DNA from: Escherichia coli
Lineage (GTDB): Bacteria; Pseudomonadota; Gammaproteobacteria; Enterobacterales; Enterobacteriaceae
DNA length: 64,000 nucleotides
Strand: one strand, 5' to 3'
Assembly: GCF_030013595.1 (NCBI RefSeq)
Contig: NZ_CP122768.1
Under the pieces are notes generated by a model. The model was not told where the DNA came from, made no database searches, and was given only the letters and a program-made list of their open reading frames with translations. Both the position numbers and the translations under genes were made by a program. How positions within the stretch are numbered: the first letter of the stretch is position 1; every line of letters starts with the position of its first letter. Positions 1 to 64,000 of this stretch are shown here, piece by piece.

Positions 1-1520
1 CTATTTTGTGTGTTATCGTCAAAACTCAACACACCTCGTTTGTTTTCGGTGTTGAAAAGAGTAATGATGCGCCCATCAATAACACCAACAGAAGGTTTAA
101 TTAACGTGGCTTCCGGTGTATCGTGAACAGTCAGATTAACATAAACACTTTTACCAAATTCAACAATAACGTTATCAGTGTAACGCTGATATTTCACATA
201 AATGTCATAGTTATCACCGGATGTATTGACGGCAAATACATCAAAATCTTTGACGGTATTTCGACGATATGCAACTACGTTAAGTCCTTTAGGTCTATCG
301 TTACCACTACGGAGAAGAATTTCTACTACATCAACTTGGTCATATGCCGTAACGTTGTAACCATTACCACCATGAATACGGAAAAACACACTACGCCCGT
401 TTTGTGGAATTGTTGCGGTTGCCAATTTGAAATATGCAGATACGTTTTCGCTAGAATTGGGAACAGACATAACGACGTTTTTAACAAACATCTTATCAAC
501 TTCGGCTTTGGTGTATGCACCAATCTCGCCAGGAGTCGGCTTATCACCTTCGTGATACATCTTATAGCTAAAGTTCTTCTGTCCTTCTCTATCAAAACCA
601 TAGGTTTCAACACGAGATCCACCAGACGCATAACGGAAAGTAAATCCGCGACCGTGAGCTTTACCGGCAGAGTGAGGAACGTTAAGAGTTAGATCCATGA
701 GTCCATCTTGACCATTGGTACGGAAAGCACCAAAGTAGTTAAGATCTCTCGCTGTCTGGTCTTCCAAATAGTTAGCTGTTTTGGTTAACAGATACCCGCC
801 ATGCTTAGTGTTGGTATTCTTCTTGATGTAAAGAGCATCGTTACTACCTTCAATACCATCAATTCGACGGTTAGCGGCTGCGATCGCTGAATCAGTATCA
901 GTTTTGTTTTTGTCAACCTTTGCGTTAATAGCGGTATGGTTGCTATTCACCGTCCCTGTAAGGTTACTGATTTTAGTATCAACATCTTTCTTGTTGTCGG
1001 AAACGACCTTTTCAATCGCTGTTTTGTTAGCTGCAACCGTGCTAGTTAAGCTAGAAATTTTGTTATCTGCATCGGTTTTATTTGCAGTAACAGTTTTAGT
1101 CAAGTTGCTAACGTTGGTGTTAGTGGTATTAACTTTGTTGTTAATCGCGGTGTTATTGTCATTAACCGTCGTGGTTAAAGCTGCGATTTTATTGTCCGCA
1201 TCTCGTTTATTATTTGCTACAGTAGTTTCTATAGCTGATTTGTTAGATGCAACTGTCCCCGTAAGGTTATTGATCTTAGTATCAGCATCGGTTTTATTTG
1301 CCGCGATAGTCGCATCAGTAGTTTTCTTGTTATTGTCTACTTTTGTGTTTAAAGCATTATGACTTTCAGGAGAAACACTTACTTGAACTACTGCGTTATT
1401 TTTATCTTTGGTATAAATTACATGGTCTGCCATCTGAATAGCGATTTCACCGACCTGTAATTGTTCCGGCGTTGGCTTTTTACCAGCCGTCTGTGTGCGT
1501 TTAAATTGGATCGACTGCAT
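1..1520 (-). CDS. Tail fibre / tailspike-like protein, partial (3' end beyond window start); >500 aa in window
   Basis: Hand translation of minus strand from ATG at ~1518-1520 (SD GAGGTG upstream) is open to position 1: MQSIQFKRTQTAGKKPTPEQLQVGEIAIQ..., then ~29-aa periodic repeats (..NKTDADTKI.NLTGTV..), then Gly/aromatic-rich distal region. Not in ORF track because no stop in window. Confidence 0.6.
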   Translation of the reverse strand, partial: MQSIQFKRTQTAGKKPTPEQLQVGEIAIQMADHVIYTKDKNNAVVQVSVSPESHNALNTKVDNNKKTTDATIAANKTDADTKINNLTGTVASNKSAIETTVANNKRDADNKIAALTTTVNDNNTAINNKVNTTNTNVSNLTKTVTANKTDADNKISSLTSTVAANKTAIEKVVSDNKKDVDTKISNLTGTVNSNHTAINAKVDKNKTDTDSAIAAANRRIDGIEGSNDALYIKKNTNTKHGGYLLTKTANYLEDQTARDLNYFGAFRTNGQDGLMDLTLNVPHSAGKAHGRGFTFRYASGGSRVETYGFDREGQKNFSYKMYHEGDKPTPGEIGAYTKAEVDKMFVKNVVMSVPNSSENVSAYFKLATATIPQNGRSVFFRIHGGNGYNVTAYDQVDVVEILLRSGNDRPKGLNVVAYRRNTVKDFDVFAVNTSGDNYDIYVKYQRYTDNVIVEFGKSVYVNLTVHDTPEATLIKPSVGVIDGRIITLFNTENKRGVLSFDDNTQN

Positions 1521-1597
1521 CGAATCACCTCACTATAAAACAGGAATAAGGGAGGCGTTAACCTCCCAACGTTCATGTTTTATTTAGGTACGCAATC

Positions 1598-2431
1598 TTA
1601 ATACTCACCGAAATCGATCCGGTCCGTCTTAGCCACTGCGCCAATTTCGGCTGGCGTAGGCTTCTCGTTTGTTGTATAGACTTTAATCCATTCCGATTTT
1701 CCGTTGTCCTGAATATTTCGTACCCGCAAACGTGGAGCACCGGAAGTATTACACGTTAATTGCCATGCGCCATGCTCATTAGCTTGAAGATGAATTAACG
1801 ATGTATCAGCACCATAAGGGTTAGTGCTAGCCGTTCCTTTGTAGGTTACAAAGCGGTTTCCTGTCAGAGATTCACTATCAATAGGTCCGGTGAATGGGCT
1901 AACGCCTGAGCCTACGCCAAAATCCCCTTGTCGGATGAGTTTTCCCTCGGTCGCTATACCCCTTGCTAGAATCCCGCCATCTGGTTCAAGTTTAAATTCC
2001 AGTGTTACAGCTTTGTTATCACTACCACGGGTTTTATGTGATGTGACGTAAGCATCGAATATACAAAAGTACCCTGTGTTAGCAGCACTATAGCCAGAGT
2101 TCACAACATAGAACATACGGAAGCGTAAAGGTGTTTTATCCTCTACCGCTTTCATCAACATTGCTTGATGTTCGTCATCCAGAACACGGTTTAACGTGAG
2201 TGTCGTCGGTTCCAGTCTACGATAACCAGCAAGTTTCCCCGTAGCGTCCTGATCGTACTCTTCCAGAGTTTCAATCTCTGTGGATTCTGTTAGCGTAGGG
2301 AATGCTGCGACGTTCTCAATAGAACTAAAGCTAGGATCGAAAAAGTCGACCTGATTGTCTAGCTGGTTAGAGATCGACACTTCAACATGCGATCCCGTAA
2401 AAATATCTAAGTTATCTTGTGTAATATTCAT
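1598..2431 (-). CDS. Virion structural protein, 277 aa (putative tail protein)
   Basis: ORF track; ATG with AAGGGG SD; terminator-like hairpin downstream; C-terminal motif KPTPAEIGA echoes KPTPGEIGA in the tail-fibre ORF. Confidence 0.45.
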   Translation of the reverse strand: MNITQDNLDIFTGSHVEVSISNQLDNQVDFFDPSFSSIENVAAFPTLTESTEIETLEEYDQDATGKLAGYRRLEPTTLTLNRVLDDEHQAMLMKAVEDKTPLRFRMFYVVNSGYSAANTGYFCIFDAYVTSHKTRGSDNKAVTLEFKLEPDGGILARGIATEGKLIRQGDFGVGSGVSPFTGPIDSESLTGNRFVTYKGTASTNPYGADTSLIHLQANEHGAWQLTCNTSGAPRLRVRNIQDNGKSEWIKVYTTNEKPTPAEIGAVAKTDRIDFGEY

Positions 2432-2440
2432 TATTACCCC

Positions 2441-2911
2441 TTAAAAACGCGCTAGATAAGAAAATTTAAGGCTAAGTGTCCCAACGATACCCCCATCACT
2501 AGAATCATCGTCATAATCGGTATTAGAAGCTACTGGAGTGATATCTGAAATTGAGAAGCCCAAATCTTTAAAACGTGGGTTATCCGGCTGAATCTGGATT
2601 ATCTGGCAAATACCCTCATGAATTTTGGTTTCATGAATCTGAGAATACAATTGCATTTCGATAACGCATTCAGCTTGCATTGCATTACCGCCACGGACCC
2701 TATTGTAAGTCTCATTCATTCCGGTGATCCAACAAACCACGTCATCACTAAAGCCTTGCTGAGTTTGTTCTACGTTTAAAGCCAGACCTAAATCTTGTTC
2801 GATAATATCCTGCAAGGCGCGTTTGATTTTCAGTCTAGGCATATTATTAACGGTAGCGAGCATGTGTACCCCCTGCCAGAGTGATAAAGCAATCAGTTGT
2901 ATTGTCACCAT
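2441..2911 (-). CDS. Hypothetical virion morphogenesis/neck protein (156 aa as tracked; more likely ~140 aa from ATG at 2863)
   Basis: ORF track; internal ATG at 2861-2863 has a GGGGG SD, first ATG has none; sits in the head-tail module. Confidence 0.4.
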   Translation of the reverse strand: MVTIQLIALSLWQGVHMLATVNNMPRLKIKRALQDIIEQDLGLALNVEQTQQGFSDDVVCWITGMNETYNRVRGGNAMQAECVIEMQLYSQIHETKIHEGICQIIQIQPDNPRFKDLGFSISDITPVASNTDYDDDSSDGGIVGTLSLKFSYLARF

Positions 2912-3137
2912 TGCGCTTAACGTATTGAACTTTGAAACGCTGATTTTCTACAGTGACAATATCACCCTGCTTTAAGTCTCCCTCACGACAAAATAGAAAT
3001 TCTGTCTCTGTCATTACCCCTGATTCGTCGGTAGTAGTAATTTCATGATAAGCACGAATTGATTTACCACCTTCCACCGAAAATACAGGAGCACTTCGGA
3101 ACATTCTTGATAATTGTGATTCTGATAATTTGAACAT
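2847..3137 (-). CDS. Putative head-tail adaptor/joining protein, 96 aa
   Basis: ORF track; AAGGGGG SD; size and position immediately after capsid gene. Confidence 0.35.
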   Translation of the reverse strand: MFKLSESQLSRMFRSAPVFSVEGGKSIRAYHEITTTDESGVMTETEFLFCREGDLKQGDIVTVENQRFKVQYVKRNGDNTTDCFITLAGGTHARYR

Positions 3138-3165
3138 AGTTACCCCCTTTATGGAGTATTTACAT

Positions 3166-3194
3166 ACAAAAAAGCCCCACCGTTAGGCAGGGCT
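3166..3194 (-). terminator. Rho-independent terminator/attenuator after capsid gene
   Basis: Minus-sense hairpin AGCCCTGCCTAACGGTGGGGCT followed by T-run; same hairpin family recurs at 9845-9872 and 16351-16380. Confidence 0.5.
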
Positions 3195-3212
3195 AATTAT
3201 TATTTTGCTTTC

Positions 3213-3232
3213 GGTGGACGTCCCACCTTTTT
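3213..3232 (+). terminator. Plus-strand hairpin plus T-run (antisense terminator)
   Basis: GGTGGACGTCCCACC followed by TTTTT inside a minus-strand operon. Confidence 0.35.
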
Positions 3233-3286
3233 AGCTGTGGCTTTCGCCGTAACTACCGGAATTTCTTCCGGCAATTCTTCGTTATT

Positions 3287-5293
3287 TCACTCTTCGCCAA
3301 TTTTCAGAACTTTCAGAGCTTCCGGCTGTGCTACAACGTAGTCCAAATCTACAAAGATACGAGGCACTACCGCACCACGGTCACGGTATGTAGTTAGATC
3401 CATATCCAGTTCCAGACCGCCCCACTCACCGATGGTAATACCGGAGAAGTCACCCAGAACGATGTGGTCTGCCGGAATAACGCCAGAAGTAACTACTTCG
3501 TAACCAGCCAGTTTGCCGTTTTCGATGATATAACCGGAAACGCCGTTATCTTTCAGGGTAGATTCCAGTTCGGCAGCAGTTGCACCGCTCATTGCAAACT
3601 TGATCGCCTGAGCAGGAACGCCAGCGTCGGTCAGTGCTGCAATTTCTTTCAGGAAGTCTTTATAAGAGAAAGCAGCTTTCTTGGTAACGCGGCTAGCGTC
3701 TACCAGTTGCTTAACCAGACCAGCCGGACCACGAGCATTTTCTTTATCAGACAGAATCAGTTGTTCCAGTTTGATACGAACAGCTTTGTTAATGTGATCA
3801 GTGATCAGGGTAGCGATGCCCGGAACGGTTTTCAGCGACTGACGGCTGATCGGGTTGCCACCAGCAAAAGTTTTCGGAGACAGTTTCACGTTCGCAAATT
3901 CAGCTTTGCTTTCCGGTGCAGCACCGTTTTCATCAACGAAGCCGAAAGCGTCAACGCTGGAAGCGGTCATTTTTGGAATAGCGGTCGGGGAGTTCAAGCC
4001 ACTGTAAACAGTCACACCCAGACGACCCAGACACGAAGCAGGAAGCAGCATTTCGATGTAGGATTCAGTCATCAGTTTTTCGTCAGTGATAGCGGTCAGG
4101 TCGGCTTTGGTGTTACCAGCAGAAGCAGCACGCAGAGCAGCAGCCGGAACGAATACAGAGCCACCACGAGCAGCACGACCACGCTGCATAGTTGCAGTAG
4201 CAGCCATTGCGGAATATTCAGCTTCGTTAGCGCCGAGCACGTCGCCATCTACCAGGGAGCGGATTACGTTATTAAGATCGAAAGTTTTTTCCATGATTTG
4301 TTCCTTATTAATTTGTTCGTTATTACGTTGAGCATTGGTAATGTTATTTAGTGCCTTAGTGCGGAATGCTTCCGGCGTCATGTCTTTAATTGCCAATGCG
4401 CGTGCTAATTCAGAGTCATCAATATTTAGTTCGCGTGCAATTTCGCGAATTTCTAATTCGTCTTCTTCGGAACGTTCAGCCACTTCCTCGGTTTTTTCTT
4501 CTTCAACCGGAGCGGCTTCACGTTCTTCTTTTACTTCTTCTGTTTCCCGAACAGTTGAACTATCATCATCAACACTTTCAGGATGTTCAGCGTCTTTTCC
4601 GTCTTCGAGATTTTCATCTTCTTTATTCTCTTCAACTTGGCGCTCTTGAGTTTCTTCAACTTCCGGTTCTTTATTTTCTTCTACCGGAGTTTCTTCAACC
4701 TGAGCGGCTTCTTGTTCTTCTTTGATTTCTTCGATTTGTTCTTTAGTCATATCGCGTTTAGCCCCCAAATTAACTGTGATAGTATTTAGAGAGCGATTTA
4801 AACCGACCGTATCGTCTGCGGGCACCGACACCCATGAAATCTCGTGAGGAATCCATTTAGAAACAATGAGTTGCGATTTAGCGTAGTCGATGTGATATTC
4901 TTTAATGTCATAACCGACAGAAATTTTTTCCATCGTACCTTCAATGACTTTATTGCGAATATCATTAGCCAAAGTGCCATGCTTAGAGAATCTAACGGTC
5001 GCACGGCCTACGTTATCCGCATCGATTCGAGCGTTACAAACGACACCAATGTGATTATCGAAATTGTGATTGAACAGCAACGGAGCGTTATTATTCAGAC
5101 GAGACAGATCAACCGCTTCCGGTGTATGTACCAGAATTTCATCTAATACCACCATTTCTTGATTTTGCTCATCCCAAAATTGGCGCTGATAAGGCTGTGT
5201 ACTTGAGAAAGCAATTTCAAATTCGTATTGATCGTTATGCCCTTCATTAATAACTCCACCGTAACCGTTAAGATCGCGGCGAAATTTAAGCAT
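3287..5293 (-). CDS. Prohead protease / scaffold-like acidic linker / major capsid protein fusion (HK97-like), 668 aa
   Basis: ORF track; N-terminal ~170 aa protease-like (LLFNHNFDNHIGVV), central Glu/Lys-rich repeat segment, C-terminal ~370 aa capsid-like; SD AAAGGTGA. Confidence 0.7.
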   Translation of the reverse strand: MLKFRRDLNGYGGVINEGHNDQYEFEIAFSSTQPYQRQFWDEQNQEMVVLDEILVHTPEAVDLSRLNNNAPLLFNHNFDNHIGVVCNARIDADNVGRATVRFSKHGTLANDIRNKVIEGTMEKISVGYDIKEYHIDYAKSQLIVSKWIPHEISWVSVPADDTVGLNRSLNTITVNLGAKRDMTKEQIEEIKEEQEAAQVEETPVEENKEPEVEETQERQVEENKEDENLEDGKDAEHPESVDDDSSTVRETEEVKEEREAAPVEEEKTEEVAERSEEDELEIREIARELNIDDSELARALAIKDMTPEAFRTKALNNITNAQRNNEQINKEQIMEKTFDLNNVIRSLVDGDVLGANEAEYSAMAATATMQRGRAARGGSVFVPAAALRAASAGNTKADLTAITDEKLMTESYIEMLLPASCLGRLGVTVYSGLNSPTAIPKMTASSVDAFGFVDENGAAPESKAEFANVKLSPKTFAGGNPISRQSLKTVPGIATLITDHINKAVRIKLEQLILSDKENARGPAGLVKQLVDASRVTKKAAFSYKDFLKEIAALTDAGVPAQAIKFAMSGATAAELESTLKDNGVSGYIIENGKLAGYEVVTSGVIPADHIVLGDFSGITIGEWGGLELDMDLTTYRDRGAVVPRIFVDLDYVVAQPEALKVLKIGEE

Positions 5294-5338
5294 TTAATCA
5301 CCTTTAATTAATTGGGGGCATTGCGCCCCCGTTGGTTA

Positions 5339-6850
5339 TTAGGGATCGGCTGGGGAATTTTTTTCTTCACCCTCGCCATCAACGATAATATTTAGTGCGC
5401 TCTTTTCGGCTTGAATCTCTGAGAATACTTTTTCAGGATCATCACCACGTTCAAGAATAACGGCAGTACGTGATTTAAGTCCTTTATCAATTAAAGCAAT
5501 CTCGGCGCTTACGTCTTTAAATGGATCGACGGATTCAAAACGAGGACGAATAATAGTAGTGTTGTCGATAATATGCGGAATTGCAGTAATACGAATCGGA
5601 ACAATACCACGCGCGGAATAATGGCGTAGATATGCTTCGAAAATTGGCAATACCACTGTTTCAATCAATTTGTTTTGCAGTGCTTTAACTCGTGTGCGCT
5701 GGGTTAATTCACCGAAACGTGCGGCTGAGTAGTTGATCTGGCTAGTATCACCAGTCAAGCCCTGTTTAAACACGCCTAAGCCCATTGATACGCTAGTAAA
5801 CATCGCATCATTGAAGCTGTTAAAGTCATCACCGCTTTGCGTCGCCTGGATGCTCTTGATCGTTGCCCCTTCCGGCAATTCCTGAATAGTACCCGGTGCA
5901 AAATCCTGTACTACTTCCGGCGCTTGATATTGTTCATCCTCTTCACCAGTATCAAAATCGTCACCAGAATCTTTCGGACGTTCGATAAAGCCCATAGAAC
6001 TAGCCGCAATACGTTTCTGGACGATCGCAGTTTCGCGGAATGCGTCTTGATGTGCGATATCCTTAATCACTGGCAGGAAATCAGTCACACCACGCAGGGA
6101 TTCAGACGCAAGTGGTTGATAATAATGGAATACTTGCGAAGCATCGACGCGATAGTTATCACCTGTGTAAGTCTGAGTCAGTAGGTTGATTTTACGAAAC
6201 CAATATGCAACAGGGCGCATTGTTTCTACGTCATACTCGATCCCCTGATAGATAGCACGTTCTTTGCTTATTTCACGGTTTAGCGACCAGTCGCACTTAT
6301 CAGCAGACAGGATGGAAACATTTAACTCATTGTTTTCTTTGGTTAAAACGATGAAGCACTCACCACCCATAACGCGCTCACGTTCAGCCATTACCAGCAG
6401 TTCACGGAAGTTAAAGCGACCGTTACGAGAGAAGCGTTTAGCGTTCTGCGCCCACTTCCAGAAAGCATTCTCGATCTGCTTATTCAGTGCGCTATCAAGT
6501 TTGCCATTTGATTTAACGATTGACGGCTTCGGATCTAGGCCAGTACCTACCACCATATCGGTGATGTATTGCGTGTAGCGACTGCCAACGGAAGTGTTTA
6601 AGGCCAGAGTACGACCCTGATCATAAAGGCGCTCACCGTTCGATTTGAGAGCCTTATTGAAGGTTCCTGTAATGGTGTCTTGTTGAAGTGATCCATCAAT
6701 ACGATCACCAACCAGTCCTAAACTACGAGTCGCCAGAGATTTCTGGTATCTTTCTATAGATTTGTCGATGAAAATTTTTGGTTGTTGCTGGCGGTGATTA
6801 GTTTTAACTGGAGTTTCTACCGCCTTTTTGCGTCGAAAAAGATTAAACAT
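5339..6850 (-). CDS. Portal protein, 503 aa (family not determined)
   Basis: ORF track; size and position between terminase and protease-capsid gene; acidic C-terminus; AAGGGG SD. Confidence 0.6.
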   Translation of the reverse strand: MFNLFRRKKAVETPVKTNHRQQQPKIFIDKSIERYQKSLATRSLGLVGDRIDGSLQQDTITGTFNKALKSNGERLYDQGRTLALNTSVGSRYTQYITDMVVGTGLDPKPSIVKSNGKLDSALNKQIENAFWKWAQNAKRFSRNGRFNFRELLVMAERERVMGGECFIVLTKENNELNVSILSADKCDWSLNREISKERAIYQGIEYDVETMRPVAYWFRKINLLTQTYTGDNYRVDASQVFHYYQPLASESLRGVTDFLPVIKDIAHQDAFRETAIVQKRIAASSMGFIERPKDSGDDFDTGEEDEQYQAPEVVQDFAPGTIQELPEGATIKSIQATQSGDDFNSFNDAMFTSVSMGLGVFKQGLTGDTSQINYSAARFGELTQRTRVKALQNKLIETVVLPIFEAYLRHYSARGIVPIRITAIPHIIDNTTIIRPRFESVDPFKDVSAEIALIDKGLKSRTAVILERGDDPEKVFSEIQAEKSALNIIVDGEGEEKNSPADP

Positions 6851-6860
6851 GATTTACCCC

Positions 6861-7355
6861 TTATCGCGTAAGACGTAATTTGATATTTTTAATCGGACTA
6901 ATTCCCTGTTTACGTCGTTCGGCTTGAATTAATTTAGATAACTGACGTTCATAATCAGTCTTCAATTGCTGGAGAACACCCAATGACTCATAGGCGAAAG
7001 TATTCCCTTTCACGGTCATTTGAGATAATGCGGCTTCGTCCCCAGATAGCCTGGCGAAAATAACTTGCTCGATTACAGAAATCGTTTCGCGCAGATGTTC
7101 TTTTTTGGATTGTTTGGCGAATACTGGCAAAACAGTTAATTCCTGCATTGATACCAGTTCTTCATCAAGAGTAATAACAATGGTCATCTTCCCTTCTGGA
7201 AAGTCTAACGTTTTAATCTCGTGATTTTCCGGTGCATCATCGACCTGATAGACAATGCCTTTGCTATTACCTACCTGAATTGTTACACCCTCTTCATTCG
7301 CAAGCGTGACTTTTTCGCCTTTACGAATTACTAAGGGAATTAGTTCTAAACTCAT
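6861..7355 (-). CDS. Hypothetical head protein, 164 aa (occupies the gpW-like position between terL and portal)
   Basis: ORF track; AAGGGG SD; tightly spaced with neighbours. Confidence 0.35.
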   Translation of the reverse strand: MSLELIPLVIRKGEKVTLANEEGVTIQVGNSKGIVYQVDDAPENHEIKTLDFPEGKMTIVITLDEELVSMQELTVLPVFAKQSKKEHLRETISVIEQVIFARLSGDEAALSQMTVKGNTFAYESLGVLQQLKTDYERQLSKLIQAERRKQGISPIKNIKLRLTR

Positions 7356-7427
7356 AATTACCCCTTATTTAATTGTTATTGGATTAACAATATTTAGGAG
7401 TAAGCCGCCCCGAAGGACGGCGAGTTA

Positions 7428-9332
7428 TTAGAACGATGTTACCCAGCTACGGCCTCTATTTGGGCGTCTGACGATGTTTTGACGTTGTGGTCGTGTGATT
7501 GGCTTAGTTTCTTCGATTTGCTCGTCAGATTGCGATTTAGGAGCTTCTACAGGTTCTTCTGGTTCACGGTTCAAACTATCTTTGATGGCTTCGAGTTTTT
7601 CCCATGACATTTTATTGAGTACATGACGAGAAGCAGCATAGGAATAAGCCAGGCAGTCCAACGCTTCGTTTCGTGTTTGTCCAACTTTTACCCAACGTGT
7701 GGTATTACCCTGCCGTTTCAACTGTTCAGAAAGCAATTGCTCGCAATAGTCATCAGGAACGTCACCAATCTGGAAGACAGTGTGAGGATCGCCATCTCTC
7801 AAGTTCCGGTTAATCATTTCACGGATCATCGTTTTAAGGTTGTTTACGCCCAGAATTTTAAGGGTAAAACCACCCGTTCTTGTGTCTTTTACCGGAAGGA
7901 TTGGTGCATCAACATTGCTTGCGCCTTTAATGGCGGTTAGATTTTGCCACCGACTACAGAATCGATAGATCACGTTTGTAGCTCGTCCGTTCGATGAGTC
8001 CACGAAAGCAGATAACATCGGGATTCGTTCACCGGATCGGGTATAGAATTTAGCTTTCAGGAAGTTGTAAAGCTGGTTATATGCTGGTGATTCGTGGCGT
8101 TCGCAGTTCACATCATAGAATGATCGGTGATCAACTACGCATAGCCCTTTACGAGAAATACCCAGCAAGGTAGATTCCAGACGGTCTTTTTGCTGGTCAA
8201 CTCCACCTACCAGAGCCAGTACATCATCAGGAATATTGTCTAGGCTAATATCAGTTTTCAGCGTTTCTAATTCGTCGGCTGTGCGGTCTTCGTTAAGATC
8301 ATCGAAGGTTTCACCGAGGACTGTATTGTAGAACGTTGCCAGGGACATATTCGCGTAGCTATCAGCAAAGTCCACCACACACGCACGGATAGAACTAAAC
8401 GGAGACATAAGGCGGTTAGCATGAAAACCGATTACTTCCGCGTTTGGTTCGGTGGCGACCCATTCTCCCTGTCCAACAGCACGTAGGCGATCACCCTCGG
8501 TCCAATCGGTTTCACATTCAGGGCAACGGTAAACGGCTGTATCTGGGTTGGGTAATGATTTACCGTTAATCGTATGCCAATCGAAATGTACGTTACTCCA
8601 TTCCATTACGTGCTTGTGTCCGCAATGCTGGCAAACGACATGATATTTTCTCTTATCCGAGAGTTCCCATTGTTGGTTAATCGCCCCATCACGAGCGGTT
8701 GGAGTGGAAGCAATTACGATCCTTGCATCTTCCCCGAAAGTGGTTGCGCGTTGTTCCGCTAGTTGGATCGGGTTCCCTTCGTCTGACTCATCAGCCGCAT
8801 CAACTTCATCAAGAATAATCAAAGGGAGTGTTTTACCGCGAAGATGTGACGGACTATTCAACGACATGAAATACATAAACGATCCGTTACGAAGCTGAAT
8901 AATCGATGAGTTGTTAACGGCATTGCGATCTGATTTGTCGGTGATCATCGCCTTTAATTCTGGTGTTGCCTCTAATACTGGCTTCACCTTACCAGCGATC
9001 CAAGAATTTAGTTCTCTAACGTTACTTTGCAACACCCCAATATTAGTAGGGTTACTCGCGATCCGATGGAAGATAATTCCGTTAAGAATCATGGTCTTAC
9101 CCAACTGTGCCGAACATTTAAACACAATTTTTCTACGGTCTTCGGTGATCGCGTCCATCATTCCACGTTGGAAGGGATGCAATTTAATTAGCGATCCGGC
9201 TTTAACACCATCGGTTGCAACTACATTAGCCTCTACCCATTCGCTAGGTTTCATCGTTTTAGGTGGGCGAATTGCCGCAGAGATATTTTTAAGAATCTTT
9301 TTTAATTTTGCCTTGTTCGAAATCAGTTTCAT
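7428..9332 (-). CDS. Terminase large subunit, lambda GpA family, 634 aa
   Basis: ORF track; recalled lambda gpA similarity: ..HPFQRGMMDAI.. near N-terminus, Walker-A-like KCSAQLGKT, C-terminal RNEALDCLAYSYAA matching gpA RNEALDCFVYALAA. Confidence 0.85.
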   Translation of the reverse strand: MKLISNKAKLKKILKNISAAIRPPKTMKPSEWVEANVVATDGVKAGSLIKLHPFQRGMMDAITEDRRKIVFKCSAQLGKTMILNGIIFHRIASNPTNIGVLQSNVRELNSWIAGKVKPVLEATPELKAMITDKSDRNAVNNSSIIQLRNGSFMYFMSLNSPSHLRGKTLPLIILDEVDAADESDEGNPIQLAEQRATTFGEDARIVIASTPTARDGAINQQWELSDKRKYHVVCQHCGHKHVMEWSNVHFDWHTINGKSLPNPDTAVYRCPECETDWTEGDRLRAVGQGEWVATEPNAEVIGFHANRLMSPFSSIRACVVDFADSYANMSLATFYNTVLGETFDDLNEDRTADELETLKTDISLDNIPDDVLALVGGVDQQKDRLESTLLGISRKGLCVVDHRSFYDVNCERHESPAYNQLYNFLKAKFYTRSGERIPMLSAFVDSSNGRATNVIYRFCSRWQNLTAIKGASNVDAPILPVKDTRTGGFTLKILGVNNLKTMIREMINRNLRDGDPHTVFQIGDVPDDYCEQLLSEQLKRQGNTTRWVKVGQTRNEALDCLAYSYAASRHVLNKMSWEKLEAIKDSLNREPEEPVEAPKSQSDEQIEETKPITRPQRQNIVRRPNRGRSWVTSF

Positions 9333-9423
9333 GTAATTACCCTCATTACGAAATATGAAGGTATTTATTAAATTGTTGATATTTTGATAAATATGGGTAT
9401 TAAGGCAGAGTTCTTTATGTCGG

Positions 9424-9453
9424 TTGACGATGGAGAACTTTTTCCGATAAAAT
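9424..9453 (+). promoter_or_regulatory. Candidate sigma70 promoter for the 77-aa gene
   Basis: TTGACG, ~17 bp spacer, ATAAAA/TAAAAT about 45 bp upstream of the start codon. Confidence 0.4.
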
Positions 9454-9498
9454 GTAAGTCCTCTAAATAAAGGTGAACATTCACTTTAATTTGGAGAA

Positions 9499-9732
9499 AT
9501 GACTATGACTACTAAAGCTACTCGCGGTCGCCCTGCCCGTTATACTCGTGAACAGATGGCTGATATTGCCTACGCTTACTATACAGCGGATCGCGGGAAG
9601 GAAGCGAAAGAACAGATTCTTAGTGAACATGGGATTTCAGTAGCCCAATTCTATAAGAATATGAAGAAGTTAGACATTAAATTCTATGTTCAGATCGATG
9701 ACGGTCAGATCGTAGAAGCAACAGGTTTTTGA
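9499..9732 (+). CDS. Small putative DNA-binding protein, 77 aa (paralog of 13446..13628)
   Basis: ORF track; N-terminal RGRPARYTRE motif shared with the second small protein (ARPVKFTRE); own promoter and terminator. Confidence 0.45.
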   Translation: MTMTTKATRGRPARYTREQMADIAYAYYTADRGKEAKEQILSEHGISVAQFYKNMKKLDIKFYVQIDDGQIVEATGF

Positions 9733-9740
9733 TTCTCTTT

Positions 9741-9764
9741 GCCACTCTTCGGAGTGGCTTTTTT
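9741..9764 (+). terminator. Rho-independent terminator of the 77-aa gene
   Basis: GCCACTCTTCGGAGTGGC followed by TTTTTT. Confidence 0.6.
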
Positions 9765-9792
9765 GTATCTAAGTTATTGATTTTCTCGAACT

Positions 9793-9835
9793 TCACAATT
9801 TGTGGGAGTCGGGAAACATCCACAATTTGTGGGAG
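9793..9835. repeat. Two direct copies of CACAATTTGTGGGAGT (27-bp period), each with an 11-bp palindromic core CACAA-T-TTGTG
   Basis: Read directly; lies between two convergent terminators. Confidence 0.6.
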
Positions 9836-9844
9836 TTGGATAGT

Positions 9845-9872
9845 AAAAAGCCCCACCATTACGGCAGGGCTT
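9845..9872 (-). terminator. Rho-independent terminator of the 183-aa gene
   Basis: Minus-sense AGCCCTGCCGTAATGGTGGGGCT followed by TTTTT. Confidence 0.55.
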
Positions 9873-9876
9873 CTAA

Positions 9877-10428
9877 TCAGATTCCGAAGATGTCACATAG
9901 GTCGGCTGTGTGGCGTTCTTGTTTTGAATAGTAAATCCGTTCAGCTTCATATAACGTGATAGAATCATCATTAACGACGGTTTCAAACTCCCCTTCTATT
10001 ACCCTTTCTGTGTGCGCTTTACTGCGTAATTCGGCCTCTTCCATGCGATATAAGCCAATACAGATACTACCATATACACCATATTTTTTCTCGTCGAGAT
10101 GGCGACGACCTTTGCGTTGTTCGAACGGAAGATCGTAAGCGGTTATCTTTTTGCGGCGAACTCGATCATATCCACTCTCTTTGGCATCAATCATCATACT
10201 AATCAACATCCCACATTTAACAAGGGATTCAAGGCACTGACGAATAGAATTAGTTCTTGATTGTTTTAATTCTGGGTTAGGATCGTAATATGGATTATCT
10301 ATCCATGATTCATGAATAAGGAAATGTACGTCATCAGCCGTTAAAGGCCAACCACCAACACTTTCAACATCGGTCTTAGTACAATCAAACAGATCCAGAA
10401 TGAATTTCTTTTTGTGCGTCATTTTCAT
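9877..10428 (-). CDS. Hypothetical protein, 183 aa
   Basis: ORF track; last gene of a four-gene minus-strand operon; no family recognised. Confidence 0.45.
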   Translation of the reverse strand: MKMTHKKKFILDLFDCTKTDVESVGGWPLTADDVHFLIHESWIDNPYYDPNPELKQSRTNSIRQCLESLVKCGMLISMMIDAKESGYDRVRRKKITAYDLPFEQRKGRRHLDEKKYGVYGSICIGLYRMEEAELRSKAHTERVIEGEFETVVNDDSITLYEAERIYYSKQERHTADLCDIFGI

Positions 10429-10523
10429 AATGTTCTATCCTCAAAATACTTAAAAAGTACCATGCCGATTTTCGCGGCATGGTCAAAAAATCACCATACA
10501 CCCAATGGGCGTTTGGTTAAAAA

Positions 10524-11363
10524 TTAGATACCAAAGACAGCAAGTGATCCGGCGTTCTTACGAATCAATGCGGCGGTATTATTAACGATTGCACGAGCAT
10601 TGTTAGGCTGCGGTAATTTCAAAGTTGCTATCGTCTCTTCCTCAATCAAGCCCAATTCAACCAGCACTGGTAAACAGTCAGTTGTGAACTCAAGCTGACC
10701 ATGTGCTGATTGTCGGGCATACATGTAAGCAGGAGGAAGAACATCATAGCCACAAGGCTTACCAGAAGCATCCAGACGGCGCTCAATGTGTTTAGCCTCA
10801 CACAATCCCTTAAGAATACGTTGTACCTTCGTAGAGCCTCGTTTTTCGCCCAATAAGCGGGTTAAGCTGTGCCCGTCAATGGCACGGCGAACATGAAGAT
10901 CAATTAATTGTTCTTTTTCTTCCGCTAAAGTCAGAGCCTTACGAATCCAATCAACTTCGGTCATCTTGCTTGCGTCTGGGAAAGCGTTATTCTTTAATTC
11001 TTCATTTTCTTTCTTCAAACGCTGCCATTCATCAACCAGCATTGCGGTATAAACCGGATCGGTCTGTGCGATAACAATGTAGCTATCACGTTCAGTCAGA
11101 AGATAAACTTCAATTGGTTTGCCTTTACGGCCTAAACGGTCAGTTTTTGACCAAAACGCCACTGGCGGTTTGGTTACAATTTGAGCTTCAACCAGACGAT
11201 CAACCGTTCTCATAATATCGGTGTGACGGTTTTCACGCCCCATTAGTTCAGCAATACGCCAGGTAGAAATTGATAATTCTTTCTCTACAGAGTCATTTGC
11301 AGCAGTCAGGTCAACAGAAGAAGCAGTTTTAACAGCAGTATTCATAGTAGTAACAGTATTCAT
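10524..11363 (-). CDS. Rha-family phage regulatory protein (antirepressor-like), 279 aa
   Basis: ORF track; N-terminal ..STWRIAELMGRENRHTDIMRTVDRL.. resembles the Rha-domain pattern (recalled); C-terminal domain unrecognised. Confidence 0.5.
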   Translation of the reverse strand: MNTVTTMNTAVKTASSVDLTAANDSVEKELSISTWRIAELMGRENRHTDIMRTVDRLVEAQIVTKPPVAFWSKTDRLGRKGKPIEVYLLTERDSYIVIAQTDPVYTAMLVDEWQRLKKENEELKNNAFPDASKMTEVDWIRKALTLAEEKEQLIDLHVRRAIDGHSLTRLLGEKRGSTKVQRILKGLCEAKHIERRLDASGKPCGYDVLPPAYMYARQSAHGQLEFTTDCLPVLVELGLIEEETIATLKLPQPNNARAIVNNTAALIRKNAGSLAVFGI

Positions 11364-11451
11364 AGTAGTAATTCCCCTTTCGGTTTAGTGATATTGATCC
11401 TCCTAGTTCCGGCATCACCACCGGAACATTTTTATTTATGATAGAAATTTA

Positions 11452-11784
11452 TTACCAATCGATTTCTACTTGGTCTTCTTCATAATAAGGAATCGCATAT
11501 TCATAACGCCAATTTTCGATGATTTCACGTTCTTCATTAGTAAGAAGGTGATTGTTAACTGGAGTCGCATTGTGATTACCAGCTTCGAATTGCTCGCGAA
11601 CTTCCAGCATTGCATGAATACCAGTTAAGGACATCAGATCAAACGGAACATGCATACTACGGGAGATTGTTTCACGGGATACGCCCCAATCATTTTCTAC
11701 ATGGCTAGGGGTTACAGAAACGGTTTTGCCGGAGATTTTAACAGTCCAGTCATACAGGGATTTAGTGATGGTAAATTCTTTCAT
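11452..11784 (-). CDS. Hypothetical protein, 110 aa
   Basis: ORF track; directly downstream of a consensus promoter. Confidence 0.4.
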   Translation of the reverse strand: MKEFTITKSLYDWTVKISGKTVSVTPSHVENDWGVSRETISRSMHVPFDLMSLTGIHAMLEVREQFEAGNHNATPVNNHLLTNEEREIIENWRYEYAIPYYEEDQVEIDW

Positions 11785-11825
11785 GTTACATCCTCTTTAC
11801 AAATCTAGGTCAAATAGGTTCAAAG

Positions 11826-11883
11826 TTGTCAAGTGCGATAATCATAAAAAAGTTTGAAGATATTGTCAAATACCACTTGACAA
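11826..11883 (-). promoter_or_regulatory. Consensus sigma70 promoter (TTGACA-17-TATGAT, minus strand) bracketed by a 10-bp inverted repeat TTGTCAAGTG / CACTTGACAA
   Basis: -35 at plus 11864-11869, -10 at plus 11841-11846; inverted-repeat arms at 11826-11835 and 11874-11883. Confidence 0.5.
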
Positions 11884-11905
11884 GACACCAAAGGGTTGAC
11901 CTAAC

Positions 11906-12094
11906 TTACAGCATATCTAAGCCTTCATCGTAACCGTAGAAGCCATTCTGAGAAGAGAAGCAGATTGGTGCGTAGTCGTCGTCATCTTCGTCTTGTTCAT
12001 CTTGTTCTGGGGCTTCCTGAGCGGTTTCTTTGCCGTAGTTAAACATGGCTTCATCCAGTTCATAGTGGAAATCCTCTAAAAGAAAGTGAATCAA
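11906..12094 (-). CDS. Small strongly acidic protein (62 aa from TTG; 46 aa from internal ATG); frame uncertain
   Basis: ORF track (TTG start); acidic run EAPEQDEQDEDDDDY; an alternative overlapping frame has the better SD. Confidence 0.25.
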   Translation of the reverse strand: MIHFLLEDFHYELDEAMFNYGKETAQEAPEQDEQDEDDDDYAPICFSSQNGFYGYDEGLDML

Positions 12095-12700
12095 TCTAAT
12101 ATTATTTATAAAGAGAAAATTCTTGTTATTATGAAAGGAGTGATCTGGTAGAGTCCAAAACTGGTCTGTACTTGAAAGGTGATTGGATTCAGTCGGGCAA
12201 AGCCCTCCTTCATGTTTTGATTAAATCATCATCAAAACGAAGAAGTATCTTTAGAATATAAGATCTTTCTTTTGGAGAAATAATAATCAGGAAGCAATTT
12301 GGCAACCGAAGGTTGCAATCCCGAAGGGATAACCAATACCTTTCTAGAAAGTGATTGTTACTCACTTCGTTCGTTTACTAGAATCAGTTATCATCTGGTA
12401 TTAAATCCCTTTCTAAGAAAATCCTTTCAAAAGTGATTCTCGATGCCACGCAGTGGCGTCGCAGACGTTTGGGAGTGAGCGAAGCGAGCGAGCAAACTAG
12501 TTAATTCCTTCTAAGACCATCTAGTATCATCTAGTTTAAATTAGTTGTTACTAGAAGCAATTGGTTGGCGCTTCGCGCAGTCGGGCTAAAGCCCTCCTAA
12601 TTATCTTTTTGGTTATTTGTTGTTTTTAGTTTTACACATGAGCGTAGCGAATGTGTTATATAATATCTATGCACGCCCAATCCCCCGCTTTTTCCCCTCA
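12095..12700. other. ~600 bp hairpin-dense non-coding region (candidate structured RNA or DNA-level origin/packaging signals)
   Basis: No ORF; many short-loop hairpins (GCAACC-GAA-GGTTGC, ATCCC-GAA-GGGAT, GCCAC-GCA-GTGGC, GCGC-TTC-GCGC); CTAG-rich; ~20-bp direct repeats CAGTCGGGC(T)AAAGCCCTCCT at ~12190-12209 and ~12578-12598. Confidence 0.5.
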
Positions 12701-12743
12701 CTAAGTTAATGTTTTATAAAGAGTTTTTCTCACCAATCCTTTT

Positions 12744-12931
12744 CGGGGGCAAATTTCAGGGGCAAAAATTAGATTTTCAGGGGCAAAAATAGTGGGTTTC
12801 AGGGGCAAAAATGAGGGGCAAAATCACTGTTTCCCAGAATTTCAGGGGCAAAAATAGTGGGTTTCAGGGGCAAAAATGGGATGTGGAATCTAGGGGATTT
12901 TGGTTCAGGGGCAAAATTCAGGGGCAATTTT
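12744..12931 (+). repeat. Iteron array: 9 copies of (TTCA)GGGGCAAAAAT, including an exact 38-bp duplication
   Basis: Read directly; copies at ~12746, 12759, 12780, 12802, 12815, 12845, 12867, 12908, 12921; 38-mer TTCAGGGGCAAAAATAGTGGGTTTCAGGGGCAAAAATG at 12777 and 12841. Confidence 0.85.
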
Positions 12932-12968
12932 CATAGTGTAGGGCTAGTGTAGGTTTGAAAATCCTTTG

Positions 12969-13025
12969 TTGACACTGTGTAGGATCGGTGGTATACTTGA
13001 AAATTCGAGATAAATATGTTATAAT
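12969..13025 (+). promoter_or_regulatory. Tandem near-consensus sigma70 promoters next to the iterons
   Basis: P1 TTGACA (12969-12974), 17 bp, TATACT (12992-12997); P2 TTGAAA (12997-13002), 17 bp, TGtTATAAT (13017-13025). Confidence 0.55.
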
Positions 13026-13171
13026 ATTTGTATTGAAAGTGAAAATTTACCGATTTTCCTTCCTATTGTTATCACCGTGTTAAATTGTTATATGTCTGTG
13101 AAGATTTGGATCTGAGAGAAAATCTTGTAACAAATCTTTACAATTCATAGCTCAATTAATGCTCACCGCTT

Positions 13172-13310
13172 TAGCAAAAAGTGCTATGCCTTTTTCTAAA
13201 TTGATTGAATATACATCAATTTGGTTAAATCGTGTTCTTCGCTTTAGCAATTCGTGCTGTGGTTTAACACATTTAACACGTCTGATAACATCTGAATAAC
13301 ATTTTAACAT
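13172..13310 (+). promoter_or_regulatory. Operator-like palindromes and phased TAACAY repeats upstream of the 60-aa gene
   Basis: TAGCAaaaagTGCTA (13172-13186) and TAGCAattcgTGCTg (13245-13259); five TAACAC/TAACAT copies at ~10-11 bp spacing in 13264-13310. Confidence 0.45.
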
Positions 13311-13445
13311 ATCTCTGTTATAAATACATATATAAGAGATAAATGTGAGGGGTTGAAAAATAAAATACAATCCCATATAAATAATAGTGAGCGGTTAACG
13401 CTCTTTTTTAAGAAATCATTAATCCACATTGTAGGAGGATTCGAG

Positions 13446-13628
13446 ATGGCACGACCTGTTAAGTTCACTCGCGAAATCATCTTAGAAATGGCTAAACGCT
13501 ACTTTGAGTTAACGCCGGGTGTGAGAATTGAAGAGTGGTTTAAAAATGAGGGCATCGATAAATCAACCTTTCATAAACTGCTAAAACGATATGACATTAA
13601 AGTGAAGATTGAAGCTACCGTTTGGTAA
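13446..13628 (+). CDS. Small putative DNA-binding protein, 60 aa (paralog of 9499..9732)
   Basis: ATG with AGGAGGA SD inside tracked ORF 13353..13628 (which begins at TTG); MARPVKFTRE motif. Confidence 0.5.
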   Translation: MARPVKFTREIILEMAKRYFELTPGVRIEEWFKNEGIDKSTFHKLLKRYDIKVKIEATVW

Positions 13629-13742
13629 TCAACTTTGACTGAGAATTATATGATGGCTTTAAAAAAGAAAAAGCCTCCTTTGCTGCAACAAGGGAGGCTT
13701 GAAATGAACAATTAAAACTAACTTTCCATAGGAGTATTTATA

Positions 13743-14684
13743 ATGTTATTTTCCGCTAACTTTTTCACTAACGAAGTAACCAACGCTAAAGCAGTTATCA
13801 AATTTGGCACCGAAGCAAACAAGAAGATTCAGCCGAAAGTTGTTGCTCATGTTTCCTTTGCGCAGCAGAAATCCGCTTTCGCTGGCTTTAAAGCACATCG
13901 TGAAGCACTGATCGCGGCTGGCTTTGGTGTTGACGGTAAACTGCCTAACGGCATTCGTAAAGCAATCGACCGCGTTAAACCAGTTAAAGACGTTGCAGTA
14001 GACCACATCGTTACTTTTACCGTTAAGAACTCTTCTGAACTGTTCCACCTGGTTATTGCTGGTGATACTGCTATCGTTTCCGCTCCTAACATGGATTTTC
14101 AGGATACCGCTGATTGCCAGATCACCTTCGGTCGTCGTAAAGAAGTTACCGGAAAAGCTAAACTGAACTTCACTAAATCCGGCAATCCTTACTTTGCTGT
14201 ATTCTTTAACAGCCACGCTACCGAAAAAGAAGTTGTAGAACTGGTTGCTTATGAAGGTGAAGAGAAAGAACGTATTGAATCTTGCGAAGCATTTCTGGAA
14301 CTGGAAGCACAGGTGAATGCTGTTTCTCCGGTTGTTGAAGATCGCTTTGCTGCACTGGAAGCACAGATCGCAGAACTGAAAGCTGCACTGGAAGAAAAAG
14401 ACCAGATTATCGAAGCACAGAAAGCTGAGATTGAAGAACTGAAAGCTAAAGAAGTTGCTCCGGTGGCAGTAGTTGAAAACGCGGCTGATGAGGCCGCAAA
14501 TGATGAAGTAGAAGTGAAAATCGATGTGATGCGTGATCCGATGGCTGCACTGCAATTACTTCGTTCTTTTAAGGGCAAATCTCATTTTTCTAGTGATGTA
14601 GAAGATGAGGAAGAAGAACAGAAACGCAATGCTGCAATGCTTCATGATGAAATGTACGGTACTAACTTTTCTTACTGCCAATAA
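13743..14684 (+). CDS. Hypothetical protein, 313 aa: unrecognised N-terminal domain, coiled-coil, acidic C-terminal tail
   Basis: ORF track; AGGAG SD; heptad-like ALEAQIAELKAALEEKDQIIEAQKAEIEELKAKE; no NTPase or nuclease motif seen. Confidence 0.5.
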   Translation: MLFSANFFTNEVTNAKAVIKFGTEANKKIQPKVVAHVSFAQQKSAFAGFKAHREALIAAGFGVDGKLPNGIRKAIDRVKPVKDVAVDHIVTFTVKNSSELFHLVIAGDTAIVSAPNMDFQDTADCQITFGRRKEVTGKAKLNFTKSGNPYFAVFFNSHATEKEVVELVAYEGEEKERIESCEAFLELEAQVNAVSPVVEDRFAALEAQIAELKAALEEKDQIIEAQKAEIEELKAKEVAPVAVVENAADEAANDEVEVKIDVMRDPMAALQLLRSFKGKSHFSSDVEDEEEEQKRNAAMLHDEMYGTNFSYCQ

Positions 14685-14707
14685 AAAAAGGGACTCCGAA
14701 GAGTCCC
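14684..14707. terminator. Terminator hairpin (A-run/hairpin; works for minus-sense transcripts, possibly bidirectional)
   Basis: AAAAAA then GGGACTCCGAAGAGTCCC immediately after the 313-aa stop. Confidence 0.5.
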
Positions 14708-14780
14708 TAGTAAGTTTAGGTTAGGTTTGCACAACAAAGATGAGGTTATAATGAATATAATGCTACATTATTCTTTAAAG

Positions 14781-14811
14781 CCAGAAAAATAACCGCCCCC
14801 TTCGGGGCGGG
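14781..14811 (-). terminator. Second minus-sense terminator hairpin
   Basis: CCGCCCCCTTCGGGGCGG with T-rich tract on the minus sense; ~100 bp from the previous hairpin. Confidence 0.4.
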
Positions 14812-14968
14812 AGGATTAATACTCAATCTATACTTGTTATGTTTTTATGTTGTATAGTCACTGACTATGAAAACACTGTACTGAATGTGTTTTATGGCTT
14901 TTAATCGGGAACTCTCTTTCGAAAATTCCCTGTTAAAACCACATAAGGAGAAAAGGCAGATTACAATA

Positions 14969-15253
14969 TTATTTAGTCTGTTTGAAAACGAACGTTAAAA
15001 ATTCGATTAAGCAATATACCCAAAGTACGGTCAGCATCAAATGCATAGCAATAGTTGGATGGAAGTTAAAAAGTGTCATACTAACTAGGCCAACAATATA
15101 AGAAATTCCTTCGACAATTAACGCAAGGCTAGCAAATGCAACAAACGCACCTAAGAATAATTCGCCTCGTTCTTTCGGTTCGGTTCCGAGTTTATAAGCA
15201 GAGATAGCAGCCAGAATAGTAATGATGACAGCATAGGTAATAAAAGTAGCCAT
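14969..15253 (-). CDS. Small membrane protein, 94 aa (three predicted TM helices)
   Basis: ORF track; AAGAGGA SD; hydrophobic segments separated by charged loops. Confidence 0.5.
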   Translation of the reverse strand: MATFITYAVIITILAAISAYKLGTEPKERGELFLGAFVAFASLALIVEGISYIVGLVSMTLFNFHPTIAMHLMLTVLWVYCLIEFLTFVFKQTK

Positions 15254-15269
15254 AGTTTTATATCCTCTT

Positions 15270-15298
15270 AAAAGTTAAGCGGGGGATGTTCTCCCCCG
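15270..15298 (-). terminator. Terminator after the terS-like gene
   Basis: Hairpin CGGGGGATGTTCTCCCCCG with T-rich minus-sense tail. Confidence 0.45.
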
Positions 15299-15345
15299 TA
15301 GACGTTGACCATCAACATCTTTCATACATTTATTTATAACGCGTT

Positions 15346-15903
15346 TTAAGACACATCAAATTCATCGTCTTCTTCTGGTTCTTGTTCTTCCGGTTCATCC
15401 ATTAATGGTAATTCTTCTTCCTCGTCTTCTCCCAAATCTGCATTTTCGAACAAGTCCCCTACTTCATTTAAACGACGCTCGATGATCTCCCTTAGCTTAT
15501 TCTTTAATGTTTTCTGGTCATTGGCAGATTCGAGAATTTCTAGGGCATCGATCGTACAAATCTGCAAAATAGTCTGCTTCACTTTCCCGCAATATTCCGC
15601 TAGTTGCTGTTCTACATAACCGACAGGAATCAGGAGGTTCATTTTTTCCTGATTCTCTCGTTCGGCTGCATCTGCCATTGCTCTTTCTCTGCGGAGACGT
15701 TCTTGATCAATCGCTTCTTTGATTGAAGTTTGTTTAAGTGGGTTAATTACGTTCTTTAGCACCCAATCGCAACCTTCCTTTGCCGGAACACGCCTCTTAT
15801 TGGTATTGTAAGGTAGTCCCCTTTCTAACCATCGCTTACCGCCACCATTCAATGTATAGCCATATAAACGGGAAATTTCTGTAAGGGTTAATTCTTCTTT
15901 CAT
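15346..15903 (-). CDS. Nu1-like small terminase subunit candidate (winged-HTH protein with acidic C-terminus), 185 aa
   Basis: ORF track; strong GGAGGA SD; GGGK and W.ERGLP motifs loosely like lambda Nu1 (recalled); first gene inside the element boundary. Confidence 0.4.
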   Translation of the reverse strand: MKEELTLTEISRLYGYTLNGGGKRWLERGLPYNTNKRRVPAKEGCDWVLKNVINPLKQTSIKEAIDQERLRRERAMADAAERENQEKMNLLIPVGYVEQQLAEYCGKVKQTILQICTIDALEILESANDQKTLKNKLREIIERRLNEVGDLFENADLGEDEEEELPLMDEPEEQEPEEDDEFDVS

Positions 15904-16350
15904 TGGTTATCCTCCATTAAATTTGCGTAATTTTATTTATTGGTTTTACGCAAAATCTAAGCGCCTAAATCGCATTCTAACGAAGGGAAAGATCCAGTAA
16001 TGGTAAGGGCTAGGAAGTGGGTTAATAGTCGCGTAGCGACCGCGCTAGGACTGCACTGATCACGTTTTAAAATCTCACACGCACATCAAAAACCGGGGTG
16101 CCGAAAACTCGCTTTATCTGACCCCGATCCAGAACCTAAATCATTTGTCAAGTCTTTCCGATTCAGTAAAGGGGAACATGCATCTAAGCTAGAGAAGCTC
16201 ATAAAGACTAAGTATGAATGCGGTGTTGTTAGTCGGGATGATATGCGAGACGGTTACACTGAAACGCTACCATTTGAAGCATTGCCGGAGATCATCACTA
16301 TCACCAACAAAATGATAAGCGAAAGCATCCTCGTAAGTAATTGATTCCTA

Positions 16351-16380
16351 AGCCCTGTCCTTGTGATGGGGCTTTTTTAT
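16351..16380 (+). terminator. Hairpin plus T-run at the element edge (third member of the AGCCCTG...GGGGCTTTTT family)
   Basis: AGCCCTGTCCTTGTGATGGGGCT followed by TTTTTT. Confidence 0.45.
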
Positions 16381-16394
16381 TGGAAAAATTTTAG

Positions 16395-16724
16395 TTATTG
16401 GGGTTTACAACATTTAGGTTTGCCAATTCGTCTGGCTAACTCTTGCTGAGTGATTTCTGACTGTAAAAAAGCATTTAACAGCAATACCTTAGAGGCGACA
16501 CTCAAAGGCACTTCAATAAAGTGATCGTGACTATTTAATGGCGAAGGTAACGGGATAAGCTCGTTATCTTCAAAATAAAAATCAAATGCGGTCAGTAAAG
16601 CATCTTTTGCCGCTTCCATCGCTTCAGCAACTGTTTCGCCCTGGGTCAACGCTTCAGGGATATCCACAAAAGAAACCATATAACCGCCTTCCGGCGCGGG
16701 TGTAAGAGTGACGGGATAACGCAT
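16395..16724 (-). CDS. hicB: HicB antitoxin, C-terminally truncated at the element junction
   Basis: Matches recalled K-12 HicB from MRYPVTLTPAPEGGYMV.. through ..ARRIGKPK, then 5 non-native codons (CCKPQ) and a stop; C-terminal DNA-binding domain missing. Confidence 0.7.
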   Translation of the reverse strand: MRYPVTLTPAPEGGYMVSFVDIPEALTQGETVAEAMEAAKDALLTAFDFYFEDNELIPLPSPLNSHDHFIEVPLSVASKVLLLNAFLQSEITQQELARRIGKPKCCKPQ

Positions 16725-16769
16725 AATTTCGACTGTCTCTCGCATGTCATTAACCTTTTTAATTGGCGA

Positions 16770-16946
16770 TTAACTCAAACCGAGTTGCTTCAGGATTGCT
16801 TTACGCAATGGTTCTTTAATCTCATCGCAGGGGTGACGCGGCATGACACTGCGCCTCCCGTGAAACCTGAGTTTTAAATGGTTGCTGCCATTCGCTACAT
16901 CGACGCCCTGAGATTCGAGCCAACGTCTGAACTCGCTTTGTTTCAC
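16770..16946 (-). CDS. hicA: HicA mRNA-interferase toxin, 58 aa, GTG start
   Basis: Hand translation VKQSEFRRWLESQGVDVANGSNHLKLRFHGRRSVMPRHPCDEIKEPLRKAILKQLGLS; below the ORF-track size cut-off. Confidence 0.7.
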   Translation of the reverse strand: MKQSEFRRWLESQGVDVANGSNHLKLRFHGRRSVMPRHPCDEIKEPLRKAILKQLGLS

Positions 16947-17167
16947 ATCGCCTCCCTGCCGCTGAGTATATCAACAAAGTAAACATTAGTGTTTACCTCC
17001 GTGTGTAATTTGCTCGAAAATAGCACTAAATCGCCGCAACGGCAGAATGCAATGCAAAATCAGGAAGGAAGATTCCAGAATTTCTTTGCGCTAATTTGCA
17101 AAACTGAATAATAACCTCAAGAAACTATCGGCATCATAGCGGCAAAAGGTGAGAAAAAGGTGGCGGG

Positions 17168-17398
17168 ATGTTTACGAAGGCGTTATCGGTTGTCTTATTA
17201 ACGTGTGCGCTGTTCTCAGGACAACTCATGGCAGGGCACAAAGGACATGAATTTATGTGGGTAAAGAATGTGGATCATCAGCTACGTCATGAAGCGGACA
17301 GCGATGAATTGCGTGCCGTGGCGGAAGAGTCGGCGGAAGGTTTGCGCGAGCATTTTTACTGGCAAAAATCGCGCAAACCAGAAGCGGGACAACGTTGA
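17168..17398 (+). CDS. yncJ: Small secreted protein YncJ, 76 aa
   Basis: ORF track; signal peptide; K-12 position between hicA and ydcP. Confidence 0.6.
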   Translation: MFTKALSVVLLTCALFSGQLMAGHKGHEFMWVKNVDHQLRHEADSDELRAVAEESAEGLREHFYWQKSRKPEAGQR

Positions 17399-17404
17399 GT
17401 CATT

Positions 17405-17445
17405 TATTGCCGGATGCGGCGTGACGCCTTACCCGGCCAACAATA
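17405..17445. repeat. REP element
   Basis: GCCGGATGCGGCGTGACGCCTTACCCGGCC palindromic unit in an intergenic region. Confidence 0.5.
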
Positions 17446-17489
17446 TCATGCAGATTCAATAAGTTGTGAGTAACCAGAAAACTGGCGTT

Positions 17490-19493
17490 TTACCCTTTTC
17501 GCTTCGGCAATGTTTTCAGCAGCTCATCCGGACTTACGGAGGCGACAACACTTCCCGGTAACGGCATTTTCAGAATGTGATTTTTAATTTTGCCGATGAC
17601 GTGCATCTCGCATGGGCGGCAATCAAACTTTAGCGTTAATACTTCATCGCCGTTAACCAGTTGCATTGGCGTCGCCTTCCAGCTTTTGATATTGCCTTTC
17701 GCCTGTTTCGGGCACAGATTGAAGGCAAAGCGCAGACAATGCTTAGTGATCATCACCGGGACTTCGCCCTTCTCTTCATGTGCCTCATACGCCGCGTCAA
17801 TCAGCTGCACACCGTAGCGATGATAAAATTCACGCGCTTTCTGGTTGTATACGTTCGCGAGGAAACTCAGATGCGTTTGCGGATAAACCGGCGCAGGATC
17901 AGCAACCGGTTTACGGCTGCCCCGCTGGTAACCGGCAAGACGTGCAGCATCCAGCATGTCGGCGGCTTCACGGCGGAACTGGTTTAACAGACTGTTTGGT
18001 ACAAACAGCGCACCCGGCAAATTAATTTGCACATCGCGGGCGTAATAGATGGTTTGCCCCAGTTTTGCCAGACCATCCTTTAGATTGTTCATTGCTTTTT
18101 CGGCGTTATTGGCTTCGTCGAACTGCCCGTCCAGCGTATGCATGATGCTGACACCCTCTTCACTGGTGAGGGTCAGAATCAGTTGTTCCTGCCAGCCGCC
18201 CAGTTCAATGTCTACCGCCACCCGACGTTCGCTGGATGTTTTGGTCAGTGCCTGCTGCCAGTTATGATCAAGATTACGGTTTAGTGGGTGATGCGGGCGA
18301 ATTTTGTGCAACTCTGCTGGCATTTCATTGGGCCAGACGCGGTACTGATTTTCTCCGGTTTTCTCGACCGTATTGGCACGAAAGCCGACGACTTCACGTT
18401 TAATCATCACGTTCAGGCCATCGCCATTTGCCAGTGGTTCGGAAACGGCAACATCGAGATGATCTTTCGCCACTTTCAATACTTCACCCACCGGCAGGCC
18501 GATAAATTTCGGCGAATCGAACGCGCCAATATCGCCTTTACGGGCATTCACAAAATAATCTGTGCTACCACGGTGGAAAGTCTTTTCCGTCGATGGAACA
18601 AAGAAATGTTCAGTACGACCTGATGAAGCACGCGTCAGATCGACACGTTCTTCAATAATGGCATCCAGCATCTGGCGATAATGGGCGGTGATATTCTTCA
18701 CGTAGCTCATATCTTTGTAACGCCCTTCAATCTTGAAGGAGCGTACGCCAGCATCAATCAGCGCGCCGAGGTTGGCAGTCTGATCGTTATCTTTCATCGA
18801 CAGCAGATGTTTTTCATAGGAAACCACCCGCCCCTGATCGTCTTTCAATGTGTATGGCAAACGGCACGCCTGCGAGCAATCGCCACGGTTGGCGCTACGC
18901 CCTGTTTGCGCATGAGAAATGTAGCACTGACCCGAATAGGCCACGCACAGTGCGCCATGAATAAAGAATTCAATGGTCGCGTCCGTGGCCTGGTGAATCG
19001 CGCGGATCTGCTCAAGATTCAGTTCTCGCGCCAGCACAATCTGCGTGAAGCCAACATCAGAGAGGAACTTCGCTTTTTCTACTGTACGAATGTCGCACTG
19101 CGTACTGGCGTGCAGTTCAATCGGCGGAATATCAAGTTCCAGAATCCCCATATCCTGAACAATCAGCGCATCGACGCCGGTCTGGTAGAGGTCAGTAATC
19201 AGCCGTTGCGCGGGTTCCAGCTCATCATCATGCAAAATTGTGTTAAGCGTGACGAAAATTTTTGCACCATAACGATGGGCAAACGGCACCAGCTCGGCAA
19301 TATCTTTCAGGCTATTACTGGCATTATGACGGGCACCAAAACCAGGGCCGCCGATATAAACAGCATCGGCACCGTGCAAAATAGCTTCGCGGGCAATGGC
19401 GGCATCGCGTGCCGGACTTAACAGTTCAAGACGATGAGAAGATACAGTCACTTTCTTATCCAGTAGCTGAAAAATGGCGGCTATTTTAGCCAC
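17490..19493 (-). CDS. ydcP: U32-family peptidase-like protein
   Basis: ORF track (667 aa); U32-type motifs; K-12 synteny. Confidence 0.7.
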   Translation of the reverse strand: MAKIAAIFQLLDKKVTVSSHRLELLSPARDAAIAREAILHGADAVYIGGPGFGARHNASNSLKDIAELVPFAHRYGAKIFVTLNTILHDDELEPAQRLITDLYQTGVDALIVQDMGILELDIPPIELHASTQCDIRTVEKAKFLSDVGFTQIVLARELNLEQIRAIHQATDATIEFFIHGALCVAYSGQCYISHAQTGRSANRGDCSQACRLPYTLKDDQGRVVSYEKHLLSMKDNDQTANLGALIDAGVRSFKIEGRYKDMSYVKNITAHYRQMLDAIIEERVDLTRASSGRTEHFFVPSTEKTFHRGSTDYFVNARKGDIGAFDSPKFIGLPVGEVLKVAKDHLDVAVSEPLANGDGLNVMIKREVVGFRANTVEKTGENQYRVWPNEMPAELHKIRPHHPLNRNLDHNWQQALTKTSSERRVAVDIELGGWQEQLILTLTSEEGVSIMHTLDGQFDEANNAEKAMNNLKDGLAKLGQTIYYARDVQINLPGALFVPNSLLNQFRREAADMLDAARLAGYQRGSRKPVADPAPVYPQTHLSFLANVYNQKAREFYHRYGVQLIDAAYEAHEEKGEVPVMITKHCLRFAFNLCPKQAKGNIKSWKATPMQLVNGDEVLTLKFDCRPCEMHVIGKIKNHILKMPLPGSVVASVSPDELLKTLPKRKG

Positions 19494-19523
19494 AAGCGCG
19501 ACGTTGCGAAATAGTTTTCCCGC

Positions 19524-20060
19524 TTAACTGCGCGGGTAATGGATGAGGGAATGAAAATGTACGGTTTGCTCCCCTCCATTACGATAGACATGCGTGACGT
19601 CTGCAGCAAATCGAGCGCCTTCCCCACAATTAAGGCTCTGCCATTCACCATCAACGCACAGATCAAGTTGTCCATCAATGACGACGACATGTTCGATTAC
19701 CCCCTTCTCATGGGGCGTCGATTCGCTTATTGCACCGGGTGCCATCTGAATCGAGAAGTGTTCAAAGCAGAGTTGTGGATCATAAGGAAACAGCGAAGTG
19801 ATCACCATCGCCTGCCGTTGTGGATCATAAACTGAAGGCGTAGCGGACTGCGGCGGAGAAATAAATGTTGAAAATGGCACGTTCAACCCGGTGGCAATTT
19901 TCCATAATGTCGCGACCGTCGGGCTGGATTCATTACGCTCAATCTGCCCTAACATCGCTTTAGAAACGCCCGTCGCTTCTGCCAGTCGCGAAAGACTCCA
20001 GCCGCGCTGCTGACGTAGTTGTTTAAGTGTGGTGGATAAAAAGCGAGCGAGATTTTCCAT
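19524..20060 (-). CDS. ydcN: HTH (XRE) plus cupin transcriptional regulator, 178 aa
   Basis: ORF track; synteny. Confidence 0.7.
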   Translation of the reverse strand: MENLARFLSTTLKQLRQQRGWSLSRLAEATGVSKAMLGQIERNESSPTVATLWKIATGLNVPFSTFISPPQSATPSVYDPQRQAMVITSLFPYDPQLCFEHFSIQMAPGAISESTPHEKGVIEHVVVIDGQLDLCVDGEWQSLNCGEGARFAADVTHVYRNGGEQTVHFHSLIHYPRS

Positions 20061-20151
20061 GCGACTCCTCCGGCAAAACGGAAGTTTATCACTTGTGCGT
20101 TATAACGGACAAATGCTACGGTACCTGTACGTTATAACGCACGAGGTGACT

Positions 20152-21324
20152 ATGCGTCTGTTTTCTATTCCTCCACCCACGCTACTGGCGGGGTTTCTGG
20201 CGGTATTAATTGGCTACGCCAGTTCAGCGGCAATAATCTGGCAAGCAGCGATTGTCGCCGGAGCCACCACTGCACAAATCTCTGGCTGGATGACGGCGCT
20301 GGGGCTGGCAATGGGCGTCAGTACGCTGACTCTGACATTATGGTATCGCGTACCTGTTCTCACCGCATGGTCAACGCCTGGCGCGGCTTTGTTGGTCACC
20401 GGATTACAGGGACTAACACTTAACGAAGCCATCGGCGTTTTTATTGTCACCAACGCGTTAATAGTCCTCTGCGGCATAACGGGACTCTTTGCTCGTCTGA
20501 TGCGCATTATTCCGCACTCGCTTGCGGCGGCAATGCTTGCCGGGATTTTATTACGCTTTGGTTTACAGGCGTTTGCCAGTCTGGATGGTCAATCTACGTT
20601 GTGTGGAAGTATGTTGCTGGTATGGCTGGCAACCAAGGCCGTTGCGCCGCGCTATGCGGTAATTGCCGCGATGATTATTGGGGTCGTGATCGTTATCGCG
20701 CAAGGTGACGTTGTCACAACTGATGTTGTCTTTAAACCCGTTCTCCCCACTTATATTAGCCCTGATTTTTCGTTTGCTCACAGCCTGAGCGTTGCACTCC
20801 CCCTTTTTCTGGTGACGATGGCATCGCAAAACGCACCGGGTATCGCAGCAATGAAAGCCGCCGGATATTCAGCTCCTGTTTCGCCATTAATTGTATTTAC
20901 TGGATTGCTGGCACTGGTTTTTTCCCCTTTCGGCGTTTATTCCGTCGGTATTGCGGCAATCACCGCGGCTATTTGCCAAAGCCCGGAAGCGCATCCGGAT
21001 AAAGATCAACGTTGGCTGGCAGCTGCCGTTGCCGGCATTTTCTATTTGCTCGCAGGTTTGTTTGGTAGTGCCATTACCGGGATGATGGCTGCCCTGCCCG
21101 TAAGTTGGATCCAGATGCTGGCAGGTCTGGCGCTGTTAAGTACCATTGGCGGCAGTTTGTATCAGGCGCTGCATAATGAGCGTGAGCGAGACGCGGCGGT
21201 GGTGGCATTTCTGGTAACGGCAAGTGGATTGACGCTGGTCGGGATTGGTTCTGCGTTCTGGGGATTAATTGCCGGAGGCGTTTGTTACGTGGTGTTGAAT
21301 TTAATCGCTCACAGAAACCGATAA
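20152..21324 (+). CDS. ydcO: BenE-family inner-membrane transporter, 390 aa
   Basis: ATG at 20152 (MRLFSIPPP..) inside tracked ORF 20029..21324; polytopic membrane protein. Confidence 0.7.
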   Translation: MRLFSIPPPTLLAGFLAVLIGYASSAAIIWQAAIVAGATTAQISGWMTALGLAMGVSTLTLTLWYRVPVLTAWSTPGAALLVTGLQGLTLNEAIGVFIVTNALIVLCGITGLFARLMRIIPHSLAAAMLAGILLRFGLQAFASLDGQSTLCGSMLLVWLATKAVAPRYAVIAAMIIGVVIVIAQGDVVTTDVVFKPVLPTYISPDFSFAHSLSVALPLFLVTMASQNAPGIAAMKAAGYSAPVSPLIVFTGLLALVFSPFGVYSVGIAAITAAICQSPEAHPDKDQRWLAAAVAGIFYLLAGLFGSAITGMMAALPVSWIQMLAGLALLSTIGGSLYQALHNERERDAAVVAFLVTASGLTLVGIGSAFWGLIAGGVCYVVLNLIAHRNR

Positions 21325-21325
21325 T

Positions 21326-21350
21326 AAAAAGCGCCATCTTACGATGGCGC
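21326..21350. terminator. Bidirectional terminator between convergent ydcO and ydcL
   Basis: AAAAAGCGCCATCTTACGATGGCGC hairpin. Confidence 0.5.
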
Positions 21351-21358
21351 GGCTGGAA

Positions 21359-22027
21359 TTACTTTTTGTTAACGTCAAACATAGTGGCATCGGTCGCCAT
21401 GTCATCAATAACTTGTTTAATATTTTCGAAAGCCATTGGCGTACTTTCGTTATTCAGGTCTTTACCTTCGCCCTGACGAACGACTTTGATAACCGGTTTA
21501 TTAGTCGCTGCATCAATCAGCTCACCTTCAAAATAGAGGCGAGTATCCATGGTACGGTGGCCCGTCGCCATTTGCGTCCCCGCGACCACTAATGCGACAG
21601 GAACCACTTCATAGAATTGCAGCCCTTCTTTGCTGGTATCAACACCGGTAATGGCCCCACGGAAAATCAGACTACGCGGCCCAGCGGTGGTAACCAGTGG
21701 TTTACGCTGCGCTATCGCTTCTTTCATTTCGGTGTTGGTATAGTTCAAAATTTTATCCAGAACTTTCTGCCCTACCTGGGTTGAAGGTTTCGGTACCGGA
21801 TAATAAGTGATTGGGTTCCAGACGATGCTGTCATATTTGCTTTGATCAAAACTCGGGTCTACCCAACGTAAAACAGGTTTACCTGTTGCTGAGGTTGTTT
21901 CTTTTAAATCAGAGTAATTGTTTAAAAAACCAGAATATTTATCTGGCTGGGTGATTTTAGAGGCACAACCAGACAGAGCCAACAAGCCGCATAAAGCTGC
22001 AACTTTCGCAAATGATGTGGTACGCAT
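21359..22027 (-). CDS. ydcL: Lipoprotein YdcL, 222 aa
   Basis: ORF track; lipobox LSGCAS. Confidence 0.65.
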   Translation of the reverse strand: MRTTSFAKVAALCGLLALSGCASKITQPDKYSGFLNNYSDLKETTSATGKPVLRWVDPSFDQSKYDSIVWNPITYYPVPKPSTQVGQKVLDKILNYTNTEMKEAIAQRKPLVTTAGPRSLIFRGAITGVDTSKEGLQFYEVVPVALVVAGTQMATGHRTMDTRLYFEGELIDAATNKPVIKVVRQGEGKDLNNESTPMAFENIKQVIDDMATDATMFDVNKK

Positions 22028-22329
22028 GAATAGTTTCCTGAGATGATTATATTACTTTCTAAGTTATAGCAAAAAGCGCCGCTTCGTGTTGTGGCAAAAA
22101 AAGTGTTGGTGAAAATAAATTTTTTAGCCCCTTTTCAGACGACATAGTCAATGCCGAAAAAGGGGCTAAGTCAATCATCAGTAGTTAAATTTCAGTAAGT
22201 TAAGCGGCTAAAAAACTTCGACTACTGTGATTAATTTCACATCCCTTCGATAAAAAATATGCTTACCGAAAAGAAGAACAGTAAACCATCTCAGCGTGGG
22301 GAATTTTCACGCGCTTTGTTCTTACCGGA

Positions 22330-22923
22330 TCATTTTTTACGTGCCAGCATCGTGGCGAAACGCAGTTTAATACGATTACCGTTGGCGTCGGTACGGTGCA
22401 GCTCGCCGACGTCTTCATTGTATTTCACCCTCTCCCAGCCTTCGTAATATCGACGTAATTCTCCCTCTTTGAATGCAAACGGGAAGCCGACGGTACATGG
22501 ATAATCAGCGGTATCCATCGCCGCCACAATCAGGTTGTAACCGCCAGGTTTAGTGCAACGTTGCATATTGGCAATCAGCCCTGGGATGGTTTTAGCCTCA
22601 AGGAACATCAGCACCACAGTCGAAATAATAAAATCGTACTGTCCATCAAATGTGAGGTTATTCAGATCAACGACCCGGGTGTGTAAATTATCCAGATTTT
22701 CAATGGACTTAATGCGCTCGACGTTGGCGATACTCATGGCATTTTTATCCCATGCGTCAACATCATAACCATTGGCTGCCAGGTAAAGACTGTTACGACC
22801 ATTGCCACAGCCCAGATCCAGCGTTTTGCCCGGTTTAACCACTTTCACCGCTTCCAGCACTTCAGAGTGTGTGCGGGTTAATTCATATTTATCAGTAAAA
22901 TAGTTTTCATCACGAATGATCAT
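22330..22923 (-). CDS. tehB: Tellurite resistance methyltransferase TehB, 197 aa
   Basis: ORF track; SAM-MTase motif [10 protein letters not shown]; overlaps tehA by 4 bp. Confidence 0.85.
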
Positions 22924-23912
22924 TCTTTGTCCTCTGCTTTCATTAAAACGGCGCGCTCGGTTCTGACTAACAATTTTCCCTGCATCAGAAGCGCAAAAGT
23001 ACGGATGAGCAGTATTGCAATAATAAAATTGGTAAAGATAAACAGCGGCACCGCCAGCGTATGAAAAAATCCATTATCGCTGCCACTCCCCATATGCAAA
23101 CCGGTGGTTGCCAGTGCAGATACGCCGAACGAGAAACTCCAGAATGAAGCATTAAATGGCTGGGAGAGATACCATGGCATCAGACGTAGCATAAACAGCA
23201 GTTGCAGCAGCCCATAACCGAAAAGCATTTTCGCCAGCGTGTCACCCTCGCCGCCGTTGACGCTTAGCCAGGCACTACAGGCCACCAGCGCAGGAGCGAG
23301 CTGAATGCCGAGTGATGTCCGCAGTGCCGTGGGTAATTCTCCCGAACTGCGCAGACGCTGCAAGATCACCGGTTCAAGGCTTAGCCATGAGAAAACGCCT
23401 GCGCCTAAAAACACCAGACCGGCGTCGGTGTAGCCCAACGCACCACAGGCCATTGCGCTGATAAAGTTGTTGGCAACTGTCGGCAGATACAGTCCAGGCG
23501 TGGTAGCTTCTTCAGGGTGAGATCCGCGCCATAATCCCGCAGTTTGCCATGCGGCATAAGCCAGTTGCACCACGACACCAAAACTGAACAGGCACACCGC
23601 CAGTGGGCGAAACCACGGAACAAAACCAATCGCCACCAGCATCGTCGTTGCCGGAAACAAACTCACAAAACTGCTCAGCACTGGATGGCGCACTTCCGCC
23701 AGCACGCTATGCGGAAAGCGTATGAGTCGGGTAATAAATGCGCTAGTTAATAATCCCCAGATGATCATCGCCAGAATCACCAGCCCATCCCCTAACCAGT
23801 GGCTGACCTGCCAAACCTGGCTGGCATAGCGCCAGGCAAATCCCATCCCTATCGTCCCCAACACAATACCAAAGTAGCCTGCCGGCAAATTGAGCACTTT
23901 ATCGCTCTGCAT
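22920..23912 (-). CDS. tehA: Tellurite resistance protein TehA, 330 aa
   Basis: ATG ([15 protein letters not shown]..) inside tracked ORF 22920..24020. Confidence 0.85.
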
Positions 23913-24035
23913 CTTCTTACTCATTTTGTTTAATTTATAAAGTATATTTGAAATGCATTTTATGGAATTTTCTCGAGCATAGCCAGAGCCGCAGAATTTG
24001 CTACGGTTATAGTAAGTCACCTGTGGGAAAACGCT

Positions 24036-25016
24036 ATGCGCAAATATCGTCTAAGTGAAGAACAGCGAGCCTTTAGTTATCAGGAAGATGGCACTAAAAA
24101 AAGTGTGTTATTACGGCAGATTATCGCCATTAGCGATTTTAACGATGTGATAGCAGGAACCGCTGGCGGCTGGATCGATCGCGAAACGGTGTTAGCACAG
24201 GAAGGAAATTGCTGGATTTACGACCAGAATGCTATTGCGTTCGGCGGAGCGGTGATTTCCGGTAATACGCGTATCACCGGCACCAGCGTGCTGTGGGGAG
24301 AGGTTTACGCAACGGATAACGTCTGGATCGATAATAGTGAAATCAGCCAGGGTGCATATATAAGTGACAGCGTCACCATTCATGACTCATTAGTTTACGG
24401 GCAATGTAGAATATTTGGTCACGCCTTAATTGATCAACATTCTATGATCGTCGCCGCACAAGGCTTAACGCCCGACCATCAACTCCTGCTCCAAATTTAT
24501 GATCGCGCAAGGGTTAGCGCCTCGCGTATTGTCCACCAGGCACAAATTTATGGCGATGCCGTCGTCCGGTATGCTTTTATTGAACATCGCGCCGAAGTTT
24601 TTGATTTTGCCAGCGTTGAAGGTAATGAAGAGAACAACGTCTGGCTATGCGATTGCGCTAAAGTCTACGGTCACGCGCAGGTGAAAGCTGGCATAGAAGA
24701 AGATGCCATTCCGACGATTCATTACAGTTCGCAGGTGGCGGAATATGCCATTGTGGAAGGTAATTGTGTGTTAAAACATCATGTCTTGATTGGCGGAAAT
24801 GCCGTGGTATGTGGCGGACCGATTCTGCTCGACGAGCACGTTGTCATACAAGGTGAGAGCCGTATTACAGGTGCGGTGATAATTGAAAACCATGTGGAGT
24901 TAACCGACCACGCCGTCGTTGAAGCCTTTGATGGCGACACGGTTCATGTCCGTGGTCCAAAAGTCATTAACGGCGAGGAACGCATTACTCGAACGCCACT
25001 GGCAGGGTTATTGTGA
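24036..25016 (+). CDS. ydcK: Uncharacterised protein YdcK, 326 aa
   Basis: ORF track; synteny. Confidence 0.6.
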
Positions 25017-25547
25017 ATCGATAATAAGCGCGTATAAGTTCACATCATCATAGGCATCATTCAGGAACTCAGCCTGTTTCAGGCAACCTTCAAGGATAAA
25101 ACCATTGCGCAAAGCGACCTGGTTGCTTTGCGCATTGTCCACCCGACATTTGATCACGAAGCGTCTAAGTTCACCAGACTGAGCGTAATGATGAATCAAT
25201 GCCTGCAGCGCCTGAGAAATGATCCCCTGCCCCTGATGAGATTCGTCCAGCCAGTAGCCGATTTCAGCGGTTTTATTCAGTGGTTCAATACGATTAAACG
25301 AGATAACGCCGATAAGTTCATCTTCTTTGAAAATCATGAACATTTTGGCATAGCCGCGTTGATGCAACATCACATTACCCTGCACCGTTTTTCGCGTGTC
25401 CTCTTCACTCTGAACAAACTGCGGCCAGTTTAGCGACTGCTGTAACCAGGTTTTATTTTTACAGATTAACTGATAAAGAGGTATGACATGACTTTCTGCA
25501 ACAGCATGTAATTCAAGTGATTCACTTACTTTTATCGTTTCAGTCAT
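25008..25547 (-). CDS. rimL: Ribosomal-protein L7/L12 serine acetyltransferase RimL
   Basis: Start MTETIKV.. inside tracked ORF 25008..25562; GNAT fold. Confidence 0.8.
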
Positions 25548-25609
25548 CTTATCTCCAGTCAATCCATGCAGTTGTTAAAAAAGCCGCCTGGCTGGCGGCT
25601 TAGGAAAGT

Positions 25610-25834
25610 TTACACCTCTTTGACGCTCTCCTGCTGCAGGATTTTGAGCATCTCATCTTTTAACTGTAACTTTTGTTTTTTCATGCGGACCACTTCCGCA
25701 TTGTACCCTCGACCGTCGGAACCTTCCTTTCTGGCAATTTCATGATCAAGTTTATTGTGTTTATCGAACAAGGACATAAAGCGAGGATTTTCGTTTTTCA
25801 GACGGGATATTAAATCTCGGTATTCTGGAAACAT
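25610..25834 (-). CDS. ydcH: Small protein YdcH, 74 aa
   Basis: Start MFPEYRD.. inside tracked ORF 25610..25840. Confidence 0.6.
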   Translation of the reverse strand: MFPEYRDLISRLKNENPRFMSLFDKHNKLDHEIARKEGSDGRGYNAEVVRMKKQKLQLKDEMLKILQQESVKEV

Positions 25835-25973
25835 ACGCACTCCCTGTTAGTGGCTGACAAGGTGTATCTGAAATACACACTATCAGATTACTCATTTAAC
25901 TTAGGGAAAAATGCGAGCGGGATCGTGTTTAACCAGACGGCACCTCCCGAAGAAGGTGCCGAAGAAAAAACGA

Positions 25974-27629
25974 TTAACTCATCACGCGGTCGTCAACATA
26001 CTGACGTTTATCCGGCGCTGGCGGGAAATACTGATACAGCCATGTTTCACTGATAGCGTCGCCCTGACAACGCAGATACATCCGCATATCGACCGGATCA
26101 GTGGAGTCCGAAGTCGGATACCAGTCAAACTGAATACGATAACCATCAATGGGTTCAATATAGAGAATTTCGATTTGCTTCGCTTCCCCACTGGAAAGCG
26201 TAATCACCGGCTCAATGCCTTTTGGTGCGGCAGCTTTCAGATCACCACCAACGAAATCGACGGCAAAACGACGCGCCCATTTTTCGGGATAGTGTTCACC
26301 TGGCGCCCAACCTTCCGGGAAACCGCCCATGCCGGTACGCGTCGCCATAACGCGCGCTAATGGGCAATGAACAGGCGGTTGCGCACTCCAGTACAGACGA
26401 TACTGGAATGCAAACTCATCACCCGCTTTTACAGCTTTTTCTGGCTGCCAGAAGCAGACAATGTTATCCAGCGTTTCACCCGTAGTTGGGATTTCCATCA
26501 GGCCGATGGTGCCCTTACCCCACTTGTTACGCGGTTCCACCCACAGACTTGGGCGTTTGTTATACCAGCCCATAATGTCCTGATAATGAGAGAAATCACG
26601 ATCCAGTTGCAATAAACCAAACCCTTTCGGGTTGTTGTCGGTGTAAGCATTGAACTGCAATTTTTGCGGATTGCTCAGCGGACGGCAAATCCACTCGCCG
26701 TTGCCCCGCCACATGGACAGACGATCAGAGTCATGGATTTGCGGATGAATGGTGTCGCACATCCGACGTTCATTAGTACCGCAGCTGAACATGCTGGTCA
26801 TCGGCGCAATGCCCAGCTGTTTAATGTCTTTGCGCGCATACAGGTGATTTTCCACATCCATAATCACCTGACTTTTCTCACAATGGATAGTGAACTTATA
26901 GGCACCAGTAATGCTGGTGCTATCGAGCAACGCATAAACGGTAAAGGTGGTTGCCCCCGGTTTTACCGTATCAAACCAGAAGGCGGTAAAGTCGGGGAAC
27001 TCTTCTTTACTGTCGGTGTAAGTGTCGATCGCCAGGCCGCGAGCCGATAGACCGTATTGATATGTGTCGTCAACGGCGCGGAAATAACTCGCACCGAGGA
27101 ATGATACTACATCACGGCGCGCCAGTTCGGGGGCTTTAAACACGCGAAAACCGGCAAAACCGAGATCGCTTTGCCCTTCTAATTGTTTGGTATCAACACC
27201 CGCATCGTTGTATTTGAACAACTCCGGGCGAAAGTGAATTTCACGCGCCAGATGTGTTGCGGGATCAACAGAAAACATACGAACGCGGCGACGGAAACCC
27301 ATTCCCATATGGAAGAACTGAGCGTCCAGTTGACGGTTCTCAACGTTATGCCAGAGCGATTTTTCGGCGTCGTATTGAATACTGTTATAAGCCTGCGGCG
27401 TCATTGTCGCCAGAGTGTCAGGTAACGGACGCGGCGCACCACGCCACGCGGTTTGCGCTAAGTCGTGCGCCATTGACTGTAGAATGGAGAAGTCAAAACG
27501 CTGGGTTTGCCCGTCGGCAATATCAGAATCTGCCGCGAATGCCGCCTGAGAAAAAAGAGAAGCAATGCCGCTGGTACCGCACACGGCGGCCATAGCCATT
27601 GAACCTTTAATAAATCGTCTACGATCCAT
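25974..27629 (-). CDS. opgD: Glucans biosynthesis protein D (OpgD/MdoD), 551 aa, Tat signal
   Basis: ORF track; [10 protein letters not shown] twin-arginine leader. Confidence 0.85.
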
Positions 27630-27853
27630 ACCTGAAAGTGAGTCCTTCTGGTGTTGTGAATGGTCCCGCGCTGGTCGTTTTCAGCGGCAAGAAAGTGCTT
27701 ATTTATGACCGCTCACTCTAGACAATATTTATTAATAATCCAATTGTTGAACTCAGAGAATATGCATTAATCGGCAATTTTTTTATGTCGATGGGATGAG
27801 CCTGATTCGTTTGTAAAATCAGGCAAATTTTTGCAAAGGCGGATGGTCAGAAT

Positions 27854-29197
27854 TTAAAGCAAACCACAGCGACGTTTACTGCGATCTTCCGCTTCCTGAT
27901 AAAGCTGGAACTCATCCAAAACCGGGCAGCCCAACGCCTGCTCAAATGTTTCGCGACTGGCATTACCGTGACTGCGTGCCTGCGTTTCATTACCCAGATT
28001 TGACTGGAAGATCCCCGCCGCGCTAACGGGCAAGAAATCTTCATAGGTAATGGGTTGCGCCACTACCCAACCACGTTCAATTAAGGGCTGTGGATCGTCT
28101 CCGGGATGAATCGCCTGACGATGCGCCTCACCCGAAGGCGTCAGACGGTACCGGAACCATGCCAGCCCTTGCTGACGCATTAAAAACTCACTGTCAGGAA
28201 AAGCGCGGAAGGTTTCCTGTAAATGCATTTGGTGAGTGAGATTATCCTGCCCGGTTCCAGCGTTCCGCAGTAGATCATCATACAGTTGTCGTCCTTTCGG
28301 CGTTAATGCCACGCCACGCTGCTCTATTTCACCAAAGCGCGCGGTATGCGTGCCCTGTTTCTGCCCTGCAAACAACACCGTCTCTTCCAGTGCTTTAAAG
28401 CTGGTCTGGCGTAGTAAAATAGGTACCTCGCGGCGCGGCGGCCCTTCGATCAGAATTTTGGGTTCAATCCCGCATTCAGGCATCATCGACTGCACCCGGT
28501 CAATATCCAGCGTGCGTGGCGTCAGGTGGTTGATATGGCATCCAGGAAAACAGACCACATCAGCAATCAGCCGATGTTCGTTATGCAAGGCGCGATAGGT
28601 TACTTCATCCACCGTTGCTGACTGGTGCCAGCGAAACGTTTCCAGGGCTTCCTGCACAAACTCCTGTGCCTGTGTTTCGTTAAAACCGCCCCGCTGCTCA
28701 TATTCCTCTAACAGTTGTCGACAACGTGGGGTGAAGATATCGCGCTGACGCAGAATCTCCGCTGCTTTCTGGCGCAAAAATTCGTTCTCGATAAGCTCAA
28801 GGCGGAGTAATGAGGTAAAAATGCGGAAGGGATTACGCGCCAGAGAAGCATCATCAATGGGCCGAAATGCTGTGGAATGTACCGGCACTCCCGCCTGCGA
28901 GAGATCGTAATAGCTCACCGGGTACATCCCCATAATGGCAAACATCCGCCGAAGAGTAGCAAGCTCTTGTGCAGTCCCAACGCGAATCGCCCCATGACGT
29001 TCAACATTCAGTCGCGCCAGCTCGTCTGCATTTACCATTTTTTCGTGCAGTTGAGGATTGTTTTCCAGCACAGCCAGATTCACATCAGCTACCAGTTCCA
29101 GCAGCGTGCCGTACTGCGGAACTTCTTGCTGGTACATGGCTGACATTGCCTGCGAAAACTGTTCCCGAATCTCATCCGCCGTGATGCTGTTCGCCAT
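27854..29197 (-). CDS. ydcJ: Uncharacterised protein YdcJ, 447 aa
   Basis: ORF track; size and synteny. Confidence 0.7.
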   Translation of the reverse strand: MANSITADEIREQFSQAMSAMYQQEVPQYGTLLELVADVNLAVLENNPQLHEKMVNADELARLNVERHGAIRVGTAQELATLRRMFAIMGMYPVSYYDLSQAGVPVHSTAFRPIDDASLARNPFRIFTSLLRLELIENEFLRQKAAEILRQRDIFTPRCRQLLEEYEQRGGFNETQAQEFVQEALETFRWHQSATVDEVTYRALHNEHRLIADVVCFPGCHINHLTPRTLDIDRVQSMMPECGIEPKILIEGPPRREVPILLRQTSFKALEETVLFAGQKQGTHTARFGEIEQRGVALTPKGRQLYDDLLRNAGTGQDNLTHQMHLQETFRAFPDSEFLMRQQGLAWFRYRLTPSGEAHRQAIHPGDDPQPLIERGWVVAQPITYEDFLPVSAAGIFQSNLGNETQARSHGNASRETFEQALGCPVLDEFQLYQEAEDRSKRRCGLL

Positions 29198-29413
29198 AAT
29201 GTCTGCCTCCAGTGGTCAGTAATCTGGAGTGTAGGTAACCGCATTCACTCTGGCGGGAAGAATTTGCAAACTGTGATCTCGCCGCGAAAACATTAATATT
29301 ATCCATTTTGATGTAATACAATTGCTTTAATTGTTAATAATATTTTGCAATCAAGTTATCATAATCAAACAACTTCACTTGTCAGCGACACCGCTTCGTT
29401 TTTAACATCGCTT

Positions 29414-30337
29414 ATGGAAAAAAATAGTCTGTTTAGTCAGCGCATCCGTTTGCGCCACCTTCATACATTCGTAGCTGTCGCACAACAAGGAACTTTGGGG
29501 CGCGCGGCTGAAACCCTTAATTTGAGTCAACCTGCGCTCTCTAAGACATTGAATGAACTGGAGCAACTGACGGGCGCTCGCTTGTTTGAGCGTGGTCGTC
29601 AGGGGGCGCAACTTACCTTACCCGGCGAACAATTTTTAACGCATGCAGTCAGAGTTCTTGACGCCATCAACACTGCCGGACAGTCGCTTCATCGTAAAGA
29701 AGGTCTTAATAATGATGTCGTCAGGGTTGGTGCACTACCTACTGCGGCACTGGGGATATTACCTTCGGTTATAGGTCAGTTTCATCAGCAACAAAAAGAG
29801 ACGACCTTGCAAGTTGCGACAATGAGTAACCCTATGATTCTGGCGGGTTTGAAAACCGGGGAAATCGATATCGGCATTGGTCGGATGTCAGATCCTGAAC
29901 TGATGACCGGGCTTAATTACGAACTGCTGTTTCTTGAATCGCTGAAGCTGGTTGTCCGCCCTAATCATCCGCTACTTCAGGAGAACGTAACGCTAAGCCG
30001 GGTGCTGGAATGGCCGGTCGTTGTATCACCAGAAGGCACTGCGCCACGCCAGCATTCAGATGCATTAGTGCAGAGCCAGGGATGTAAAATTCCTTCGGGT
30101 TGTATCGAAACGCTGTCTGCTTCGCTATCTCGTCAACTTACGGTTGAATACGATTACGTGTGGTTTGTCCCTTCTGGCGCTGTAAAAGACGACCTGCGTC
30201 AAGCCACGCTGGTGGCCCTGCCTGTTCCTGGACATGGTGCAGGCGAACCGATTGGAATACTGACCCGCGTAGATGCAACGTTCTCTTCTGGTTGCCAGTT
30301 GATGATTAACGCTATTCGAAAATCAATGCCGTTCTGA
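29414..30337 (+). CDS. ydcI: LysR-family transcriptional regulator, 307 aa
   Basis: Start MEKNSLFSQRIRLRHLHTF.. inside tracked ORF 29345..30337; LysR HTH. Confidence 0.75.
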   Translation: MEKNSLFSQRIRLRHLHTFVAVAQQGTLGRAAETLNLSQPALSKTLNELEQLTGARLFERGRQGAQLTLPGEQFLTHAVRVLDAINTAGQSLHRKEGLNNDVVRVGALPTAALGILPSVIGQFHQQQKETTLQVATMSNPMILAGLKTGEIDIGIGRMSDPELMTGLNYELLFLESLKLVVRPNHPLLQENVTLSRVLEWPVVVSPEGTAPRQHSDALVQSQGCKIPSGCIETLSASLSRQLTVEYDYVWFVPSGAVKDDLRQATLVALPVPGHGAGEPIGILTRVDATFSSGCQLMINAIRKSMPF

Positions 30338-30374
30338 AAGGTGAAGGGATCTGTCGATCCCTCCTTTAACATTT

Positions 30375-32015
30375 TCACACCGTAGCGAAACTAACTGGTT
30401 TACCAACTCCGCGAGGTTCTGCCGACACAGAATGTTTGTTCAGACGGAATACGTCCACCGCCTCAGTTAATCGTGCAGCCTGTTCTTCAAGGGACACCGC
30501 CGCCGCTGAGGCCTCTTCTACCAGAGAAGCATTCTGTTGCGTCACCTTATCCATTTCAGAAATCGCCTGGCTAACCTGAGTTATGCCTCTACTTTGTTCA
30601 TCCGAGGCGGCGGCGATTTCCTGCATGATATGTGTGACACTCGCGACGGCATCAACAATAGTGCTCATGGTTTTCCCTGCCGTTGCCACCTCATCCGACC
30701 CCAGGTCAATTAACCTGACTGATTCACTGATCAAGCCTTCAATCTCTTTCGCCGCCTGAGCGCTGCGGCTTGCGAGTGTCCGTACTTCGCTGGCGACAAC
30801 GGCAAATCCACGCCCTTGCTCACCCGCTCGCGCGGCTTCAACGGCAGCATTCAGTGCCAGAATATTCGTCTGGAAAGCAATACTGTTGATGACGGCGGTG
30901 ATCTCAGAAATTTTCTTCGAACTCGTGGAGATAGCGCCCATCGTTTTTACTACACCGGAAACCGTCTGCCCGCCATCGCTGGCTTTAATAGAAGCCTCTT
31001 GCGCCAGTTTGCTGGCATGATGCGCGTTATCCGCATTCTGTTTCACCGTCGCAGTAAGTTGCTCCATGCTGGCGGCAGTTTGTTCGATAGCCGCCGCTTG
31101 TTCTTCGGTGCGAGATGACAGGTCCGCATTGCCAGCTGAAATTTCGCTGGTGCCACGATAAATCTCTTCCGCACCCTGTCGAACAGTCCCTACTGTCATC
31201 CCCAGTGAATGCTGCATTTGCTGTAAATGACGACTTAAGCGACCGATTTCATTACGACCCGCCGGTTCATCATTCATCGTCAGATCGCCACTGGCGATTT
31301 TTTCAATCCGTTGTGCGGCATGTTGCAGTGGACGAATGACGATCCGACGTAGCACTATAAATGTTATCAGCGTCATGACCAGGGCAAGCACAAACGCGCC
31401 AATCATGAACATCCCACCCAGGCGGGTGCGCTGATGGGCCAGTTCCGCCAGTTGGTTGGCTCTGGCGCTACGTATCTTAACGGCTTTGCTCAAAATATCG
31501 GTATAAGCATTATCCAGCGGTCGGATCTGCTCACTTTCATGATTGATAATCGCTTCAAACATGCCATTTTTGGCATATTTCAACATCGGTTGCATACCCG
31601 TGATATAAGCCTGGAAGCGTTGATTTAATTCAGTGTCGAGGGCTTCATCAGCAGGTGTTTTCACCGACCGATTCTGATAAGCACGATAACCTTGCTGCGA
31701 CTGTTTAATCTCCGATTCGGCTTGCGCAATATTTCGCTTCATTGCTTCCAATTCCGCAATACGACTCGCAGCACCGGCCTGAATCATATTGATCCGGGCT
31801 GAACGCAAAAAATCTGAACTGTTCGCTAACCCGGTCCGAATCTCAATCTCCGCAGTAACATCCCGCTGATCGCGATCGGCCTGCCAAAGGAAATAGCCGG
31901 CCAGGGCTGAACTTAATGCGAATAGAACTAAGATACCGCCAAGAATGCAGGCAAATAACGGAACCAGCCTGATGTGATGCAAAAAACCTAATCGCTGTGA
32001 GGGAGTTGTATTCAT
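30375..32015 (-). CDS. trg: Methyl-accepting chemotaxis protein III (ribose/galactose sensor), 546 aa
   Basis: ORF track; MCP signalling domain. Confidence 0.9.
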
Positions 32016-32355
32016 TACCGTTGTCTCTCGTCCAGGTTTACTCCTGATAGAAAGTCATCGGCACTTGACGGTAATTACTTATGACCAAAAACCTCTTTGC
32101 GTCACATTTTTACAACAATTATGGCAGAGAAAATTAATGCTATTGGAATGAAGAGAGTAACGAATGGCTAAACTGGCTAACCCGAATGACGAAAAATTCT
32201 GGAAAACAGCACGCAATTTCGTCAGGTGATTATTTTCGTCCCTAAGGAAACCACATAGGATGCTCACGGGTGCCTGAGACTTTCTGTTTTCAGGCTAACC
32301 GGGAATCAGAAAGACGAAGGCCCCGACCGATATTTCTATCAACCGAGGCCAACGA

Positions 32356-32563
<208 letters not shown>

Positions 32564-32634
32564 GGGCAAGCGCGGGGATTTTCCCCGCGCATCTGACTAG
32601 CAGATTCATTTTCTCATGGCACCCCTTTTACACT

Positions 32635-32787
32635 TCAGTTAGTGCATGTTTTTTTCGATGCACTAATAGAACCATCATTACAGACAAATTTGCCGCCTGC
32701 CGTACAGTGTGAGATCCCCCCTTTCGAACCAGAACAGGGTTTGCGCCCGGCATCGGCAAAAAAGGAAACAAGCGCTCCTATAACCAA
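32635..32787 (-). pseudogene. ydcA: ydcA-like small Cys-rich protein ORF with disrupted 5' end
   Basis: Minus frame encodes ..[43 protein letters not shown]; the only ATG (at ~32798) is in another frame and hits a stop after 6 codons. Confidence 0.3.
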
Positions 32788-33042
32788 GATGTTTTCATAT
32801 AACCTCCATGGTTTATCGAATCTTATGTTCGATTTGAACGTTATACGCTGGTTTATTTTGATACCGTTGATGAGATCAAAGATCGGGTGAATTGATTAAA
32901 GATAAGCCAGATGGACGTATGGATAAGGATTATGGTTTTATTTGTCATACAAATAAATATAATAGGCGCTTCCGATGTAGACCCGTATTCTTCGCCTGTA
33001 CCACGGGTCGGTTTTAGTACAGGCGTTTTCTTTAAATATCCT

Positions 33043-33573
33043 TCAGGAACGTTTACGCGGCATCATGCGTAGAAGTGTGTTGTCCTTCCAGAAATAGTGG
33101 TGTGCCAGTGCAGCCGCAGCGTGCAACCCGATGACAAAATATCCCAGATTCGCCAGCATTTCATGCCACGACTTTAAGCTATCAACCCGTTCGAAATTGG
33201 CCTCTGATGCATAAGGCATCGTCAAACCAAACGCAAACCACGGGTTGCCTCGGTTATACATCATCACCAAACCAATCACTGGCAGCGCAATAAACAGGAG
33301 ATAAATCACCAAATGTCCCAAATGCGCCAGTCCCGTCATCATCGGTTTTGGCTTAGGTATAATCGGCGGGGTTGGGTATTTCAGCCTTAACAAAAGACGA
33401 ACGACCATCAGCACGAGAATTGATATGCCACAGGAAACATGAATCATGTTGATGAGTGGCCGATCGCTACGTGGGAAGAAACCCCGAAACTCCATTGCGC
33501 AATACGCTGCGATAACCAGCATAAAGACCAGCCAGTGAATGCTGATTTGTAACCTTGAGTATTTATTTCCCAT
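33043..33573 (-). CDS. cybB: Cytochrome b561, 176 aa
   Basis: Start MGNKYSRLQISIHW.. inside tracked ORF 33043..33609. Confidence 0.85.
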   Translation of the reverse strand: MGNKYSRLQISIHWLVFMLVIAAYCAMEFRGFFPRSDRPLINMIHVSCGISILVLMVVRLLLRLKYPTPPIIPKPKPMMTGLAHLGHLVIYLLFIALPVIGLVMMYNRGNPWFAFGLTMPYASEANFERVDSLKSWHEMLANLGYFVIGLHAAAALAHHYFWKDNTLLRMMPRKRS

Positions 33574-33761
33574 AACATTTCCTGCTTTAACATAATTTTC
33601 CGTTAACATAACGGGCTTTTCTTAAAATTTCATTAAATATTGTTCACCCGTTTTCAGTACGTTACGTTTCACGGCAAGAATGTAGATTGCCCATCCCGCC
33701 ATCCTGGTCTAAGCCTGGAAAGGATCAATTTTCATCCGAACGTTCCTGACAGGAGAAGACC

Positions 33762-34763
33762 ATGAGTAAAGTTGGTATTAACGGTTTTGGTCGTATCGGT
33801 CGACTGGTGTTGCGTCGATTACTTGAAGTCAAAAGCAACATAGACATTGTCGCTATTAATGATCTCACTTCCCCAAAAATTCTCGCCTACCTGCTGAAAC
33901 ATGATTCAAACTACGGACCATTCCCCTGGAGCGTTGATTTTACGGAAGATTCACTTATCGTTGATGGAAAAAGTATCGCGGTTTACGCCGAAAAAGAGGC
34001 TAAAAATATTCCATGGAAAGCGAAAGGCGCAGAAATCATTGTCGAATGTACTGGCTTTTATACCTCCGCCGATAAATCGCAGGCGCACCTTGATGCTGGT
34101 GCGAAGAAGGTGTTGATTTCCGCCCCTGCCGGTGAAATGAAAACCATCGTTTATAACGTCAATGACGACACACTGGATGGCAACGACACCATTGTTTCCG
34201 TGGCGTCATGCACCACTAATTGTCTTGCACCGATGGCCAAAGCCTTGCACGACAGTTTCGGAATAGAAGTCGGCACGATGACGACCATTCATGCCTATAC
34301 CGGCACTCAGTCACTGGTGGATGGCCCGCGTGGTAAAGATTTACGTGCTTCACGCGCAGCGGCAGAAAATATCATTCCCCACACTACGGGGGCGGCAAAA
34401 GCCATTGGTCTGGTGATCCCGGAACTGAGCGGCAAACTGAAAGGTCATGCGCAACGCGTACCCGTGAAAACAGGTTCGGTGACTGAACTGGTGTCTATTC
34501 TTGGAAAAAAAGTGACTGCCGAAGAGGTGAACAACGCGCTTAAAAAGGCGACAAACAATAATGAGTCATTTGGTTATACCGATGAAGAAATAGTCTCTTC
34601 CGATATCATTGGCAGCCATTTCGGTTCGGTGTTTGATGCCACGCAAACGGAAATTACCGCCGTGGGCGATTTACAGCTGGTGAAAACGGTCGCCTGGTAC
34701 GATAACGAATATGGCTTCGTCACACAGCTCATTCGCACCCTCGAAAAATTCGCTAAACTCTGA
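33762..34763 (+). CDS. gapC: Glyceraldehyde-3-phosphate dehydrogenase C, intact 333 aa
   Basis: ORF track; NAD-binding [10 protein letters not shown] and active site [10 protein letters not shown]. Confidence 0.85.
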
Positions 34764-34803
34764 CGCACACAGGCGGAGGAAAAACCTCCGCCTCTTCCAC
34801 TCA

Positions 34804-36243
34804 TTAAGACTGTAAATAAACCACCTGGGTCTGCAGATATTCATGCAGGCCATGTTTACCATCTGCGCCGCCAATACCGGATTTACGCCATCCGGCGTGG
34901 AAGCCTTGCATAGCTTCGAAGTTTTCACGGTTGATGTAAGTTTCACCAAACTTCAGCCCTTTAATGGCTTTCATCGCGACGTTCAGATTTTGGGTATAGA
35001 TTGATGAGGTCAGGCCGTAATCACTGTCATTCGCCATTGCGATAGCATCTTCCAGCGTGTCAAATGCGACCACCGGCAGAACCGGGCCAAAGGTTTCCTC
35101 ATGCATAATCGACATTTCCTGGCGAACATCCAGCAGCAATGTCGGCGGATAATAATATCCTTTCCCCTCTACCGCTTTGCCACCCAACGCCACTCTCGCC
35201 CCTTCTTCTACTGCGCGCGCCACTTTTTGCTCGACCCTTTCCAGCGCCGCGGCGTTAATCAACGGCCCCATCGCAATGTCGTTGCGTTCTGCGGGGTTAC
35301 CAAATTGAACCGCCTGCAACGCTTCACCCAGCCGATTGACGAACTGATCATAAATGCCTTTCTGTACATAAACACGTTCTGCACAGTTACACACTTGCCC
35401 ACTATTAATGACGCGTGAATCAACGATGGCTTTGACTGCCAGTTCAAGATCGGCATCGTCCATTACGATAGCTGGTGCTTTACCCCCCAATTCCAGGCAC
35501 ACTTTGGTGATGTTTTTCGCCGCAGTCGCCATGATCTTTTCACCTGCAGAGACGCTGCCTGTCATACTGACCATTGCGACCTTTGGGTTACCCGCCAGTT
35601 CTTGCCCAACGGTTTCACCACGCCCCAGAACAAGGTTAAACACGCCGCGCGGAAGGCCTATTTCATCGACGATTTTGGCGAATGCAATCGCATTGTTTGG
35701 CGTAAATTCACTGGGTTTAATGACAATGGTATTACCAGTCAAAAGAGCGGGAGCCATTTTGCGGGCAATGAGGAAGAACGGGAAGTTCCACGGCAGAATG
35801 CCGGTAGTCACACCAAGCGCACGTTTAAACAGAAGAATATTTTCTCCTGGACGATCGCTTTGAATAATCTCGCCCTCGTAACGCCGTGCCCACTCCGCCA
35901 TGTAATCGATATAGTCCGCAGTAAAAGCCACTTCGACTTCAGCCAGCTGCTGGATCTTGCCCCCTTCTTCAACAATCAGCGCACTGATTTCACTGGCGCG
36001 TTCGCGGATCCCGGCGGAGATTTTGCGCAACCAACTGGCGCGTTCAATGGCAGGCAACGCTTCCCATTCTGGTTGTGCACGTTCTGCTGCATCGATTGCC
36101 TTACGGGCATCCTCGGCCTGACCATCGGGAATGCGGGAAATGACAACCTCAGTAGCAGGGTTTACCACATCAATCCATGCGTCTCCACGCCAGGTAACAA
36201 ACTGTCCATCGATATACATAGGATGTTGAACGGGTACTGACAT
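34804..36243 (-). CDS. aldA: Lactaldehyde/aldehyde dehydrogenase A, 479 aa
   Basis: ORF track; ALDH motifs. Confidence 0.9.
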   Translation of the reverse strand: MSVPVQHPMYIDGQFVTWRGDAWIDVVNPATEVVISRIPDGQAEDARKAIDAAERAQPEWEALPAIERASWLRKISAGIRERASEISALIVEEGGKIQQLAEVEVAFTADYIDYMAEWARRYEGEIIQSDRPGENILLFKRALGVTTGILPWNFPFFLIARKMAPALLTGNTIVIKPSEFTPNNAIAFAKIVDEIGLPRGVFNLVLGRGETVGQELAGNPKVAMVSMTGSVSAGEKIMATAAKNITKVCLELGGKAPAIVMDDADLELAVKAIVDSRVINSGQVCNCAERVYVQKGIYDQFVNRLGEALQAVQFGNPAERNDIAMGPLINAAALERVEQKVARAVEEGARVALGGKAVEGKGYYYPPTLLLDVRQEMSIMHEETFGPVLPVVAFDTLEDAIAMANDSDYGLTSSIYTQNLNVAMKAIKGLKFGETYINRENFEAMQGFHAGWRKSGIGGADGKHGLHEYLQTQVVYLQS

Positions 36244-36439
36244 GGGCGACTCCTGTGATTTATATGTTTGTTTTCGGTGAATACATTGTTAATTAACATC
36301 AATCATCAAAGAGACGGCATCGTGAAAGGACAATTCTGTGAAGGGCTTCATAAAAACAAGTGTAAAAGGAATAAAAGGCAGAAATAAACGTCAGGAGTCA
36401 TGCCCGTTTGCAAACAAGTGGTTCACAAACGGGCAATTT

Positions 36440-37240
36440 TTAACGTAACGAGCGACTTTCCATCGCCTCGATGAGCACCGCATCGTGTTTCAGCGTTTGC
36501 CATGCATGGATGACTTCTGCCGGAAAATCAACGTGAACGATAAAATCTCGCCCGCGGGGACCGTAGCCATCGCTATCATCGCGTAAACGCGGCAGCTCGC
36601 CAGTGAGTAGTGAGAGATAACGCTCAACCGGCCATAATCCTTGCAACGGATTAACAAAGATTACACTGTCTGCGTTGTTTCCTAGCTGAGGAACGAATCC
36701 GGGATAACTTAACCAGCGTGGTGCATCGGGATTGTCCCCAGTCATACGGCGGAACGTCGCCATCGTGCGCCGCTGCATGGTGGGGTCCTGAACAACGATA
36801 GCCGTATGAACTCGTTCTACGGCCTGATTCAATAGCGCGATGCTAAAGCGTGCGTTTTCACCGCAGTTTGTTGACTGGTCTTCAATCCAGATTTTTTCAT
36901 GCGGAATGTGCCAGAACTGATGAGCGATATCCGCCAGGATGGTAGCTTCTGCTCTGCCAGTGGTGCGGATAGTGTTGTAGTGCGGATGCTGTGCGATGGC
37001 ACTATACAAAAAAGTTGTCGAGTGACCGATACCACCACTAATCAGTAGAGGAATTTGCTGATCGCGGGCAATCTTGCATGCCGCATCGATAGTTGGCATA
37101 ACCGCATTGCCTGCAAGGATCACGCAATCGGCCTGATACGGCATCTCACCGGAGAAATCATCCTGCGCCAGCCACTGACCGATAACATTTATGGCATCTA
37201 TGGTTGCCGGCGAAAGCGTCGGAAACGGGGTAATGTTCAT
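36440..37240 (-). CDS. ydcF: DUF218-family protein YdcF, 266 aa
   Basis: ORF track; synteny. Confidence 0.7.
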
Positions 37241-37454
37241 GGTTCCTCCTTATCGTTTCCTTAAGAATACTGCGTGAGATAATAATGAGAAGCGGAGCAC
37301 TCTGAAAGGAGGAAGTCGTATTTCCTTAACCGCTACTCCGCAAGCCTGACATATCTTTTAAGGAAATGCTGTAGATAAACATTATTCATCTTGCAGCAGA
37401 GAATTGTATTTTTCTGAATTCCTGAATTTTTGCCCTTACCGTTTTAGAATTAAT

Positions 37455-37487
37455 AAAAAACCCGGCGCTAAATGCTTACCGGGTTTT
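37455..37487 (-). terminator. Rho-independent terminator downstream of hrpA
   Basis: AAAAAACCCGGCGCTAAATGCTTACCGGGTTTT. Confidence 0.55.
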
Positions 37488-37511
37488 AGATTTATCAGGC
37501 AAATAGCAGTG

Positions 37512-40500
37512 TTAACCGCTAATCTGCTCCATCGCCTGCAAAATACGCTTATCTGAAATCGGATAAGGCGTACCAAGTTGTTGAGCGAAGTAACTAACGC
37601 GCAGCTCTTCTATCATCCAGCGGATCTCTTTCACGTCTTCATCCTCACGACGTGCGGGCGGCAGTTTGTTGATCCATTGCTGCCACGCCTGCTGGACGTT
37701 TTCGACTTTCAGCATCTGAGCACGGTCACGATGCGGATCAACCGCCAGTTTTTCCAGTCGTTTTTCAATCGCCTGCAAATAACGCAGCGTGTCGCCCAGC
37801 CGTTTAAAACCGTTGCCAGTGACAAAACCGCGATACACCAACCCGCCCATCTGCGCTTTGATGTCAGAAAGCCCCAGCGCCATAGTCATATCCACCCGCC
37901 CTTTCAGGCGTTTGTTGATATTGAAGACTGCAGTAAGGATTTGCTCGACCTGCTTCGCAATATCCACCACCGTGTCGTTCAGTTCAGCGCGGACTTTTTC
38001 ATGCAGCGCAGCAAAGCCTTCTTCCGTCCAGACCGGGCCACCATTGGCGTCGATCAGTTGATCCACACCGCAGGAGATACAGTCGTCGATCAGCTCCAGC
38101 ACTTTGCCATACGGGTTAAAGTACAGCCCCAGCTTGGCTTTGTTTGGCAACTTCTCATGCAAATATTTGATTGGCGAGGGAATATTCAGCAGCAGTAGAC
38201 GGCGAAGACCGTTCCACATTGCCTGCTTTTGTTCCAGCGGATTATCAAACAGTTTGATCGCCACGCTGTCGCGTTCATCCACTAGCGCTGGCCACGCCTT
38301 CACTTTATAGTTGCCACGCTTCTGTTCGTAGCTTTCCGGCAGCTGACCAAAACTCCAGATATGTAAGCCGCTCTGCTCGATACCGTCATCCGCCACCGCA
38401 GACAGCGTTTCCTGCACTTTGCCTTTCAGCGCATCTTTCAGATCTTGTAGAGAGCGCCCTTCTTTTAGCTTCTTGTTTTTGTCATCCACCACGCGGAAGG
38501 TGATTTTCAGGTGATCAGGCACCTGATCCCAGTGCCAGTCTTCGCGGTCAACGGTAACGCCGGTCATCCGCCGTAACTCGCGCTCAAGGCTGTCGAGCAA
38601 CGGTAACTCCAGCGGTGTGACGCGGCCTAAAAACGCTTCGGCGTAGTTTGGCGCGGGCACAAAATTACGGCGTACCGGTTTCGGCAACGATTTAATCAAT
38701 GCGATGATCAGTTCACGACGCAGGCCGGGGATTTGCCATTCAAACCCGCTCTCTTCTACCTGATCAAGCAGCGGCAGCGGAATATGCACGGTCACACCGT
38801 CCGCGTCCGCGCCTGGCTCAAACTGATAGCTCAAACGCAGCTTGAGATTGCCCTGATGCCAGAAGTTCGGATAATCCAGCTTGCTGATTTTTTCCGCCCC
38901 TTCTTTGATCAACATGCTCTTTTCAAAGTTGAGCAAATCAGGCGTTTCGCGGCTGACTTTTTTCCACCAGCTGTCGAAGTGACGTGCGGAGATTACATCG
39001 TGGCTGATGCGCTGGTCGTAGAACTCAAACAACGTTTCGTCATCAACCAGAATATCGCGGCGACGTGATTTGTGTTCCAGCTCTTCCACTTCGGCCCGCA
39101 GTTTCAGGTTTTCACGGAAGAATGCGTGACGCGTCTGCCAGTCACCTTCCACCAGCGCGTGGCGAATAAAGAGTTCACGACATAACGCCGGATCGATCTG
39201 GCTGTAGTTGACCTTACGCGCAGCAACAATCGGCAAACCATAAACAGTGACTTTTTCCGTTGCCATCACCGCGCCCTGCGCCCGTTCCCAGTGCGGTTCG
39301 CTGTAGGTGCGTTTAATCAAATGCTGAGCAACGGGTTCTACCCATTCAGGGTCGATACGTGCCGCAATGCGCCCCCACAGGCGGCTGGTTTCTACCAGTT
39401 CCGCCACCATTACCCATTTCGGCGGCTTTTTAAATAAGCCGGAACCGGGGAAAATGGAGAAACGCGCGTTACGTGCGCCGGTATATTCTTGTTTATCGGC
39501 ATCTTTCATGCCGATATGGGAAAGCAAACCGGTCAGTAAGGCGATGTGAATTTCGCGATACTCCGCCGGTTCGCTGTTAACCGGAATGCCAAGTTCTTTC
39601 ACTACCTGACGCAACTGGGTGTAGATATCCTGCCATTCGCGCACGCGCAGATAGTTGAGATAATCGGTACGACACAGGCGACGGAAGGCGTTAGAAGAAA
39701 GCGCCTTTTGCTGCTCGCCGAGATAATTCCACAGATTTACAAACGCGAGGAAGTCGGATTCTTTGTCGTGGAAGCGGCGATGTTTTTCGTCCGATGCCTG
39801 CTGTCTATCCATCGGACGCTCGCGCGGATCCTGAATGGAGAGCGCGGACGTGATAATCATCGCCTCACGCACGCAGCCATGTTTTTGCGCTTCCAGCACC
39901 ATACGCGCCAGACGTGGGTCGACAGGCAACTGCGAGAGCTGGCGACCGAGCGGCGTCAGTTTATAGGCGCTGGCCTGTTCATCCGTGGTGATCGCGCCCA
40001 GTTCTTCGAGCAGACGCACGCCATCCTGGATATTGCGTTTATCCGGTGCTTCTACAAACGGGAATGCGGCGATATCGCCCAACCCCAGCGCGGTCATCTG
40101 TAAAATAACCGAGGCCAGGTTGGTACGCAGAATCTCCGGATCGGTAAACTCCGGGCGCGAGAGGAAATCGTCTTCGGAATAGAGACGAATACAGATCCCT
40201 TCGGACACACGACCACAGCGGCCTTTACGCTGATTGGCAGACGCCTGCGAAATGGGCTCAATCGGCAAACGCTGCACTTTAGTGCGATAGCTGTAGCGGC
40301 TGATACGCGCCGTACCTGGGTCGATAACGTATTTAATCCCCGGTACGGTCAGCGACGTTTCCGCGACGTTGGTCGCCAGCACAATGCGCCGTCCACTGTG
40401 CGACTGGAACACGCGGTTCTGTTCGCTGTTCGAAAGCCGCGCATAAAGCGGCAAGATTTCGGTATGGCGTAAGTTCAGCTTGTTCAGCGCATCGGCGGTA

Positions 40501-41414
40501 TCGCGAATTTCCCGCTCACCACTCATAAAGATCAGAATGTCGCCAGGGCTTTCCTGACTCAGTTCGTCTACGGCGTCAAAAATCGCCTGCAACTGATCGC
40601 GCTCGGTGTCATCGGCTTCTTCAACAATCGGGCGATAGCGCACTTCCACCGGATAGGTCCGACCGGAGACTTCGATAATCGGCGCATTATTAAAGTGGCG
40701 CGAAAAGCGTTCCGGGTCGATAGTCGCGGAAGTGATAATGATTTTTAGGTCAGGACGCCGCGGCAGCAACTCTTTCAAATAGCCGAGCAGAAAATCGATA
40801 TTCAGGCTACGTTCGTGCGCTTCGTCAATAATGATAGTGTCGTACTGCATCAGCAGGCGGTCTTGCTGGATCTCCGCCAGCAGGATACCGTCGGTCATCA
40901 GCTTGACCATCGTGTTATCACTTACGTGATCGCTGAAACGCACTTTGTAACCGATGCAACCGCCCGGCTCCGTTTTCAGCTCTTCCGCAATACGGTTCGC
41001 CACCGTTCGTGCCGCCAGGCGACGCGGTTGGGTATGACCGATCAGCCCTTTAATCCCGCGCCCCAGCTCCATACAGATTTTCGGTAGCTGAGTCGTTTTA
41101 CCGGAACCGGTTTCCCCGGCGACGATCACCACCTGGTGATCACGAATCGCGTCGAGAATGTCCTGCTTTTTCTGACTAACCGGCAAATTGTCGGGATAAG
41201 TGATTTCCGGTCGTGCCGCTTCACGCAGCAGTACTTTCCCTGCCGCCTGGTCAATCTCTTTCGCCATCTCCTGGAAAATGGCCTGTTGTGCATCAGGATT
41301 TTTAACCTTCTTAACACCGTGCAGACGGCGAGAAAAACGCTGTCTGTCGCGCAGCATCAGCGAATCCAGCCGCTGCTGCAAGGCCGTAAAGGTCAATTTT
41401 TGTTGTTCTGTCAT
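37512..41414 (-). CDS. hrpA: ATP-dependent RNA helicase HrpA, 1300 aa
   Basis: ORF track; DEAH-box motifs (GETGSGKT, DEAHER). Confidence 0.9.
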   Translation of the reverse strand: MTEQQKLTFTALQQRLDSLMLRDRQRFSRRLHGVKKVKNPDAQQAIFQEMAKEIDQAAGKVLLREAARPEITYPDNLPVSQKKQDILDAIRDHQVVIVAGETGSGKTTQLPKICMELGRGIKGLIGHTQPRRLAARTVANRIAEELKTEPGGCIGYKVRFSDHVSDNTMVKLMTDGILLAEIQQDRLLMQYDTIIIDEAHERSLNIDFLLGYLKELLPRRPDLKIIITSATIDPERFSRHFNNAPIIEVSGRTYPVEVRYRPIVEEADDTERDQLQAIFDAVDELSQESPGDILIFMSGEREIRDTADALNKLNLRHTEILPLYARLSNSEQNRVFQSHSGRRIVLATNVAETSLTVPGIKYVIDPGTARISRYSYRTKVQRLPIEPISQASANQRKGRCGRVSEGICIRLYSEDDFLSRPEFTDPEILRTNLASVILQMTALGLGDIAAFPFVEAPDKRNIQDGVRLLEELGAITTDEQASAYKLTPLGRQLSQLPVDPRLARMVLEAQKHGCVREAMIITSALSIQDPRERPMDRQQASDEKHRRFHDKESDFLAFVNLWNYLGEQQKALSSNAFRRLCRTDYLNYLRVREWQDIYTQLRQVVKELGIPVNSEPAEYREIHIALLTGLLSHIGMKDADKQEYTGARNARFSIFPGSGLFKKPPKWVMVAELVETSRLWGRIAARIDPEWVEPVAQHLIKRTYSEPHWERAQGAVMATEKVTVYGLPIVAARKVNYSQIDPALCRELFIRHALVEGDWQTRHAFFRENLKLRAEVEELEHKSRRRDILVDDETLFEFYDQRISHDVISARHFDSWWKKVSRETPDLLNFEKSMLIKEGAEKISKLDYPNFWHQGNLKLRLSYQFEPGADADGVTVHIPLPLLDQVEESGFEWQIPGLRRELIIALIKSLPKPVRRNFVPAPNYAEAFLGRVTPLELPLLDSLERELRRMTGVTVDREDWHWDQVPDHLKITFRVVDDKNKKLKEGRSLQDLKDALKGKVQETLSAVADDGIEQSGLHIWSFGQLPESYEQKRGNYKVKAWPALVDERDSVAIKLFDNPLEQKQAMWNGLRRLLLLNIPSPIKYLHEKLPNKAKLGLYFNPYGKVLELIDDCISCGVDQLIDANGGPVWTEEGFAALHEKVRAELNDTVVDIAKQVEQILTAVFNINKRLKGRVDMTMALGLSDIKAQMGGLVYRGFVTGNGFKRLGDTLRYLQAIEKRLEKLAVDPHRDRAQMLKVENVQQAWQQWINKLPPARREDEDVKEIRWMIEELRVSYFAQQLGTPYPISDKRILQAMEQISG

Positions 41415-41605
41415 AACGTTAGTGGGCAGTAGGCTGCCTGATTAATTTTCTTTTAAATGATAGATATAGAGTACCACATCGCGGCTTTCTATGCGTTGTT
41501 CAATAAATTCGAACATAGGCTTCGATTTATTGCGCTATCTCTGTGGCAGGATTGTGAATAAAGTGTCAGCAAGCAACGGGGCATCGCCCATTCAAACATC
41601 TATAA

Positions 41606-42220
<615 letters not shown>

Positions 42221-42234
42221 CCGGACACGATCTT

Positions 42235-42264
42235 GATGTGGACTGTAGATATTCAGTCCACATC
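42235..42264. terminator. Bidirectional terminator hairpin between azoR and ynbD
   Basis: GATGTGGACTGTAGATATTCAGTCCACATC. Confidence 0.45.
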
Positions 42265-42273
42265 TCAATCCGC

Positions 42274-45280
<3,007 letters not shown>

Positions 45281-45352
45281 CGCTGTATTATCACTGGTGG
45301 TAAAAAAATGTTCCCCAGGGATGCGTGAATTTTACATTTTCTCTATTTTCCT

Positions 45353-46249
45353 TCAGTAACAGCAGTAGCGAATAAAATAAAAAAATACCGGAGCGGTGAA
45401 AATTAATGAGTCAATCCTGTCAAGGAGTCCGCCATGTCCTGGTAATAGTTTTCCACTATCTTTAACACCAATATCTCGTTTGATGGCTGACATCACTACA
45501 TCGCCGCAAAAACCACTAATACCAATTAACAAACCCGCTAATAATGCCTGTAATGTATCTAGCGGTGTCAGCAACGGTCCAATAATCAGTGACGCAATCA
45601 TGGTGGTGATTACGCCGCCCATCAGACCTTCCAATGTTTTTCCCGGGCTGACTTTAGGGACCACTTTTCTTCTGCCGCAGGATTTTCCCCATAAATACTG
45701 TGCAATATCGTTTGACTCGGTTAATGCCAAAAGAAATAACACCAGTAACGCCCCGCCCTGGATATTTGTGGTTGGCAACATTAATAACCAGGCGGCATGA
45801 CTCAAGGCGAAAACGGTCATTATCCAGCCACAAAAAATGGCGCTCACGGTATGCAGAAAACCGGAGGGGTCACCCACTAAAACTCGCCAGGTGGCTAATA
45901 TCAGAAACCCAGCCAAAGGTATAAATAACAGAAACAGCTCAAAGCAATTAAAACCGATAAGCAAATAGTTAAGAGGAATACCCCAATATAACCAACGCGG
46001 AAAATGTACAGATATAAGCGTACAATATTCTTTCAATGCCAGAAAACTTATCAGCGCAAAAAACGTCAACGTCATCCAGCGTGGACCTGAAATCACCATT
46101 GAAAAACAAATGACGATGCCCCACCAGGTACGAATACGTAATGTAACTTCATCCCCTTTTCTCTCCGGTAACCGCCATACCAGAAAACGGTTTATCAGCG
46201 TTGCTAAAATTAACAACGCGAAAAGTGTTGCCAGAGATTTTTCCAGCAT
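45353..46249 (-). CDS. ynbB: CDP-diglyceride synthetase-like protein, 298 aa
   Basis: ORF track; CdsA-like C-terminal motif. Confidence 0.7.
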   Translation of the reverse strand: MLEKSLATLFALLILATLINRFLVWRLPERKGDEVTLRIRTWWGIVICFSMVISGPRWMTLTFFALISFLALKEYCTLISVHFPRWLYWGIPLNYLLIGFNCFELFLLFIPLAGFLILATWRVLVGDPSGFLHTVSAIFCGWIMTVFALSHAAWLLMLPTTNIQGGALLVLFLLALTESNDIAQYLWGKSCGRRKVVPKVSPGKTLEGLMGGVITTMIASLIIGPLLTPLDTLQALLAGLLIGISGFCGDVVMSAIKRDIGVKDSGKLLPGHGGLLDRIDSLIFTAPVFFYFIRYCCY

Positions 46250-46860
46250 TATCTTTCAGCGCTCATAAGAAGCACACTCCGACAACGATTAATCGCAGTC
46301 CAGAGAAGCAGAATTGAAGTAATGCTCCATAAAAGATTATTCCATTGCATCCATTGTGGATAAATGGCAATGGCCAGCCCCCACAAACCAAATATTAACG
46401 CGCGATCGCTTTTGCCAAATGGACCGACATAACTACGAATACCGTTAATCGTCTGCGCGAGTAAACCGCAAAACTCGGTCAATATGGTGCAAAATAACAT
46501 GAGTATCACGAGTGATGCATTACTTTCAGGTAAAAATAAAAACGGTAAATAGAGCGCAATATCGGAAATAACATCGCCAGTCTCATTCAAAATCGCCCCA
46601 AGACGTGTTTGCTGATTGCACTCACGCGCCAACATGCCATCCAGCGCATTGAGTGCCATACGAATAAAAAGCACGATGGGCAATAGCAGAAACATGCCAG
46701 GATATGGCACCAACGCCAACAACAAACCGGTGAGAAGAGAAAGTGCCAAAGCGGCAAGTGTGATCTGATTTGCAGACACTTGCAGCTTATGAAGCCAAAA
46801 CATCGTCGGCCTTAACAGCGACTGAAAGAGCGGTTTTATCTGGTAGAGCGTCATTATCAA
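46249..46860 (-). CDS. ynbA: CDP-alcohol phosphatidyltransferase-like membrane protein, 203 aa
   Basis: ORF track; D..DG motif. Confidence 0.7.
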   Translation of the reverse strand: MIMTLYQIKPLFQSLLRPTMFWLHKLQVSANQITLAALALSLLTGLLLALVPYPGMFLLLPIVLFIRMALNALDGMLARECNQQTRLGAILNETGDVISDIALYLPFLFLPESNASLVILMLFCTILTEFCGLLAQTINGIRSYVGPFGKSDRALIFGLWGLAIAIYPQWMQWNNLLWSITSILLLWTAINRCRSVLLMSAER

Positions 46861-47024
46861 TCCTTGATAATTCTGTTTGCGCTATGGTGCATCAATTCCC
46901 CTGACGGAGATATCGCAACACGCCGCTTCATTAAAAATTCAGAATATATCAAGGTATTGGGGACTCACCGTCAGGAATGATTATCCCCAATAAATCAAGT
47001 GGTTAAAAATTATTACGCTGTTAT

Positions 47025-49337
47025 TCAATACAACTCATCAAGTTTTCTCATCGCTTGTTCCCGTATTGCGCGCGTCTTACCGTTAAGCGCCAGCTGCCGA
47101 ACTAAATCCAGTTCAGGGTTAACAAGCTCTAACGCCAGCAAAGGATCACGTTTCAGCCTCGCCTTTAATACATCAACTGGAAAACGGGGATTATTCATCG
47201 CCACAATCCACCACTCGGGATCAATTTCTGCCGCCAGTACTGCAGGCGGTGTGTGGCGGTTGCTAAGTGCGCCGAACTTGAAAAATGTGAGATTGCTTTT
47301 CGCCAGTGTACTCCACCATATACGATCCGGTTGTTTTGCCAGTACATCCAGTTGTGCTAACGCATCGGGGTCTAGTGCATAATATACACGTAACGCTTCG
47401 TTAACCTGCGCACGGGAACTGTTTTCCTGCCTCAGAAAAAACTTCGCCAAAATATCATTGCGTGGCGTGTTTTGCTGTAATTCCTTGAGAACAACAGCGG
47501 GTAAATTATCCCAACTAATTAATGCACTCTCTAAAAAGTCCCAGCCTTCCGAACGTATCAGAGAGGTGGCATTTAATAGCATCTGGTCATCAACTTCACC
47601 GTGGCTAATCAGCTCAGACAAAATCATATCAGCGCTGGTTTCATATGCTGCAGAATCTGCTTTCGGATTATTTTTTCGATGCGATAAAGCGCGATGCCAA
47701 ATTTTTTGTTTCATCGCCGTACTCAGATACTGATTTTTCGCCAGATTACTCCACCCCGCAGGATCGTTGAAACGTGTCAATAACCGTTGTAAAGCGGCGT
47801 CAGAGTGAATTACCTGCATATCCTGACAGCAAAAATAGGCAGGAAATTTTTTCTCCATCTTTTTAACAAAATTAAACTGTAAGTTATCTGGCAATGCTAA
47901 AAATAACACACGTATTAGATCATCGTCATTCTCGAATTTTTGGTGTAAATATACTGCTATTTTGTCACTCTCTTGTGGCGTCATCCGCAACAATTGACCA
48001 TGGTGTTTCATCTCTGCCAGCTTTGACGCTAAGCTTGTGACAACATCGTTTGATGAATCGTTCGCCAACTGCATTGCCTGATTGTAGGTGAGTTGTCCTC
48101 CAGCACCGACCTGACGAATAGAGAAATCATCACTGCGGATATAGCCATCAATAATGGATTCGGGCAATAACCACGCATCTTTATAAAGCTCCTGAATGAT
48201 CATATCCCAATCTCTTTTCGCCAGAGTCATGACGATATCCAGAGGGAGATTTTCACGTAGCGCAAGATTCAACGGACCGACACCATCAGGTAGATGACTC
48301 ATTCGCGTCATTATTTCGACAGAGAGCGGTTCACGGTCGAGCAACCCCAGAACAACAGGCTGGTAACCCAATTGCTGATCGGTCAACTCCAGAATCTCAT
48401 TGTCAGGCATATATCTCGCCATACTTGCAATCGTTTGTCCATCATTGCTATTAATAAGTTGTTTGCGTAGGTTAGCTGAAATTCCTTTAAGCCTTGGGAG
48501 AGTTCGCATTACGGCAAGATCAAATGTCGCAATGTCTCGTCCTTCAAATGCAGCAACTTTGCCTTCATCCAGCATTTGCAATTCCTGCACTAACTCAGGA
48601 GAAGGCTTAGGGCGAAACAGCGCTTCTTTTTTCATCTGATTACAGACATTCCCTGCCATGCGAATATTGCTTCGCTTAAAAATTTCTTTCAGAGCATCTT
48701 CATCATTTATTAGGCCCCAATAATATGCATCAGGATTTATTATCGCCAGCGCTTTTTTGACATTTTCAGTGTCATTTTTGTCACTCGCACGGACCATGAA
48801 TTCACTATTTGTCGAAGACGCAACAACAGGTGCAATTATGTCATTGATAAATATCCCACGCGCATTAATACTCCCCTTAATCGTAGACGGATTATCGTAA
48901 TATGAGTCGATAAATACCAGTCCACTTGCATTTATCGAACCGGTAATTAACAGTGGTGAATCCGTAACTATATTCGTTGCCGTCACATCACCGAGAATAA
49001 CCCATGGATTAGAAAGAGAGAAAGTGGAAATATTACCTTTGACTGTCAAATTGCCAAGAACAATCAATTTTTGATTACTCTCTATATTACCTTCTACCAC
49101 TAAATCGCCACGATGCACTTTCCAGTCCGATGCAGATAAACCGAAGGGGACAAGATTCACGCTACTGTTGATAGCTTGTTCAACTTGTTGTTTATCTTCA
49201 GCGGTAGCCGCAGAAAAAAATGGTTCAATATCAACTGCATTTGCAACACATCGAAGTTCCGCCTGTACTGGAAGACTCAGCATAAACAGGGGAAGTAAAC
49301 CTATCCAGCTGCAAATCCTGGGCTTAAACATATGCAC
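47025..49337 (-). CDS. ydbD: Uncharacterised protein YdbD (770 aa tracked from GTG; 768 aa from ATG at 49331)
   Basis: ORF track; signal peptide. Confidence 0.7.
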   Translation of the reverse strand: MHMFKPRICSWIGLLPLFMLSLPVQAELRCVANAVDIEPFFSAATAEDKQQVEQAINSSVNLVPFGLSASDWKVHRGDLVVEGNIESNQKLIVLGNLTVKGNISTFSLSNPWVILGDVTATNIVTDSPLLITGSINASGLVFIDSYYDNPSTIKGSINARGIFINDIIAPVVASSTNSEFMVRASDKNDTENVKKALAIINPDAYYWGLINDEDALKEIFKRSNIRMAGNVCNQMKKEALFRPKPSPELVQELQMLDEGKVAAFEGRDIATFDLAVMRTLPRLKGISANLRKQLINSNDGQTIASMARYMPDNEILELTDQQLGYQPVVLGLLDREPLSVEIMTRMSHLPDGVGPLNLALRENLPLDIVMTLAKRDWDMIIQELYKDAWLLPESIIDGYIRSDDFSIRQVGAGGQLTYNQAMQLANDSSNDVVTSLASKLAEMKHHGQLLRMTPQESDKIAVYLHQKFENDDDLIRVLFLALPDNLQFNFVKKMEKKFPAYFCCQDMQVIHSDAALQRLLTRFNDPAGWSNLAKNQYLSTAMKQKIWHRALSHRKNNPKADSAAYETSADMILSELISHGEVDDQMLLNATSLIRSEGWDFLESALISWDNLPAVVLKELQQNTPRNDILAKFFLRQENSSRAQVNEALRVYYALDPDALAQLDVLAKQPDRIWWSTLAKSNLTFFKFGALSNRHTPPAVLAAEIDPEWWIVAMNNPRFPVDVLKARLKRDPLLALELVNPELDLVRQLALNGKTRAIREQAMRKLDELY

Positions 49338-49353
49338 TCCATGCCATTAAAAA

Positions 49354-50062
49354 AGAATAAATATCCTCCGGCATAGCCGGAGGTTTTTCAAATGCGCCTG
49401 TAAGGCTCTGTTACCAGCCGCGCCCTAACAGGCGCATACGATCTGACATTTGCATTCAACTTCGTTACTTACGGCCCGTAAACGGGCTGCCCGGATATGG
49501 AATCGATAACTGCTCCCCCATTTTATCCTCTTCAAGCTGGTGCTTTATGTAGTCCTGTATCTTCGCCGTGTTCTTACCCACCGTATCGACATAGTACCCT
49601 CGGCACCAGAACTCCCTGTTTCTGTATTTGAATTTCAAATCCCCAAACTGCTCGTAAAGCATCAGACTGCTTTTCCCTTTCAGATATCCCATAAAGCCGG
49701 ATACGCTCATTTTGGGTGGGATTTCCACAAGCATATGGATATGATCTGCGCAGCACTCTGCTTCCAGAATCCGTACGCTTTTCCACTCACACAGCTTTCT
49801 CAAAATACTGCCTATCGCCCTACGCTTCTCTCCGTAAAACGCCAGTCTTCGGTATTTCGGCGCAAAAACTATGTGATATTTACAGTTCCAGCGGGTGTGC
49901 GCTAAGCTCTTTTCGTCCCCCATTGGGACCCCCTTTTGATTTCTTGTTTGACACTTGCAGTTGCCAGACCGCAAGGTGTTTTAACAAATCAAAAGGGGTT
50001 TTAATAACTGGCTCAAAGCTGAAAGCTTTCCGGAACCCCCAGCCTAGCTGGGGGTTTTCTGT
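49354..50062 (-). mobile_element. IS200 (IS200/IS605 family), ~709 bp; boundaries approximate
   Basis: Contains tnpA; LE perfect hairpin AACCCCCAGC-CTA-GCTGGGGGTT at 50034-50056; RE hairpin CCTCCGGCATAGCCGGAGG at ~49365-49383. Confidence 0.8.
49465..49923 (-). CDS. tnpA: IS200 transposase TnpA (Y1/HUH), 152 aa
   Basis: MGDEKSLAHTRWNCKYHIVFAPKYRR.. with HxH motif (ADHIHMLVEIPP); inside tracked ORF 49465..49974. Confidence 0.85.
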   Translation of the reverse strand: MGDEKSLAHTRWNCKYHIVFAPKYRRLAFYGEKRRAIGSILRKLCEWKSVRILEAECCADHIHMLVEIPPKMSVSGFMGYLKGKSSLMLYEQFGDLKFKYRNREFWCRGYYVDTVGKNTAKIQDYIKHQLEEDKMGEQLSIPYPGSPFTGRK

Positions 50063-50145
50063 GCACAAATAAAAAACCGCAACCTGTATCAGCGTTGCGG
50101 TTTGTGTATCACATGCTAAAAATTAGAACGTCCAGCATCAGGACG

Positions 50146-50736
50146 TTACTGTTTCGGTCGCAGATTCTCATCAAATACCAGGCGCTGCCTGCCAGGTTCA
50201 ACTTCCCGCAATGGCTCGACTTGATGTAACGTCTGCTTACAGCGTGTCACCAGCACCTGGTACTCATGCGCACCCTGCTTTTTCCATGCCAACTCCTGCT
50301 CACTGAGTTCACGAATCGCTTTCGCCGGGCTGCCGACAATCAGGTAATTAGCTGGCATTTCTGCTTTGGCTTTCACAAATGCGGATGCGCCAACAATGCT
50401 GTTCTCGCCAATCACCGCACCGTCTATCACTACCGCGTTCATTCCCACTAATGCATTGCGGCGGATAATGCAGCCGTGAAGGATAGCGCTATGACCAATA
50501 TGTCCATCTTCTTCCACGACAGTATCCTGCTCGGGAAAACCGTGCATAACGCAATTATCCTGAATGTTCGCGCCATCTTTCACCACGATACGACCAAAAT
50601 CGCCACGCAGGCTGGCATTTGGCCCAACGTAAACACCCTTGCCGAGAATAACATCGCCGATCAATACCGCTGTCGGATGAACAAAACTCTCTTCTGGCAC
50701 AACCGGAGTCAGACCGTCTATCTGATAAATTGGCAT
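50146..50736 (-). CDS. paaY: Phenylacetic acid degradation protein PaaY (hexapeptide-repeat), 196 aa
   Basis: ORF track; left-handed beta-helix repeats. Confidence 0.8.
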
Positions 50737-50850
50737 AACGCGTCCTGTTCAATATTCAAGCCGCCAAAACGTTGAAAATACAGGCTTCCCGGCGCAGGCA
50801 GTTCACCGACCGAGGTTTCACCTTTTTCACTAACGAACGCTAAAGCAGCA
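50737..50850 (-). pseudogene. paaX: Probable 3' remnant of paaX
   Basis: Minus-frame coding potential immediately upstream of and overlapping paaY start; inferred from K-12 paaXY arrangement only. Confidence 0.3.
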
Positions 50851-50852
50851 GG

Positions 50853-51077
50853 CGCTACGCGCTGATAAAGTTTGCCGATAAAGGTTTGGTGGTCGCGCAA
50901 TATATTCGTAACCGTCGTCTCGATTTTTGTGCTGATGCGATTCGCCATGCCGCAGATGATGAAAAACTGGCAGGTATTGGCTTTCATTGGGGATTTTCCG
51001 ATCAGAGTCATTTTTCAACGGTATTTAAGCAACGCTTTGGGATGACGCCAGGCGAGTATCGACGTAAATTCCGCTAA
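50853..51077 (+). pseudogene. feaR: 3' remnant of AraC-family regulator gene feaR
   Basis: Plus frame encodes only the AraC-type C-terminal HTH (..IGFHWGFSDQSHFSTVFKQRFGMTPGEYRRKFR), open from a stop at ~50850, no plausible N-terminus. Confidence 0.5.
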
Positions 51078-51248
51078 CTAATTCGCGTTGCATGTACAGC
51101 AACGCGAATTAGTTAAAACAGATATTTGACTATGCATTTTTCAGGGCGAAAGGCAATTTGACAGGAATTTTTGAATATTCACCTTGTTTCCGGAAAATAG
51201 AATAATCGCCTTCTCCTGTAGCGTTATCCCGATATTGCGGTTTTGCTA

Positions 51249-51575
51249 TTAAAATTTTCGCACCCATTTACCGTTTATCCCTTGTACATATTCCCCCGGT
51301 TTAGCCCGAGCTACGAGCTTTTGCCCGGCGAGTTTCGCGATATCATCTACCGAGACATTATTTTGCTTTGCCAGTTGTTGGTAACTCGCTTTACGTTCGG
51401 CATTAATGTCGTTTACTAATTTCTCTGTTTCAGCATCTGTTTTCAGCGCAACCAGATAACCATAAAATGTTTCCCCTACCCGCCCCTGAGTTCTGGCTTC
51501 ATCCAGAGTCAATGCCATTACATTGCTGCTTACAAGCCCAACAAGAAACGCACAAAGAAGTAATGTTTTCTTCAT
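51249..51575 (-). CDS. ydbL: DUF1318 periplasmic protein YdbL, 108 aa
   Basis: Start MMKKTLLLCAF.. inside tracked ORF 51249..51656. Confidence 0.7.
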   Translation of the reverse strand: MKKTLLLCAFLVGLVSSNVMALTLDEARTQGRVGETFYGYLVALKTDAETEKLVNDINAERKASYQQLAKQNNVSVDDIAKLAGQKLVARAKPGEYVQGINGKWVRKF

Positions 51576-51582
51576 CATCGCC

Positions 51583-51768
51583 TCAGAAAAGATCGCTACG
51601 AGTCTCAAGCAGCTCTTCGACATCTTTGTCTGCCTTGATGATGATCTCATGCTCAATTTTAACGTTCATATTGATAGTGATCGGTTCCTTAGGTGCAGCG
51701 ACTTCAATGCGAGGCGTACAGCCAACCAGCATAAAAGATGACGTCAACGCAGCCAGTAAAATTTTCAT
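51583..51768 (-). CDS. ynbE: Lipoprotein YnbE, 61 aa
   Basis: ORF track; lipobox LVGC. Confidence 0.7.
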   Translation of the reverse strand: MKILLAALTSSFMLVGCTPRIEVAAPKEPITINMNVKIEHEIIIKADKDVEELLETRSDLF

Positions 51769-54404
51769 TGTTTTTCCTCACACTCTTTTCCTTGCGGACA
51801 GTCATTTCCCGGCAGACGTGCGTTCTGCTCCAACCATGCCTGGAGATTATCGCCAAAGCGTAAACTGCGCCACAGCGTAAAAATATTCTCTTCATGATGG
51901 TAATTAAGGTTTACCGTACCGCTTTTACCATCAACGCGACTGGTACCTGTAATGTTGGCCTGCATGGTTAATAAACCGAGATTATCTAAGTTAATTTTTG
52001 TCGATGAACGGCTAATTTCCATATAGCGCAACCAGTTAATTGCTGAACCCGCAGTCATATTATCTTTTACCACCGCATCAGCAGTGTCTTTATCCAGCCG
52101 CAAGGTCATTGGCCCACTATTTGCCAGCCAGCCATCTTTCACTATCCATTTTTCATTGTTTAGCCATAACGGCAATGCACCACTAAATGCCCCGGACATG
52201 GCGAATTGTTTCGGATTGACGGCGCTAACCAGTTCGCTGGATGAGAGATTATTCAGCCGCAACAGCGCCGGGTCATGTTGCGGCATGCGTAATTGTTTCA
52301 TCAGCACGTTACCGCCTAACACATCGACGCTAACATCAGTCAACAGCAATGGTTCTTCTTCTGTCCACGGATAGCGCCCTTGCAAATCAGCCGTAATATT
52401 TTTCGCTGTCACCAGATTAATCACTTCGGCAATTCGCAACGTAACGGGGCCGCGAGTCCCCAGATGCCAGGCTCCATCGGCAAAACGGAAAGGCAGGACA
52501 AAATCGACACCGTTAACCTGATTATCTGGCATCCAGGCACTACCGCCTTTCAACACGCCGTGCCCTCCCGCGCGGAATCCTTGTTCAGGCGCAGCAGAAA
52601 ATGCAACCTGAGCATACAGTTCACCATCGCGTAAGTTCATCTTCCAGTCGGGTGGCACCAGCGGCTGGAATACAGTCAGTGATTGTTTAGGCCACCAGGC
52701 GTTACCGCGCAGACGAATACCGTCCCAGCGACCATTTACCCGAACCGGGCCAATCTCACCAGCATGTAAATCGCCTTTAAAGAGGAAATACGTCGGATCG
52801 CGTCCATCGACGCTAAATTTTAAGGTTGATGGCGGTAACACACTGCCGCCAGTGAACAGCGTTTGCCCGGCGTCCAGTGACAGCGCGCCGCTAAAGGAGG
52901 GATGCTGTGCGTCACGTACCCAGACGACGGGCTTGTCGAGAATTAGTCGCGGCTTTTCTACCGTCATCGTACCGTATTGTAACTGGTCGAAACCGGTGGA
53001 GAGATCGGTCAGCGTAATCGTGCTGTCATGCCACTCACCCTTTCCTGCGACATCCCAGGTGGCATTCATCGGTGTAAAACTGCCTTTTCCCCAGTAGCGC
53101 CACTGCCAGCGGCCAGCGTCAGGGAGAAAATCATTCGCCAGTCCATCCATATGCAGCACGAAATCGCCCAGTTCATTTTCATGCGCCTGCAAAATGGCCT
53201 GCAAACGTCCGTCAACACCACGTTGGGTGACTTTTACACCCGCTAAAGGCCAGCGGATTTCATCGATGTCCAGCGAATCAATGACTCTTCCCTTTGAACG
53301 AAGTAACGCGCCAGGCTCAAAGGCCAGCGTTGGGTCAGTCAGACTTCCGCTTAGCTTCGCAGGTAAACGGGCATATAAAATGAGGTCCGCCTGTTTCGCT
53401 TCACCGGTCAGCTGCAGAGGCAGCTGGCTGTTATCCATGCTTAATTTTCCTGGGCCAAAATTAAGCACCGCGTTGCCTTTACCCGCTTGCCCCTGGGTCA
53501 GCACACTCAGTCGTCCGCTGACCAGAGCGTTCTCGAGCCCTGCCTGCCAGTTGTCGACTTTGACACCCAGTCTGCCACTCAAAGGAAAACCTGCATACGG
53601 CCAGCTCCAGCGACCATCGCTTACAGTCAATTGTTGGCGAGTAATTTGCCACGGCAAATCGAGCAACGGATCGCCATTATCCCGTGCCAGCACAATCAAT
53701 TGCCCGCTATTTTCCTGCCAGTCCAGCTCGGCATCCACCAGTGAAGGCTCCTGCGGCAAGTTTAACGTCGCAGTAGCATGACCACTTACCGGAAGTCCAT
53801 CCGGCACGAGCGGCATAGTAAATTCCCCCACCAGTTTTATCGGTGGCTGATTTTCAAACGCGGCGACATTCAGTTCGCTGACTGTAAGTTGTTGCCCTTT
53901 AAGCTGGCCTTGAAATTTAACTTTTTCGCCCTGATAACGCAGTTGCTGGATATCAGAGGTTAACGCGAGAGAGAGTTTTCCCTGCCACTCCTGCCAGGGA
54001 GAAAAAATCAGTTTATCGATATTGATCCAGGTGTTAGGCAACATGGCCTGCCACTGCGCGAGGGTTTTTGGAGCGGCAGGCGATTGCTCCGTCTGCGGCA
54101 ATTTCGCCAGACAAGCAGAATCAAGTTCTACCGTGCCGACGTTCAATAACCAGCGGCTCGGATGTGAAAGGCTGGCGTTGGTGATATGCGCAAGCTGACA
54201 ATCTCCCACCAGATAACGGAGATCGGGAATGATTAAACCTTTACGCGTAATGCGTGGGCTTTCATCTAATGCAATACGTGTCCCGAGCGGTAGCCAGATG
54301 CCCGCCAGCGTGGGAACCCACAAGCCGAGCGTCATCAGCAGCGTCAACGGCACAAGAATAATCAGTAATAACAGCGCGAGAACGGCTTTATATTTACCCA
54401 GCAT
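51765..54404 (-). CDS. ydbH: AsmA-like protein YdbH, 879 aa
   Basis: ORF track; N-terminal TM anchor. Confidence 0.8.
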   Translation of the reverse strand: MLGKYKAVLALLLLIILVPLTLLMTLGLWVPTLAGIWLPLGTRIALDESPRITRKGLIIPDLRYLVGDCQLAHITNASLSHPSRWLLNVGTVELDSACLAKLPQTEQSPAAPKTLAQWQAMLPNTWINIDKLIFSPWQEWQGKLSLALTSDIQQLRYQGEKVKFQGQLKGQQLTVSELNVAAFENQPPIKLVGEFTMPLVPDGLPVSGHATATLNLPQEPSLVDAELDWQENSGQLIVLARDNGDPLLDLPWQITRQQLTVSDGRWSWPYAGFPLSGRLGVKVDNWQAGLENALVSGRLSVLTQGQAGKGNAVLNFGPGKLSMDNSQLPLQLTGEAKQADLILYARLPAKLSGSLTDPTLAFEPGALLRSKGRVIDSLDIDEIRWPLAGVKVTQRGVDGRLQAILQAHENELGDFVLHMDGLANDFLPDAGRWQWRYWGKGSFTPMNATWDVAGKGEWHDSTITLTDLSTGFDQLQYGTMTVEKPRLILDKPVVWVRDAQHPSFSGALSLDAGQTLFTGGSVLPPSTLKFSVDGRDPTYFLFKGDLHAGEIGPVRVNGRWDGIRLRGNAWWPKQSLTVFQPLVPPDWKMNLRDGELYAQVAFSAAPEQGFRAGGHGVLKGGSAWMPDNQVNGVDFVLPFRFADGAWHLGTRGPVTLRIAEVINLVTAKNITADLQGRYPWTEEEPLLLTDVSVDVLGGNVLMKQLRMPQHDPALLRLNNLSSSELVSAVNPKQFAMSGAFSGALPLWLNNEKWIVKDGWLANSGPMTLRLDKDTADAVVKDNMTAGSAINWLRYMEISRSSTKINLDNLGLLTMQANITGTSRVDGKSGTVNLNYHHEENIFTLWRSLRFGDNLQAWLEQNARLPGNDCPQGKECEEKQ

Positions 54405-54611
54405 GGGTAGTTAATATCCTGATTTAGCGAAAAATTAAGCATTCAATACGGGTATTGTGGCATGTTTAACCGTTCAGTTGAAGGTTGCGCCTACACTAAG
54501 CATAGTTGTTGATGAATTTTTCAATATCGCCATAGCTTTCAATTATATTTGAAATTTTGTAAAATATTTTTAGTAGCTTAAATGTGATTCAACATCACTG
54601 GAGAAAGTCTT

Positions 54612-55601
54612 ATGAAACTCGCCGTTTATAGCACAAAACAGTACGACAAGAAGTACCTGCAACAGGTGAACGAGTCCTTTGGCTTTGAGCTGGAATTTTT
54701 TGACTTTCTGCTGACGGAAAAAACCGCTAAAACTGCCAATGGCTGCGAAGCGGTATGTATTTTCGTAAACGATGACGGCAGCCGCCCGGTGCTGGAAGAG
54801 CTGAAAAAGCACGGCGTTAAATATATCGCCCTGCGCTGTGCCGGTTTCAATAACGTCGACCTTGACGCGGCAAAAGAACTGGGGCTGAAAGTAGTCCGTG
54901 TTCCAGCCTATGATCCAGAAGCCGTTGCTGAACACGCCATCGGTATGATGATGACGCTGAACCGCCGTATTCATCGCGCGTATCAGCGTACTCGTGACGC
55001 CAACTTCTCTCTGGAAGGTCTGACCGGCTTTACTATGTATGGCAAAACGGCAGGCGTTATCGGTACCGGTAAAATCGGTGTGGCGATGCTGCGCATTCTG
55101 AAAGGTTTTGGTATGCGTCTGCTGGCGTTCGATCCGTATCCAAGTGCGGCGGCACTGGAACTCGGTGTGGAGTATGTCGATCTGCCAACCCTGTTCTCTG
55201 AATCAGACGTTATCTCTCTGCACTGCCCGCTGACACCGGAAAACTACCATCTGTTGAACGAAGCCGCCTTCGATCAGATGAAAAATGGCGTGATGATCGT
55301 CAATACCAGTCGCGGTGCATTGATTGATTCTCAGGCGGCAATTGAAGCGCTGAAAAATCAGAAAATTGGTTCGTTGGGTATGGACGTGTATGAGAACGAA
55401 CGCGATCTGTTCTTTGAAGACAAATCCAACGACGTGATCCAGGATGACGTGTTCCGTCGTCTGTCTGCCTGCCACAACGTGCTGTTTACCGGGCACCAGG
55501 CATTCCTGACAGCAGAAGCACTGACCAGTATTTCTCAGACTACGCTGCAAAACTTAAGCAATCTGGAAAAAGGCGAAACCTGCCCGAACGAACTGGTTTA
55601 A
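54612..55601 (+). CDS. ldhA: D-lactate dehydrogenase, 329 aa
   Basis: ORF track; 2-hydroxyacid dehydrogenase motifs. Confidence 0.9.
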   Translation: MKLAVYSTKQYDKKYLQQVNESFGFELEFFDFLLTEKTAKTANGCEAVCIFVNDDGSRPVLEELKKHGVKYIALRCAGFNNVDLDAAKELGLKVVRVPAYDPEAVAEHAIGMMMTLNRRIHRAYQRTRDANFSLEGLTGFTMYGKTAGVIGTGKIGVAMLRILKGFGMRLLAFDPYPSAAALELGVEYVDLPTLFSESDVISLHCPLTPENYHLLNEAAFDQMKNGVMIVNTSRGALIDSQAAIEALKNQKIGSLGMDVYENERDLFFEDKSNDVIQDDVFRRLSACHNVLFTGHQAFLTAEALTSISQTTLQNLSNLEKGETCPNELV

Positions 55602-55699
55602 TCTTGCCGCTCCCCTGCATTCCAGGGGAGCTGATTCAGATAATCCCCAATGACCTTTCATCCTCTATTCTTAAAATAGTCCTGAGTCAGAAACTGTAA

Positions 55700-56134
55700 T
55701 TGAGAACCACAATGAAGAAAGTAGCCGCGTTTGTTGCGCTAAGCCTGCTGATAGCGGGATGTGTAAGTAATGACAAAATTGCTGTAACCCCAGAACAGCT
55801 ACAGCATCATCGCTTTGTGCTGGAAAGCGTAAACGGTAAGCCCGTGACCAGCGATAAAAATCCGCCAGAAATCAGCTTTGGTGAAAAGATGATGATTTCC
55901 GGCAGCATGTGTAACCGCTTTAGCGGTGAAGGCAAACTGTCTAATGGTGAACTGACAGCCAAAGGGCTGGCAATGACCCGTATGATGTGCGCTAACCCGC
56001 AGCTTAATGAACTCGATAACACCATTAGCGAAATGCTGAAAGAAGGTGCACAAGTGGATCTGACCGCGAACCAGTTAACGCTGGCGACCGCGAAACAGAC
56101 ATTAACTTATAAGCTGGCGGATTTAATGAATTAA
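55700..56134 (+). CDS. hslJ: Heat-shock lipoprotein HslJ
   Basis: ORF track; lipobox IAGC. Confidence 0.8.
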   Translation: MRTTMKKVAAFVALSLLIAGCVSNDKIAVTPEQLQHHRFVLESVNGKPVTSDKNPPEISFGEKMMISGSMCNRFSGEGKLSNGELTAKGLAMTRMMCANPQLNELDNTISEMLKEGAQVDLTANQLTLATAKQTLTYKLADLMN

Positions 56135-56397
56135 TAGCTGCCACAGCTCCCGGCGGCAAGTGACTGTTCGCTACAGCGTTTGCCGTTGGGTAATGCACAC
56201 ATCCCAATCGCCGTACCATCCAGTTGACGGGCAACAGAAAGCGAACCGCCGATCATTGCACAACTTGCTTCTCCACTACTGGACATCGACGCTTTTAAAC
56301 CTGGCGCTACGTGCGCCGCAGTCGCCTGCTGAACAGGTTCACTACTACACGCCGACAATAATAAAGCGGCACACCCTACCCAAAACGCTGCTCGCAT
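56131..56397 (-). CDS. ydbJ: Lipoprotein YdbJ, 88 aa
   Basis: ORF track. Confidence 0.65.
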   Translation of the reverse strand: MRAAFWVGCAALLLSACSSEPVQQATAAHVAPGLKASMSSSGEASCAMIGGSLSVARQLDGTAIGMCALPNGKRCSEQSLAAGSCGSY

Positions 56398-56670
56398 CTT
56401 TTCTTCCTCTGATCTTCAAGCCAAACGACACCGCCATAAATAATAGGCAGCACAGAGGGCGACGTCGAGAGCTGTCCTGCGCGTTGCCCCGCATTTTTAC
56501 TTTTTTATGGCTATTTTTTTGCCCTCTGTTTGATCAAAACATTCATTACGCTGATGTGGGGGACACAAAAGCGAAAATGCAGAAGAAAGCCATTTGCTAA
56601 AATTGAAGGATTACTACTGGGCGCGCAGCAATTTCGTGCGCCCCTCATTTGCGCAATGTAAGGGTGTCAT

Positions 56671-59600
56671 ATGATTACTATTGACGGTAATGGCGCGGTT
56701 GCTTCGGTGGCGTTTCGCACCAGTGAAGTTATCGCCATCTACCCTATTACCCCCAGTTCCACAATGGCAGAACAGGCTGATGCCTGGGCCGGAAACGGCT
56801 TGAAGAACGTTTGGGGAGACACACCACGCGTGGTTGAAATGCAGTCGGAAGCGGGTGCTATCGCTACCGTGCATGGCGCTTTGCAGACGGGTGCCCTTTC
56901 AACATCGTTTACGTCATCGCAGGGTTTGCTGCTGATGATCCCGACGCTGTACAAACTGGCAGGCGAACTGACGCCATTTGTCCTGCATGTAGCGGCACGT
57001 ACCGTTGCCACACATGCACTCTCTATTTTTGGCGATCATTCCGACGTTATGGCGGTGCGCCAGACGGGTTGCGCGATGTTGTGTGCGGCTAACGTCCAGG
57101 AAGCGCAAGACTTTGCTCTCATTTCGCACATCGCAACGCTGAAGAGCCGCGTGCCATTTATTCATTTCTTTGATGGTTTCCGCACGTCCCACGAAATCAA
57201 TAAAATTGTCCCGCTGGCCGATGACACTATTCTTGATCTCATGCCGCAGGCCGAAATTGATGCTCATCGCGCCCGGGCGCTCAACCCGGAACATCCGGTG
57301 ATCCGCGGTACGTCCGCCAATCCTGACACTTATTTCCAGTCTCGCGAAGCCACCAACCCGTGGTACAACGCAGTTTACGACCATGTTGAACAGGCGATGA
57401 ATGATTTCGCTGCCGCGACAGGTCGTCAGTATCAGCCGTTTGAGTATTACGGGCATCCGCAAGCGGAACGGGTGATTATCCTGATGGACTCTGCCATTGG
57501 CACCTGTGAAGAAGTCGTTGATGAATTGCTAACCCGTGGCGAAAAAGTCGGCGTGCTGAAAGTTCGCCTGTACCGTCCCTTCTCCGCCAAACACTTGCTA
57601 CAAGCTCTGCCGGGATCCGTACGCAGCGTGGCGGTACTGGACAGAACCAAAGAACCCGGTGCCCAGGCTGAACCGCTCTATCTGGATGTGATGACCGCAC
57701 TGGCAGAAGCCTTTAATAATGGCGAGCGCGAAACCCTGCCCCGTGTCATTGGTGGGCGCTATGGTCTTTCATCCAAAGAATTTGGCCCGGACTGTGTACT
57801 GGCGGTATTTGCCGAGCTCAACGCGGCTAAACCGAAAGCGCGCTTTACGGTTGGTATTTACGATGATGTGACCAATCTGTCACTGCCGTTGCCGGAAAAC
57901 ACCCTGCCAAACTCGGCGAAACTTGAAGCCTTGTTTTATGGCCTTGGTAGTGATGGCAGCGTTTCCGCGACCAAAAACAATATCAAGATTATCGGTAATT
58001 CCACGCCGTGGTACGCACAGGGCTATTTTGTTTACGACTCCAAAAAGGCGGGCGGCCTGACGGTTTCTCACCTTCGCGTGAGCGAGCAGCCGATTCGTTC
58101 CGCTTATCTGATTTCCCAGGCTGATTTTGTTGGCTGCCACCAGTTGCAGTTTATTGATAAATATCAGATGGCTGAACGTTTAAAACCTGGCGGCATTTTC
58201 CTGCTCAACACACCGTACAGCGCAGATGAAGTATGGTCGCGCTTGCCGCAGGAAGTTCAGGCCGTGTTAAACCAGAAAAAGGCGCGCTTCTATGTGATTA
58301 ACGCGGCGAAAATCGCCCGCGAATGTGGCCTGGCGGCCCGTATTAATACCGTCATGCAGATGGCTTTTTTCCATCTGACGCAAATTCTGCCTGGCGATAG
58401 CGCCCTCGCAGAATTGCAGGGTGCGATTGCCAAAAGTTACAGTAGCAAAGGTCAGGATCTGGTGGAGCGCAACTGGCAGGCTCTGGCGCTGGCGCGTGAA
58501 TCCGTAGAAGAAGTTCCGTTGCAGCCGGTTAATCCGCACAGCGCCAATCGACCGCCTGTGGTTTCCGATGCCGCTCCTGATTTCGTGAAAACCGTTACCG
58601 CGGCGATGCTCGCCGGGCTTGGTGATGCCCTCCCCGTTTCGGCGCTGCCGCCAGACGGCACCTGGCCGATGGGCACCACGCGCTGGGAAAAACGCAATAT
58701 CGCCGAAGAGATCCCCATCTGGAAAGAGGAACTCTGTACCCAATGTAACCACTGCGTCGCCGCTTGCCCACACTCAGCTATTCGCGCAAAAGTGGTACCG
58801 CCTGAAGCGATGGAAAACGCCCCTGCCAGCCTGCATTCGCTGGATGTGAAATCGCGTGATATGCGCGGGCAGAAATATGTCTTGCAGGTGGCACCGGAAG
58901 ATTGCACCGGTTGTAACCTGTGCGTCGAAGTTTGCCCGGCGAAAGACCGTCAGAATCCAGAGATTAAAGCCATCAATATGATGTCGCGGCTGGAACATGT
59001 CGAAGAAGAGAAAATCAATTACGATTTCTTCCTCAACCTGCCAGAAATCGACCGTAGCAAACTGGAACGTATTGATATTCGTACATCGCAGCTGATTACA
59101 CCGCTGTTTGAATATTCCGGTGCTTGCTCCGGTTGTGGCGAGACGCCGTATATTAAATTGCTGACTCAGCTCTATGGCGACCGGATGTTGATCGCTAACG
59201 CCACCGGCTGTTCTTCAATTTATGGCGGTAACCTGCCCTCTACACCGTATACCACCGATACCAACGGTCGTGGACCGGCATGGGCGAACTCGCTGTTTGA
59301 AGATAACGCCGAATTTGGCCTTGGTTTCCGCCTGACGGTCGATCAACACCGTGTCCGCGTGCTGCGTCTGCTGGATCAATTTGCCGATAAAATCCCGGCG
59401 GAATTACTAACTGCGTTGAAATCAGACGCCAAGCCAGAGGTTCGTCGTGAACAGGTTGCAGCTTTACGCCAGCAACTCAACGATGTTGCCGAAGCACATG
59501 AACTGCTACGTGACGCAGATGCACTGGTAGAAAAATCAATCTGGCTGATTGGTGGCGACGGCTGGGCTTACGATATCGGCTTTGGCGGTCTGGATCATGT

Positions 59601-60195
59601 ATTGAGTTTGACCGAAAACGTCAACATTCTGGTGCTGGATACGCAATGCTATTCCAATACCGGTGGTCAGGCGTCGAAAGCGACACCGCTGGGTGCAGTA
59701 ACTAAGTTTGGCGAGCATGGCAAACGTAAAGCGCGTAAAGATCTTGGCGTCAGTATGATGATGTACGGTCATGTTTATGTGGCGCAGATTTCTCTCGGCG
59801 CGCAGCTCAACCAGACGGTGAAAGCGATTCAGGAAGCGGAAGCGTATCCGGGGCCATCGCTGATCATCGCTTATAGCCCGTGTGAAGAGCATGGTTACGA
59901 TCTGGCACTCAGCCACGATCAGATGCGCCAACTCACTGCCACCGGCTTCTGGCCGCTATATCGCTTCGATCCACGTCGAGCCGATGAAGGCAAACTGCCG
60001 CTGGCACTGGATTCACGCCCGCCGTCAGAAGCACTGGAAGAAACGTTACTTCATGAGCAACGTTTCCGTCGTCTGAATTCGCAGCAGCCAGAAGTGGCAG
60101 AACAGTTATGGAAAGATGCTGCAGCTGATTTGCAAAAACGCTATGACTTCCTGGCACAAATGGCCGGAAAAGCGGAAAAAAGCAACACCGATTAA
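56671..60195 (+). CDS. ydbK: Pyruvate:flavodoxin oxidoreductase, 1174 aa
   Basis: ORF track; two 4Fe-4S ferredoxin CxxCxxCxxxCP motifs and TPP-binding region. Confidence 0.9.
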   Translation: MITIDGNGAVASVAFRTSEVIAIYPITPSSTMAEQADAWAGNGLKNVWGDTPRVVEMQSEAGAIATVHGALQTGALSTSFTSSQGLLLMIPTLYKLAGELTPFVLHVAARTVATHALSIFGDHSDVMAVRQTGCAMLCAANVQEAQDFALISHIATLKSRVPFIHFFDGFRTSHEINKIVPLADDTILDLMPQAEIDAHRARALNPEHPVIRGTSANPDTYFQSREATNPWYNAVYDHVEQAMNDFAAATGRQYQPFEYYGHPQAERVIILMDSAIGTCEEVVDELLTRGEKVGVLKVRLYRPFSAKHLLQALPGSVRSVAVLDRTKEPGAQAEPLYLDVMTALAEAFNNGERETLPRVIGGRYGLSSKEFGPDCVLAVFAELNAAKPKARFTVGIYDDVTNLSLPLPENTLPNSAKLEALFYGLGSDGSVSATKNNIKIIGNSTPWYAQGYFVYDSKKAGGLTVSHLRVSEQPIRSAYLISQADFVGCHQLQFIDKYQMAERLKPGGIFLLNTPYSADEVWSRLPQEVQAVLNQKKARFYVINAAKIARECGLAARINTVMQMAFFHLTQILPGDSALAELQGAIAKSYSSKGQDLVERNWQALALARESVEEVPLQPVNPHSANRPPVVSDAAPDFVKTVTAAMLAGLGDALPVSALPPDGTWPMGTTRWEKRNIAEEIPIWKEELCTQCNHCVAACPHSAIRAKVVPPEAMENAPASLHSLDVKSRDMRGQKYVLQVAPEDCTGCNLCVEVCPAKDRQNPEIKAINMMSRLEHVEEEKINYDFFLNLPEIDRSKLERIDIRTSQLITPLFEYSGACSGCGETPYIKLLTQLYGDRMLIANATGCSSIYGGNLPSTPYTTDTNGRGPAWANSLFEDNAEFGLGFRLTVDQHRVRVLRLLDQFADKIPAELLTALKSDAKPEVRREQVAALRQQLNDVAEAHELLRDADALVEKSIWLIGGDGWAYDIGFGGLDHVLSLTENVNILVLDTQCYSNTGGQASKATPLGAVTKFGEHGKRKARKDLGVSMMMYGHVYVAQISLGAQLNQTVKAIQEAEAYPGPSLIIAYSPCEEHGYDLALSHDQMRQLTATGFWPLYRFDPRRADEGKLPLALDSRPPSEALEETLLHEQRFRRLNSQQPEVAEQLWKDAAADLQKRYDFLAQMAGKAEKSNTD

Positions 60196-60223
60196 ATGCT
60201 CTGGATAAGAATTATCCAATTCT

Positions 60224-60328
60224 AAAAAAAAGCCCGAACGACTGTTCGGGCTTGTCTCATTATTTGTTGGATAAACAGTAACAAGGGTCCAACAGAAAAT
60301 AATCTTTGTGACAATAAAGGCATATAAC
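60224..60328 (-). ncRNA. micC: MicC small RNA
   Basis: Minus-sense GTTATATGCCTTTATTGTCACA.. 5' end and hairpin plus U-tract terminator; between ydbK and ompN as in K-12. Confidence 0.7.
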
Positions 60329-60555
60329 CCGCGAAGAATAACGTATAGCAAATTAAAAGTATAATTTTTATTTTGTATGTATTATCTTCGATACATTCAC
60401 CAGACTTATTATCATTTCAGAAGAATTATTTGATTAAGGTTTTACTTAAGGCGTAACAAATGATATTTATCGGCTAACTGAACTTCTCCTTTAGGATGTT
60501 TTCACTCCCCGAAATGGGGATAAAAGGCAAATAAAATAACTAAAGGATTTATTCA

Positions 60556-61689
60556 ATGAAAAGCAAAGTACTGGCACTTTTAATTCCTGCCCTGCTCGCC
60601 GCAGGTGCTGCACATGCAGCCGAAGTTTATAATAAAGACGGCAACAAATTAGATCTGTATGGCAAAGTTGATGGCCTGCATTATTTTTCTGATAATTCAG
60701 CGAAAGATGGTGACCAGAGCTATGCGCGTCTGGGTTTTAAAGGCGAAACCCAAATTAACGATCAACTCACTGGCTACGGTCAATGGGAATACAATATTCA
60801 GGCAAACAACACTGAATCCTCAAAAAACCAGTCATGGACCCGTCTGGCATTTGCCGGATTGAAATTTGCAGATTACGGTTCTTTCGATTACGGACGTAAT
60901 TATGGCGTAATGTACGACATCGAAGGCTGGACCGATATGCTGCCTGAATTTGGCGGTGACTCTTATACCAATGCAGACAACTTTATGACTGGTCGTGCCA
61001 ATGGCGTCGCGACTTATCGTAATACTGATTTCTTCGGTCTGGTAAATGGTCTGAACTTCGCGGTGCAGTATCAAGGTAACAACGAAGGTGCCAGTAATGG
61101 TCAGGAAGGCACCAACAACGGACGTGATGTTCGCCATGAAAACGGTGACGGCTGGGGTCTTTCCACAACATATGATTTAGGCATGGGCTTTAGCGCTGGT
61201 GCGGCATACACCTCTTCTGACCGCACCAATGACCAGGTTAACCATACTGCGGCGGGTGGTGATAAAGCAGACGCGTGGACTGCTGGGCTAAAATACGATG
61301 CTAACAATATTTACCTGGCAACCATGTATTCAGAAACGCGTAATATGACCCCGTTTGGCGACAGCGATTATGCTGTTGCTAACAAAACCCAGAACTTTGA
61401 AGTTACTGCACAGTACCAGTTTGATTTTGGTCTGCGTCCGGCAGTCTCTTTCCTGATGTCTAAAGGCCGTGACCTGCACGCTGCCGGTGGTGCAGACAAC
61501 CCGGCAGGTGTTGATGATAAAGATCTGGTTAAATACGCCGATGTTGGCGCGACTTACTATTTCAACAAAAATATGTCCACCTACGTTGACTATAAAATCA
61601 ACCTGTTGGATGAAGATGACAGCTTCTACGCTGCCAACGGCATCTCTACCGATGATATTGTCGCTTTAGGTCTGGTTTATCAGTTCTAA
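60556..61689 (+). CDS. ompN: Outer-membrane porin OmpN, 377 aa
   Basis: ORF track; signal peptide; C-terminal ..GLVYQF. Confidence 0.85.
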
Positions 61690-61697
61690 ATCCTCCT

Positions 61698-61721
61698 GCC
61701 CGCTGTTATGGCGGGCTTTTT
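61698..61721 (+). terminator. ompN terminator
   Basis: GCCCGCTGTTATGGCGGGCTTTTT. Confidence 0.6.
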
Positions 61722-61748
61722 CTGCTTATTCTTCCTCCTTTGATCTAA

Positions 61749-62264
<516 letters not shown>

Positions 62265-62270
62265 CACTAA

Positions 62271-62296
62271 CGCCCGCACATTGCTGCGGGCTTTTT
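62271..62296 (+). terminator. uspF terminator
   Basis: CGCCCGCACATTGCTGCGGGCTTTTT. Confidence 0.6.
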
Positions 62297-62487
62297 GATT
62301 CATTTCGCAAATGTGCTGACATTTTCCCCTCTAATCCGTACCATACACGCCACAGTTTTTATATCAGATTTCTTATGCTGGGCGTTCCGGCATGACGCAT
62401 ACTCTTCTGATGCCATATAACGAATTGAGTCGCTTTTAAATGTCGCAAAATCAAGAAATTAGTAAGAAAGAACAATACAACCTGAAC

Positions 62488-62643
62488 AAGTAAGGGCAAA
62501 AATCACAACTATCTGACGCATAATAATTTTATTTATTTTTCAATACGTTAAGCAACATCAACAACTACAATAAGCTACGATAACCCACTCTTTTTTTGCC
62601 CCATTTTTGCCCCTTTTGCGGCTTTTTGCCCCATTTTTGCCAC
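62488..62643. repeat. Second GGGGCAAAAA(T) motif cluster (one forward copy, four to five inverted copies)
   Basis: TAAGGGCAAAAATCAC at ~62491; TTTTTTTGCCCCATTTTTGCCCC..TTTTTGCCCCATTTTTGCCAC at 62592-62643; same core as the 12744-12931 iterons. Confidence 0.7.
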
Positions 62644-62803
62644 TAAAAAAATCCTAAAACACCCAATCCGTGAACTGCAATTGGCACCCATGAATACTTT
62701 CCAATAGAATCTGTATCGGCTGGAAATCATTCAATACTCGCACTATCGAAAGTTATCCAGCCAGCCGCGGTACGTTCTTGCATACGACGTGCCGCGGCTT
62801 CTG

Positions 62804-63370
62804 TTATTCCACTACAAAATTCCTAACCGACCTCAAATCCTCCAGACTGCTCAGTTCCTCTTTCATCTCCCGCTGACGCCGATAAATCTCATCGTTGCGA
62901 TCGACCTGTGCCTGCACCATTGCAGTAAGCAGCTCATCCAGTTTCTGCATCGACAGTTTCACCTGTTGATTATCGGCATCACCCCACGCAAGGGTGGTTC
63001 GTGCCGTATCGGATTTCGCCGCCATTACTACCGGATAAAGACGGGCCATTGAGTCGGGGCCAGCATTCCAGGTACGACCGTTCCATTCGAACGTGAACGG
63101 CTGCGCTTCCTGTTCTGCACGCCAGGCGTTGATTTCCTGGCGTTTAGCGGCTTTTGCCGCTGCGATAAGTTCCGGCGTGACGGTGAACGGGGCGATTTCG
63201 CCCCATTTGCCGCTTTGTAACTCTTCCCAGATACGCTGACCTGTTGTTGCCGTGTCTTCTGGTGTGGCGGTGTACGGAACGGGGGCTTCCATACCCTCAA
63301 ACAGAACATCGCAGTCAATCGCACCGGATTCGGTATAACGGGGACTGGTAATCTCTTTTATCTGCATCAT
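62804..63370 (-). CDS. Tail fibre assembly (chaperone) protein, 188 aa
   Basis: ORF track; directly downstream of and overlapping a tail-fibre ORF. Confidence 0.55.
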   Translation of the reverse strand: MMQIKEITSPRYTESGAIDCDVLFEGMEAPVPYTATPEDTATTGQRIWEELQSGKWGEIAPFTVTPELIAAAKAAKRQEINAWRAEQEAQPFTFEWNGRTWNAGPDSMARLYPVVMAAKSDTARTTLAWGDADNQQVKLSMQKLDELLTAMVQAQVDRNDEIYRRQREMKEELSSLEDLRSVRNFVVE

Positions 63371-64000
63371 GCAATCCTCACAAACAAAGAAACTAAGCCC
63401 CGGTTATAAAACTTAACATCCGGGCCGCCAGATAAAGCGACATATGTACCAGGCAGGGTACCCCCGTAGACAAATGACCTCGCAGCAGCACTAAATCCTG
63501 ACGTGCGATACTCCGCTTCAAAGACCACCTGCCGGAGTCTTGAGCCTGACACGCCTTGTGCACGAAGTAACGTAACCTCACTGCTGCCATCGTCCGGTAG
63601 GTATGCAGCAAGAACCAGGCCTCCGGGGAACGGAGGACGCTTTGATGTATTTTCTGTTGCATACAACAGTTGCATCAGGCTATTACGTGACCAGAACAAC
63701 CGCGACCATGCTTTTGGTAGGTCTGGCGGACGCATGGATTTTTTAACCAGTACCTGATATTTCGCAGGACCTTCACCGAATCCCCCATCGTATTCTGCAT
63801 CACCATGAAACGTTATCCACCGACGCGCTTCTGCTTCAATACCGGCAGAGTCAATTCCGTATCGTATGTCTATATCCACAAGTCCACGGAAATAAGGTTG
63901 CCCCATGTCATACGCAATGATGGGGTTATACGAAGTGTTAGTCCCTCCATATTGTGTTACCGCGTAACGCCCGGGGGTGACTTCGAACACCCATTTCAGA
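63367..64000 (-). CDS. Tail fibre protein, C-terminal part (5' end beyond window)
   Basis: Tracked ORF 63367..63990 begins at a GTG 10 nt from the window edge and the frame stays open to position 64000. Confidence 0.5.
   Translation of the reverse strand, partial: LKWVFEVTPGRYAVTQYGGTNTSYNPIIAYDMGQPYFRGLVDIDIRYGIDSAGIEAEARRWITFHGDAEYDGGFGEGPAKYQVLVKKSMRPPDLPKAWSRLFWSRNSLMQLLYATENTSKRPPFPGGLVLAAYLPDDGSSEVTLLRAQGVSGSRLRQVVFEAEYRTSGFSAAARSFVYGGTLPGTYVALSGGPDVKFYNRGLVSLFVRIA

Follow-up and report, generated by a model that had tools for sequence, protein, structure and literature searches.

The window, by which we mean the whole analysed stretch of 64,000 nucleotides, opens in a prophage whose right part occupies positions 1 to about 16.7 kb and whose insertion interrupts hicB in an E. 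coli-type chromosome, with the host genes rlhA/ydcP, sutR, ydcO, and tehAB lying beyond it. The prophage carries a gpA-type large terminase gene (7428-9332, minus strand), and it also encodes a lambda-type portal and a protease-capsid fusion. About 57 of 5,426 complete E. coli genomes have relatives of this prophage. In phage and plasmid collections no match to the locus was found, the closest sequenced terminase being 44% identical, and a scan of species-representative genomes for the locus returned nothing. Members of the same prophage family are inserted in hicB (the window, at about 16.4–16.8 kb, and strain 266917_2) or in ycdX (CFSAN061761), with the host gene split each time, and the complete relative CFSAN061761 has a large serine recombinase at the far prophage end.

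The subject of this work is an inter-terminator spacer of 80 nt (9765..9844), called here the array, which is flanked by two convergent intrinsic terminators. Upstream of it lies a plus-strand gene of 77 aa (9499..9732), whose product has an RGRP arm and resembles a resolvase-type HTH weakly, below the threshold; the gene is followed by its terminator (9741..9764, plus strand; GCCACTCTTCGGAGTGGC plus T6, stem 9741-9758). On the other side of the array lies the resident Roi/Rha-family gene, allele J (10524..11363, minus strand), which encodes an N-terminal pRha-type winged helix, a coiled coil, and a C-terminal KilAC-like domain. Between this gene and the array there is a 183-aa ORF (9877..10428, minus strand) with a Roi-like helix motif and a C-terminal FGI tail as in the Roi/Rha protein, and this ORF is followed by the terminator of the minus-strand operon (9845..9870; GCCCTGCCGTAATGGTGGGGC plus T5, stem 9850-9870). 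The resident gene has an intragenic palindrome of its own, ACCAAAACGCCACTGGCGGTTTGGT (11150..11174), with 11/12 pairs, at the wing codons TKPPVAFW, and it is unlike the palindromes of the array.

Several further features of these neighbours were recorded. The resident Roi/Rha-like protein and the extra ORFs that some loci have between it and the array (183, 178, 214, and 228 aa; relatives L001-L044) all end in F-G-I or F-G-L, which suggests a common C-terminal docking peptide for a partner. Small paralogous proteins that have in common a "(R)GRPxxFTRE" arm and, downstream of it, a motif that is alike are encoded by the 77-aa gene, by 13446-13628 (plus strand, 60 aa), and by 11421-12023 of relative L001 (200 aa), with the last appearing to repeat the motif; this 200-aa gene is deleted in the window, where its last ~70 nt are left at 9400-9470. 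Just 5' of the ribosome-binding site of the 77-aa gene, at 9466-9491, a 26-bp palindrome (AATAAAGGTGAACATTCACTTTAATT, 10/12 pairs) is kept in CFSAN061761 and could be an operator or the terminator of an upstream gene.

Farther along the prophage, an iteron-like array at 12740-12930, with about nine copies of TTCAGGGGCAAAAAT at a spacing of 13-22 nt in an ORF-poor region, is probably the prophage replication origin, and the same 15-mer makes up the right arm and tail of the minus-strand terminator beside the palindrome slot in many relatives (GCCCCTGAAATTCAGGGGCAAAAAT). The ~1.7 kb from 11785 to 13445 contain no ORF of ≥100 aa, many short G+C-rich hairpins together with promoter-like sequences, and no Rfam match; the equivalent gap is unannotated in CFSAN061761, and the region could be an immunity/regulatory region or encode non-coding RNAs. 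An ORF near the prophage end (15346-15903, minus strand) matches PHROG 57, "terminase small subunit" (E 2.7e-11), and lies 6 kb from the gpA-type terminase gene with divergent genes between them, an unusual separation. ARAGORN reports a 91-nt tRNA-Gln (anticodon TTG) at 2586-2676 (plus strand), inside and antisense to a 156-aa ORF (2441-2911), which is possibly a false positive. The only REP-related match in the scanned region, to the Rfam family naRNA4 (an RNA derived from REP) and below threshold, falls at 17399-17438 (minus strand), in host DNA ~0.7 kb past the prophage end.

Repeats and palindromes between the terminators

The initial annotation of this stretch had described two 16-bp direct repeats at 9793-9835, and they are present one position away from that: CACAATTTGTGGGAGT occurs exactly twice on the plus strand, at 9794-9809 and 9821-9836, with starts 27 nt apart, in agreement with the 27-bp period it had given. 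The match between the copies extends to 19 nt (CACAATTTGTGGGAGT[C/T]GG, at 9794-9812 and 9821-9839), and a weaker similarity is present over the full 27-nt unit. Given that a shuffled window yields 0.85 matches to the 16-mer at ≤3 mismatches, two exact copies are not a chance occurrence, and the repeat unit is also kept in relatives. The core CACAA-T-TTGTG, likewise annotated for each copy, is found at 9794-9804 in repeat unit 1 (9794..9820), and in repeat unit 2 (9821..9847) it is part of a longer palindrome, CCACAA-T-TTGTGG, at 9820-9832; the tail of unit 2 enters the A-tract of the minus-strand terminator. At 9770..9782, 12 nt from the first palindrome, the minus strand has a perfect match to the IHF consensus WATCAANNNNTTR, in the form AATCAATAACTTA; matches to this consensus in the window number 10 against 3.7 expected.

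The placement of the repeats between convergent terminators with no adjacent promoter was also correct, since no sigma-70-like site was found within 9733-9880. The boxes themselves (9794-9832) are unlike intrinsic terminators, having A/T-rich arms of 5-6 bp and no T tract, and the terminator scan lists only the two flanking terminators. The spacer folds better than its shuffles on both strands (z −2.7 and −3.3), and no Rfam family was found in or near the array. The partial DnaA-box match that had been pointed out in the second copy does not hold up as a signal: ATCCACA is there, at 9818-9824, but when read as a DnaA box (ACATCCACA) it agrees with TTATCCACA at 7/9 positions only, against a criterion of 8-9/9, and it carries no information because 7/9 matches occur 244 times in the window vs. 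184 expected by chance.

Coding origin of the spacer and the palindrome inside Roi/Rha genes

By masking the arrays of all loci and then searching their units against the loci, we found where the spacer comes from. Positions 9769..9812 (minus strand) are identical at 43/44 nt to L003 3283-3326, a segment of the Roi/Rha coding sequence of allele L in the prophage of E. coli MEI003 (NZ_CP071263.1, about 230.8-231.7 kb), which encodes ...RFPQIVKFEKINNLG...; the IHF consensus encodes KINNL in this source gene, and the copied segment is oriented like the neighbouring gene, with its sense strand on the minus strand. The entire spacer is, in fact, Roi/Rha gene sequence, namely a ~55-nt fragment of the codons for the winged-helix DNA-binding domain of allele L in which 27 nt have been tandemly duplicated, as seen from the second copy, which continues the homology to allele L on its right side. 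The spacer copy is of allele L, and the resident gene is of allele J, the intragenic palindrome of which is a different one. The same holds for relatives, where every identifiable array unit matches one short gene segment of some relative's allele, in the same orientation, with matches of 21/21, 22/23, and 27/31 nt to alleles A, F, and H, and of 21/25 nt to allele O of strain BS74R-D. A module, TAAGTnnTTGATT, recurs ahead of some of the palindromes, and on the gene strand it reads AATCAAnnnnTTA, a perfect IHF consensus that encodes (K/I)INxLG. We therefore conclude from these alignments, with high confidence, that the spacer derives from the Roi/Rha gene of a foreign allele.

The Rha-like proteins of this family exist in at least 15 alleles that differ in a ~95-nt block between near-identical flanks. 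In an AlphaFold model (pLDDT 71), the N-terminal winged helix is followed by a coiled coil and then by another domain, winged-helix-like, at the C terminus, and the variable block covers the recognition helix plus the start of the wing; a fold search with the model gave weak MarR-like winged-helix matches only. At the wing codons, 11/14 alleles contain a palindrome of 24-28 bp with 9-11 of 12 pairs, a quality that is met elsewhere about once per 5 kb. The two arms covary: among 13 allele sequences, 79.8% of the cells are paired, vs. 59.4% in shuffled sets (0/500) and 36–49% when the partner is slid, and in 12/14 palindrome pairs changes are found on both sides, consisting of the reverse-complement codon pairs A/R, L/E, S/G, K/F, and L/Q. 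When synonymous codons are drawn at random for an unchanged protein sequence, the expectation is 90.9 ± 5.2 pairs, vs. 154 observed. The mismatches are balanced, 23 of G.T type vs. 17 of A.C type, and there is therefore no sign of a single folded strand, so the idea of a single-strand hairpin with strand bias was left without support. On the sense strand, 7/14 alleles have T4-6 after the intragenic palindrome, and the terminator scan flags alleles H and D as terminator-like.

The palindrome is also present in 6/6 distant pRha-ANT genes, from Citrobacter-like, Erwinia, Rhizobium, and Halomonas-like sources and from metagenomes, with perfect 11-bp arms in the Rhizobium gene, which makes the gene element ancient. 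In these distant loci (L199-L204) and in HK022 roi (34785-34795), the wing codons that bear the palindrome are of the D-A-L-x-F-E-R-I type, and codon choice keeps it even in the G+C-rich Rhizobium genome, where AAA TTT is used. In the cases seen, a recognition helix with KNV goes with CTC/GAG arms and one with KHV goes with TCC/GGA arms. Literature searches gave no description of intragenic palindromes in pRha genes or of arrays such as these.

The closest precedent is the Roi protein of phage HK022, which consists of a pRha-type N-domain plus KilAC (Pfam: ANT 9.7e-33, pRha 2.5e-5; for comparison, allele A matches pRha at 1e-13). By BLASTP, the N-domain of Roi shares 50% identity with allele E (E 5e-29) and 31% with the window protein (E 5e-14). 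The roi palindrome, CTGCATTGCAG (CTGCA-T-TGCAG), lies at the homologous wing codons, with an IHF consensus 16 nt downstream, and this combination of a palindrome plus WATCAANNNNTTR at homologous codons is shared by HK022 roi and alleles L, E, and B, with allele M having the IHF consensus with a variant spacer. Clerget & Boccard, in 1996, reportedly observed that Roi binds inside its own gene close to an IHF site, with IHF making the binding more stable. The likeness is, therefore, that of a homologous protein with a palindrome at the same wing codons and a perfect IHF consensus 12-16 nt away, and the window spacer is a copy of this same palindrome-plus-IHF module. The differences are that the window copies are extragenic, duplicated, of a non-self allele, and set within a multi-allele array; we know of no out-of-gene, multi-allele box array in HK022. 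The comparison is one of sequence, in which the roi palindrome is a candidate for the site that Roi binds.

The inter-terminator slot among relatives

Inter-terminator spacers were taken from 43 loci, of which IMG/VR supplied 33 and E. coli genomes, the window included, the other 10. These spacers fall into 27 distinct spacers of 14-247 nt with conserved terminators on both sides, and in most relatives the homology to the window ends just past the plus-strand terminator. The slot is empty in 12/43 loci (a spacer of 14-15 nt), which means that the array is dispensable, and the other loci hold from one to about seven short palindromes. Their arm sequences all differ and only the form is common, with arms of 5-7 bp, a centre of 1-6 nt, and in many cases GATG or ATC flanks; some units with an imperfect palindrome have persisted in several arrays. 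Filled arrays usually begin with GTAT(C/G)T and end with AGATAC. The empty-slot spacer of L009, ATACCTACAGATAC, is reversed in L016 (GTATCTGTAGGTATG), with the T run of one terminator and the A run of the other at its sides. A motif search in relatives, which the initial annotation had proposed as a check, gave a mixed result: the exact motif was found in three of them, as copy 2 only in L001 and L002 and inside the gene in L003, but most relatives hold other palindromes of a like kind. Boxes of the window type are limited to the window and these three relatives, with paired changes (CCACAAtTTGTGG, CCTCAAaTTGAGG, CCTCAAtTTGAGG, and CCTCCAtTGGAGG).

The content of an array has no visible relation to the allele beside it. 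The box of the resident allele itself is present in the array in 2/26 combinations vs. 1.6 expected, that is, at chance level, and the boxes are therefore not auxiliary operators for the phage's own protein; for this reason both self-operator/looping and self-avoidance were left unsupported. No further copies of the resident allele's box were found elsewhere in the prophage, and the two prophages of the one double lysogen examined (BS74R-D) show no cross-match between box and allele. No promoter-like site was found in or beside the arrays. Array units occur in 21/5,426 E. coli genomes and only at this prophage locus, a distribution that, along with the lack of any Rfam match in the spacer, led us to reject membership in the REP/BIME class. 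Outside genes, such arrays were met in this E. coli prophage family alone, and the six distant pRha-ANT loci have none within 1.5 kb. In a metagenome scan with the terminator sequence, the hairpin proved common in unrelated contigs, and 3 loci of the family were recovered.

Other candidates were also considered and dropped. The 77-aa HTH protein was rejected as the specific binder, being 92–97% identical (in 20 of the 33 IMG/VR relatives) beside unrelated arrays. A CsrA sponge, with GGA motifs 3' of the stems, was discarded given that the "GAT/ATC" flanks are Asp and Ile codons, many units have no GGA, and no promoter is present, and arrays of repeat RNAs (CRISPR, type III antitoxin) were set aside because the units differ from each other and the array lies behind a terminator with no promoter-like site.

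Proposed mechanism, alternatives, and known systems

We give an even chance to the reading that the repeats are an orphan, duplicated, non-self copy of the cis-element contained in Roi/Rha genes, a palindrome plus IHF site that would be the box of a cognate protein. Among the possible roles, protein binding is the best supported because a dimeric winged-helix protein, an allele-specific palindrome within its own specificity codons, an adjacent IHF consensus, and the lack of a wobble strand bias all point that way, and we consider binding to the boxes moderately likely. The initial annotation had suggested a protein-binding site rather than a promoter operator, and in this respect it anticipated the option that the palindrome and IHF consensus now favour, having overlooked that the site is a copy of coding sequence and belongs to a hypervariable array. 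Its proposal to assay IHF was apt, and the results weigh neither for nor against its roadblock idea. In the mechanism that we propose, Roi/Rha regulators would carry a cis-element in their own gene, a short palindrome at the codons of the N-terminal winged-helix wing, with an IHF site ~12 nt from it in the window's subfamily, and a dimer of the matching-allele protein would bind each box with the assistance of IHF, as is said of Roi. An allele-L copy of this element lies in the transcriptionally quiet slot between the convergent terminators of an allele-J prophage, and the window would thus hold two orphan type-L boxes and one IHF site, with the boxes occupied only when the cell also contains a type-L relative. 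If selected, the boxes could serve as a decoy, a sensor, or a roadblock, and if not, they would be tolerated leftovers. The known kind of element to which they would belong is the Roi-type intragenic operator, and the extragenic position, the foreign allele, and the array would be what is new.

A bolder version, which we hold to be improbable, is that the slot is a selected library of foreign-allele boxes and that every pRha gene in the family has an autogenous operator co-encoded with the wing of its protein. Such co-encoding would explain the reverse-complement covariation of the codons; the resident prophage could then detect, sequester, or obstruct the regulator of a competitor, or be acted on by it (eavesdropping, hitch-hiking), and the set of boxes would turn over with changes in the alleles present locally.

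The alternative that deserves the most attention, a serious one although in our judgement less likely than not, is that the spacer is a non-functional remnant of a Roi/Rha gene, that constraint acts in the gene, and that nothing binds or uses the palindromes here. The scrap would have come in by illegitimate recombination or template switching, helped by hairpins or bound protein, and have been duplicated by slippage. This would suit a slot that is dispensable, hypervariable, empty in so many loci, transcriptionally silent, and filled without relation to the resident allele, as well as the presence of decayed or imperfect units, such as AGTCCA...TTGACT, the 6-nt arm deletion of L007 vs. L035, and a lasting T.C mismatch in the GCGCTTAA unit; some units are also non-coding because of stop codons in the sense orientation. 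However, scraps taken at random would be expected to come from elsewhere in the gene as well, and the palindrome-bearing segment is the only one found, from at least ten alleles, always in gene orientation, and sometimes as bare 20-nt units in series. In addition, the arms shift mostly by compensatory pairs with the centres free (CCACAATTTGTGG vs. CCTCCATTGGAGG, CCCTCA/TGAGGG vs. CATCCA/TGGAGG, ATCCA vs. ATTCA), and the unit ATTCAA-AC-TTGAAT is perfectly palindromic, whereas its closest allele (B) is not. The stop codons, when read in the frame of the gene, and the unexplained palindromy also count against silent mini-cassettes, a highly improbable alternative in which an untranscribed bank of donors would swap the wing codons of Roi/Rha by gene conversion, as in pilS/pilE or vls. 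It is true that the units span exactly the most variable codons, match real alleles of other phages, share the orientation of a gene 0.7-1.5 kb away in a silent zone, and have short conserved flanks (AGATG / CATCT). Nevertheless, the alleles differ over ~95 nt including the recognition helix, which is never in the units, and the flanking homology is 4-7 nt for many units.

An element acting at the RNA level, with hairpins in transcripts and an intragenic attenuator or terminator in the gene, is a still doubtful proposal that we rate as quite unlikely, less so than the mini-cassettes; in the array, its counterpart would be back-up terminators, a sib-type 3' retroregulator reached by read-through, or an antisense or decoy against the rha/ant mRNA of relatives (cf. 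P1 c4, P22 sar). The T runs behind half of the intragenic hairpins, the terminator-like alleles H and D, and the folding scores of the window spacer are what it can claim, but a T tract is missing from the window boxes and from most array units, the distant pRha genes keep the palindrome without one, and the array lies beyond strong terminators on each side with no promoter-like site. The wobble-type mismatches without strand bias, palindrome centres that at 1-4 nt are too short for kissing loops, and the empty Rfam result weigh against it as well. Least credible of all, and barely plausible to us, is an essential cis site beside the terminase gene, be it cos/pac, a replication origin, or a partition or recombination site, the last two of which the initial annotation had named. 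The gpA-type terminase gene is indeed near, the combination of an IHF consensus with repeated sites resembles lambda cosB, and some units recall lambda ori iterons in form. However, the array is missing from 12/43 otherwise intact relatives, which speaks against any site that the phage must have for recombination, partition, packaging, or replication, and cos/pac or origin membership was rejected since such a site would be conserved in all functional relatives and would vary in step with the terminase or initiator. Arrays are, moreover, wholly different beside near-identical terminase and 77-aa genes, a separate conventional iteron array exists at 12740-12930, and the prophage integrates via a serine recombinase at its ends.

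Returning to the orphan-box reading, its interest comes from the fact that few proteins are annotated as "regulator" or "antirepressor" in phage genomes as often as Rha, Roi, and KilAC and that their function is barely understood. The intragenic palindrome, kept through amino-acid and codon choice (154 vs. 91 pairs), is a candidate operator for any member of the family, and about fifteen natural alleles with different boxes offer a specificity series for protein-DNA recognition. The orphan foreign boxes, if bound by protein, would point to cross-talk or interference between related prophages. Should the arrays be neutral, they would be the record of an unusual site-directed illegitimate recombination in which one 20-55 nt gene segment has been copied repeatedly.

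Several known systems help to place these elements. IHF-binding REP/BIME sequences (RIP/RIB) sit between convergent E. coli genes, and they share with the present arrays the short palindromes plus an IHF site past convergent terminators and a strain-variable copy number, but there is no sequence relation, and the units described here are confined to one locus, derived from coding sequence, and have much shorter, allele-variable arms. Baculovirus hrs, with units of ~70 bp that are near-identical within a genome and act as origins and enhancers bound by IE-1, offer an analogy only, namely, arrays of imperfect palindromes beside Bro/Rha/KilA-type genes (bro) in rearranging regions; the size, uniformity, and origin/enhancer function of those units set them apart. 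The silent cassettes of pilS and vls are also untranscribed variant copies of the most variable segment near an expressed gene, whereas the units here are far shorter, contain the allelic block only in part, and have no homology at their flanks that could be used. Intragenic auxiliary operators are known in lac (O2 in lacZ) and gal (OI in galE), and here too a palindromic operator would lie within a coding sequence and a second distant site could permit looping; the difference is that the distant sites here mismatch the box of the resident protein, so self-looping would not occur.

The lambda ori iterons in gene O and P22 pac in gene 3 are sites within the gene of the protein that recognises them, and they resemble the Roi/Rha element in being allele-specific cis sites in the variable part of a DNA-binding protein's gene, an arrangement by which site and specificity stay linked through recombination. 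In contrast to the present boxes, of which foreign-type extra copies accumulate elsewhere, those sites are indispensable to replication or packaging, and each genome type has one. In two lambdoid relatives, inverted repeats of the GTGGTGACACAGAGTCACCAC type were found in O-like (HTH_36) replication genes (L200 2454-2537 and L202 2594-2618), which are the expected ori iterons; we took them as an informal positive control for the notion that a gene can contain the site of its own product.

Follow-up and report, generated by a model that had tools for sequence, protein, structure and literature searches.

A Rha/Roi-type gene with an internal palindrome behind an operator-like promoter in an Escherichia coli prophage

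Few regulator-like genes of temperate phages are as common as those for Rha/Roi/Ant-type proteins, and the function of these proteins is poorly defined; they have been called only "suggested regulatory" (PMC8951638). The locus described here raises the question of what such a protein acts upon, and by what its own expression is controlled, when its gene lies behind a near-consensus promoter flanked by palindromes. The window (the whole stretch of DNA that was analysed, 64 kb) holds 16.4 kb of an E. coli prophage element of about 36 kb, which carries a large serine recombinase, adjoins hicB in this window and is labelled a prophage-like island in the UTAK-14 annotation. The unit has a terminase gene on one side and an iteron-bearing control region on the other: downstream on the same strand follow the genes for the terminase large subunit, the portal and the capsid, and upstream lie TerS, the iterons and strong divergent promoters. 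The general kind of locus is already known, and several of its details are new and unexplained. Our best explanation, which taken as a whole we regard as having an even chance of being right, is that the locus is an early-type unit, transcribed leftward, of a temperate prophage that is as yet uncharacterised.

The first-pass annotation had described a TTGACA-17-TATGAT promoter on the minus strand, bracketed by a perfect 10-bp inverted repeat with a TTGACA-like hexamer in each arm, and all of these elements were recovered. Direct reading and a promoter scan place the sigma-70 promoter at 11869-11841 (11/12 consensus matches), with the −35 hexamer TTGACA at 11869-11864, the −10 hexamer TATGAT at 11846-11841 and a spacer of 17 nt. 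The upstream arm of the repeat reads TTGTCAAGTG (11883-11874) and the downstream arm CACTTGACAA (11835-11826), both on the minus strand; the arms match over all 10 nt and are 38 nt apart, and the downstream arm lies about at the predicted transcription start. A further pair of inverted boxes, TAGGTCAA at 11903-11896 and TTGACCTA at 11813-11806 in the leader of roughly 50 nt (minus strand), has exactly the same symmetry axis, such that a nested palindrome is formed of four TTGAC(A/C) boxes with the promoter at its centre. The −35 element and the inner upstream arm together make up a second palindrome, TTGTCAA-N7-TTGACAA (7-N7-7). The promoter region is abutted by the stop codon of p62, a small acidic upstream ORF (11906..12094, minus strand) that is annotated in a 46-52 aa form in the relatives and that in distant relatives is the C-terminal remnant of a protein of 91-149 aa.

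Taken alone, an inverted repeat with exact 10-nt arms no more than 60 nt apart is not rare: the 64-kb window has about 15 distinct examples, and approximately 4.5 ten-mer hits were obtained from Markov shuffles. A single repeat of this kind is within chance expectation for 64 kb, each arm contains a TTGACA, and the MFE fold of the promoter region pairs both arm sets, all of which would fit a constitutive promoter without any operator, the repeat being a by-product of several −35-like hexamers or a read-through RNA hairpin. We nevertheless consider this explanation very unlikely. The RNA fold is unexceptional (z = −1.7, with 18/200 shuffles at least as stable), which makes the RNA-structure reading of the nested repeat weak, and there are two inverted repeats on one axis. 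Moreover, five TTGAC[AC] boxes fall within some 92 bp, as compared to 14 in the whole 16.4-kb prophage part, a clustering that none of 1000 Markov-simulated sequences reproduced (5 boxes in 100 bp; p<0.001).

The comparison with related prophages points in the same direction. Both promoter hexamers are invariant in the relatives and the spacer varies; across 20 relatives the boxes show little or no change, and the sequence between them drifts. This is also the case in a much more diverged relative (L023), which retains the −35 element, the two inner boxes and the outer box on the upstream side. The most diverged relative (L024/L025) no longer has the outer boxes, and uncompensated changes have arisen in its inner upstream box and its −35 element. 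The whole promoter region is highly conserved, and the excess conservation of the boxes is a modest signal. The perfect 10/10 match of the arms is specific to this window; most relatives read TTGTCAAGgG, and the conserved core is therefore 8 bp, TTGTCAAG/CTTGACAA. The 10-nt arm motif does not recur elsewhere in the 64-kb window at zero mismatches. A third copy of CTTGACAA at 16145-16152 was considered as a shared operator and rejected, as it looks like the −35 element of another cargo slot. Conserved dyad-symmetric sites thus flank or overlap the promoter hexamers, as in a repressible promoter, and since the boxes persist in 20 or more relatives it is likely that they constitute the predicted operator.

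The tight repression that had been proposed for this promoter was not backed by a cognate repressor: a CI-like repressor gene was seen neither in the window nor in the annotated relative. The TTGAC boxes could be half-sites for a phage-encoded DNA-binding protein that is dimeric or tetrameric, with the result that the promoter would either be kept closed in the lysogen or be made self-limiting. As the operator is invariant, no candidate binder co-varies with it. Our guess at the binder is Rha itself, by way of its conserved C-terminal winged-helix domain, because the remaining candidates are exchanged from one relative to the next and the operator is not.

Behind the promoter lie the three minus-strand ORFs that had been predicted, encoding proteins of 110 aa (p110, 11452..11784), 279 aa (the Rha/Roi-type protein, 10524..11363) and 183 aa (p183, 9877..10428). 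A single three-gene operon, as first supposed, could not be established, since a terminator-like hairpin followed by a T-run (10483-10459, minus strand) separates the 279-aa gene from that of p183. The latter is carried by only 2/21 close relatives and is followed by an intrinsic terminator of its own (9845..9872, minus strand); p183 is a rare cassette and not a core member of the operon. The Rha gene, on the other hand, is found in every relative and hence behaves as a core gene rather than as cargo. The slots around it vary: the first holds one of three alternatives (p110, a basic protein of 48-51 aa or a protein of 84 aa), and the third is empty or holds one of four unrelated cargos. Between the unit and the terminase gene lies p77 (9499..9732, plus strand), which is transcribed convergently, encodes a small protein with an HTH of the resolvase type and is followed by its own terminator (9741-9758).

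The two proteins that flank Rha are orphans in homologue searches, in agreement with their earlier description as proteins of unknown function, and comparison with NCBIfam, PADLOC and PHROGs gave nothing useful for either. The homologues of p110, a small alpha/beta protein, form 8 clusters and those of p183 form 2 clusters, all confined to this prophage family. A full HMMER scan of 1.84 billion representatives added just three distant relatives of p183, and the two of these that were looked up (P0131 and P0132) sit in the same slot; the p183 family has been seen at this slot only. The protein has a winged-helix-like core and ends in DLCDIFGI, a form of the SLxxFG[IL] tail that is conserved at the C-terminus of Rha and is also common to the 214/217-aa cargo proteins of the relatives. 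The likeness of p183 to the Rha profile is non-significant (hhalign probability 1.6%, in the helix-wing segment of the N-domain), and the 214-aa cargo matches the Rha N-domain plus linker at 68% probability. p183 is a separately terminated accessory cassette, which presumably docks on the same partner as Rha via the C-terminal peptide.

The assignment of the middle gene to the Rha family stands. For the window protein alone the match to Pfam PF09669 (Phage_pRha) is marginal (i-E 0.0018, residues 34-118), but the domain is matched in 21/34 full-length homologues (best 2e-17), and on these profile matches the 279-aa protein is classed as a member of the family. In addition, it matches PHROG_63 (E 7e-15) and aligns with Roi of phage HK022 over residues 23-176 (hhalign, 98.6% probability, E 1e-15, 31% identity). 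Domain and structure prediction had been suggested as a check: the AF2 model shows two globular domains, both predicted with confidence, and by Foldseek the protein matched Rha/KilAC/Roi proteins over its full length (E 1e-8 to 1e-10). Nothing significant was retrieved by Foldseek against the PDB, nor by a profile search against the PDB sequences. The protein can be divided into an N-terminal winged helix (residues ~31-125), a helical linker (136-163) that is probably dimerising, a second domain (165-250) and the tail SLAVFGI.

The C-terminal domain had been called unrecognised, which holds in so far as it is not the Pfam ANT domain by sequence: PF03374 was found in 0/34 family members, the alignment with Roi stops at the start of this domain, before the ANT domain of Roi, and tblastn of the domain among 50,697 phage records gave no match. 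It can nonetheless be recognised as a second winged-helix-like domain, and at the level of the fold the protein as a whole aligns with ANT-containing Rha/KilAC proteins. The full-length structural alignment relates it to the Rha-ANT/Bro-KilAC "antirepressor-like" proteins, from which it differs in that the sequence signature of ANT is absent and in that the C-domain is family-specific and far better conserved than the N-domain.

The closest characterised homologue, Roi, is likewise phage-encoded and non-structural, and has the same architecture of a DNA-binding N-domain, a helical linker and a second globular domain, of which the winged helix and the linker are homologous to those of the 279-aa protein. 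For Roi, binding to a site in its own gene has been reported. The two proteins differ in their C-domains, as that of Roi is a canonical ANT/KilAC domain whereas that of the 279-aa protein lacks PF03374, and in the conserved SLxxFG[IL] C-terminus of the latter. The genes also differ in location: roi is found in the nin region of a lambdoid phage, and the 279-aa gene in an early-left unit beside the terminase gene. By analogy with HK022 Roi and with Rha of phi80/P22, the protein may be a site-specific DNA-binding modulator of lytic development, which is the physiological role that we infer for it.

The two halves of the Rha protein have had very different histories. The N-domain is exchanged among at least seven types, with identities of 10-40% between types, whereas the C-domains fall into three conserved types, and the halves reassort freely. 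Such domain shuffling is said to be typical of the Rha-ANT/Bro-KilAC class of proteins. Neither the Rha type nor the C-type co-varies with the terminase, with p77 or with the type of the first gene, and the N-domain type co-varies with no neighbouring module. Within the gene itself lies a type-specific, co-varying palindrome. In the window it is the 25-bp sequence ACCAAACCGCCA-G-TGGCGTTTTGGT at 11150..11174, with 11/12 arm matches, which lies within the codons of residues 64-71 and sits just past the long helix of the N-domain. Other N-types have co-varying palindromes of 24–28 bp at the homologous, fixed codon position, and in ~20/26 loci, other phage families included, the best palindrome in the N-domain-coding sequence falls at that position. 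Pairing was found in 83% of cells against 60% in shuffles (0/500), with slid controls at 28-45%, and 11/12 pairs have changed on both sides. Canonical Rha+ANT genes (L046, L068) also have a co-varying palindrome at the same codon position. As judged from these sequence comparisons, Rha N-domain genes, the canonical Rha–ANT genes included, carry a co-varying palindrome at a fixed codon position, and this is a new feature.

The palindrome parallels the own-gene site of Roi mentioned above; HK022 roi itself differs from the 279-aa gene in that its homologous codons hold no strong palindrome. It may be that the N-domain recognises the type-specific palindrome in its own coding sequence and, in the window, once more directly after the Rha stop codon, where a degenerate second copy is found (10493..10517). 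Within ±6 kb, most relatives have no copy of their own palindrome type besides that in the gene, for which reason no regulatory target outside the gene is evident. The palindrome could also act in RNA instead of DNA.

In the lambdoid O/ori system, too, a variable N-domain is joined to a conserved C-domain, crossover takes place in the linker, and the site lies in the gene itself; the SL(E/A)xF tail, moreover, resembles clamp-binding peptides such as QL[SD]LF. The 279-aa protein could accordingly be imagined as a replication initiator of the lambda O type, of which the variable N-domain binds an in-gene origin and the C-domain and tail recruit a helicase or the beta clamp. Rha-domain genes have been found at the position of the replication genes in Eru6/7/9 Stx phages (PMC8951638). 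We hold an initiator role to be highly improbable, since the gene of a lambda O-type initiator would contain several iterons plus an AT-rich region, and here there is one palindrome per gene and not an iteron set: no 9-mer recurs meaningfully three or more times in 21 Rha genes ±150 bp. Classical iterons do occur elsewhere, in a 9-copy array at 12739-12940, but they co-vary with the p313 module and not with the Rha N-type, and they were rejected as Rha targets for the same reason. Finally, palindrome-bearing Rha+ANT genes occur in many phages that have separate replication modules.

Small palindromes also occur between the convergent terminators at the end of the unit, where relatives have a variable array and the window has two copies of a palindrome-bearing unit, CACAATTTGTGGGAG, at 9794-9808 and 9821-9835. 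The arrays contain palindromes like those inside other Rha types. They are not simply cognate target sites, as the locus's own in-gene palindrome is present in the array of only 2/13 loci (L006, L019). The likeness to palindromes of other types is suggestive of a conflict locus that is expressed in the lysogen (superinfection exclusion, defence or abortive infection), in which the strong promoter would be active in the prophage, the variable N-domains of Rha would, together with the cargo of the third slot, recognise the DNA of competing phages, and the intergenic palindromes would be targets or decoys. The locus has the appearance of a hot spot, with its variable first and third slots and its cassettes with their own terminators, and one of the cargos of the relatives joins a Rha-N-like domain to a Vsr/DUF559-like nuclease motif. 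We think it unlikely all the same, because Rha is core-like and present in every relative, and because the operator-like palindromes favour repression over constitutive expression. Furthermore, none of the three window proteins contains a toxin-like domain, and PADLOC-DB 2.0 gave no credible match for any protein of the unit, the best being PDC-M04B (E 0.0028, a partial match) and Cmr5 (E 0.038). The earlier suggestion of abortive-infection cargo thus found no backing, as there was neither a defence nor an Abi match.

An antirepressor module was the other function that had been suggested for the unit. The immI region of phage P22 has a very strong promoter, Pant, which palindromic operators (those of Arc and Mnt) bracket or overlap, followed by a small gene and by a gene for a protein of roughly 280-300 aa, and the succession of a palindrome-bracketed strong promoter, a small gene and the 279-aa gene resembles this Pant-arc-ant layout. 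Functional antirepressors such as P22 Ant, GfoA/GfhA of Gifsy and Tum of 186 bind a prophage repressor and inactivate it. In a module of the P22 immI (arc-ant) or Gifsy type, this would be the task of the 279-aa protein, by protein-protein contact, and the small first gene would encode an Arc-like protein that regulates its own unit through the flanking operators. The PHROG families that match the protein carry the label "anti-repressor Ant", its Foldseek neighbours are labelled antirepressor or KilAC, and the swapping of N-domains could track the diversity of repressors. These labels are annotations and not tests, however, and no tool result spoke for an antirepressor beyond them. We find this explanation unlikely, given that no gene for such a repressor turned up in the window or the annotated relative, that the N-domain type follows no neighbouring module, that the HK022 record annotates Roi as a DNA-binding protein and that the promoter has no LexA box (CTGT-N8-ACAG; direct reading of 11790-11910). 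The locus also differs from P22: the generic PHROG label apart, homology to Arc, Mnt or Ant is lacking, a divergent mnt-like gene is absent, and the first gene is interchangeable: non-homologous p110, 48-aa or 84-aa proteins stand behind the same invariant operator, which makes an Arc-like cognate pair unlikely.

We therefore return to the repressible early unit. From this promoter, with its probable operator, would be expressed first the replaceable small p110 and then a Roi/Rha-type DNA-binding protein that binds a site in its own gene, a mechanism that as a whole we rate as neither probable nor improbable. A wider reading, tentative at best, joins these observations: Rha N-domains in many phage families would carry their own recognition palindrome after the recognition helix, such that the specificity of the protein and its DNA site are inseparable and co-evolve, and the arrays, the exchange of N-domains and the nuclease-fusion cargo would be traces of conflict between related phages. 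The tail, which Rha has in common with unrelated cargo proteins, would then be a docking peptide, with the beta sliding clamp or the interior of an HK97-type capsid as candidates for the common partner.

Should all of these readings fail, the unit would be no more than an early regulatory locus of the ordinary kind in an unstudied prophage. The common C-terminal peptide points to one common interaction partner. With its invariant operator-like promoter, conserved C-domain, at least seven exchangeable N-domains and co-varying palindrome, the locus is a clean natural experiment. Should the palindrome be the cognate binding site, then the role of Rha in the lysis–lysogeny decision would become testable, and the DNA specificity of thousands of Rha proteins could be read from the sequence of their own genes.

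The first-pass annotation had proposed a minus-strand operon of three ORFs behind a TTGACA-17-TATGAT promoter bracketed by a perfect 10-bp inverted repeat. The ORFs, encoding p110 (110 aa; 11784-11452), a Rha/Roi-type protein (279 aa; 11363-10524) and p183 (183 aa; 10428-9877), are present as described; the promoter was listed by the promoter scan at 11869-11841 with 11/12 matches, and the repeat arms (11883-11874 / 11835-11826) are exact, without a further 0-mismatch copy elsewhere in the window. On the minus strand the region reads TAA-GT-TAGGTCAA-N12-TTGTCAAGTG-GTAT-TTGACA-N17-TATGAT-TATCG-CACTTGACAA-N12-TTGACCTA-...-ATG, where TAA is the stop codon of p62, a small acidic ORF. By itself, one exact inverted repeat of 10 nt is nothing out of the ordinary in 64 kb. 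It is the arrangement that exceeds chance, since TAGGTCAA and TTGACCTA form a second inverted repeat on the identical axis, the upstream arm and the −35 hexamer form the palindrome TTGTCAA-N7-TTGACAA, and five TTGAC[AC] boxes are clustered within ~92 bp, which was equalled in 0 of 1000 simulated sequences.

The comparison covered 19 loci from IMG/VR, the relative in strain UTAK-14 and two or three relatives at greater distance. The region of promoter and boxes barely changes across this set, with the hexamers and four boxes constant and variation confined to the promoter spacer and the inter-box stretches. The diverged locus L023 has altered surroundings and yet retains the outer box on the upstream side, the two inner boxes and the −35 hexamer. 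L024 and L025 have kept no more than the inner block plus the downstream box, with uncompensated changes. The case for the nested inverted repeat acting as an RNA hairpin is weak.

The unit is followed by p77, a convergent small HTH gene, and then the terminase gene; on its upstream side are 1.3 kb of non-coding control sequence that contain nine iterons and a pair of strong promoters directed rightward. It therefore occupies the position of an early-left operon. The iteron-like copies of TTCAGGGGCAAAAAT (12739-12940) are phased at ~21-22 bp, and the two sigma-70 promoters just downstream (12969 and 12997, plus strand, both 11/12) face p91 (13446-13628) and the coiled-coil protein p313 (13743-14684). 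The iteron type differs among relatives, TAGTGTAGGTTT being an alternative, and co-varies with the p313 module; this is probably a replication or early-right control region. For the 279-aa protein, a reading as a λ O-like initiator did not pass the iteron test. A non-coding block of ~265 nt (12173-12436, core 12216-12292) is 85-96% conserved in relatives and contains a hairpin whose stem and loop differ in a compensated way (GGGC-AAA-GCCC versus GGC-TTCG-CC); it has no Rfam match. A stretch of 75 nt in it is ~80% identical to an unannotated element (L022 1501-1575 and ~1650-1720) that occurs twice in an intergenic region of the T4-like Krischvirus RB49 and ~50 related phages.

The surrounding element is a prophage in an E. 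coli chromosome, its right part spanning window positions 1 to ~16,380 (40-44% G+C) and carrying, on the minus strand, a capsid/protease fusion, a portal, a 164-aa connector-like protein and a GpA-type large terminase (7428-9332). No similar deposited phage was found, the best terminase match being 44% identical; a related region occurs in 57 of 5426 complete E. coli genomes. The Nu1-like small terminase gene (15346-15903, minus strand; PHROG_57, E 3e-11) is 6 kb away from its large-subunit counterpart and sits beyond the early region, close to the end of the prophage; such a separation of packaging genes is unusual. At 2586-2676 on the plus strand, within a minus-strand ORF of the tail/head region, ARAGORN called a tRNA-Gln (anticodon ttg); its length of 91 nt is atypical, and it may be a false positive. 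The relative in UTAK-14, of ~36 kb, interrupts ycdX; at its other end it encodes a helicase as well as a large serine recombinase. In the window the right end of the prophage lies next to hicB/hicA/yncJ (~16350-16400, 16395-16946); it is marked by a conserved terminator (16350-16377) and abuts hicB/hicA. With ycdX as the site in UTAK-14, this serine-integrase family uses more than one attachment site. A variable cargo slot just inside the right end holds a 101-aa gene in UTAK-14 and no intact ORF in the window.

The Pfam Rha match is marginal for the 279-aa protein and clear for its homologues, which places it in the Rha family. Among known proteins, HK022 Roi and the Rha of phi80/P22 are nearest to it; hhalign gave 98.6% probability against HK022 Roi over the N-domain and linker. 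In the AF2 model (pLDDT 72.8) the N-terminal winged helix (31-125) and a second, α/β domain (165-250) are predicted with confidence, and a long helix (136-163) runs between them. The model aligns in its entirety with Rha/KilAC/Roi proteins in Foldseek; PDB matches were not found. The C-domain is not ANT at the sequence level and had no match in 50,697 phage records. The alignment turns the first-pass assumption round: conservation is high in the C-half, where many residues are invariant, and the N-domain is the exchanged part, swapped among at least seven types with identities down to 10-40%. N-types and C-types combine freely, and the N-type tracks neither the iterons nor the terminase, p77 or the type of the first gene.

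Clerget and Boccard reportedly found in 1996 that Roi binds inside its own gene. Most N-types have one palindrome of 24-28 bp in the codons right behind the long helix of the winged helix, in the window ACCAAACCGCCA-G-TGGCGTTTTGGT (11150-11174), with a degenerate copy directly after the Rha stop codon (10493-10517). N-types with 72-82% amino-acid identity have wholly different palindrome cores and retain the symmetry, and the flanking codons are complementary pairs (e.g. TCC/GGA, CGC/GCG, CTG/CAG), for which no protein-level constraint accounts. In 15 distinct sequences, aligned gap-free, 83% of cells were paired versus 60% in shuffles (0/500) and 28-45% in slid controls, with double-sided changes in 11 of 12 pairs. 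A reservation is that every fragment had been centred on its own best palindrome, though the shared codon register was not imposed. Rha genes of other phage families behave alike: in ~20 of 26 loci, other families included, the top N-domain-coding palindrome is at the same codon position, and two of those genes encode canonical Rha+ANT; HK022 roi has no strong palindrome at the homologous position. Between the Rha/cargo and p77 terminators lies a variable array of 0-5 similar palindromes (in the window two CACAATTTGTGGGAG units, 9794-9835), usually of other types, the own type being included in only 2 of 13 loci.

The Rha gene is present in every locus, flanked by exchangeable genes. The first position holds p110, a 48-51 aa basic protein or an 84-aa protein. 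The third is empty in 11 of 21 loci; in the others it is taken by p183/p178, by a 214-aa protein or by one of 156 aa that combines a Rha-N-like domain with a nuclease-like motif. Between Rha and p183 the window has a terminator-like hairpin. The hot-spot behaviour of the locus and the one nuclease-fused cargo would fit a defence locus, for which PADLOC gave no matches. The 156-aa protein (L008 6463-6933, L009 6851-7321) matches Rha/Ant PHROGs at its N-terminus (E 3e-8) and has a Vsr/DUF559-like motif (YRIDGYD...EIDEPEH...) at its C-terminus; it may be a Rha-domain-guided nuclease. In most relatives a gene of ~200 aa also separates p77 from the terminase gene; it is missing from the window (site ~9385) and UTAK-14, apparently after deletion between short CTTAAT(A/C)CCGTA repeats. 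Near its 5' end is (ACAAG)n, with n=2 in most loci, 9 in L007 (7766-7810) and 7 in L010 (7711-7745); both expansions put the gene out of frame, suggestive of phase variation.

Both p110 and p183 are orphans in homologue searches. The p110 model, a four-stranded sheet with two helices, has no credible structural neighbour, and a search of 1.84 billion representatives yielded just three distant relatives of the p183 family. Two of them, P0131 and P0132, were located: each is encoded immediately behind a Rha-like gene and ahead of the terminase gene, in diverged prophages of this same group. A similar C-terminal peptide (e.g. SLAVFGI, SLEVFGL, DLCDIFGI, SLECFEI, SLCEFGV, DLAIFGI, GAMFGI) is found on every Rha protein, on p183 and its relatives and on the 214/217-aa cargos. 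The form [ST/D]L-x-x-F-[GDE]-[ILV]-COOH recurs on non-homologous proteins of one locus (window 10524-11363 and 9877-10428, P0131-P0133, L003/L024 cargos), and looks like a shared short linear motif that may resemble clamp-binding or capsid-targeting peptides. The acidic p62 family ends in G/A-L/F-D/E-M-L.

Labels and layout would suggest an antirepressor module. Rha domains are described in the literature found only as suggested regulators (PMC8951638). The evidence best fits an early promoter, repressible or auto-limited, that would drive a regulator of lytic development, a site-specific DNA-binding protein of the Roi/Rha type. The N-domain of this protein would bind the palindrome within its own gene, and the conserved C-domain is, by elimination only, a candidate binder of the invariant TTGAC boxes. 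In the literature searched we did not find described the conserved non-ANT C-domain, the C-terminal tail common to Rha and cargo proteins, the free N-domain exchange or the co-varying in-gene palindrome. At its core, the locus is a phage regulatory unit of an ordinary kind; the in-gene palindrome and the C-terminal tail are real, unexplained and open to experiment.

Follow-up and report, generated by a model that had tools for sequence, protein, structure and literature searches.

In single-stranded DNA-binding proteins such as Escherichia coli SSB (which ends in ...DDDIPF), T7 gp2.5, and T4 gp32, the acidic C-terminal tail binds basic surfaces of partner proteins. Ocr (T7 gp0.3) and ArdA, which are DNA-mimic anti-restriction proteins, fold into dimers that imitate bent B-DNA, with carboxylates on their surface taking the place of the backbone phosphates (PMC3439906, PMC2806950, PMC2731889). 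A short, strongly acidic open reading frame (ORF) lying upstream of a Rha-type regulator had been singled out in an earlier note on the DNA analyzed here as a possible mimic of the Ocr/ArdA kind. Like Ocr and ArdA, the ORF is dense in Asp and Glu, strongly negative in net charge, and borne by a mobile element. Unlike these folded dimers, however, its acidic segment corresponds to a predicted disordered tail on an unrelated α/β domain, and we found neither a sequence or profile match to them nor a predicted folded, DNA-shaped body. With SSB-type tails, the parent protein shares an acidic run, here predicted to be disordered, that leads into conserved aromatic or hydrophobic residues, an analogy that serves for mechanism only: the parent N-terminal domain is an α/β sandwich rather than an OB fold, its D-D-D-Y-x-P-I-x-F stretch is internal, and the protein ends in ...YDEGLDML. 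Comparison with related loci indicates that the ORF is very probably the 3′ remnant of a prophage gene encoding 147–158 aa, which was cut and frameshifted by a 310-bp deletion.

Prophage Context

The window (the whole 64,000-nt stretch of DNA that was analyzed) is part of an enterobacterial chromosome, and its first ∼16,800 nt are the right half of a prophage. Besides the head-gene and terminase markers listed in Table 1, this half carries a protease-capsid fusion and a HicB-like gene. The element in E. coli ES2 (loci L003/L018; NZ_CM184352.1, 2864833-2900840) is ∼36 kb long, splits ycdX, adjoins ghrA, and encodes a large serine recombinase and siphovirus-type tail genes; no CI-type repressor or replication initiator was recognizable among its annotated genes. 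A related locus was found in 57 of 5,426 complete E. coli genomes. Neither megablast with the region nor tblastn with the 62-aa ORF and its 154-aa homologue returned a match in a set of 50,697 phage records, and the best TerL match among sequenced phages was 44% identical. The prophage lineage is, thus, one with no close sequenced phage relative, and a literature search found no description of a prophage at ycdX. In the same window, ARAGORN called a 91-nt tRNA-Gln(ttg) at 2586-2676 (+), antisense within a 156-aa ORF at 2441-2911 (−); the call is probably a false positive, being unusually long and having no Rfam tRNA match at the gathering threshold. Small RNAs that Rfam recognized in the chromosomal part are included in Table 1.

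Table 1. Positions of the acidic ORF, its start signals, and other features of the window
Feature	Position	Strand	Remarks
Portal gene	5339-6850	−	
Large terminase	7428-9332	−	lambda-gpA type
Rha/Ant-like regulator	10524-11363	−	279 aa
110-aa gene	11452-11784	−	next gene downstream of the acidic ORF
Operator-like TTGACAA half-sites	11826-11883		inverted pair 11863-11869/11877-11883 over the −35; third copy 11826-11832 downstream of the −10
Near-consensus sigma-70 promoter	11841-11869	−	TTGACA-17-TATGAT; between the acidic ORF stop and the 110-aa/Rha genes
Acidic ORF	11906-12094	−	62 aa from TTG 12094; stop codon 11906-11908
46-aa form of the acidic ORF	11906-12046	−	begins at ATG 12046, the former internal Met110 (MFNYGK...)
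Basic ORF	11917-12063	−	48 aa, pI 11.3; native start read out of frame; created by the deletion
Deletion junction	12058-12065	−	sole remaining copy of the 8-bp direct repeat CTATGAAC
Native ribosome-binding site and start codon	12061-12077	−	AGAGGA 12072-12077; ATG 12063-12061; reads the +1 frame after the deletion
Candidate promoter of the acidic-tail gene	12101-12129	−	ATAACA-17-AATAAT, 9/12 matches; conserved TATAAATAATA box
TerS-like gene	15346-15903	−	
sok	32268-32419	+	Rfam
RydC	32969-33032	+	Rfam
STnc490	49933-50056	−	Rfam
MicC	60216-60331	−	Rfam

The Acidic ORF and Its Start Signals

The description of the ORF as strongly acidic and 46–62 aa long was borne out. Its translation contains EAPEQDEQDEDDDDY, and the 46-aa form has 14 Asp and Glu against a single Lys or Arg, so that its net charge is −13 and its pI 4.05. 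The six frames of the window hold 557 segments that run from stop to stop and span 46 aa or more; among all 15-residue stretches in these segments, the acidic run ranked second for acidity. The most acidic 15-residue stretch of the window, DEPEEQEPEEDDEFD at 15355-15399 (−), is the C-terminus of the TerS-like protein.

The start signals were likewise as had been described, with a TTG start, weak Shine–Dalgarno (SD) support, and a better SD in an overlapping frame. Predicted pairing with the 3′ end of 16S rRNA gave anti-SD duplex energies of +0.5 kcal/mol for TTG 12094, −3.1 kcal/mol for ATG 12046 (a weak SD), and −5.8 kcal/mol for ATG 12063, at which the overlapping basic ORF begins.

The Acidic Frame in a Conserved Prophage Family

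At the same position, E. coli ES2 carries a 154-aa gene (WP_134744673.1) whose C-terminus is the window’s acidic sequence. From Y-E-L to the stop, the window ORF aligned position by position with the last 52 residues of the family to which this protein belongs, and the same SD and ATG that open the family gene are present in the window. Homology was confined to the residues from Y-E-L onward (12064 downstream). The residues MIHFLLEDFH have no family counterpart: they come from reading the former 5′ UTR, whose chance lack of stop codons is all that keeps the acidic frame open upstream. The full-length segment was present in 34 of the 40 E. coli genomes that match the ES2 gene.

The family comprises 73 protein clusters from E. 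coli and Shigella, mostly of 147–158 aa, all annotated “hypothetical,” and none with a Pfam domain. When 1.84 billion representative proteins were searched exhaustively with an HMM, 11 matches came back, all of them family members or fragments, and this profile search added only three distant full-length relatives (P0074–P0076). These three keep the acidic run, followed by Y-x-P-V-V-F-S-S...Y-Y-G-Y-N-E-A-F-D-M-L, and their gene order shows the same synteny (gap, family gene, 107-aa gene, Rha, TerL). The host of one of them, with an identity to E. coli of only ∼74% in the ghrA–ycdX region, points to at least one other enterobacterial genus as a carrier of the family. The tail signature of the family consists of the acidic run, Y-x-P-[IV]-x-F-S-S, and a C-terminal [FY]-Y-G-Y-x-E-G-L-x-M-L.

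Across the homologues, the acidic frame is kept, and stops or frameshifts are not a property of the frame itself. Among eight intact E. coli alleles, with pS of up to ∼0.5, pN/pS was 0.31 in the tail and 0.41 in the N-domain. To judge from these comparisons, the acidic frame is the authentic coding frame in the family and is under purifying selection. The coding frame, which the earlier note had left unresolved, can therefore be answered in two parts: the acidic frame is genuine in the family, but it does not stand in the window as a small gene in its own right, being what a 310-bp deletion left behind. That the ORF might have arisen by chance in noncoding DNA, as its shortness, its TTG start with no SD, and the many ORFs of this length in the window could suggest, is refuted by its alignment to the C-terminus of a conserved family and by purifying selection in the acidic frame, and we assign this reading practically no weight.

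The window ORF holds every tail residue that is invariant in alignment A1, and it lies where a family gene should lie: within a prophage in ycdX, after a ∼1.3-kb noncoding repeat region and ahead of a 107–110-aa (or 48-aa) gene and Rha. The N-terminal α/β domain (residues ∼10–111) is absent from the window copy, which is a fragment of a family member and not an intact member. Lesions also occur in other members. A nonsense codon interrupts the gene at codon 116, just before the acidic tail, in O55:H7 DEC5A (L005); a deletion in 14EC017 (L017) takes the 3′ part of the gene together with the downstream promoter; and there are in-frame deletions of 20 residues in P0036 and of 8 residues in P0066/P0067. 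These independent lesions elsewhere imply that the family gene is dispensable in lysogens.

The family was not represented in the profile collections or among the PDB sequences that we searched. Pfam gave no family for the 62- and 46-aa ORFs even at E ≤ 10, apart from a spurious MPP6 match at E = 0.16, and its only match to the full-length homologue was DUF4835 at E = 0.034. Scans of PHROGs, NCBIfam, and PADLOC with the ORF, the full-length homologue, and the neighboring genes found no match for the family, and nothing significant emerged from PDB sequence searches, whether the query was the family profile or the tail by itself. A profile search with the tail only returned remnants alone, a result to be read in light of limited candidate retrieval, as full-length members were likewise unlisted. 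We regard the parent family as a modest lead, restricted to one uncharacterized prophage lineage that inserts in ycdX.

A 310-bp Deletion Between Direct Repeats

Nucleotide comparison showed that the window lacks the 310 bp that separate two copies of the 8-bp direct repeat CTATGAAC in intact alleles. There, the copies lie 310 bp apart, at −2 and +308 relative to the ATG. The first overlaps the start codon (CC-ACT-ATG-AAC), the second falls at the V-Y-E-L codons GTC-TAT-GAA-CTG, and both were found in the intact MNHK...VYELDE-type alleles L002, L005, L012, and L015. Missing from the window copy are codons 3–105 (i.e., the entire α/β domain). Since 310 equals 3 × 103 + 1, the native SD and ATG 12063 now translate the +1 frame, yielding the 48-aa basic peptide; this out-of-frame reading from the native start accounts for the puzzling alternative frame with the better SD. 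In the acidic frame, the only starts left after the deletion are a TTG in the old 5′ UTR, which has no SD, and the old Met110, which has a weak one. The lesion is, in short, a microhomology-mediated deletion between the two 8-bp direct repeats, after which the native SD and ATG load the +1 frame and the acidic frame is left poorly started.

A junction-spanning query located the two halves of the junction 310–315 bp apart in 23 of the 57 complete genomes with the locus, and in 4 of these 23, the sequence to either side of the junction matches the window at 99.2% identity. The contiguous junction was found in only two of the 57, UTAK-14 and TO6. Their 46-aa “hypothetical proteins,” as annotated by PGAP (WP_373931793.1 and WP_172901008.1, respectively), have the same junction and frame as the window, with few substitutions (97% and 96% DNA identity to the window over the 141-nt tail). 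The closest intact allele, that of 14EC029, codes for 155 aa (WP_097494208.1). It and the ES2 gene occupy the same genomic position as the window ORF, but the window copy is without codons 3–105 and out of frame with its own start. A junction-specific pattern search of IMG/VR gave 0 matches. The opposite order of events, in which a short form was ancestral and the N-domain was inserted later, is argued against by the distant full-length homologues and by the duplicated 8-bp repeat flanking the 310 bp.

The deletion also makes sense of the annotation at this locus: the 46-, 62-, and 102-aa “hypothetical proteins” recorded in several E. coli are fragments of one ∼155-aa gene. In addition, the short direct repeat over the start codon predisposes the family gene to a single, specific deletion that shifts the frame.

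The Remnant After the Deletion

The acidic ORF is most likely a nonfunctional remnant, a pseudogene that has acquired no stop codons so far. The alternative that survives best is that the 46-aa tail peptide from ATG 12046 is a functional micro-protein, which would act by tail binding or as a dominant negative without the N-domain. All the deletion-type sequences that we found (∼20 variants, called as 46-, 62-, or 102-aa ORFs and not rare in draft assemblies) keep the acidic frame free of stops, although sampling by way of called ORFs favors open frames and hides disrupted copies. The window’s exact 46-aa sequence was present on 12 contigs; among complete genomes with the locus, however, the allele occurs in just 2 of 57. 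The start codon would be Met110, which is invariant among E. coli alleles but absent in the distant homologues P0074–P0076, and its weak SD (−3.1 kcal/mol) is compounded by the strong native SD and ATG 17 nt upstream, which drive ribosomes across ATG 12046 in the other frame. The tail, as the best-conserved part of the protein and one predicted to be disordered, might act as an isolated linear motif, and the deletion alleles mostly retain its family-invariant residues.

Differences between deletion alleles are mostly synonymous (4.5 synonymous and 2.5 nonsynonymous between the window and TO6), a bias that could reflect continued translation of the peptide and selection on it. However, the tail polymorphisms EQ/EE/EH/ER, QDEDDDD/EDEEDED, YA/YT, and SSQNG/SSHGG/SSHNS are common to deletion and intact alleles and may, therefore, predate the deletion or have come by recombination. 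Because they are shared, the synonymous bias says nothing about selection after the deletion, and we rejected the comparison of deletion alleles as an uninformative measure of selection on the remnant. The upstream flank of the window is 98.3% identical to that of an intact allele compared with 94.0% and 84.7% to those of other deletion alleles. Together, the flank and the polymorphisms form a pattern that would be explained by a deletion that has recurred at the 8-bp repeat, or by recombination, better than by prolonged retention of the short form. On this evidence, we consider a functional 46-aa micro-protein unlikely.

A more specific version, which we rate as improbable, holds that the conserved tail is an autonomous linear motif that mimics a nucleic acid or the tail of a host protein and blocks a conserved host factor, with the 46-aa form translated, active, and selected. 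If this were true, the deletion allele would be a selected short form and not a pseudogene, and the repeat-mediated loss of the N-domain would be recurrent or spread by recombination.

The proposal that the ORF encodes a small Ocr/ArdA-type DNA mimic, inhibiting restriction or other DNA-binding enzymes, did not hold up. Charge is in its favor (−13 for the 46-aa form and −17 for the full 154-aa parent), as is location on a mobile element. Against it, Pfam searches as permissive as E ≤ 10 matched neither Ocr nor ArdA nor another family; PHROGs, NCBIfam, PADLOC, and the sequences in the PDB were all without a match; tblastn found nothing in the 50,697 phage records; and comparison of the full-length structural model gave no match to Ocr or ArdA. 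The acidic stretch is, moreover, predicted to be disordered and not to form a rigid, DNA-shaped body, and the gene in the window is truncated and frameshifted. We judge a DNA mimic of this type to be highly improbable and have dropped the ORF from candidate new DNA mimics; the intact tail may conceivably have a generic role as an electrostatic mimic. The acidic ORF is genuine as a sequence feature, but its explanation as a gene remnant is an ordinary one.

Scarcely credible is the reading in which the overlapping basic ORF is the real product. In its favor are an ATG start preceded by the best SD (−5.8 kcal/mol) and a frame free of stops in the window as well as in UTAK-14 and TO6. The basic ORF exists, however, only through the deletion that joined the native start to the +1 frame, and in intact alleles, the identical start opens the frame of 147–158 aa. 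Its exact sequence was not found among 15 billion proteins, its basic composition is what acidic GAx codons would give when read one base off, and selection acts on the acidic frame instead.

The Intact Protein and Its Tail

To return to the gene of which the window holds the 3′ end, AlphaFold2 with the family alignment modeled residues ∼10–111 as a β-α-β (three-layer α/β) sandwich with pLDDT of 78–91. In the model of the full-length homologue, residues 117–154, which contain the acidic run and the aromatic motifs, had pLDDT of ∼34 and no secondary structure. The intact protein is, thus, predicted to consist of a generic N-terminal α/β domain of ∼110 residues and a disordered, acidic, aromatic-rich tail of ∼40 residues. 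The 154-aa parent has a net charge of −17, and pI ranges from 4.05 to 4.41 across the forms. We compared the fold of the N-domain with P-loop kinases (APS kinase, gluconate kinase, and T4 dNMP kinase); the Walker A motif GxxxxGK[ST] that should follow the first strand is absent.

Conservation is concentrated in the tail. Of the 22 invariant columns of alignment A1, 16 lie in the last 41 residues (E120–L154), and 20 lie in the last 48; identity of the N-domain between allele types falls to ∼55–60%. A tail more conserved than the folded domain suggests a conserved binding partner. N-domain type did not covary with the type of the upstream repeat or of the downstream gene, and the genomic context, therefore, gave no clue to that partner. 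From composition, conservation, and predicted disorder, we infer with low confidence that the intact tail may be a linear interaction motif for a conserved partner from the host or the phage. This partner would offer the acidic run a basic surface, perhaps one that binds nucleic acid, and the Y-x-P-[IV]-x-F-S-S and [FY]-Y-G-Y-x-E-G-L-x-M-L motifs would give specificity.

Position Relative to the Rha Genes

The acidic ORF had been placed at the head of the Rha operon. It immediately precedes the 110-aa and Rha genes on the same strand, but a separate near-consensus promoter lies between it and them. The three TTGACAA half-sites around this promoter look like an operator for a repressor, and the promoter is a candidate for a regulated one that would belong to the Rha genes themselves. 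Terminator prediction found none between the acidic ORF and the 110-aa/Rha unit, so that read-through into the Rha genes is possible. The TATAAATAATA box of the acidic-tail gene’s own candidate promoter is kept in all relatives, including the distant loci L008 and L010.

The Noncoding Region Upstream

The region between the divergent gene sets is free of ORFs and contains ∼10 copies of TTCAGGGGCAAAA at 12742-12940. Other repeat families occupy the same place in related prophages: CCTACACTA in L013 and L016, ATCCCC in L012, and AATCCCCAAGATTCCA in L014. L012 also differs in its variant of the adjacent 313/339-aa coiled-coil (“bZIP”) gene. These repeats look like iteron-type sites, with swappable specificity, of an origin, a packaging site, or a regulator.

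Closer to the family gene, six perfect GC-rich hairpins with 3-nt loops lie within 606 bp (12095-12700), at 12195, 12302, 12318, 12445, 12457, and 12568; on the plus strand, the loops are G-N-A in four cases, AAA in one, and TTC in one. The density here is 9.9 per kb compared with 1.5 per kb in the window as a whole, and 500 shuffles gave a mean of 0.28 and a maximum of 3 vs. the six observed. The distant locus L008 keeps several of the hairpins with changed stems (e.g., GCAACC/GGTTGC to GCCCC/GGGGC and GCCAC/GTGGC to GTCC/GGAC), and hairpins that are kept while their stems change suggest a possible structural role in RNA or single-stranded DNA. Rfam scans of this upstream region gave no credible match.

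The motif CAGTCGGGC(N3-4)GCCCTCCT occurs at 12190-12211 and 12578-12600. Seen from the minus strand, the motif is AGGAGGGC-loop-GCCCGACTG, with an SD-like AGGAGG as part of the hairpin, and the gene-proximal copy is preceded by ATGAAGGAGG, which is invariant in nine of nine aligned loci. At 12969-13025 (+), tandem near-consensus sigma-70 promoters (TTGACA-17-TATACT and TTGAAA-17-TATAAT) point toward the 91-aa and 313-aa genes; each has 11 of 12 matches, and both have the TG of an extended −10.

Follow-up and report, generated by a model that had tools for sequence, protein, structure and literature searches.

As Masai and Arai are said to have described in 1989, the oriR of plasmid R1 is accompanied by a downstream ssi site of the phage G4 type. 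Hairpins with a three-base G-N-A loop closed by a C:G pair, the C-GNA-G class of DNA mini-hairpins, are known from the phage G4 origin, from ssiA of plasmid RSF1010, where the heptamer reads CCGAAGG, and from the hairpin promoters of phage N4 (PMC13037366). This loop type confers special stability in DNA, not in RNA, and the biological role of the motif is still poorly documented.

The region described here, positions 12095-12700 of the 64-kb stretch of Escherichia coli DNA that was analysed (the window), is dense in such hairpins. The operons on either side of it diverge and leave a gap of 1.3 kb; they belong to an uncharacterised ~35-kb prophage inserted in hicB, whose annotation includes integrase, lysis, tail, head and terminase genes and no recognisable replication gene. 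When 801 nt (12000-12800) were used as a query, 57 of 5,426 complete genomes gave a match, and one protein cluster of p313, an ORFan encoded to the right, is present on at least 1,000 contigs; a distant blastn search of 12095-13450 against PLSDB gave no plasmid relatives, and we found no literature on this prophage or on the intergenic repeats of RB49. The region is a genuine, conserved, non-coding control region of this prophage. As to its function, we lean towards a DNA-level cis element, the origin-proximal part of an iteron-type replicon in which hairpins formed in single-stranded DNA may mark priming or strand opening, a reading that we hold to be plausible if somewhat short of probable. 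Coordinates are collected in Table 1.

Table 1. Features of the hairpin region and of the sequence to its right, by position in the window
Feature	Position	Strand	Description
Left boundary	12103-12115	-	TATAAATA at 12103-12110, ~40 nt upstream of the geneX start codon
Left direct repeat	12190-12209	+	CAGTCG-[GGGC AAA GCCC]-TCCT, hairpin motif
Longest minus ORF	12210-12365	-	51 aa, GTG start
Module A	12212-12292	+	hairpin 1, invariant core, AT-rich spacer
Hairpin 1 of module A	12217-12235	+	stem TTGATTA/TCATCAA, loop AATCA
Module A core	12233-12243, 12247-12257	+	CAAAACGAAGA, then ATCTTTAGAAT containing TAGAAT (12252-12257)
Longest plus ORF	12299-12436	+	45 aa, TTG start
Mini-hairpin	12302-12316	+	GCAACC-GAA-GGTTGC, GAA loop
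Mini-hairpin	12318-12330	+	ATCCC-GAA-GGGAT, GAA loop
Left-half end	12340-12420	+	TTTCTAGAAA palindrome 12340-12349; AAAGTGATT repeat 12347-12355; dyad AAGTGA-N7-TCACTT
Weak promoter-like site	12355-12384	+	TTGTTA at 12355, 18-nt spacer, TAGAAT ending 12384
Mini-hairpin	12445-12457	+	GCCAC-GCA-GTGGC, type-specific right half
Mini-hairpin	12457-12467	+	CGTC-GCA-GACG, type-specific right half
Minimal heptamer	12479-12485	+	GCGAAGC, type-specific right half
Mini-hairpin	12568-12578	bottom	GCGC-TTC-GCGC, type-specific right half
Right direct repeat	12578-12598		hairpin 12583-12594, TAAA loop in this window
AT-rich stretch	12599-12739		80% A+T at 12600-12639; hairpin CACAT-[GAGCGTAGCGA]-ATGTG at 12635-12655
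Minimal heptamer	12642-12648		GCGTAGC, inside the hairpin at 12635-12655
Nine iterons	12740-12930	+	(TTT)CAGGGGCAAAA, same orientation, 13 or 21-22 nt spacing
GTGTAGG sites	12936-13445	+	three, one within promoter spacer
Strong sigma-70-like promoters	12969-12997, 12997-13025	+	11/12 matches each
AT-rich leader	within 12936-13445	+	TATAAATA at 13319 and 13376; terminator-like hairpin 13389-13403
HTH60	13446-13628	+	
p313	13743-14684	+	variable beta-rich N-terminal domain, coiled coil, acidic tail

A cluster of DNA-type mini-hairpins in non-coding sequence

A reading made from the sequence alone (hereafter the sequence-only reading) had described an unusual density of short hairpins in DNA with no coding potential, and both observations hold. 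When perfect hairpins with a stem of at least 4 and a loop of 3-5 are counted, the region has 11, against 3.0 +/- 1.9 in 1000 dinucleotide shuffles (P=0.002). The longest open reading frames are only 45 and 51 aa, and across 16 relatives both are interrupted by stop codons or frameshifting indels. Nearly all of the hairpins belong to the C-GNA-G class. Four such triloop hairpins are on the top strand and one on the bottom strand, where shuffling leads one to expect 0.02 and 0.005, and half of the ten in the whole window fall within these positions (~0.03 expected). The ssiA heptamer itself occurs at 12306-12312. Hairpins that should be stable in single-stranded DNA, as at ssi sites, comprise the five C-GNA-G hairpins with stems of at least 4 and the two minimal heptamers at 12479 and 12642, whose stems are just 2-3 bp; both strands are represented.

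The loop class persists while the sequence around it changes. Across the window and 34 relatives almost every triloop hairpin is C-GNA-G, with loops GAA, GAA, GCA, GCA and GTA on the top strand and GAA, GTA and GTA on the bottom strand. The middle loop base drifts (GAA<->GCA, TTC<->TAC), as at the pair at 12302-12330, of which a variant with GCA in place of GAA exists in relatives; the flanking G and A and the closing C:G do not change. At one relative position three unlike sequences occur, GCCAC-GCA-GTGGC, ACGCC-GTA-GGCGT and CCC-GCA-GGG, each of them C-GNA-G. This would be a natural case of an extraordinarily stable DNA mini-hairpin motif that is put to use again and again and is maintained by selection through the turnover of its stems.

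Two copies of a hairpin motif also account for the ~20-bp direct repeats noted earlier, which are real: CAGTCGGGCAAAGCCCTCCT and CAGTCGGGCTAAAGCCCTCCT match at 20 of 21 positions with one indel, their copies lying 388 nt apart, and shuffles give P=0.03 for the exact 11-mer taken alone. In both copies the stem and the loop differ from relative to relative. The interior of the left repeat is found as GGC-TTC-GCC, GGGC-ATA-GCCC or GGGC-TAAA-GCCC between unchanged flanks, and the hairpin of the right repeat is GGGC-TAC-GCCC in most relatives, i.e. a GTA loop on the bottom strand. Repeated CTAG-centred palindromes had been reported as well. CTAG is indeed enriched, with six sites in 606 nt (9.9 per kb, against 2.3 in the rest of the prophage and 0.2 in host DNA), but TTTCTAGAAA itself occurs only once; the remaining sites are related, non-identical motifs with a cluster at 12497-12554. 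At the left boundary TATAAATA overlaps an 11-mer, TTTATAAAGAG, that recurs at the right boundary (12713-12723), and this left element is kept in both variants of the left flank.

Exchange among relatives and the adjoining iterons

From left to right the locus is laid out as hairpins, an 80%-AT stretch, nine phased direct iterons, strong promoters and genes (a small HTH gene, HTH60, and p313), which is the classic order of iteron replicons. The nine GGGGCAA iterons (12746-12927) are all on one strand with helical phasing, and the most AT-rich segment lies directly between them and the hairpins; the stretch at 12599-12739 is a candidate DNA-unwinding region, and HTH60 and p313 together are a candidate iteron-binding or initiator module. 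Neither protein gave a family, fold or defence match, and p313 has no similarity to any Rep protein. No DnaA box (TTATCCACA with at most one mismatch) was found in 12095-12950, the nearest being at 13420. Cumulative GC skew has its minimum at ~11.7-12.0 kb, which coincides with a switch in gene orientation and is hence confounded.

The two halves of the hairpin region behave differently among relatives. Regardless of neighbours, the left half retains 92-96% identity in all of them, also where the Rha gene matches over just 14-46% of its length, at ~71-74% nucleotide identity, the behaviour expected of a constrained cis site. The right half (12421-12600) is present in all nine loci that have GGGGCAA iterons and this p313, and in none of six loci of other types; it is exchanged as a unit with the iterons and the p313 N-terminal domain. 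Other iteron types in relatives are GTGTAGG, CGGGGA, and GTACATC together with CCGGGGA. The four types accompany four N-terminal variants of p313 and HTH60, and types with two iteron families have two p313-family paralogues; the C-terminal peptide LHD-x-x-Y-x-TN-F/Y-S is common to types 1 and 2, and types 3-4 end differently. This co-variation of hairpins, iterons and proteins could reflect linkage within one recombination module and not direct interaction, and linkage alone could explain the pattern. The sole deletion variant, L036, has lost 12139-12348 between GAAAG(G)TGATTG repeats, and with it module A (see below) and both GAA hairpins; either these are dispensable or the L036 prophage is defective.

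From this arrangement we infer that replication may begin in this region, with p313 or HTH60 as the putative iteron-binding protein and the hairpins as putative priming sites. Binding of the nine iterons by p313 and/or HTH60 would open the adjoining AT-rich DNA, and the strands would separate leftwards, possibly aided by transcripts running rightwards from TAGAAT at 12252 and at 12379. Once single-stranded, the DNA might snap into C-GNA-G mini-hairpins, those of 12302-12485 on the top strand and that of 12568-12578 on the bottom strand, joined in most relatives by the GTA-loop form of the hairpin at 12583-12594. The hairpins could hold the strands apart, or could serve as ssi signals for the host primase or primosome, from which synthesis would proceed outwards on each strand. 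The ssi sites beside the RSF1010 iterons and the G4-type site beside R1 oriR work in this manner. If the proposal holds, the region would define the replication/control region of a common and unstudied E. coli prophage family that has no recognisable replication genes and whose candidate initiator, p313, is a modular ORFan that would swap specificity between types. Alternatively, the iterons might act as operators, as a centromere or in packaging.

Module A and the RB49-like phages

Module A is 76-80% identical to an element present in four copies per genome in RB49-like Krischvirus phages, which are lytic, share the same host and are unrelated to this prophage. Among the matches listed from metagenomes and IMG/VR it occurs only in Krischvirus and in this prophage family, and a search of one genome per species gave no match to its core. 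Relative to the RB49 copies, hairpin 1 has one compensatory A-T<->G-C stem pair, with T.G wobbles on the plus strand only, and TAGAAT is kept in all 15 prophage copies shown and in three of the four RB49 copies. The RB49 copies are followed, at the position of 12302-12330, by GNA mini-hairpins of different sequence, two in three copies and one in the fourth. They are spread over three loci, each of which is in a late-gene region and two of which are strand-switch points, and the element stands between a terminator and a late promoter; in the same intergenic region a typical RNA terminator (C-UUCG-G tetraloop and T-run) stands beside GNA hairpins that have no T-run, so the two kinds of hairpin are distinct. 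A second, partial copy of the RB49 module that seemed visible by eye in 12341-12720 gave local alignment scores within the shuffle range.

Prophage and RB49 have also exchanged genes: the gp37 tail fibre is 75% identical in amino acids over 915 aa and ORF260c 98% over 101 aa. geneX and p313, considered as relatives of the RB49 DprA-like ORF164c, proved unrelated to it. Five of the six window copies of TATAAATA, the T4 late-promoter consensus, are in this part of the prophage, and four of those, correctly oriented, precede geneX, HTH60 and p94 by 40-120 nt. RB49-like phages are not known to modify the cytosine of their DNA. It is conceivable, if doubtful, that module A with its GNA mini-hairpins is a Krischvirus cis-element for replication origin or late activation, and that the prophage copy lets an infecting RB49-like phage replicate and/or activate the prophage; such piracy or eavesdropping would fit the enrichment of TATAAATA upstream of genes and the exchanged tail-fibre and accessory genes. 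The ~80-nt module is a candidate origin or middle-mode control element in RB49-like phages, and it is a sign of direct genetic traffic, and possibly of functional cross-talk, between two phages of one host, the one temperate and the other virulent.

Alternative readings and known systems

The sequence-only reading had also proposed a structured regulatory or antitoxin-like RNA, in which case the hairpins would matter for the stability or processing of the RNA or for antitermination. The transcript might be a rightward non-coding RNA from the TAGAAT of module A (12252) or the site ending at 12384, finishing near the right repeat and a T-rich run, or else a long 5' leader, read leftwards from the promoter-like CTCTTTATAAAAC near 12713 into the geneX-Rha-terminase operon. 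Whole-region folding beats shuffles for RNA of both strands (z = -4.6 for the minus and -3.2 for the plus strand; -2.8 for plus-strand DNA), and the compensatory pair and one-sided wobbles of hairpin 1, the conserved TAGAAT, the moderately T-rich plus-strand sequence after both direct-repeat hairpins and, at the right border, a leftward-pointing paralogue of the geneX upstream sequence (CTCTTTATAAA) all suit such an RNA. The loops, however, are DNA-stable GNA triloops on both strands and not the GNRA or UUCG tetraloops expected of selected RNA hairpins, two of the conserved elements have stems of only 2-3 bp, and the RB49 element is probably poorly transcribed where it lies. A scan with Rfam 15 gave no gathering-score hit, the only match within 12095-12700 being snR77 at chance level (E=6.8); none was judged real even at E<=10, the four hits across 11700-13400 (E>=1.2) were likewise at chance level, and the RB49 copies had no match. 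No intrinsic terminator (GC stem with immediate T-run) occurs in 12095-12700, the only such site being at 13389-13403, and no toxin or defence gene is nearby. The minus-strand promoter suggested near 12650 did not appear as a sigma-70-like site in our scan, nor is there a convincing one right of the hairpins, and placement of the region in a 5' leader therefore remains an assumption. We consider an RNA function rather unlikely.

We think it unlikely, too, that the region is chiefly a transcriptional switchboard and recombination junction, in which protein sites (AAAGTGAT repeats, CTAG, dyads) and promoter/insulator cassettes serve the divergent operons and the conserved blocks are mainly crossover points for mosaic exchange, much as with the PeSL regulatory cassettes of T4-type phages, the hairpins being insulators or incidental. 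Short same-orientation repeats are certainly present ((A/G)GTGAT four times, with AAGTGAT exact in two; CTAG six times; GAAGCAATT twice), L036 was deleted between short repeats, genes such as gp37 and ORF260c have moved between prophage and RB49, and PeSLs are documented as recombination cassettes in RB49 and phi1 (PMC2839356). The boundary between the halves (~12412-12448) is moreover the break point of two metagenomic contigs, other breaks being scattered to 12962. This reading nonetheless leaves unexplained the specific C-GNA-G loop class and its persistence through sequence turnover, and the defining PeSL features (sigma-70 -35/-10 consensus, polyG/polyC stem, a place right before an ORF with Shine-Dalgarno) are absent. 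Readings by eye of module A and the AAAGTGAT repeats as sigma-70, sigma-54, FNR, IHF or CRP sites misfit in spacing or half-sites. Of the earlier proposal of priming or packaging signals, priming is favoured by C-GNA-G hairpins on both strands beside an AT stretch and iterons. A cos/pac site, with repeats bound by a small terminase-like protein and hairpins assisting terminase assembly or cutting, is very unlikely despite a large terminase of the lambda gpA type, a TerS-like gene 2.6 kb to the right (phrog_57, E=2.7e-11), direct-repeat arrays typical of cosB and pac sites and a p313 architecture (DNA-binding end, coiled coil, C-terminal tail) that would suit a small terminase as well: whatever the iteron type, the TerS-like protein keeps 81-92% identity, TerL variants are likewise distributed without regard to iteron type, and another repeat pair, CACAATTTGTGGGAGT(C/T)GG twice at 9795-9842, is much nearer TerL. 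Metagenomic contig ends, considered as physical termini, are scattered over six different positions in the region, with no single terminus. The direct repeats had further suggested a miniature inserted mobile element, but we judge this extremely improbable: terminal inverted repeats are absent, the repeats are hairpin motifs with variable interiors, other types swap the right repeat along with the whole right half and the iterons, and none of ~50 related loci has an empty site between the repeats, the end points of the L036 deletion lying elsewhere.

Among known systems, the N4 virion-RNA-polymerase promoters resemble the locus in having 5-7 bp stems and 3-nt loops (GAA/GGA) formed in DNA (PMC13037366); no N4-type RNA polymerase gene is annotated in the prophage or in RB49. 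The PeSL cassettes of RB49 and phi1 are, like module A, repeated intergenic stem-loop modules of the same phage genus that are linked to mosaic exchange. They have consensus sigma-70 promoters with an AT-rich element upstream and polyG/polyC terminator stems and abut the downstream start codon, whereas a promoter scan of 12095-12700 gives only 9/12 matches, none in module A, and the stems here are of mixed sequence with GNA triloops, no T-runs and no adjacent start codon. T4 uses oriF and oriG (promoter and downstream unwinding element, R-loop primed) and oriE (iterons). The late-gene and strand-switch positions of the module A loci in RB49 match the description of T4 origins (PMC3016281), and behind the conserved -10-like TAGAAT of module A come ~35-45 nt rich in A+T. 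MotA is absent from RB49, for which no middle promoters are known (PMC1524935), and module A lacks a -35 element and a Mot box; the resemblance is positional and architectural only. In the complementary-strand origin of G4, St-1 and alpha3, the primase-recognised hairpins (with GCGAAAGC or GCGTTAGC) are likewise clustered, extraordinarily stable DNA mini-hairpins placed where single-stranded DNA would be exposed; those phages have single-stranded genomes and GNNA tetraloop variants, whereas the present locus is double-stranded and has GNA triloops. The oriV of RSF1010 (iterons, AT-rich DNA, ssiA/ssiB) and oriR of R1 with its G4-type ssi belong to plasmids, and the putative origin described here to an integrated prophage; no RepA/B/C homologue or primase is found here, there are 8-10 hairpins rather than two, and similarity is confined to the mini-hairpin motif. 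What the locus has in common with them is a direct-repeat array, an AT stretch and short GC-rich hairpins on opposite strands, including the very heptamer of RSF1010 ssiA and a switch of hairpin strand polarity within the region.

Prophage setting and composition of the hairpin-rich region

The region occupies part of a 1.3-kb gap with divergent gene sets on either side (see Table), in the right part (window 1 to about 16,300) of a prophage (~35 kb) integrated in hicB. The surrounding DNA is enterobacterial chromosome, with MicC, RydC, sok and STnc490 found by Rfam and tehAB-ydcK-rimL genes following. E. coli PI7 holds the whole element, which begins with a large serine recombinase, continues with lysis, tail, tail-fibre, capsid, portal and gpA-type terminase genes, and ends in a TerS-like gene; its annotations include no replication gene, and the nearest cultured phage has a TerL identity of only 44%. 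The acidic 62-aa ORF (11906-12094) is the C-terminal remnant of geneX, a prophage gene intact in relatives (155 aa); given its internal deletion or frameshift in the window, this prophage copy may be partly decayed.

All the sequence features named in the sequence-only reading are present. The region is indeed non-coding, both small ORFs within it being broken by stops and frameshifts in relatives, and it is unusually dense in hairpins (11 perfect short hairpins vs 3.0 +/- 1.9 in shuffles) and in CTAG (40-fold the density of host DNA); the promoter proposed near 12650 is unsupported by a promoter scan. Four top-strand hairpins and one bottom-strand hairpin have G-N-A triloops closed by C:G (0.02 and 0.005 in shuffles), making up 5 of the 10 C-GNA-G hairpins in the 64-kb window; two minimal heptamers (Table) add to their number. 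The 20/21-nt direct repeat is real; both of its members are versions of a single hairpin motif, CAGTCG-(hairpin)-TCCT, that varies in its interior. Because the segment between these copies is never absent in relatives (no empty site), and because the sole deletion variant, locus L036, lost 12139-12348 between other endpoints, GAAAG(G)TGATTG repeats, we reject the suggestion that the repeats bound a miniature inserted element, which is hardly credible.

Several neighbouring features were also observed. The hairpin GAGCGGTTAACGCTC (13389-13403), with T6 after it, looks like a terminator; it is located downstream of the strong plus-strand promoters (12969-13025) and ahead of the HTH60 start, which suggests that rightward transcription yields a leader or attenuated RNA of ~380 nt. 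At 9795-9842, between p77 (9499-9732, a small HTH gene paralogous to HTH60) and the p183/TerL genes, CACAATTTGTGGGAGT(C/T)GG occurs twice in direct orientation, with a palindrome inside each copy; the pair is a candidate protein-binding or packaging site. A further mini-hairpin, GTCGC-GTA-GCGAC (16028-16040), lies in the stretch that separates the TerS-like gene from the right-hand end of the prophage at hicB. In the tail-gene region, ARAGORN calls a tRNA-Gln(ttg) (2586-2676, plus strand) across from a 156-aa ORF on the minus strand; at 91 nt it is unusual in length, and the call may be spurious.

Coordinates of features in the window, related loci and phage RB49
Feature	Position	Strand	Remark
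geneX, p110, Rha/Ant, terminase and head genes		-	gene set
HTH60	13446-13628	+	60-aa HTH protein
p313	13743-14684	+	ORFan
p313 family member, L005	9149-10150		
p313 family member, L059	5326-7368		
p313 family member, L117	7221-9455		
GCGAAGC	12479-12485		minimal heptamer
GCGTAGC	12642-12648		minimal heptamer
TATAAATA	13319-13326, 13376-13383	+	prophage copies
TATAAATA	12103-12110, 13735-13742, 15331-15338	-	prophage copies
Tail-fibre match	1-1520	-	RB49 151717-154656; also L001 708-4310
Module A, RB49	between ORF165c and DprA-like ORF164c		two copies
Module A, RB49	between gene 3 and divergent ORF130w		one copy
Module A, RB49	between gene 35 terminator and gene 36 late promoter		one copy
sok	32268-32419		Rfam gathering score
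RydC	32969-33032		Rfam gathering score
STnc490	49933-50056		Rfam gathering score
MicC	60216-60331		Rfam gathering score

Module exchange among relatives

Of 5,426 complete E. coli genomes, 57 match an 801-nt query (window 12000-12800), as do many IMG/VR proviruses and some contigs from metagenomes; in alignment the region is a mosaic. Its left half (about 12176-12420) retains 92-96% identity in every relative, even those whose Rha gene matches over just 14-46% of its length, with about 71-74% nucleotide identity, and those in which geneX has 54-64% protein identity. The right half (12421-12700) is present in 9 of 9 loci with GGGGCAA iterons and p313 and in 0 of 6 loci of other types. Those other types carry, exchanged as a set, a different right half, different iterons (GTGTAGG; CGGGGA; GTACATC together with CCGGGGA), and a different HTH protein and p313-family N-terminal domain. 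This is an ORFan family, to which 1.8 billion representative proteins contribute only 11 relatives. Its N-terminal domain is beta-rich and swappable, whereas its coiled coil and its acidic C-terminal region are retained in all types; a C-terminal peptide, LHD-x-x-Y-x-TN-F/Y-S, was seen to be shared only by types 1 and 2. Where a type has two iteron families it has two p313 paralogues, in tandem in some elements.

At the equivalent position the sequences of different types differ, but every one folds into a C-GNA-G hairpin; the middle base of the loop drifts, but not its G and A or the pair that closes it. The order never changes: several top-strand GNA hairpins, two bottom-strand ones, an AT-rich stretch (80% A+T at 12600-12639), and nine iterons in the same orientation. 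The feature is real, and its conservation pattern indicates function.

A non-coding module common to the prophage and Krischvirus

Module A (12212-12292) is 76-80% identical to non-coding DNA of RB49-like T4-type phages (Krischvirus), and RB49 carries four copies. Each comprises a hairpin of 7 bp, an invariant core of CAAAACGAAGA then ATCTTTAGAAT, about 35-45 nt of AT-rich DNA, and GC-rich mini-hairpins of the GNA class that are unrelated in sequence; three copies have two of these and the fourth has one. Between copies, one pair of the 7-bp hairpin changes in a compensatory way (A-T<->G-C), and its T.G wobbles are confined to the given strand. The prophage copy (12217-12330) has the same layout, and 6 of the 22 C-GNA-G hairpins in the RB49 genome are located at the four copies. 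In IMG/VR, in metagenomes and in a set with one genome per species, all occurrences of the core that the scans gave belong to Krischvirus or this prophage family; outside module A, the region has no further similarity to RB49. Module A was ruled out as a PeSL, having no sigma-70 consensus, polyG/polyC stem or abutting start codon.

The prophage tail fibre is 71-75% identical to RB49 gp37, the distal long tail fibre (75% over 915 aa), the LprI-family accessory gene at the right end is 60-98% identical to ORF260c, two small ORFs at the left end match ORF190c and ORF194c, and a gp38-like fragment is also common to both. Such sharing clearly shows repeated gene exchange between a temperate phage and a T4-type virulent phage. 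The T4 late-promoter consensus, TATAAATA, occurs 6 times in the window vs 2.1 expected, with five copies inside a 3.3-kb part of the prophage (12.1-15.4 kb); four are correctly oriented, 40-120 nt upstream of geneX, HTH60 and p94, and the copy at 13376 is kept in all four module types, followed by a hairpin and T-run. We know of no mapped RB49 origins. RB49 is without MotA, and no middle promoters are known in it (PMC1524935). T4 origins, which consist of a promoter and an unwinding element, are located in late regions and at strand switches (PMC3016281), as are the RB49 module A copies. From this placement and the TATAAATA enrichment, it is conceivable, if quite improbable, that the prophage carries Krischvirus cis-elements and that an RB49-like phage, on infection, replicates it or turns it on.

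Loop class and a putative replication origin

The decisive clue to the role of the region is its loop class. Selected RNA hairpins usually have UUCG or GNRA tetraloops, and in RB49 a C-UUCG-G terminator lies only a few dozen bases from GNA hairpins. C-GNA-G triloops and GCGNAGC heptamers are "extraordinarily stable" DNA mini-hairpins, which a review of the motif reports at the phage G4 origin (primase site), RSF1010 ssiA (CCGAAGG) and N4 hairpin promoters (PMC13037366). Together with this loop class, stems as short as 2-3 bp, the occurrence of GNA loops on both strands and the lack of T-runs in a terminator scan point to single-stranded DNA rather than RNA. A structured RNA would fit the good folding z-scores, the conserved TAGAAT and the plus-strand wobbles in hairpin 1, but an Rfam scan, suggested in the sequence-only reading, gives no match for the region, which also has no terminator and no clear promoter, and we consider an RNA unlikely.

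The numerous short repeats, the documented gene exchange with RB49 and the 2 of 6 contig breaks at the mosaic boundary (~12412-12448) would suit a switchboard of transcription-factor and insulator sites that is at the same time a recombination junction, acting like PeSLs; this leaves the loop class unexplained, and is unlikely. A packaging site is very unlikely, since the TerS-like protein does not follow the repeat type, nor does TerL, and contigs end at scattered positions.

Most likely, as far as sequence comparison can indicate, the region, which bears a non-coding module common to a virulent phage, acts at the level of DNA, as an origin or priming element in an iteron-type phage replicon that is new and modular. 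Protein comparison found no initiator homology, no DnaA box was found in the region, and no plasmid relative of it was found; GC skew is lowest at ~11.7-12.0 kb, where gene orientation is a confounder. If strands open beside the iterons, the hairpins would be exposed, and might mark priming or loading sites or keep the strands apart, with top-strand hairpins directing leftward synthesis and bottom-strand hairpins rightward. On the loop class and the order of parts, we tentatively place the region in the origin-proximal part of the prophage replicon. The RSF1010 ssiA heptamer CCGAAGG is identical to prophage 12306-12312, and iteron replicons have the same order of hairpins, AT-rich stretch, phased iterons, promoters and, here as a candidate, specificity-matched protein.

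Follow-up and report, generated by a model that had tools for sequence, protein, structure and literature searches.

Candidate marboxes and a lineage-specific TAACA array in the control region of an Escherichia coli prophage

The prophage and its long non-coding gap

The window, i.e., the whole 64,000-nucleotide stretch of Escherichia coli DNA that was analysed, begins inside a siphovirus-like prophage of ~35 kb, the right part of which extends from position 1 to ~16200. In other E. coli strains, the prophage sits in ycdX, where it is integrated by a large serine recombinase. Here, its right boundary (16157-17400) adjoins hicAB and a U32-peptidase gene (17490-19493); since many relatives reside in ycdX, the prophage family uses more than one integration site. 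The structural genes display only a distant kinship to known phages, and the DNA between 12400 and 13700 has zero matches in known phage and plasmid collections. Among 5426 complete E. coli genomes, the ~1.3 kb surrounding the elements described below are found in 51. A Nu1-like small-terminase candidate (15346-15903, minus strand; PHROG 57, E = 2.7e-11) occupies the rightmost part of the prophage, beside the attachment site. It lies ~6 kb from a gpA-type large terminase (7428-9332, minus strand), with the entire regulatory and iteron region in between.

A non-coding gap of 1.05 kb (12366-13445), with a GC content of 0.30, separates leftward genes (Rha/Ant-like and others) from a rightward operon. 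Immediately left of the gap (11906-12365), relatives encode a protein of ~150 residues with an acidic C-terminal tail, the window version of which is truncated or replaced, homology being limited to the C-terminal 62 residues. From left to right, the gap harbors GC-rich mini-hairpins, iterons, two sigma70 promoters, the candidate marboxes and the TAACA array that are the subject of this report, and a hairpin followed by a T6 run. The mini-hairpins (12440-12660) comprise GCGAAGC, GCGTAGC, GCCCC-GNAG-GGGC, and GGGCTAAAGCCC, and are also present in the equivalent regions of the related loci L019, L021, and L022. GCGAAGC is a very stable single-stranded DNA mini-hairpin, and the cluster suggests a single-strand priming or origin function. 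The iterons, about ten copies of TTCAGGGGCAAAAAT, occupy positions 12742-12927; those of the Edwardsiella relatives differ (TTCAAATGCTAC / TTCGGATGCTA). Despite the iterons, the ~35-kb prophage has no recognisable gene for a replication initiator, helicase, primase, or polymerase. Two tandem near-consensus sigma70 promoters follow (12969-13025, plus strand; TTGACA-17-TATACT and TTGAAA-17-TATAAT), from which rightward transcription across the whole region is predicted. At the other end of the gap, a conserved GC hairpin (GAGCGGTTAACGCTC) and its T6 run (13389-13409, plus strand) are found directly before the ribosome-binding site of the first gene, and could serve as a terminator for upstream transcripts or as a 5' stabiliser. 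A conserved DnaA-box-like sequence (TTAATCCACA, 13419-13428) comes after them.

The rightward operon opens with a gene coding for a helix-turn-helix (HTH) protein of 60 residues (13446-13628, plus strand), the synteny of which is kept in Salmonella and Edwardsiella, followed by a gene coding for a 313-residue protein (13743-14684, plus strand). A second HTH gene, coding for 77 residues, is located 3.7 kb upstream of the marbox and array region. The 313-residue protein is present on at least 1000 contigs. A homologue search returned only near-identical hypothetical proteins, its AlphaFold model has a pLDDT of 60, and this model finds no fold match in the PDB at E<=0.001. Searches of the neighbouring genes against Pfam, PHROGs, and NCBIfam yield weak HTH, Rha/Ant, and small-terminase-like matches only, without any AraC-family, Cox/Xis, or Rep protein among them. 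An earlier note on this DNA had placed regulatory sites beside the iterons, in the leader of the 60-residue gene. The location is correct, and the sites are very probably protein-binding elements of the prophage control region.

The two TAGCA-N5-TGCTA elements

Two 15-bp palindromes of the form TAGCA-N5-TGCTA had been described in this leader. The first (TAGCAAAAAGTGCTA, 13172-13186) is indeed perfect, the second (TAGCAATTCGTGCTG, 13245-13259) carries one mismatch, and their spacing of 73 bp holds from start to start and corresponds to about seven helical turns. With up to one mismatch, two such palindromes are found in the 64-kb window for 1.57 expected, so the palindrome as such is not the significant unit. 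That unit is an asymmetric direct repeat, GCTTTAGCAA-N3-GTGCT, starting at 13168 and 13241. The conserved part, CTCTTTAGCAATTCGTGCTCC, is asymmetric and occurs throughout in a single orientation, it matches a site bound by a monomer, the marbox, and its presence does not correlate with the 60-residue, the 77-residue, or any other neighbouring protein. The view of the palindromes as dyad-symmetric repressor operators is abandoned on these grounds. Another palindrome, AAATTGAT-N9-ATCAATTT (13198-13222), lies between the two elements; it is unrelated to the LexA box, which the Salmonella locus L031 possesses at that position.

Marboxes are asymmetric 20-bp sites bound by a monomer of the AraC-family stress activators MarA, SoxS, or Rob (RamA in Salmonella). 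On the minus strand, the two elements read ATAGCACTTTTTGCTAAAG (13169-13187) and ACAGCACGAATTGCTAAAG (13242-13260), and are termed marbox 1 and marbox 2 hereafter according to their proposed identity. Both differ from the 19-mer consensus AYNGCACNNWNNRYYAAAY at one position. In both copies, the mismatch to AYnGCACnnWnnRYYAAAY falls on the final Y, and position 19 is a G in every copy, which counts against the marbox reading; at one mismatch, this consensus has only three sites in 64 kb for 1.2 expected. The bottom-strand core of marbox 2 (GCACGAATTGCTAAA) agrees with the MarA ChIP-seq consensus gcactaattgctaaa at 14 of 15 positions, and that of marbox 1 (GCACTTTTTGCTAAA) at 13 of 15. Matches to this 15-bp consensus have been scored as "conserved" from 14/15 upwards and as "conserved with mismatches" at 13/15 (PMC5684230). 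The values of both copies equal those of the best E. coli MarA targets confirmed in vitro, yneO, yeeF, and ypeC. Furthermore, the top strand reads TTT-N7-CGTG, as in the class I acrA site, and a partial dyad GCA-N5-TGC is built into the marbox consensus, which explains the palindromic look. The two "palindromes" are therefore best described as probable near-consensus marboxes of the high-affinity type for the host MarA, SoxS, or Rob proteins, with a probability of roughly 0.6. This proposal builds on sequence identity, orientation, conservation pattern, and modularity; the binding protein, the start site, and the sign of regulation are inferred.

A search with the 60-residue protein (58-93% identity) led to syntenic loci in Edwardsiella, E. 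coli, and Salmonella, the leaders of which are mosaics that cannot be aligned over most of their length. Nevertheless, 15 of 20 leaders from E. coli and Salmonella contain the exact 17-mer CTTTAGCAATTCGTGCT amid unalignable flanks and invariably on one strand, variation within it being confined to the three central bases (TTC or AAA). Marbox 1 is conserved without exception among the 17 unique window-type sequences, and L031 has it as well; the exact 17-mer of marbox 2 is also found in Salmonella relatives with unalignable flanks and in T1-like phages. A degenerate host marbox would not require 17 bases to be kept unchanged in unrelated phages, and this strictness could reflect a more specific binder than MarA, SoxS, or Rob. 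A scan of IMG/VR for the 17-mer retrieves the prophage family and T1-like phages (one to three per contig). In GTDB genomes, it gives 46 matches, scattered over unrelated taxa, for ~35 expected (2 x 298 Gb / 4^17, our own estimate). A literature search for the motif sequence itself gave no match.

A 2024 paper on phage TLS describes "21-nt intergenic repeats" (aaATAGCACnnnTTGnTAAAA) with AAA, TTT, and GAA subgroups, which are oriented along transcription and located ~76 nt ahead of start codons; in its accessible text, their function is listed as an open question and marboxes are not mentioned (PMC11447400). The window copies comply with the repeat consensus, marbox 1 as ATAGCAC-TTT-TTGCTAAAG ("TTT" subtype) and marbox 2 as ACAGCAC-GAA-TTGCTAAAG ("GAA" subtype), but not with its orientation and distance, both being antisense to the downstream gene and 186-277 nt from the ATG. 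Phage AHS24 (L167, NC_024784) contains 11 copies at up to two mismatches where 0.13 are expected, among them those at 5762, 15108, 22310, 25142, 30154, 33019, 35942, 41170, 43671, and 44514; every copy has the same orientation as the gene that follows it. In 30 of 39 unique T1-like contexts (from L052-L119), exactly 18 bp separate the 20-mer from a downstream TATAGT, TATTAT, or TATATT hexamer, a -35 element being absent; a Shine-Dalgarno sequence and the ATG come after the -10. This arrangement gives a forward site centred near -41, where class II marboxes lie, and the promoters of that class characteristically have no -35. It is proposed from this geometry that the T1-like 21-nt repeats may be class II marbox promoters lacking a -35 element.

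No AraC-family protein was detected in a scan of all the ORFs of the prophage regulatory region and of six AHS24 genes. Three other assignments of the motif were rejected: as a sigma54 promoter, its GG-GC spacing is 2 bp short; as a T3/T7-type promoter, it would call for a phage RNA polymerase, a gene for which is neither annotated in AHS24 nor, according to the TLS paper, present (PMC11447400); and as boxA/nut, its orientation is wrong.

The TAACA array and the promoter elements of the leader

Five TAACA(Y) repeats (13265-13310, plus strand), i.e., TGTTA direct repeats on the bottom strand, form an array that includes an 11-bp pair (13286/13297). The TAACAY hexamers reported in the earlier note are all there, at 13265, 13274, 13286, 13297, and 13305 on the plus strand. 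Their spacing of about one helical turn is an approximation: it amounts to 9, 12, 11, and 8 bp (mean 10.0), with copies 1, 3, and 4 in phase and copies 2 and 5 off by ~0.15-0.2 turn. The idea of a cooperative array or wrapped site stands in part, as the hexamers look like a phased multi-protomer site, while the palindromes form a separate module. Over the whole window, TAACAY shows no enrichment (60 copies for 62.6 expected); five TAACA on the same strand within 46 bp were reached in none of 2000 shuffles of 16 kb of local, AT-rich composition, the maximum being four, in eight shuffles. An inverted TGTTA cluster (13067, 13078, and 13086; 13067-13090, plus strand), which also includes an 11-bp pair, lies ~200 bp upstream and is complementary to the array. 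These copies, as well as those at 13017 and 13316, had been missed before. The cores of the upstream cluster are kept in the E. coli relatives and partly degenerate in L031.

The array cores are invariant, and the spacers variable, in 17 sequences and in L031, which retains all five TAACA cores and their spacing between different spacers. In IMG/VR, the exact array geometry occurs in this prophage lineage only, and the pattern has 0 matches in GTDB representative genomes. The part of the prophage that the window contains, from which the left end is missing, showed no second array. Among the relatives, the array is restricted to window-type E. coli prophages and L031. Most relatives have a marbox without the array, and L031 has the array with only one marbox; the two features occur apart and are therefore separate modules. 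When the identity of each neighbouring protein was compared with the presence of array or marbox, no protein tracked either feature. The TAACA array is a genuine predicted binding module, separate, lineage-specific, and clearly selected. Locus L019 of Edwardsiella tarda (3640-3930) has neither marbox nor array; it displays instead palindromes of the GTTTAG-N5-CTAAAC type and CTAAAC(A/G) direct repeats around its own TATAAATAC element, and three extra ORFs, one of which encodes a 71-residue paralogue of the 77-residue HTH protein of the window.

The TGTTA core brings to mind ArcA. ArcA-P sites are composed of two to five direct repeats with a centre-to-centre spacing of 11 bp, the most conserved core of which is TGTTA; at putP, a direct repeat spaced by 12 bp is not bound. 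In the window, TGTTA-N6-TGTTA is found three times for 0.11 expected, two of these pairs being in this leader on opposite strands (13067-13082, plus; 13286-13301, minus). They have the 11-bp spacing of ArcA pairs, but additional repeats at 11 or 22 bp are missing, the other spacings being 8, 9, and 12 bp. Since only one of the four array spacings is 11 bp, a 12-bp repeat is not bound at putP, and all five cores are conserved, ArcA alone is insufficient, and it is a lead rather than an assignment: ArcA-P as the binder of the array is doubtful. A small phage protein of the Cox/Apl type is a possible binder as well, direct repeats about one turn apart being typical of filaments of the Cox/Apl/Xis type.

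Downstream of the array, a conserved -10-like element (TATAAATAC, 13319-13327, plus strand) with a TG at -15/-14 would constitute the promoter served by the marboxes. This motif recurs at a fixed distance from the marbox in relatives, and its first bases are mutated in two of them (TCTAAATAC or TGTAAATAC). In 17 unique leaders with a single marbox, this site is reversed and has its centre at -70 relative to the start deduced from a conserved TATAAAT element. The window marboxes are likewise in reverse orientation, with centres at ~-80 and ~-153 relative to the putative start near 13331, and the array spans -66 to -21. Class I marboxes are as a norm reversed at -62/-72, the published ranges being -56 to -85 and, elsewhere, 53-73 bp. 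Marbox 2 (~-80) is inside the former range and outside the latter, one helical turn beyond the -70 of the relatives; marbox 1 (-153) is outside both. A class I marbox mechanism at the rightward promoter is conceivable, at somewhat less than even odds.

Other host-type elements are found in this leader and in those of the relatives. The window carries the remnant of a sigma32-type promoter (13353-13379, plus strand; TTGAAA-N13-CCCATATA) with one C missing (CCCATAT); its start would fall near 13386. The exact consensus, TTGAAA-N13-CCCCATAT, occurs just upstream of the 60-residue gene in 44 related loci, at the equivalent position in L001-L018, L019, L032, and others. One or two LexA boxes (CTGT-N8-ACAG) flank the marbox in L022, L025, L028, L029, and L032-L038. 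They are located at -221 and -118 from the ATG of the 60-residue gene, and at -291 in L031 (TACTGTATGAATATACAGTA). In the 17 single-marbox leaders, one LexA box lies between the marbox and the TATAAAT element and a second one upstream; the window leader has none. A sigma54-type promoter, TGGCACGG(C/T)(T/A/G)TTTGC (TGGCAC-N5-TTGC), is present in the leaders of L022, L028, L029, L031, and L036-L038, from ~-336 to -472 relative to the ATG, with invariant GG/GC elements and a variable spacer, and is absent from the window. With LexA, sigma32, and sigma54-type elements in the leaders of the relatives, the use of host signals is the rule at this place.

Alternative readings, proposed regulation, and known systems

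The earlier note had regarded the palindromes and the TAACAY repeats as a cooperative repressor array or a wrapped nucleoprotein site. In this model, the palindromes would be dyad operators for a phage repressor, the HTH protein of 60 or 77 residues, and the TAACAY repeats a wrapped site for that protein or a partner, comparable to those of P2 Cox or 186 Apl. The perfect symmetry of copy 1 is in line with this model, as are the proximity of both small HTH genes, one directly downstream and the other 3.7 kb upstream, the repeats at about one turn known in general from Cox/Apl/Xis filaments, and the lineage specificity of the array, which is that of phage specificity elements. However, the conserved bases are not symmetric about the dyad and keep one orientation, and the outer T/A pair is missing from copy 2 and from most relatives. 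L033 and L036, with 60-residue proteins 83-85% identical to that of the window, have no array; L019 (77% identity) has neither feature, and L022 (58%) keeps the marbox. Together with the lack of a second array in the prophage sequence within the window, this makes the repressor model unlikely, and for the two palindromes host-type marboxes probably take the place of phage-repressor operators. A phage-encoded protein common to T1-like phages and the prophage might also recognise the 20-mer, the only candidate being the Rha-family DNA-binding protein. Identity over 17-20 bp across unrelated phages exceeds the needs of a host marbox, BLASTP of the prophage against AHS24 retrieves two shared families only (tail-tip proteins and Rha-domain proteins, the latter 25-37% identical), and the Rha gene lies in the regulatory region of both genomes. 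Yet L019, L023, L024, and L026 encode Rha and are devoid of the motif, while the Rha proteins of motif-bearing relatives are 38-64% identical to that of the window and the motif is invariant. As the motif also matches the experimentally defined consensus of a host factor at 14 of 15 positions, and stands at exactly both the positions and orientations used by the MarA/SoxS/Rob family, recognition by such a phage-encoded protein is unlikely. It is very improbable that the 20-mer is read by an activator made by T1-like phages, in which 10-21 copies would make it the main promoter element, instead of by host factors. Were this the case, the reversed prophage copies would be a superinfection sensor, and an incoming phage would switch on, or be titrated by, the prophage control region, as an escape or defence trigger.

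At the RNA level, the TGTTA cluster (13067-13090) could pair with TAACA copies 1-3 (13265-13290) in transcripts from the 12969 and 12997 promoters. The long helix would then act in processing or attenuation, upstream of the terminator-like hairpin, and the palindromes would be a nut-like boxA and hairpin. A 381-nt segment of the plus strand folds at -95.7 kcal/mol (z = -5.9, versus -3.7 for the opposite strand) with an interrupted 23-bp helix between the two clusters, the hairpin and T-run ahead of the 60-residue gene are conserved, and CTCTTTAGCAA resembles the rrn boxA, GCTCTTTAACAA. Against this, the RNAalifold covariation term is +1.08, the long helix shows not one compensatory change, and the variable positions of the linkers are not compensated either. 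In L031, three helix pairs are lost through the degenerate upstream copies, while the downstream TAACA cores are intact; the conservation therefore looks like repeated recognition by a protein and not like base pairing. An Rfam scan of 9000-17000 at E<=1 gave no match, and the fixed orientation and boxB covariation of lambda-type nut sites are lacking. Moreover, in T1-like phages the 20-mer has the opposite orientation relative to transcription and lies upstream of the -10, which is incompatible with a common RNA-level role. An RNA element is hence quite improbable. The marboxes might finally be class II promoters firing leftward toward the iterons, as in T1-like phages. The bottom-strand sites have the forward orientation, and TATGAA occurs 18 bp beyond copy 1; this hexamer is devoid of the conserved final T, however, and neither copy 2 nor the L021, L022-type, and L031 sites have an acceptable -10 (TAnnnT) at a downstream distance of 17-19 bp. 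Leftward class II use is unsupported for want of this -10, and its probability is very low.

Under the marbox reading, the two sites have the class I orientation, reverse to rightward transcription, and oxidative, antibiotic, or bile stress signals would raise through them the transcription of the 60-residue/313-residue operon from the downstream TATAAATAC element, where the start is presumed to lie. As a best guess, ArcA-P or a small phage protein would occupy the core promoter via the TAACA array, and at -66 to -21 would occlude RNA polymerase. This protein may also loop to the upstream inverted cluster and oppose the marbox-bound activator. Taken as a whole, the leader resembles a modular device that gathers host stress inputs and passes them to the rightward operon. 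An abundant, unstudied prophage family of E. coli and Salmonella would, if the sites are marboxes, wire its switch region to regulators of antibiotic, superoxide, and bile responses, and drug and oxidative stress would be linked to prophage gene expression by a non-SOS route. The question printed in 2024 on the T1-like 21-nt repeats would be answered too, in a manner that is cheap to test, and Drexlerviridae would run much of their transcription through host Rob, MarA, and SoxS.

Compared with chromosomal marboxes, the window sites show the same asymmetry, strict orientation, and consensus match, but are located in a prophage control region and not at a chromosomal stress gene, occur in two copies, and are far more invariant. 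They share with the T1-like phages TLS, T1, Rtp, and Rogue1 the same sequence, TTT and GAA subtypes included, the exact 20-mer ATAGCACGAATTGCTAAAG being common to the prophage and Rogunavirus genomes. In these phages, each genome has 10-21 copies, which point the same way as the next gene and precede its start codon by ~70-76 nt and a -10 by 18 bp. The prophage, in contrast, carries a single copy or two, which face against the downstream gene at a distance of 120-280 nt from the start codon. The array has in common with ArcA-P sites the TGTTA core, A/T-rich 3' flanks, and one TGTTA-N6-TGTTA pair per cluster; it counts five repeats in 46 bp, with two clusters on opposite strands as at dctA, and differs by its spacings of 8, 9, and 12 bp instead of 11 or 22, at which the copies are yet equally conserved. 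In the P2 Cox, 186 Apl, and lambda Xis systems, small winged-helix proteins polymerise on phased direct repeats, usually with a second array at the attachment site. Like these systems, the array consists of lineage-specific direct repeats about one helical turn apart in a switch region, with small DNA-binding genes nearby. Unlike them, it is associated with no detected protein of this kind, its presence is independent of the small HTH proteins, and the surroundings of the attachment site yielded no further array, the left prophage end lying beyond the window. Finally, 186 tum and the Gifsy antirepressors are expressed from LexA-controlled promoters. The window leader differs from them in having another palindrome where a LexA box could be expected, whereas its relatives likewise carry consensus LexA boxes, adjacent to the marbox, which suggests that host stress regulators, beyond a phage repressor, gate the operon.
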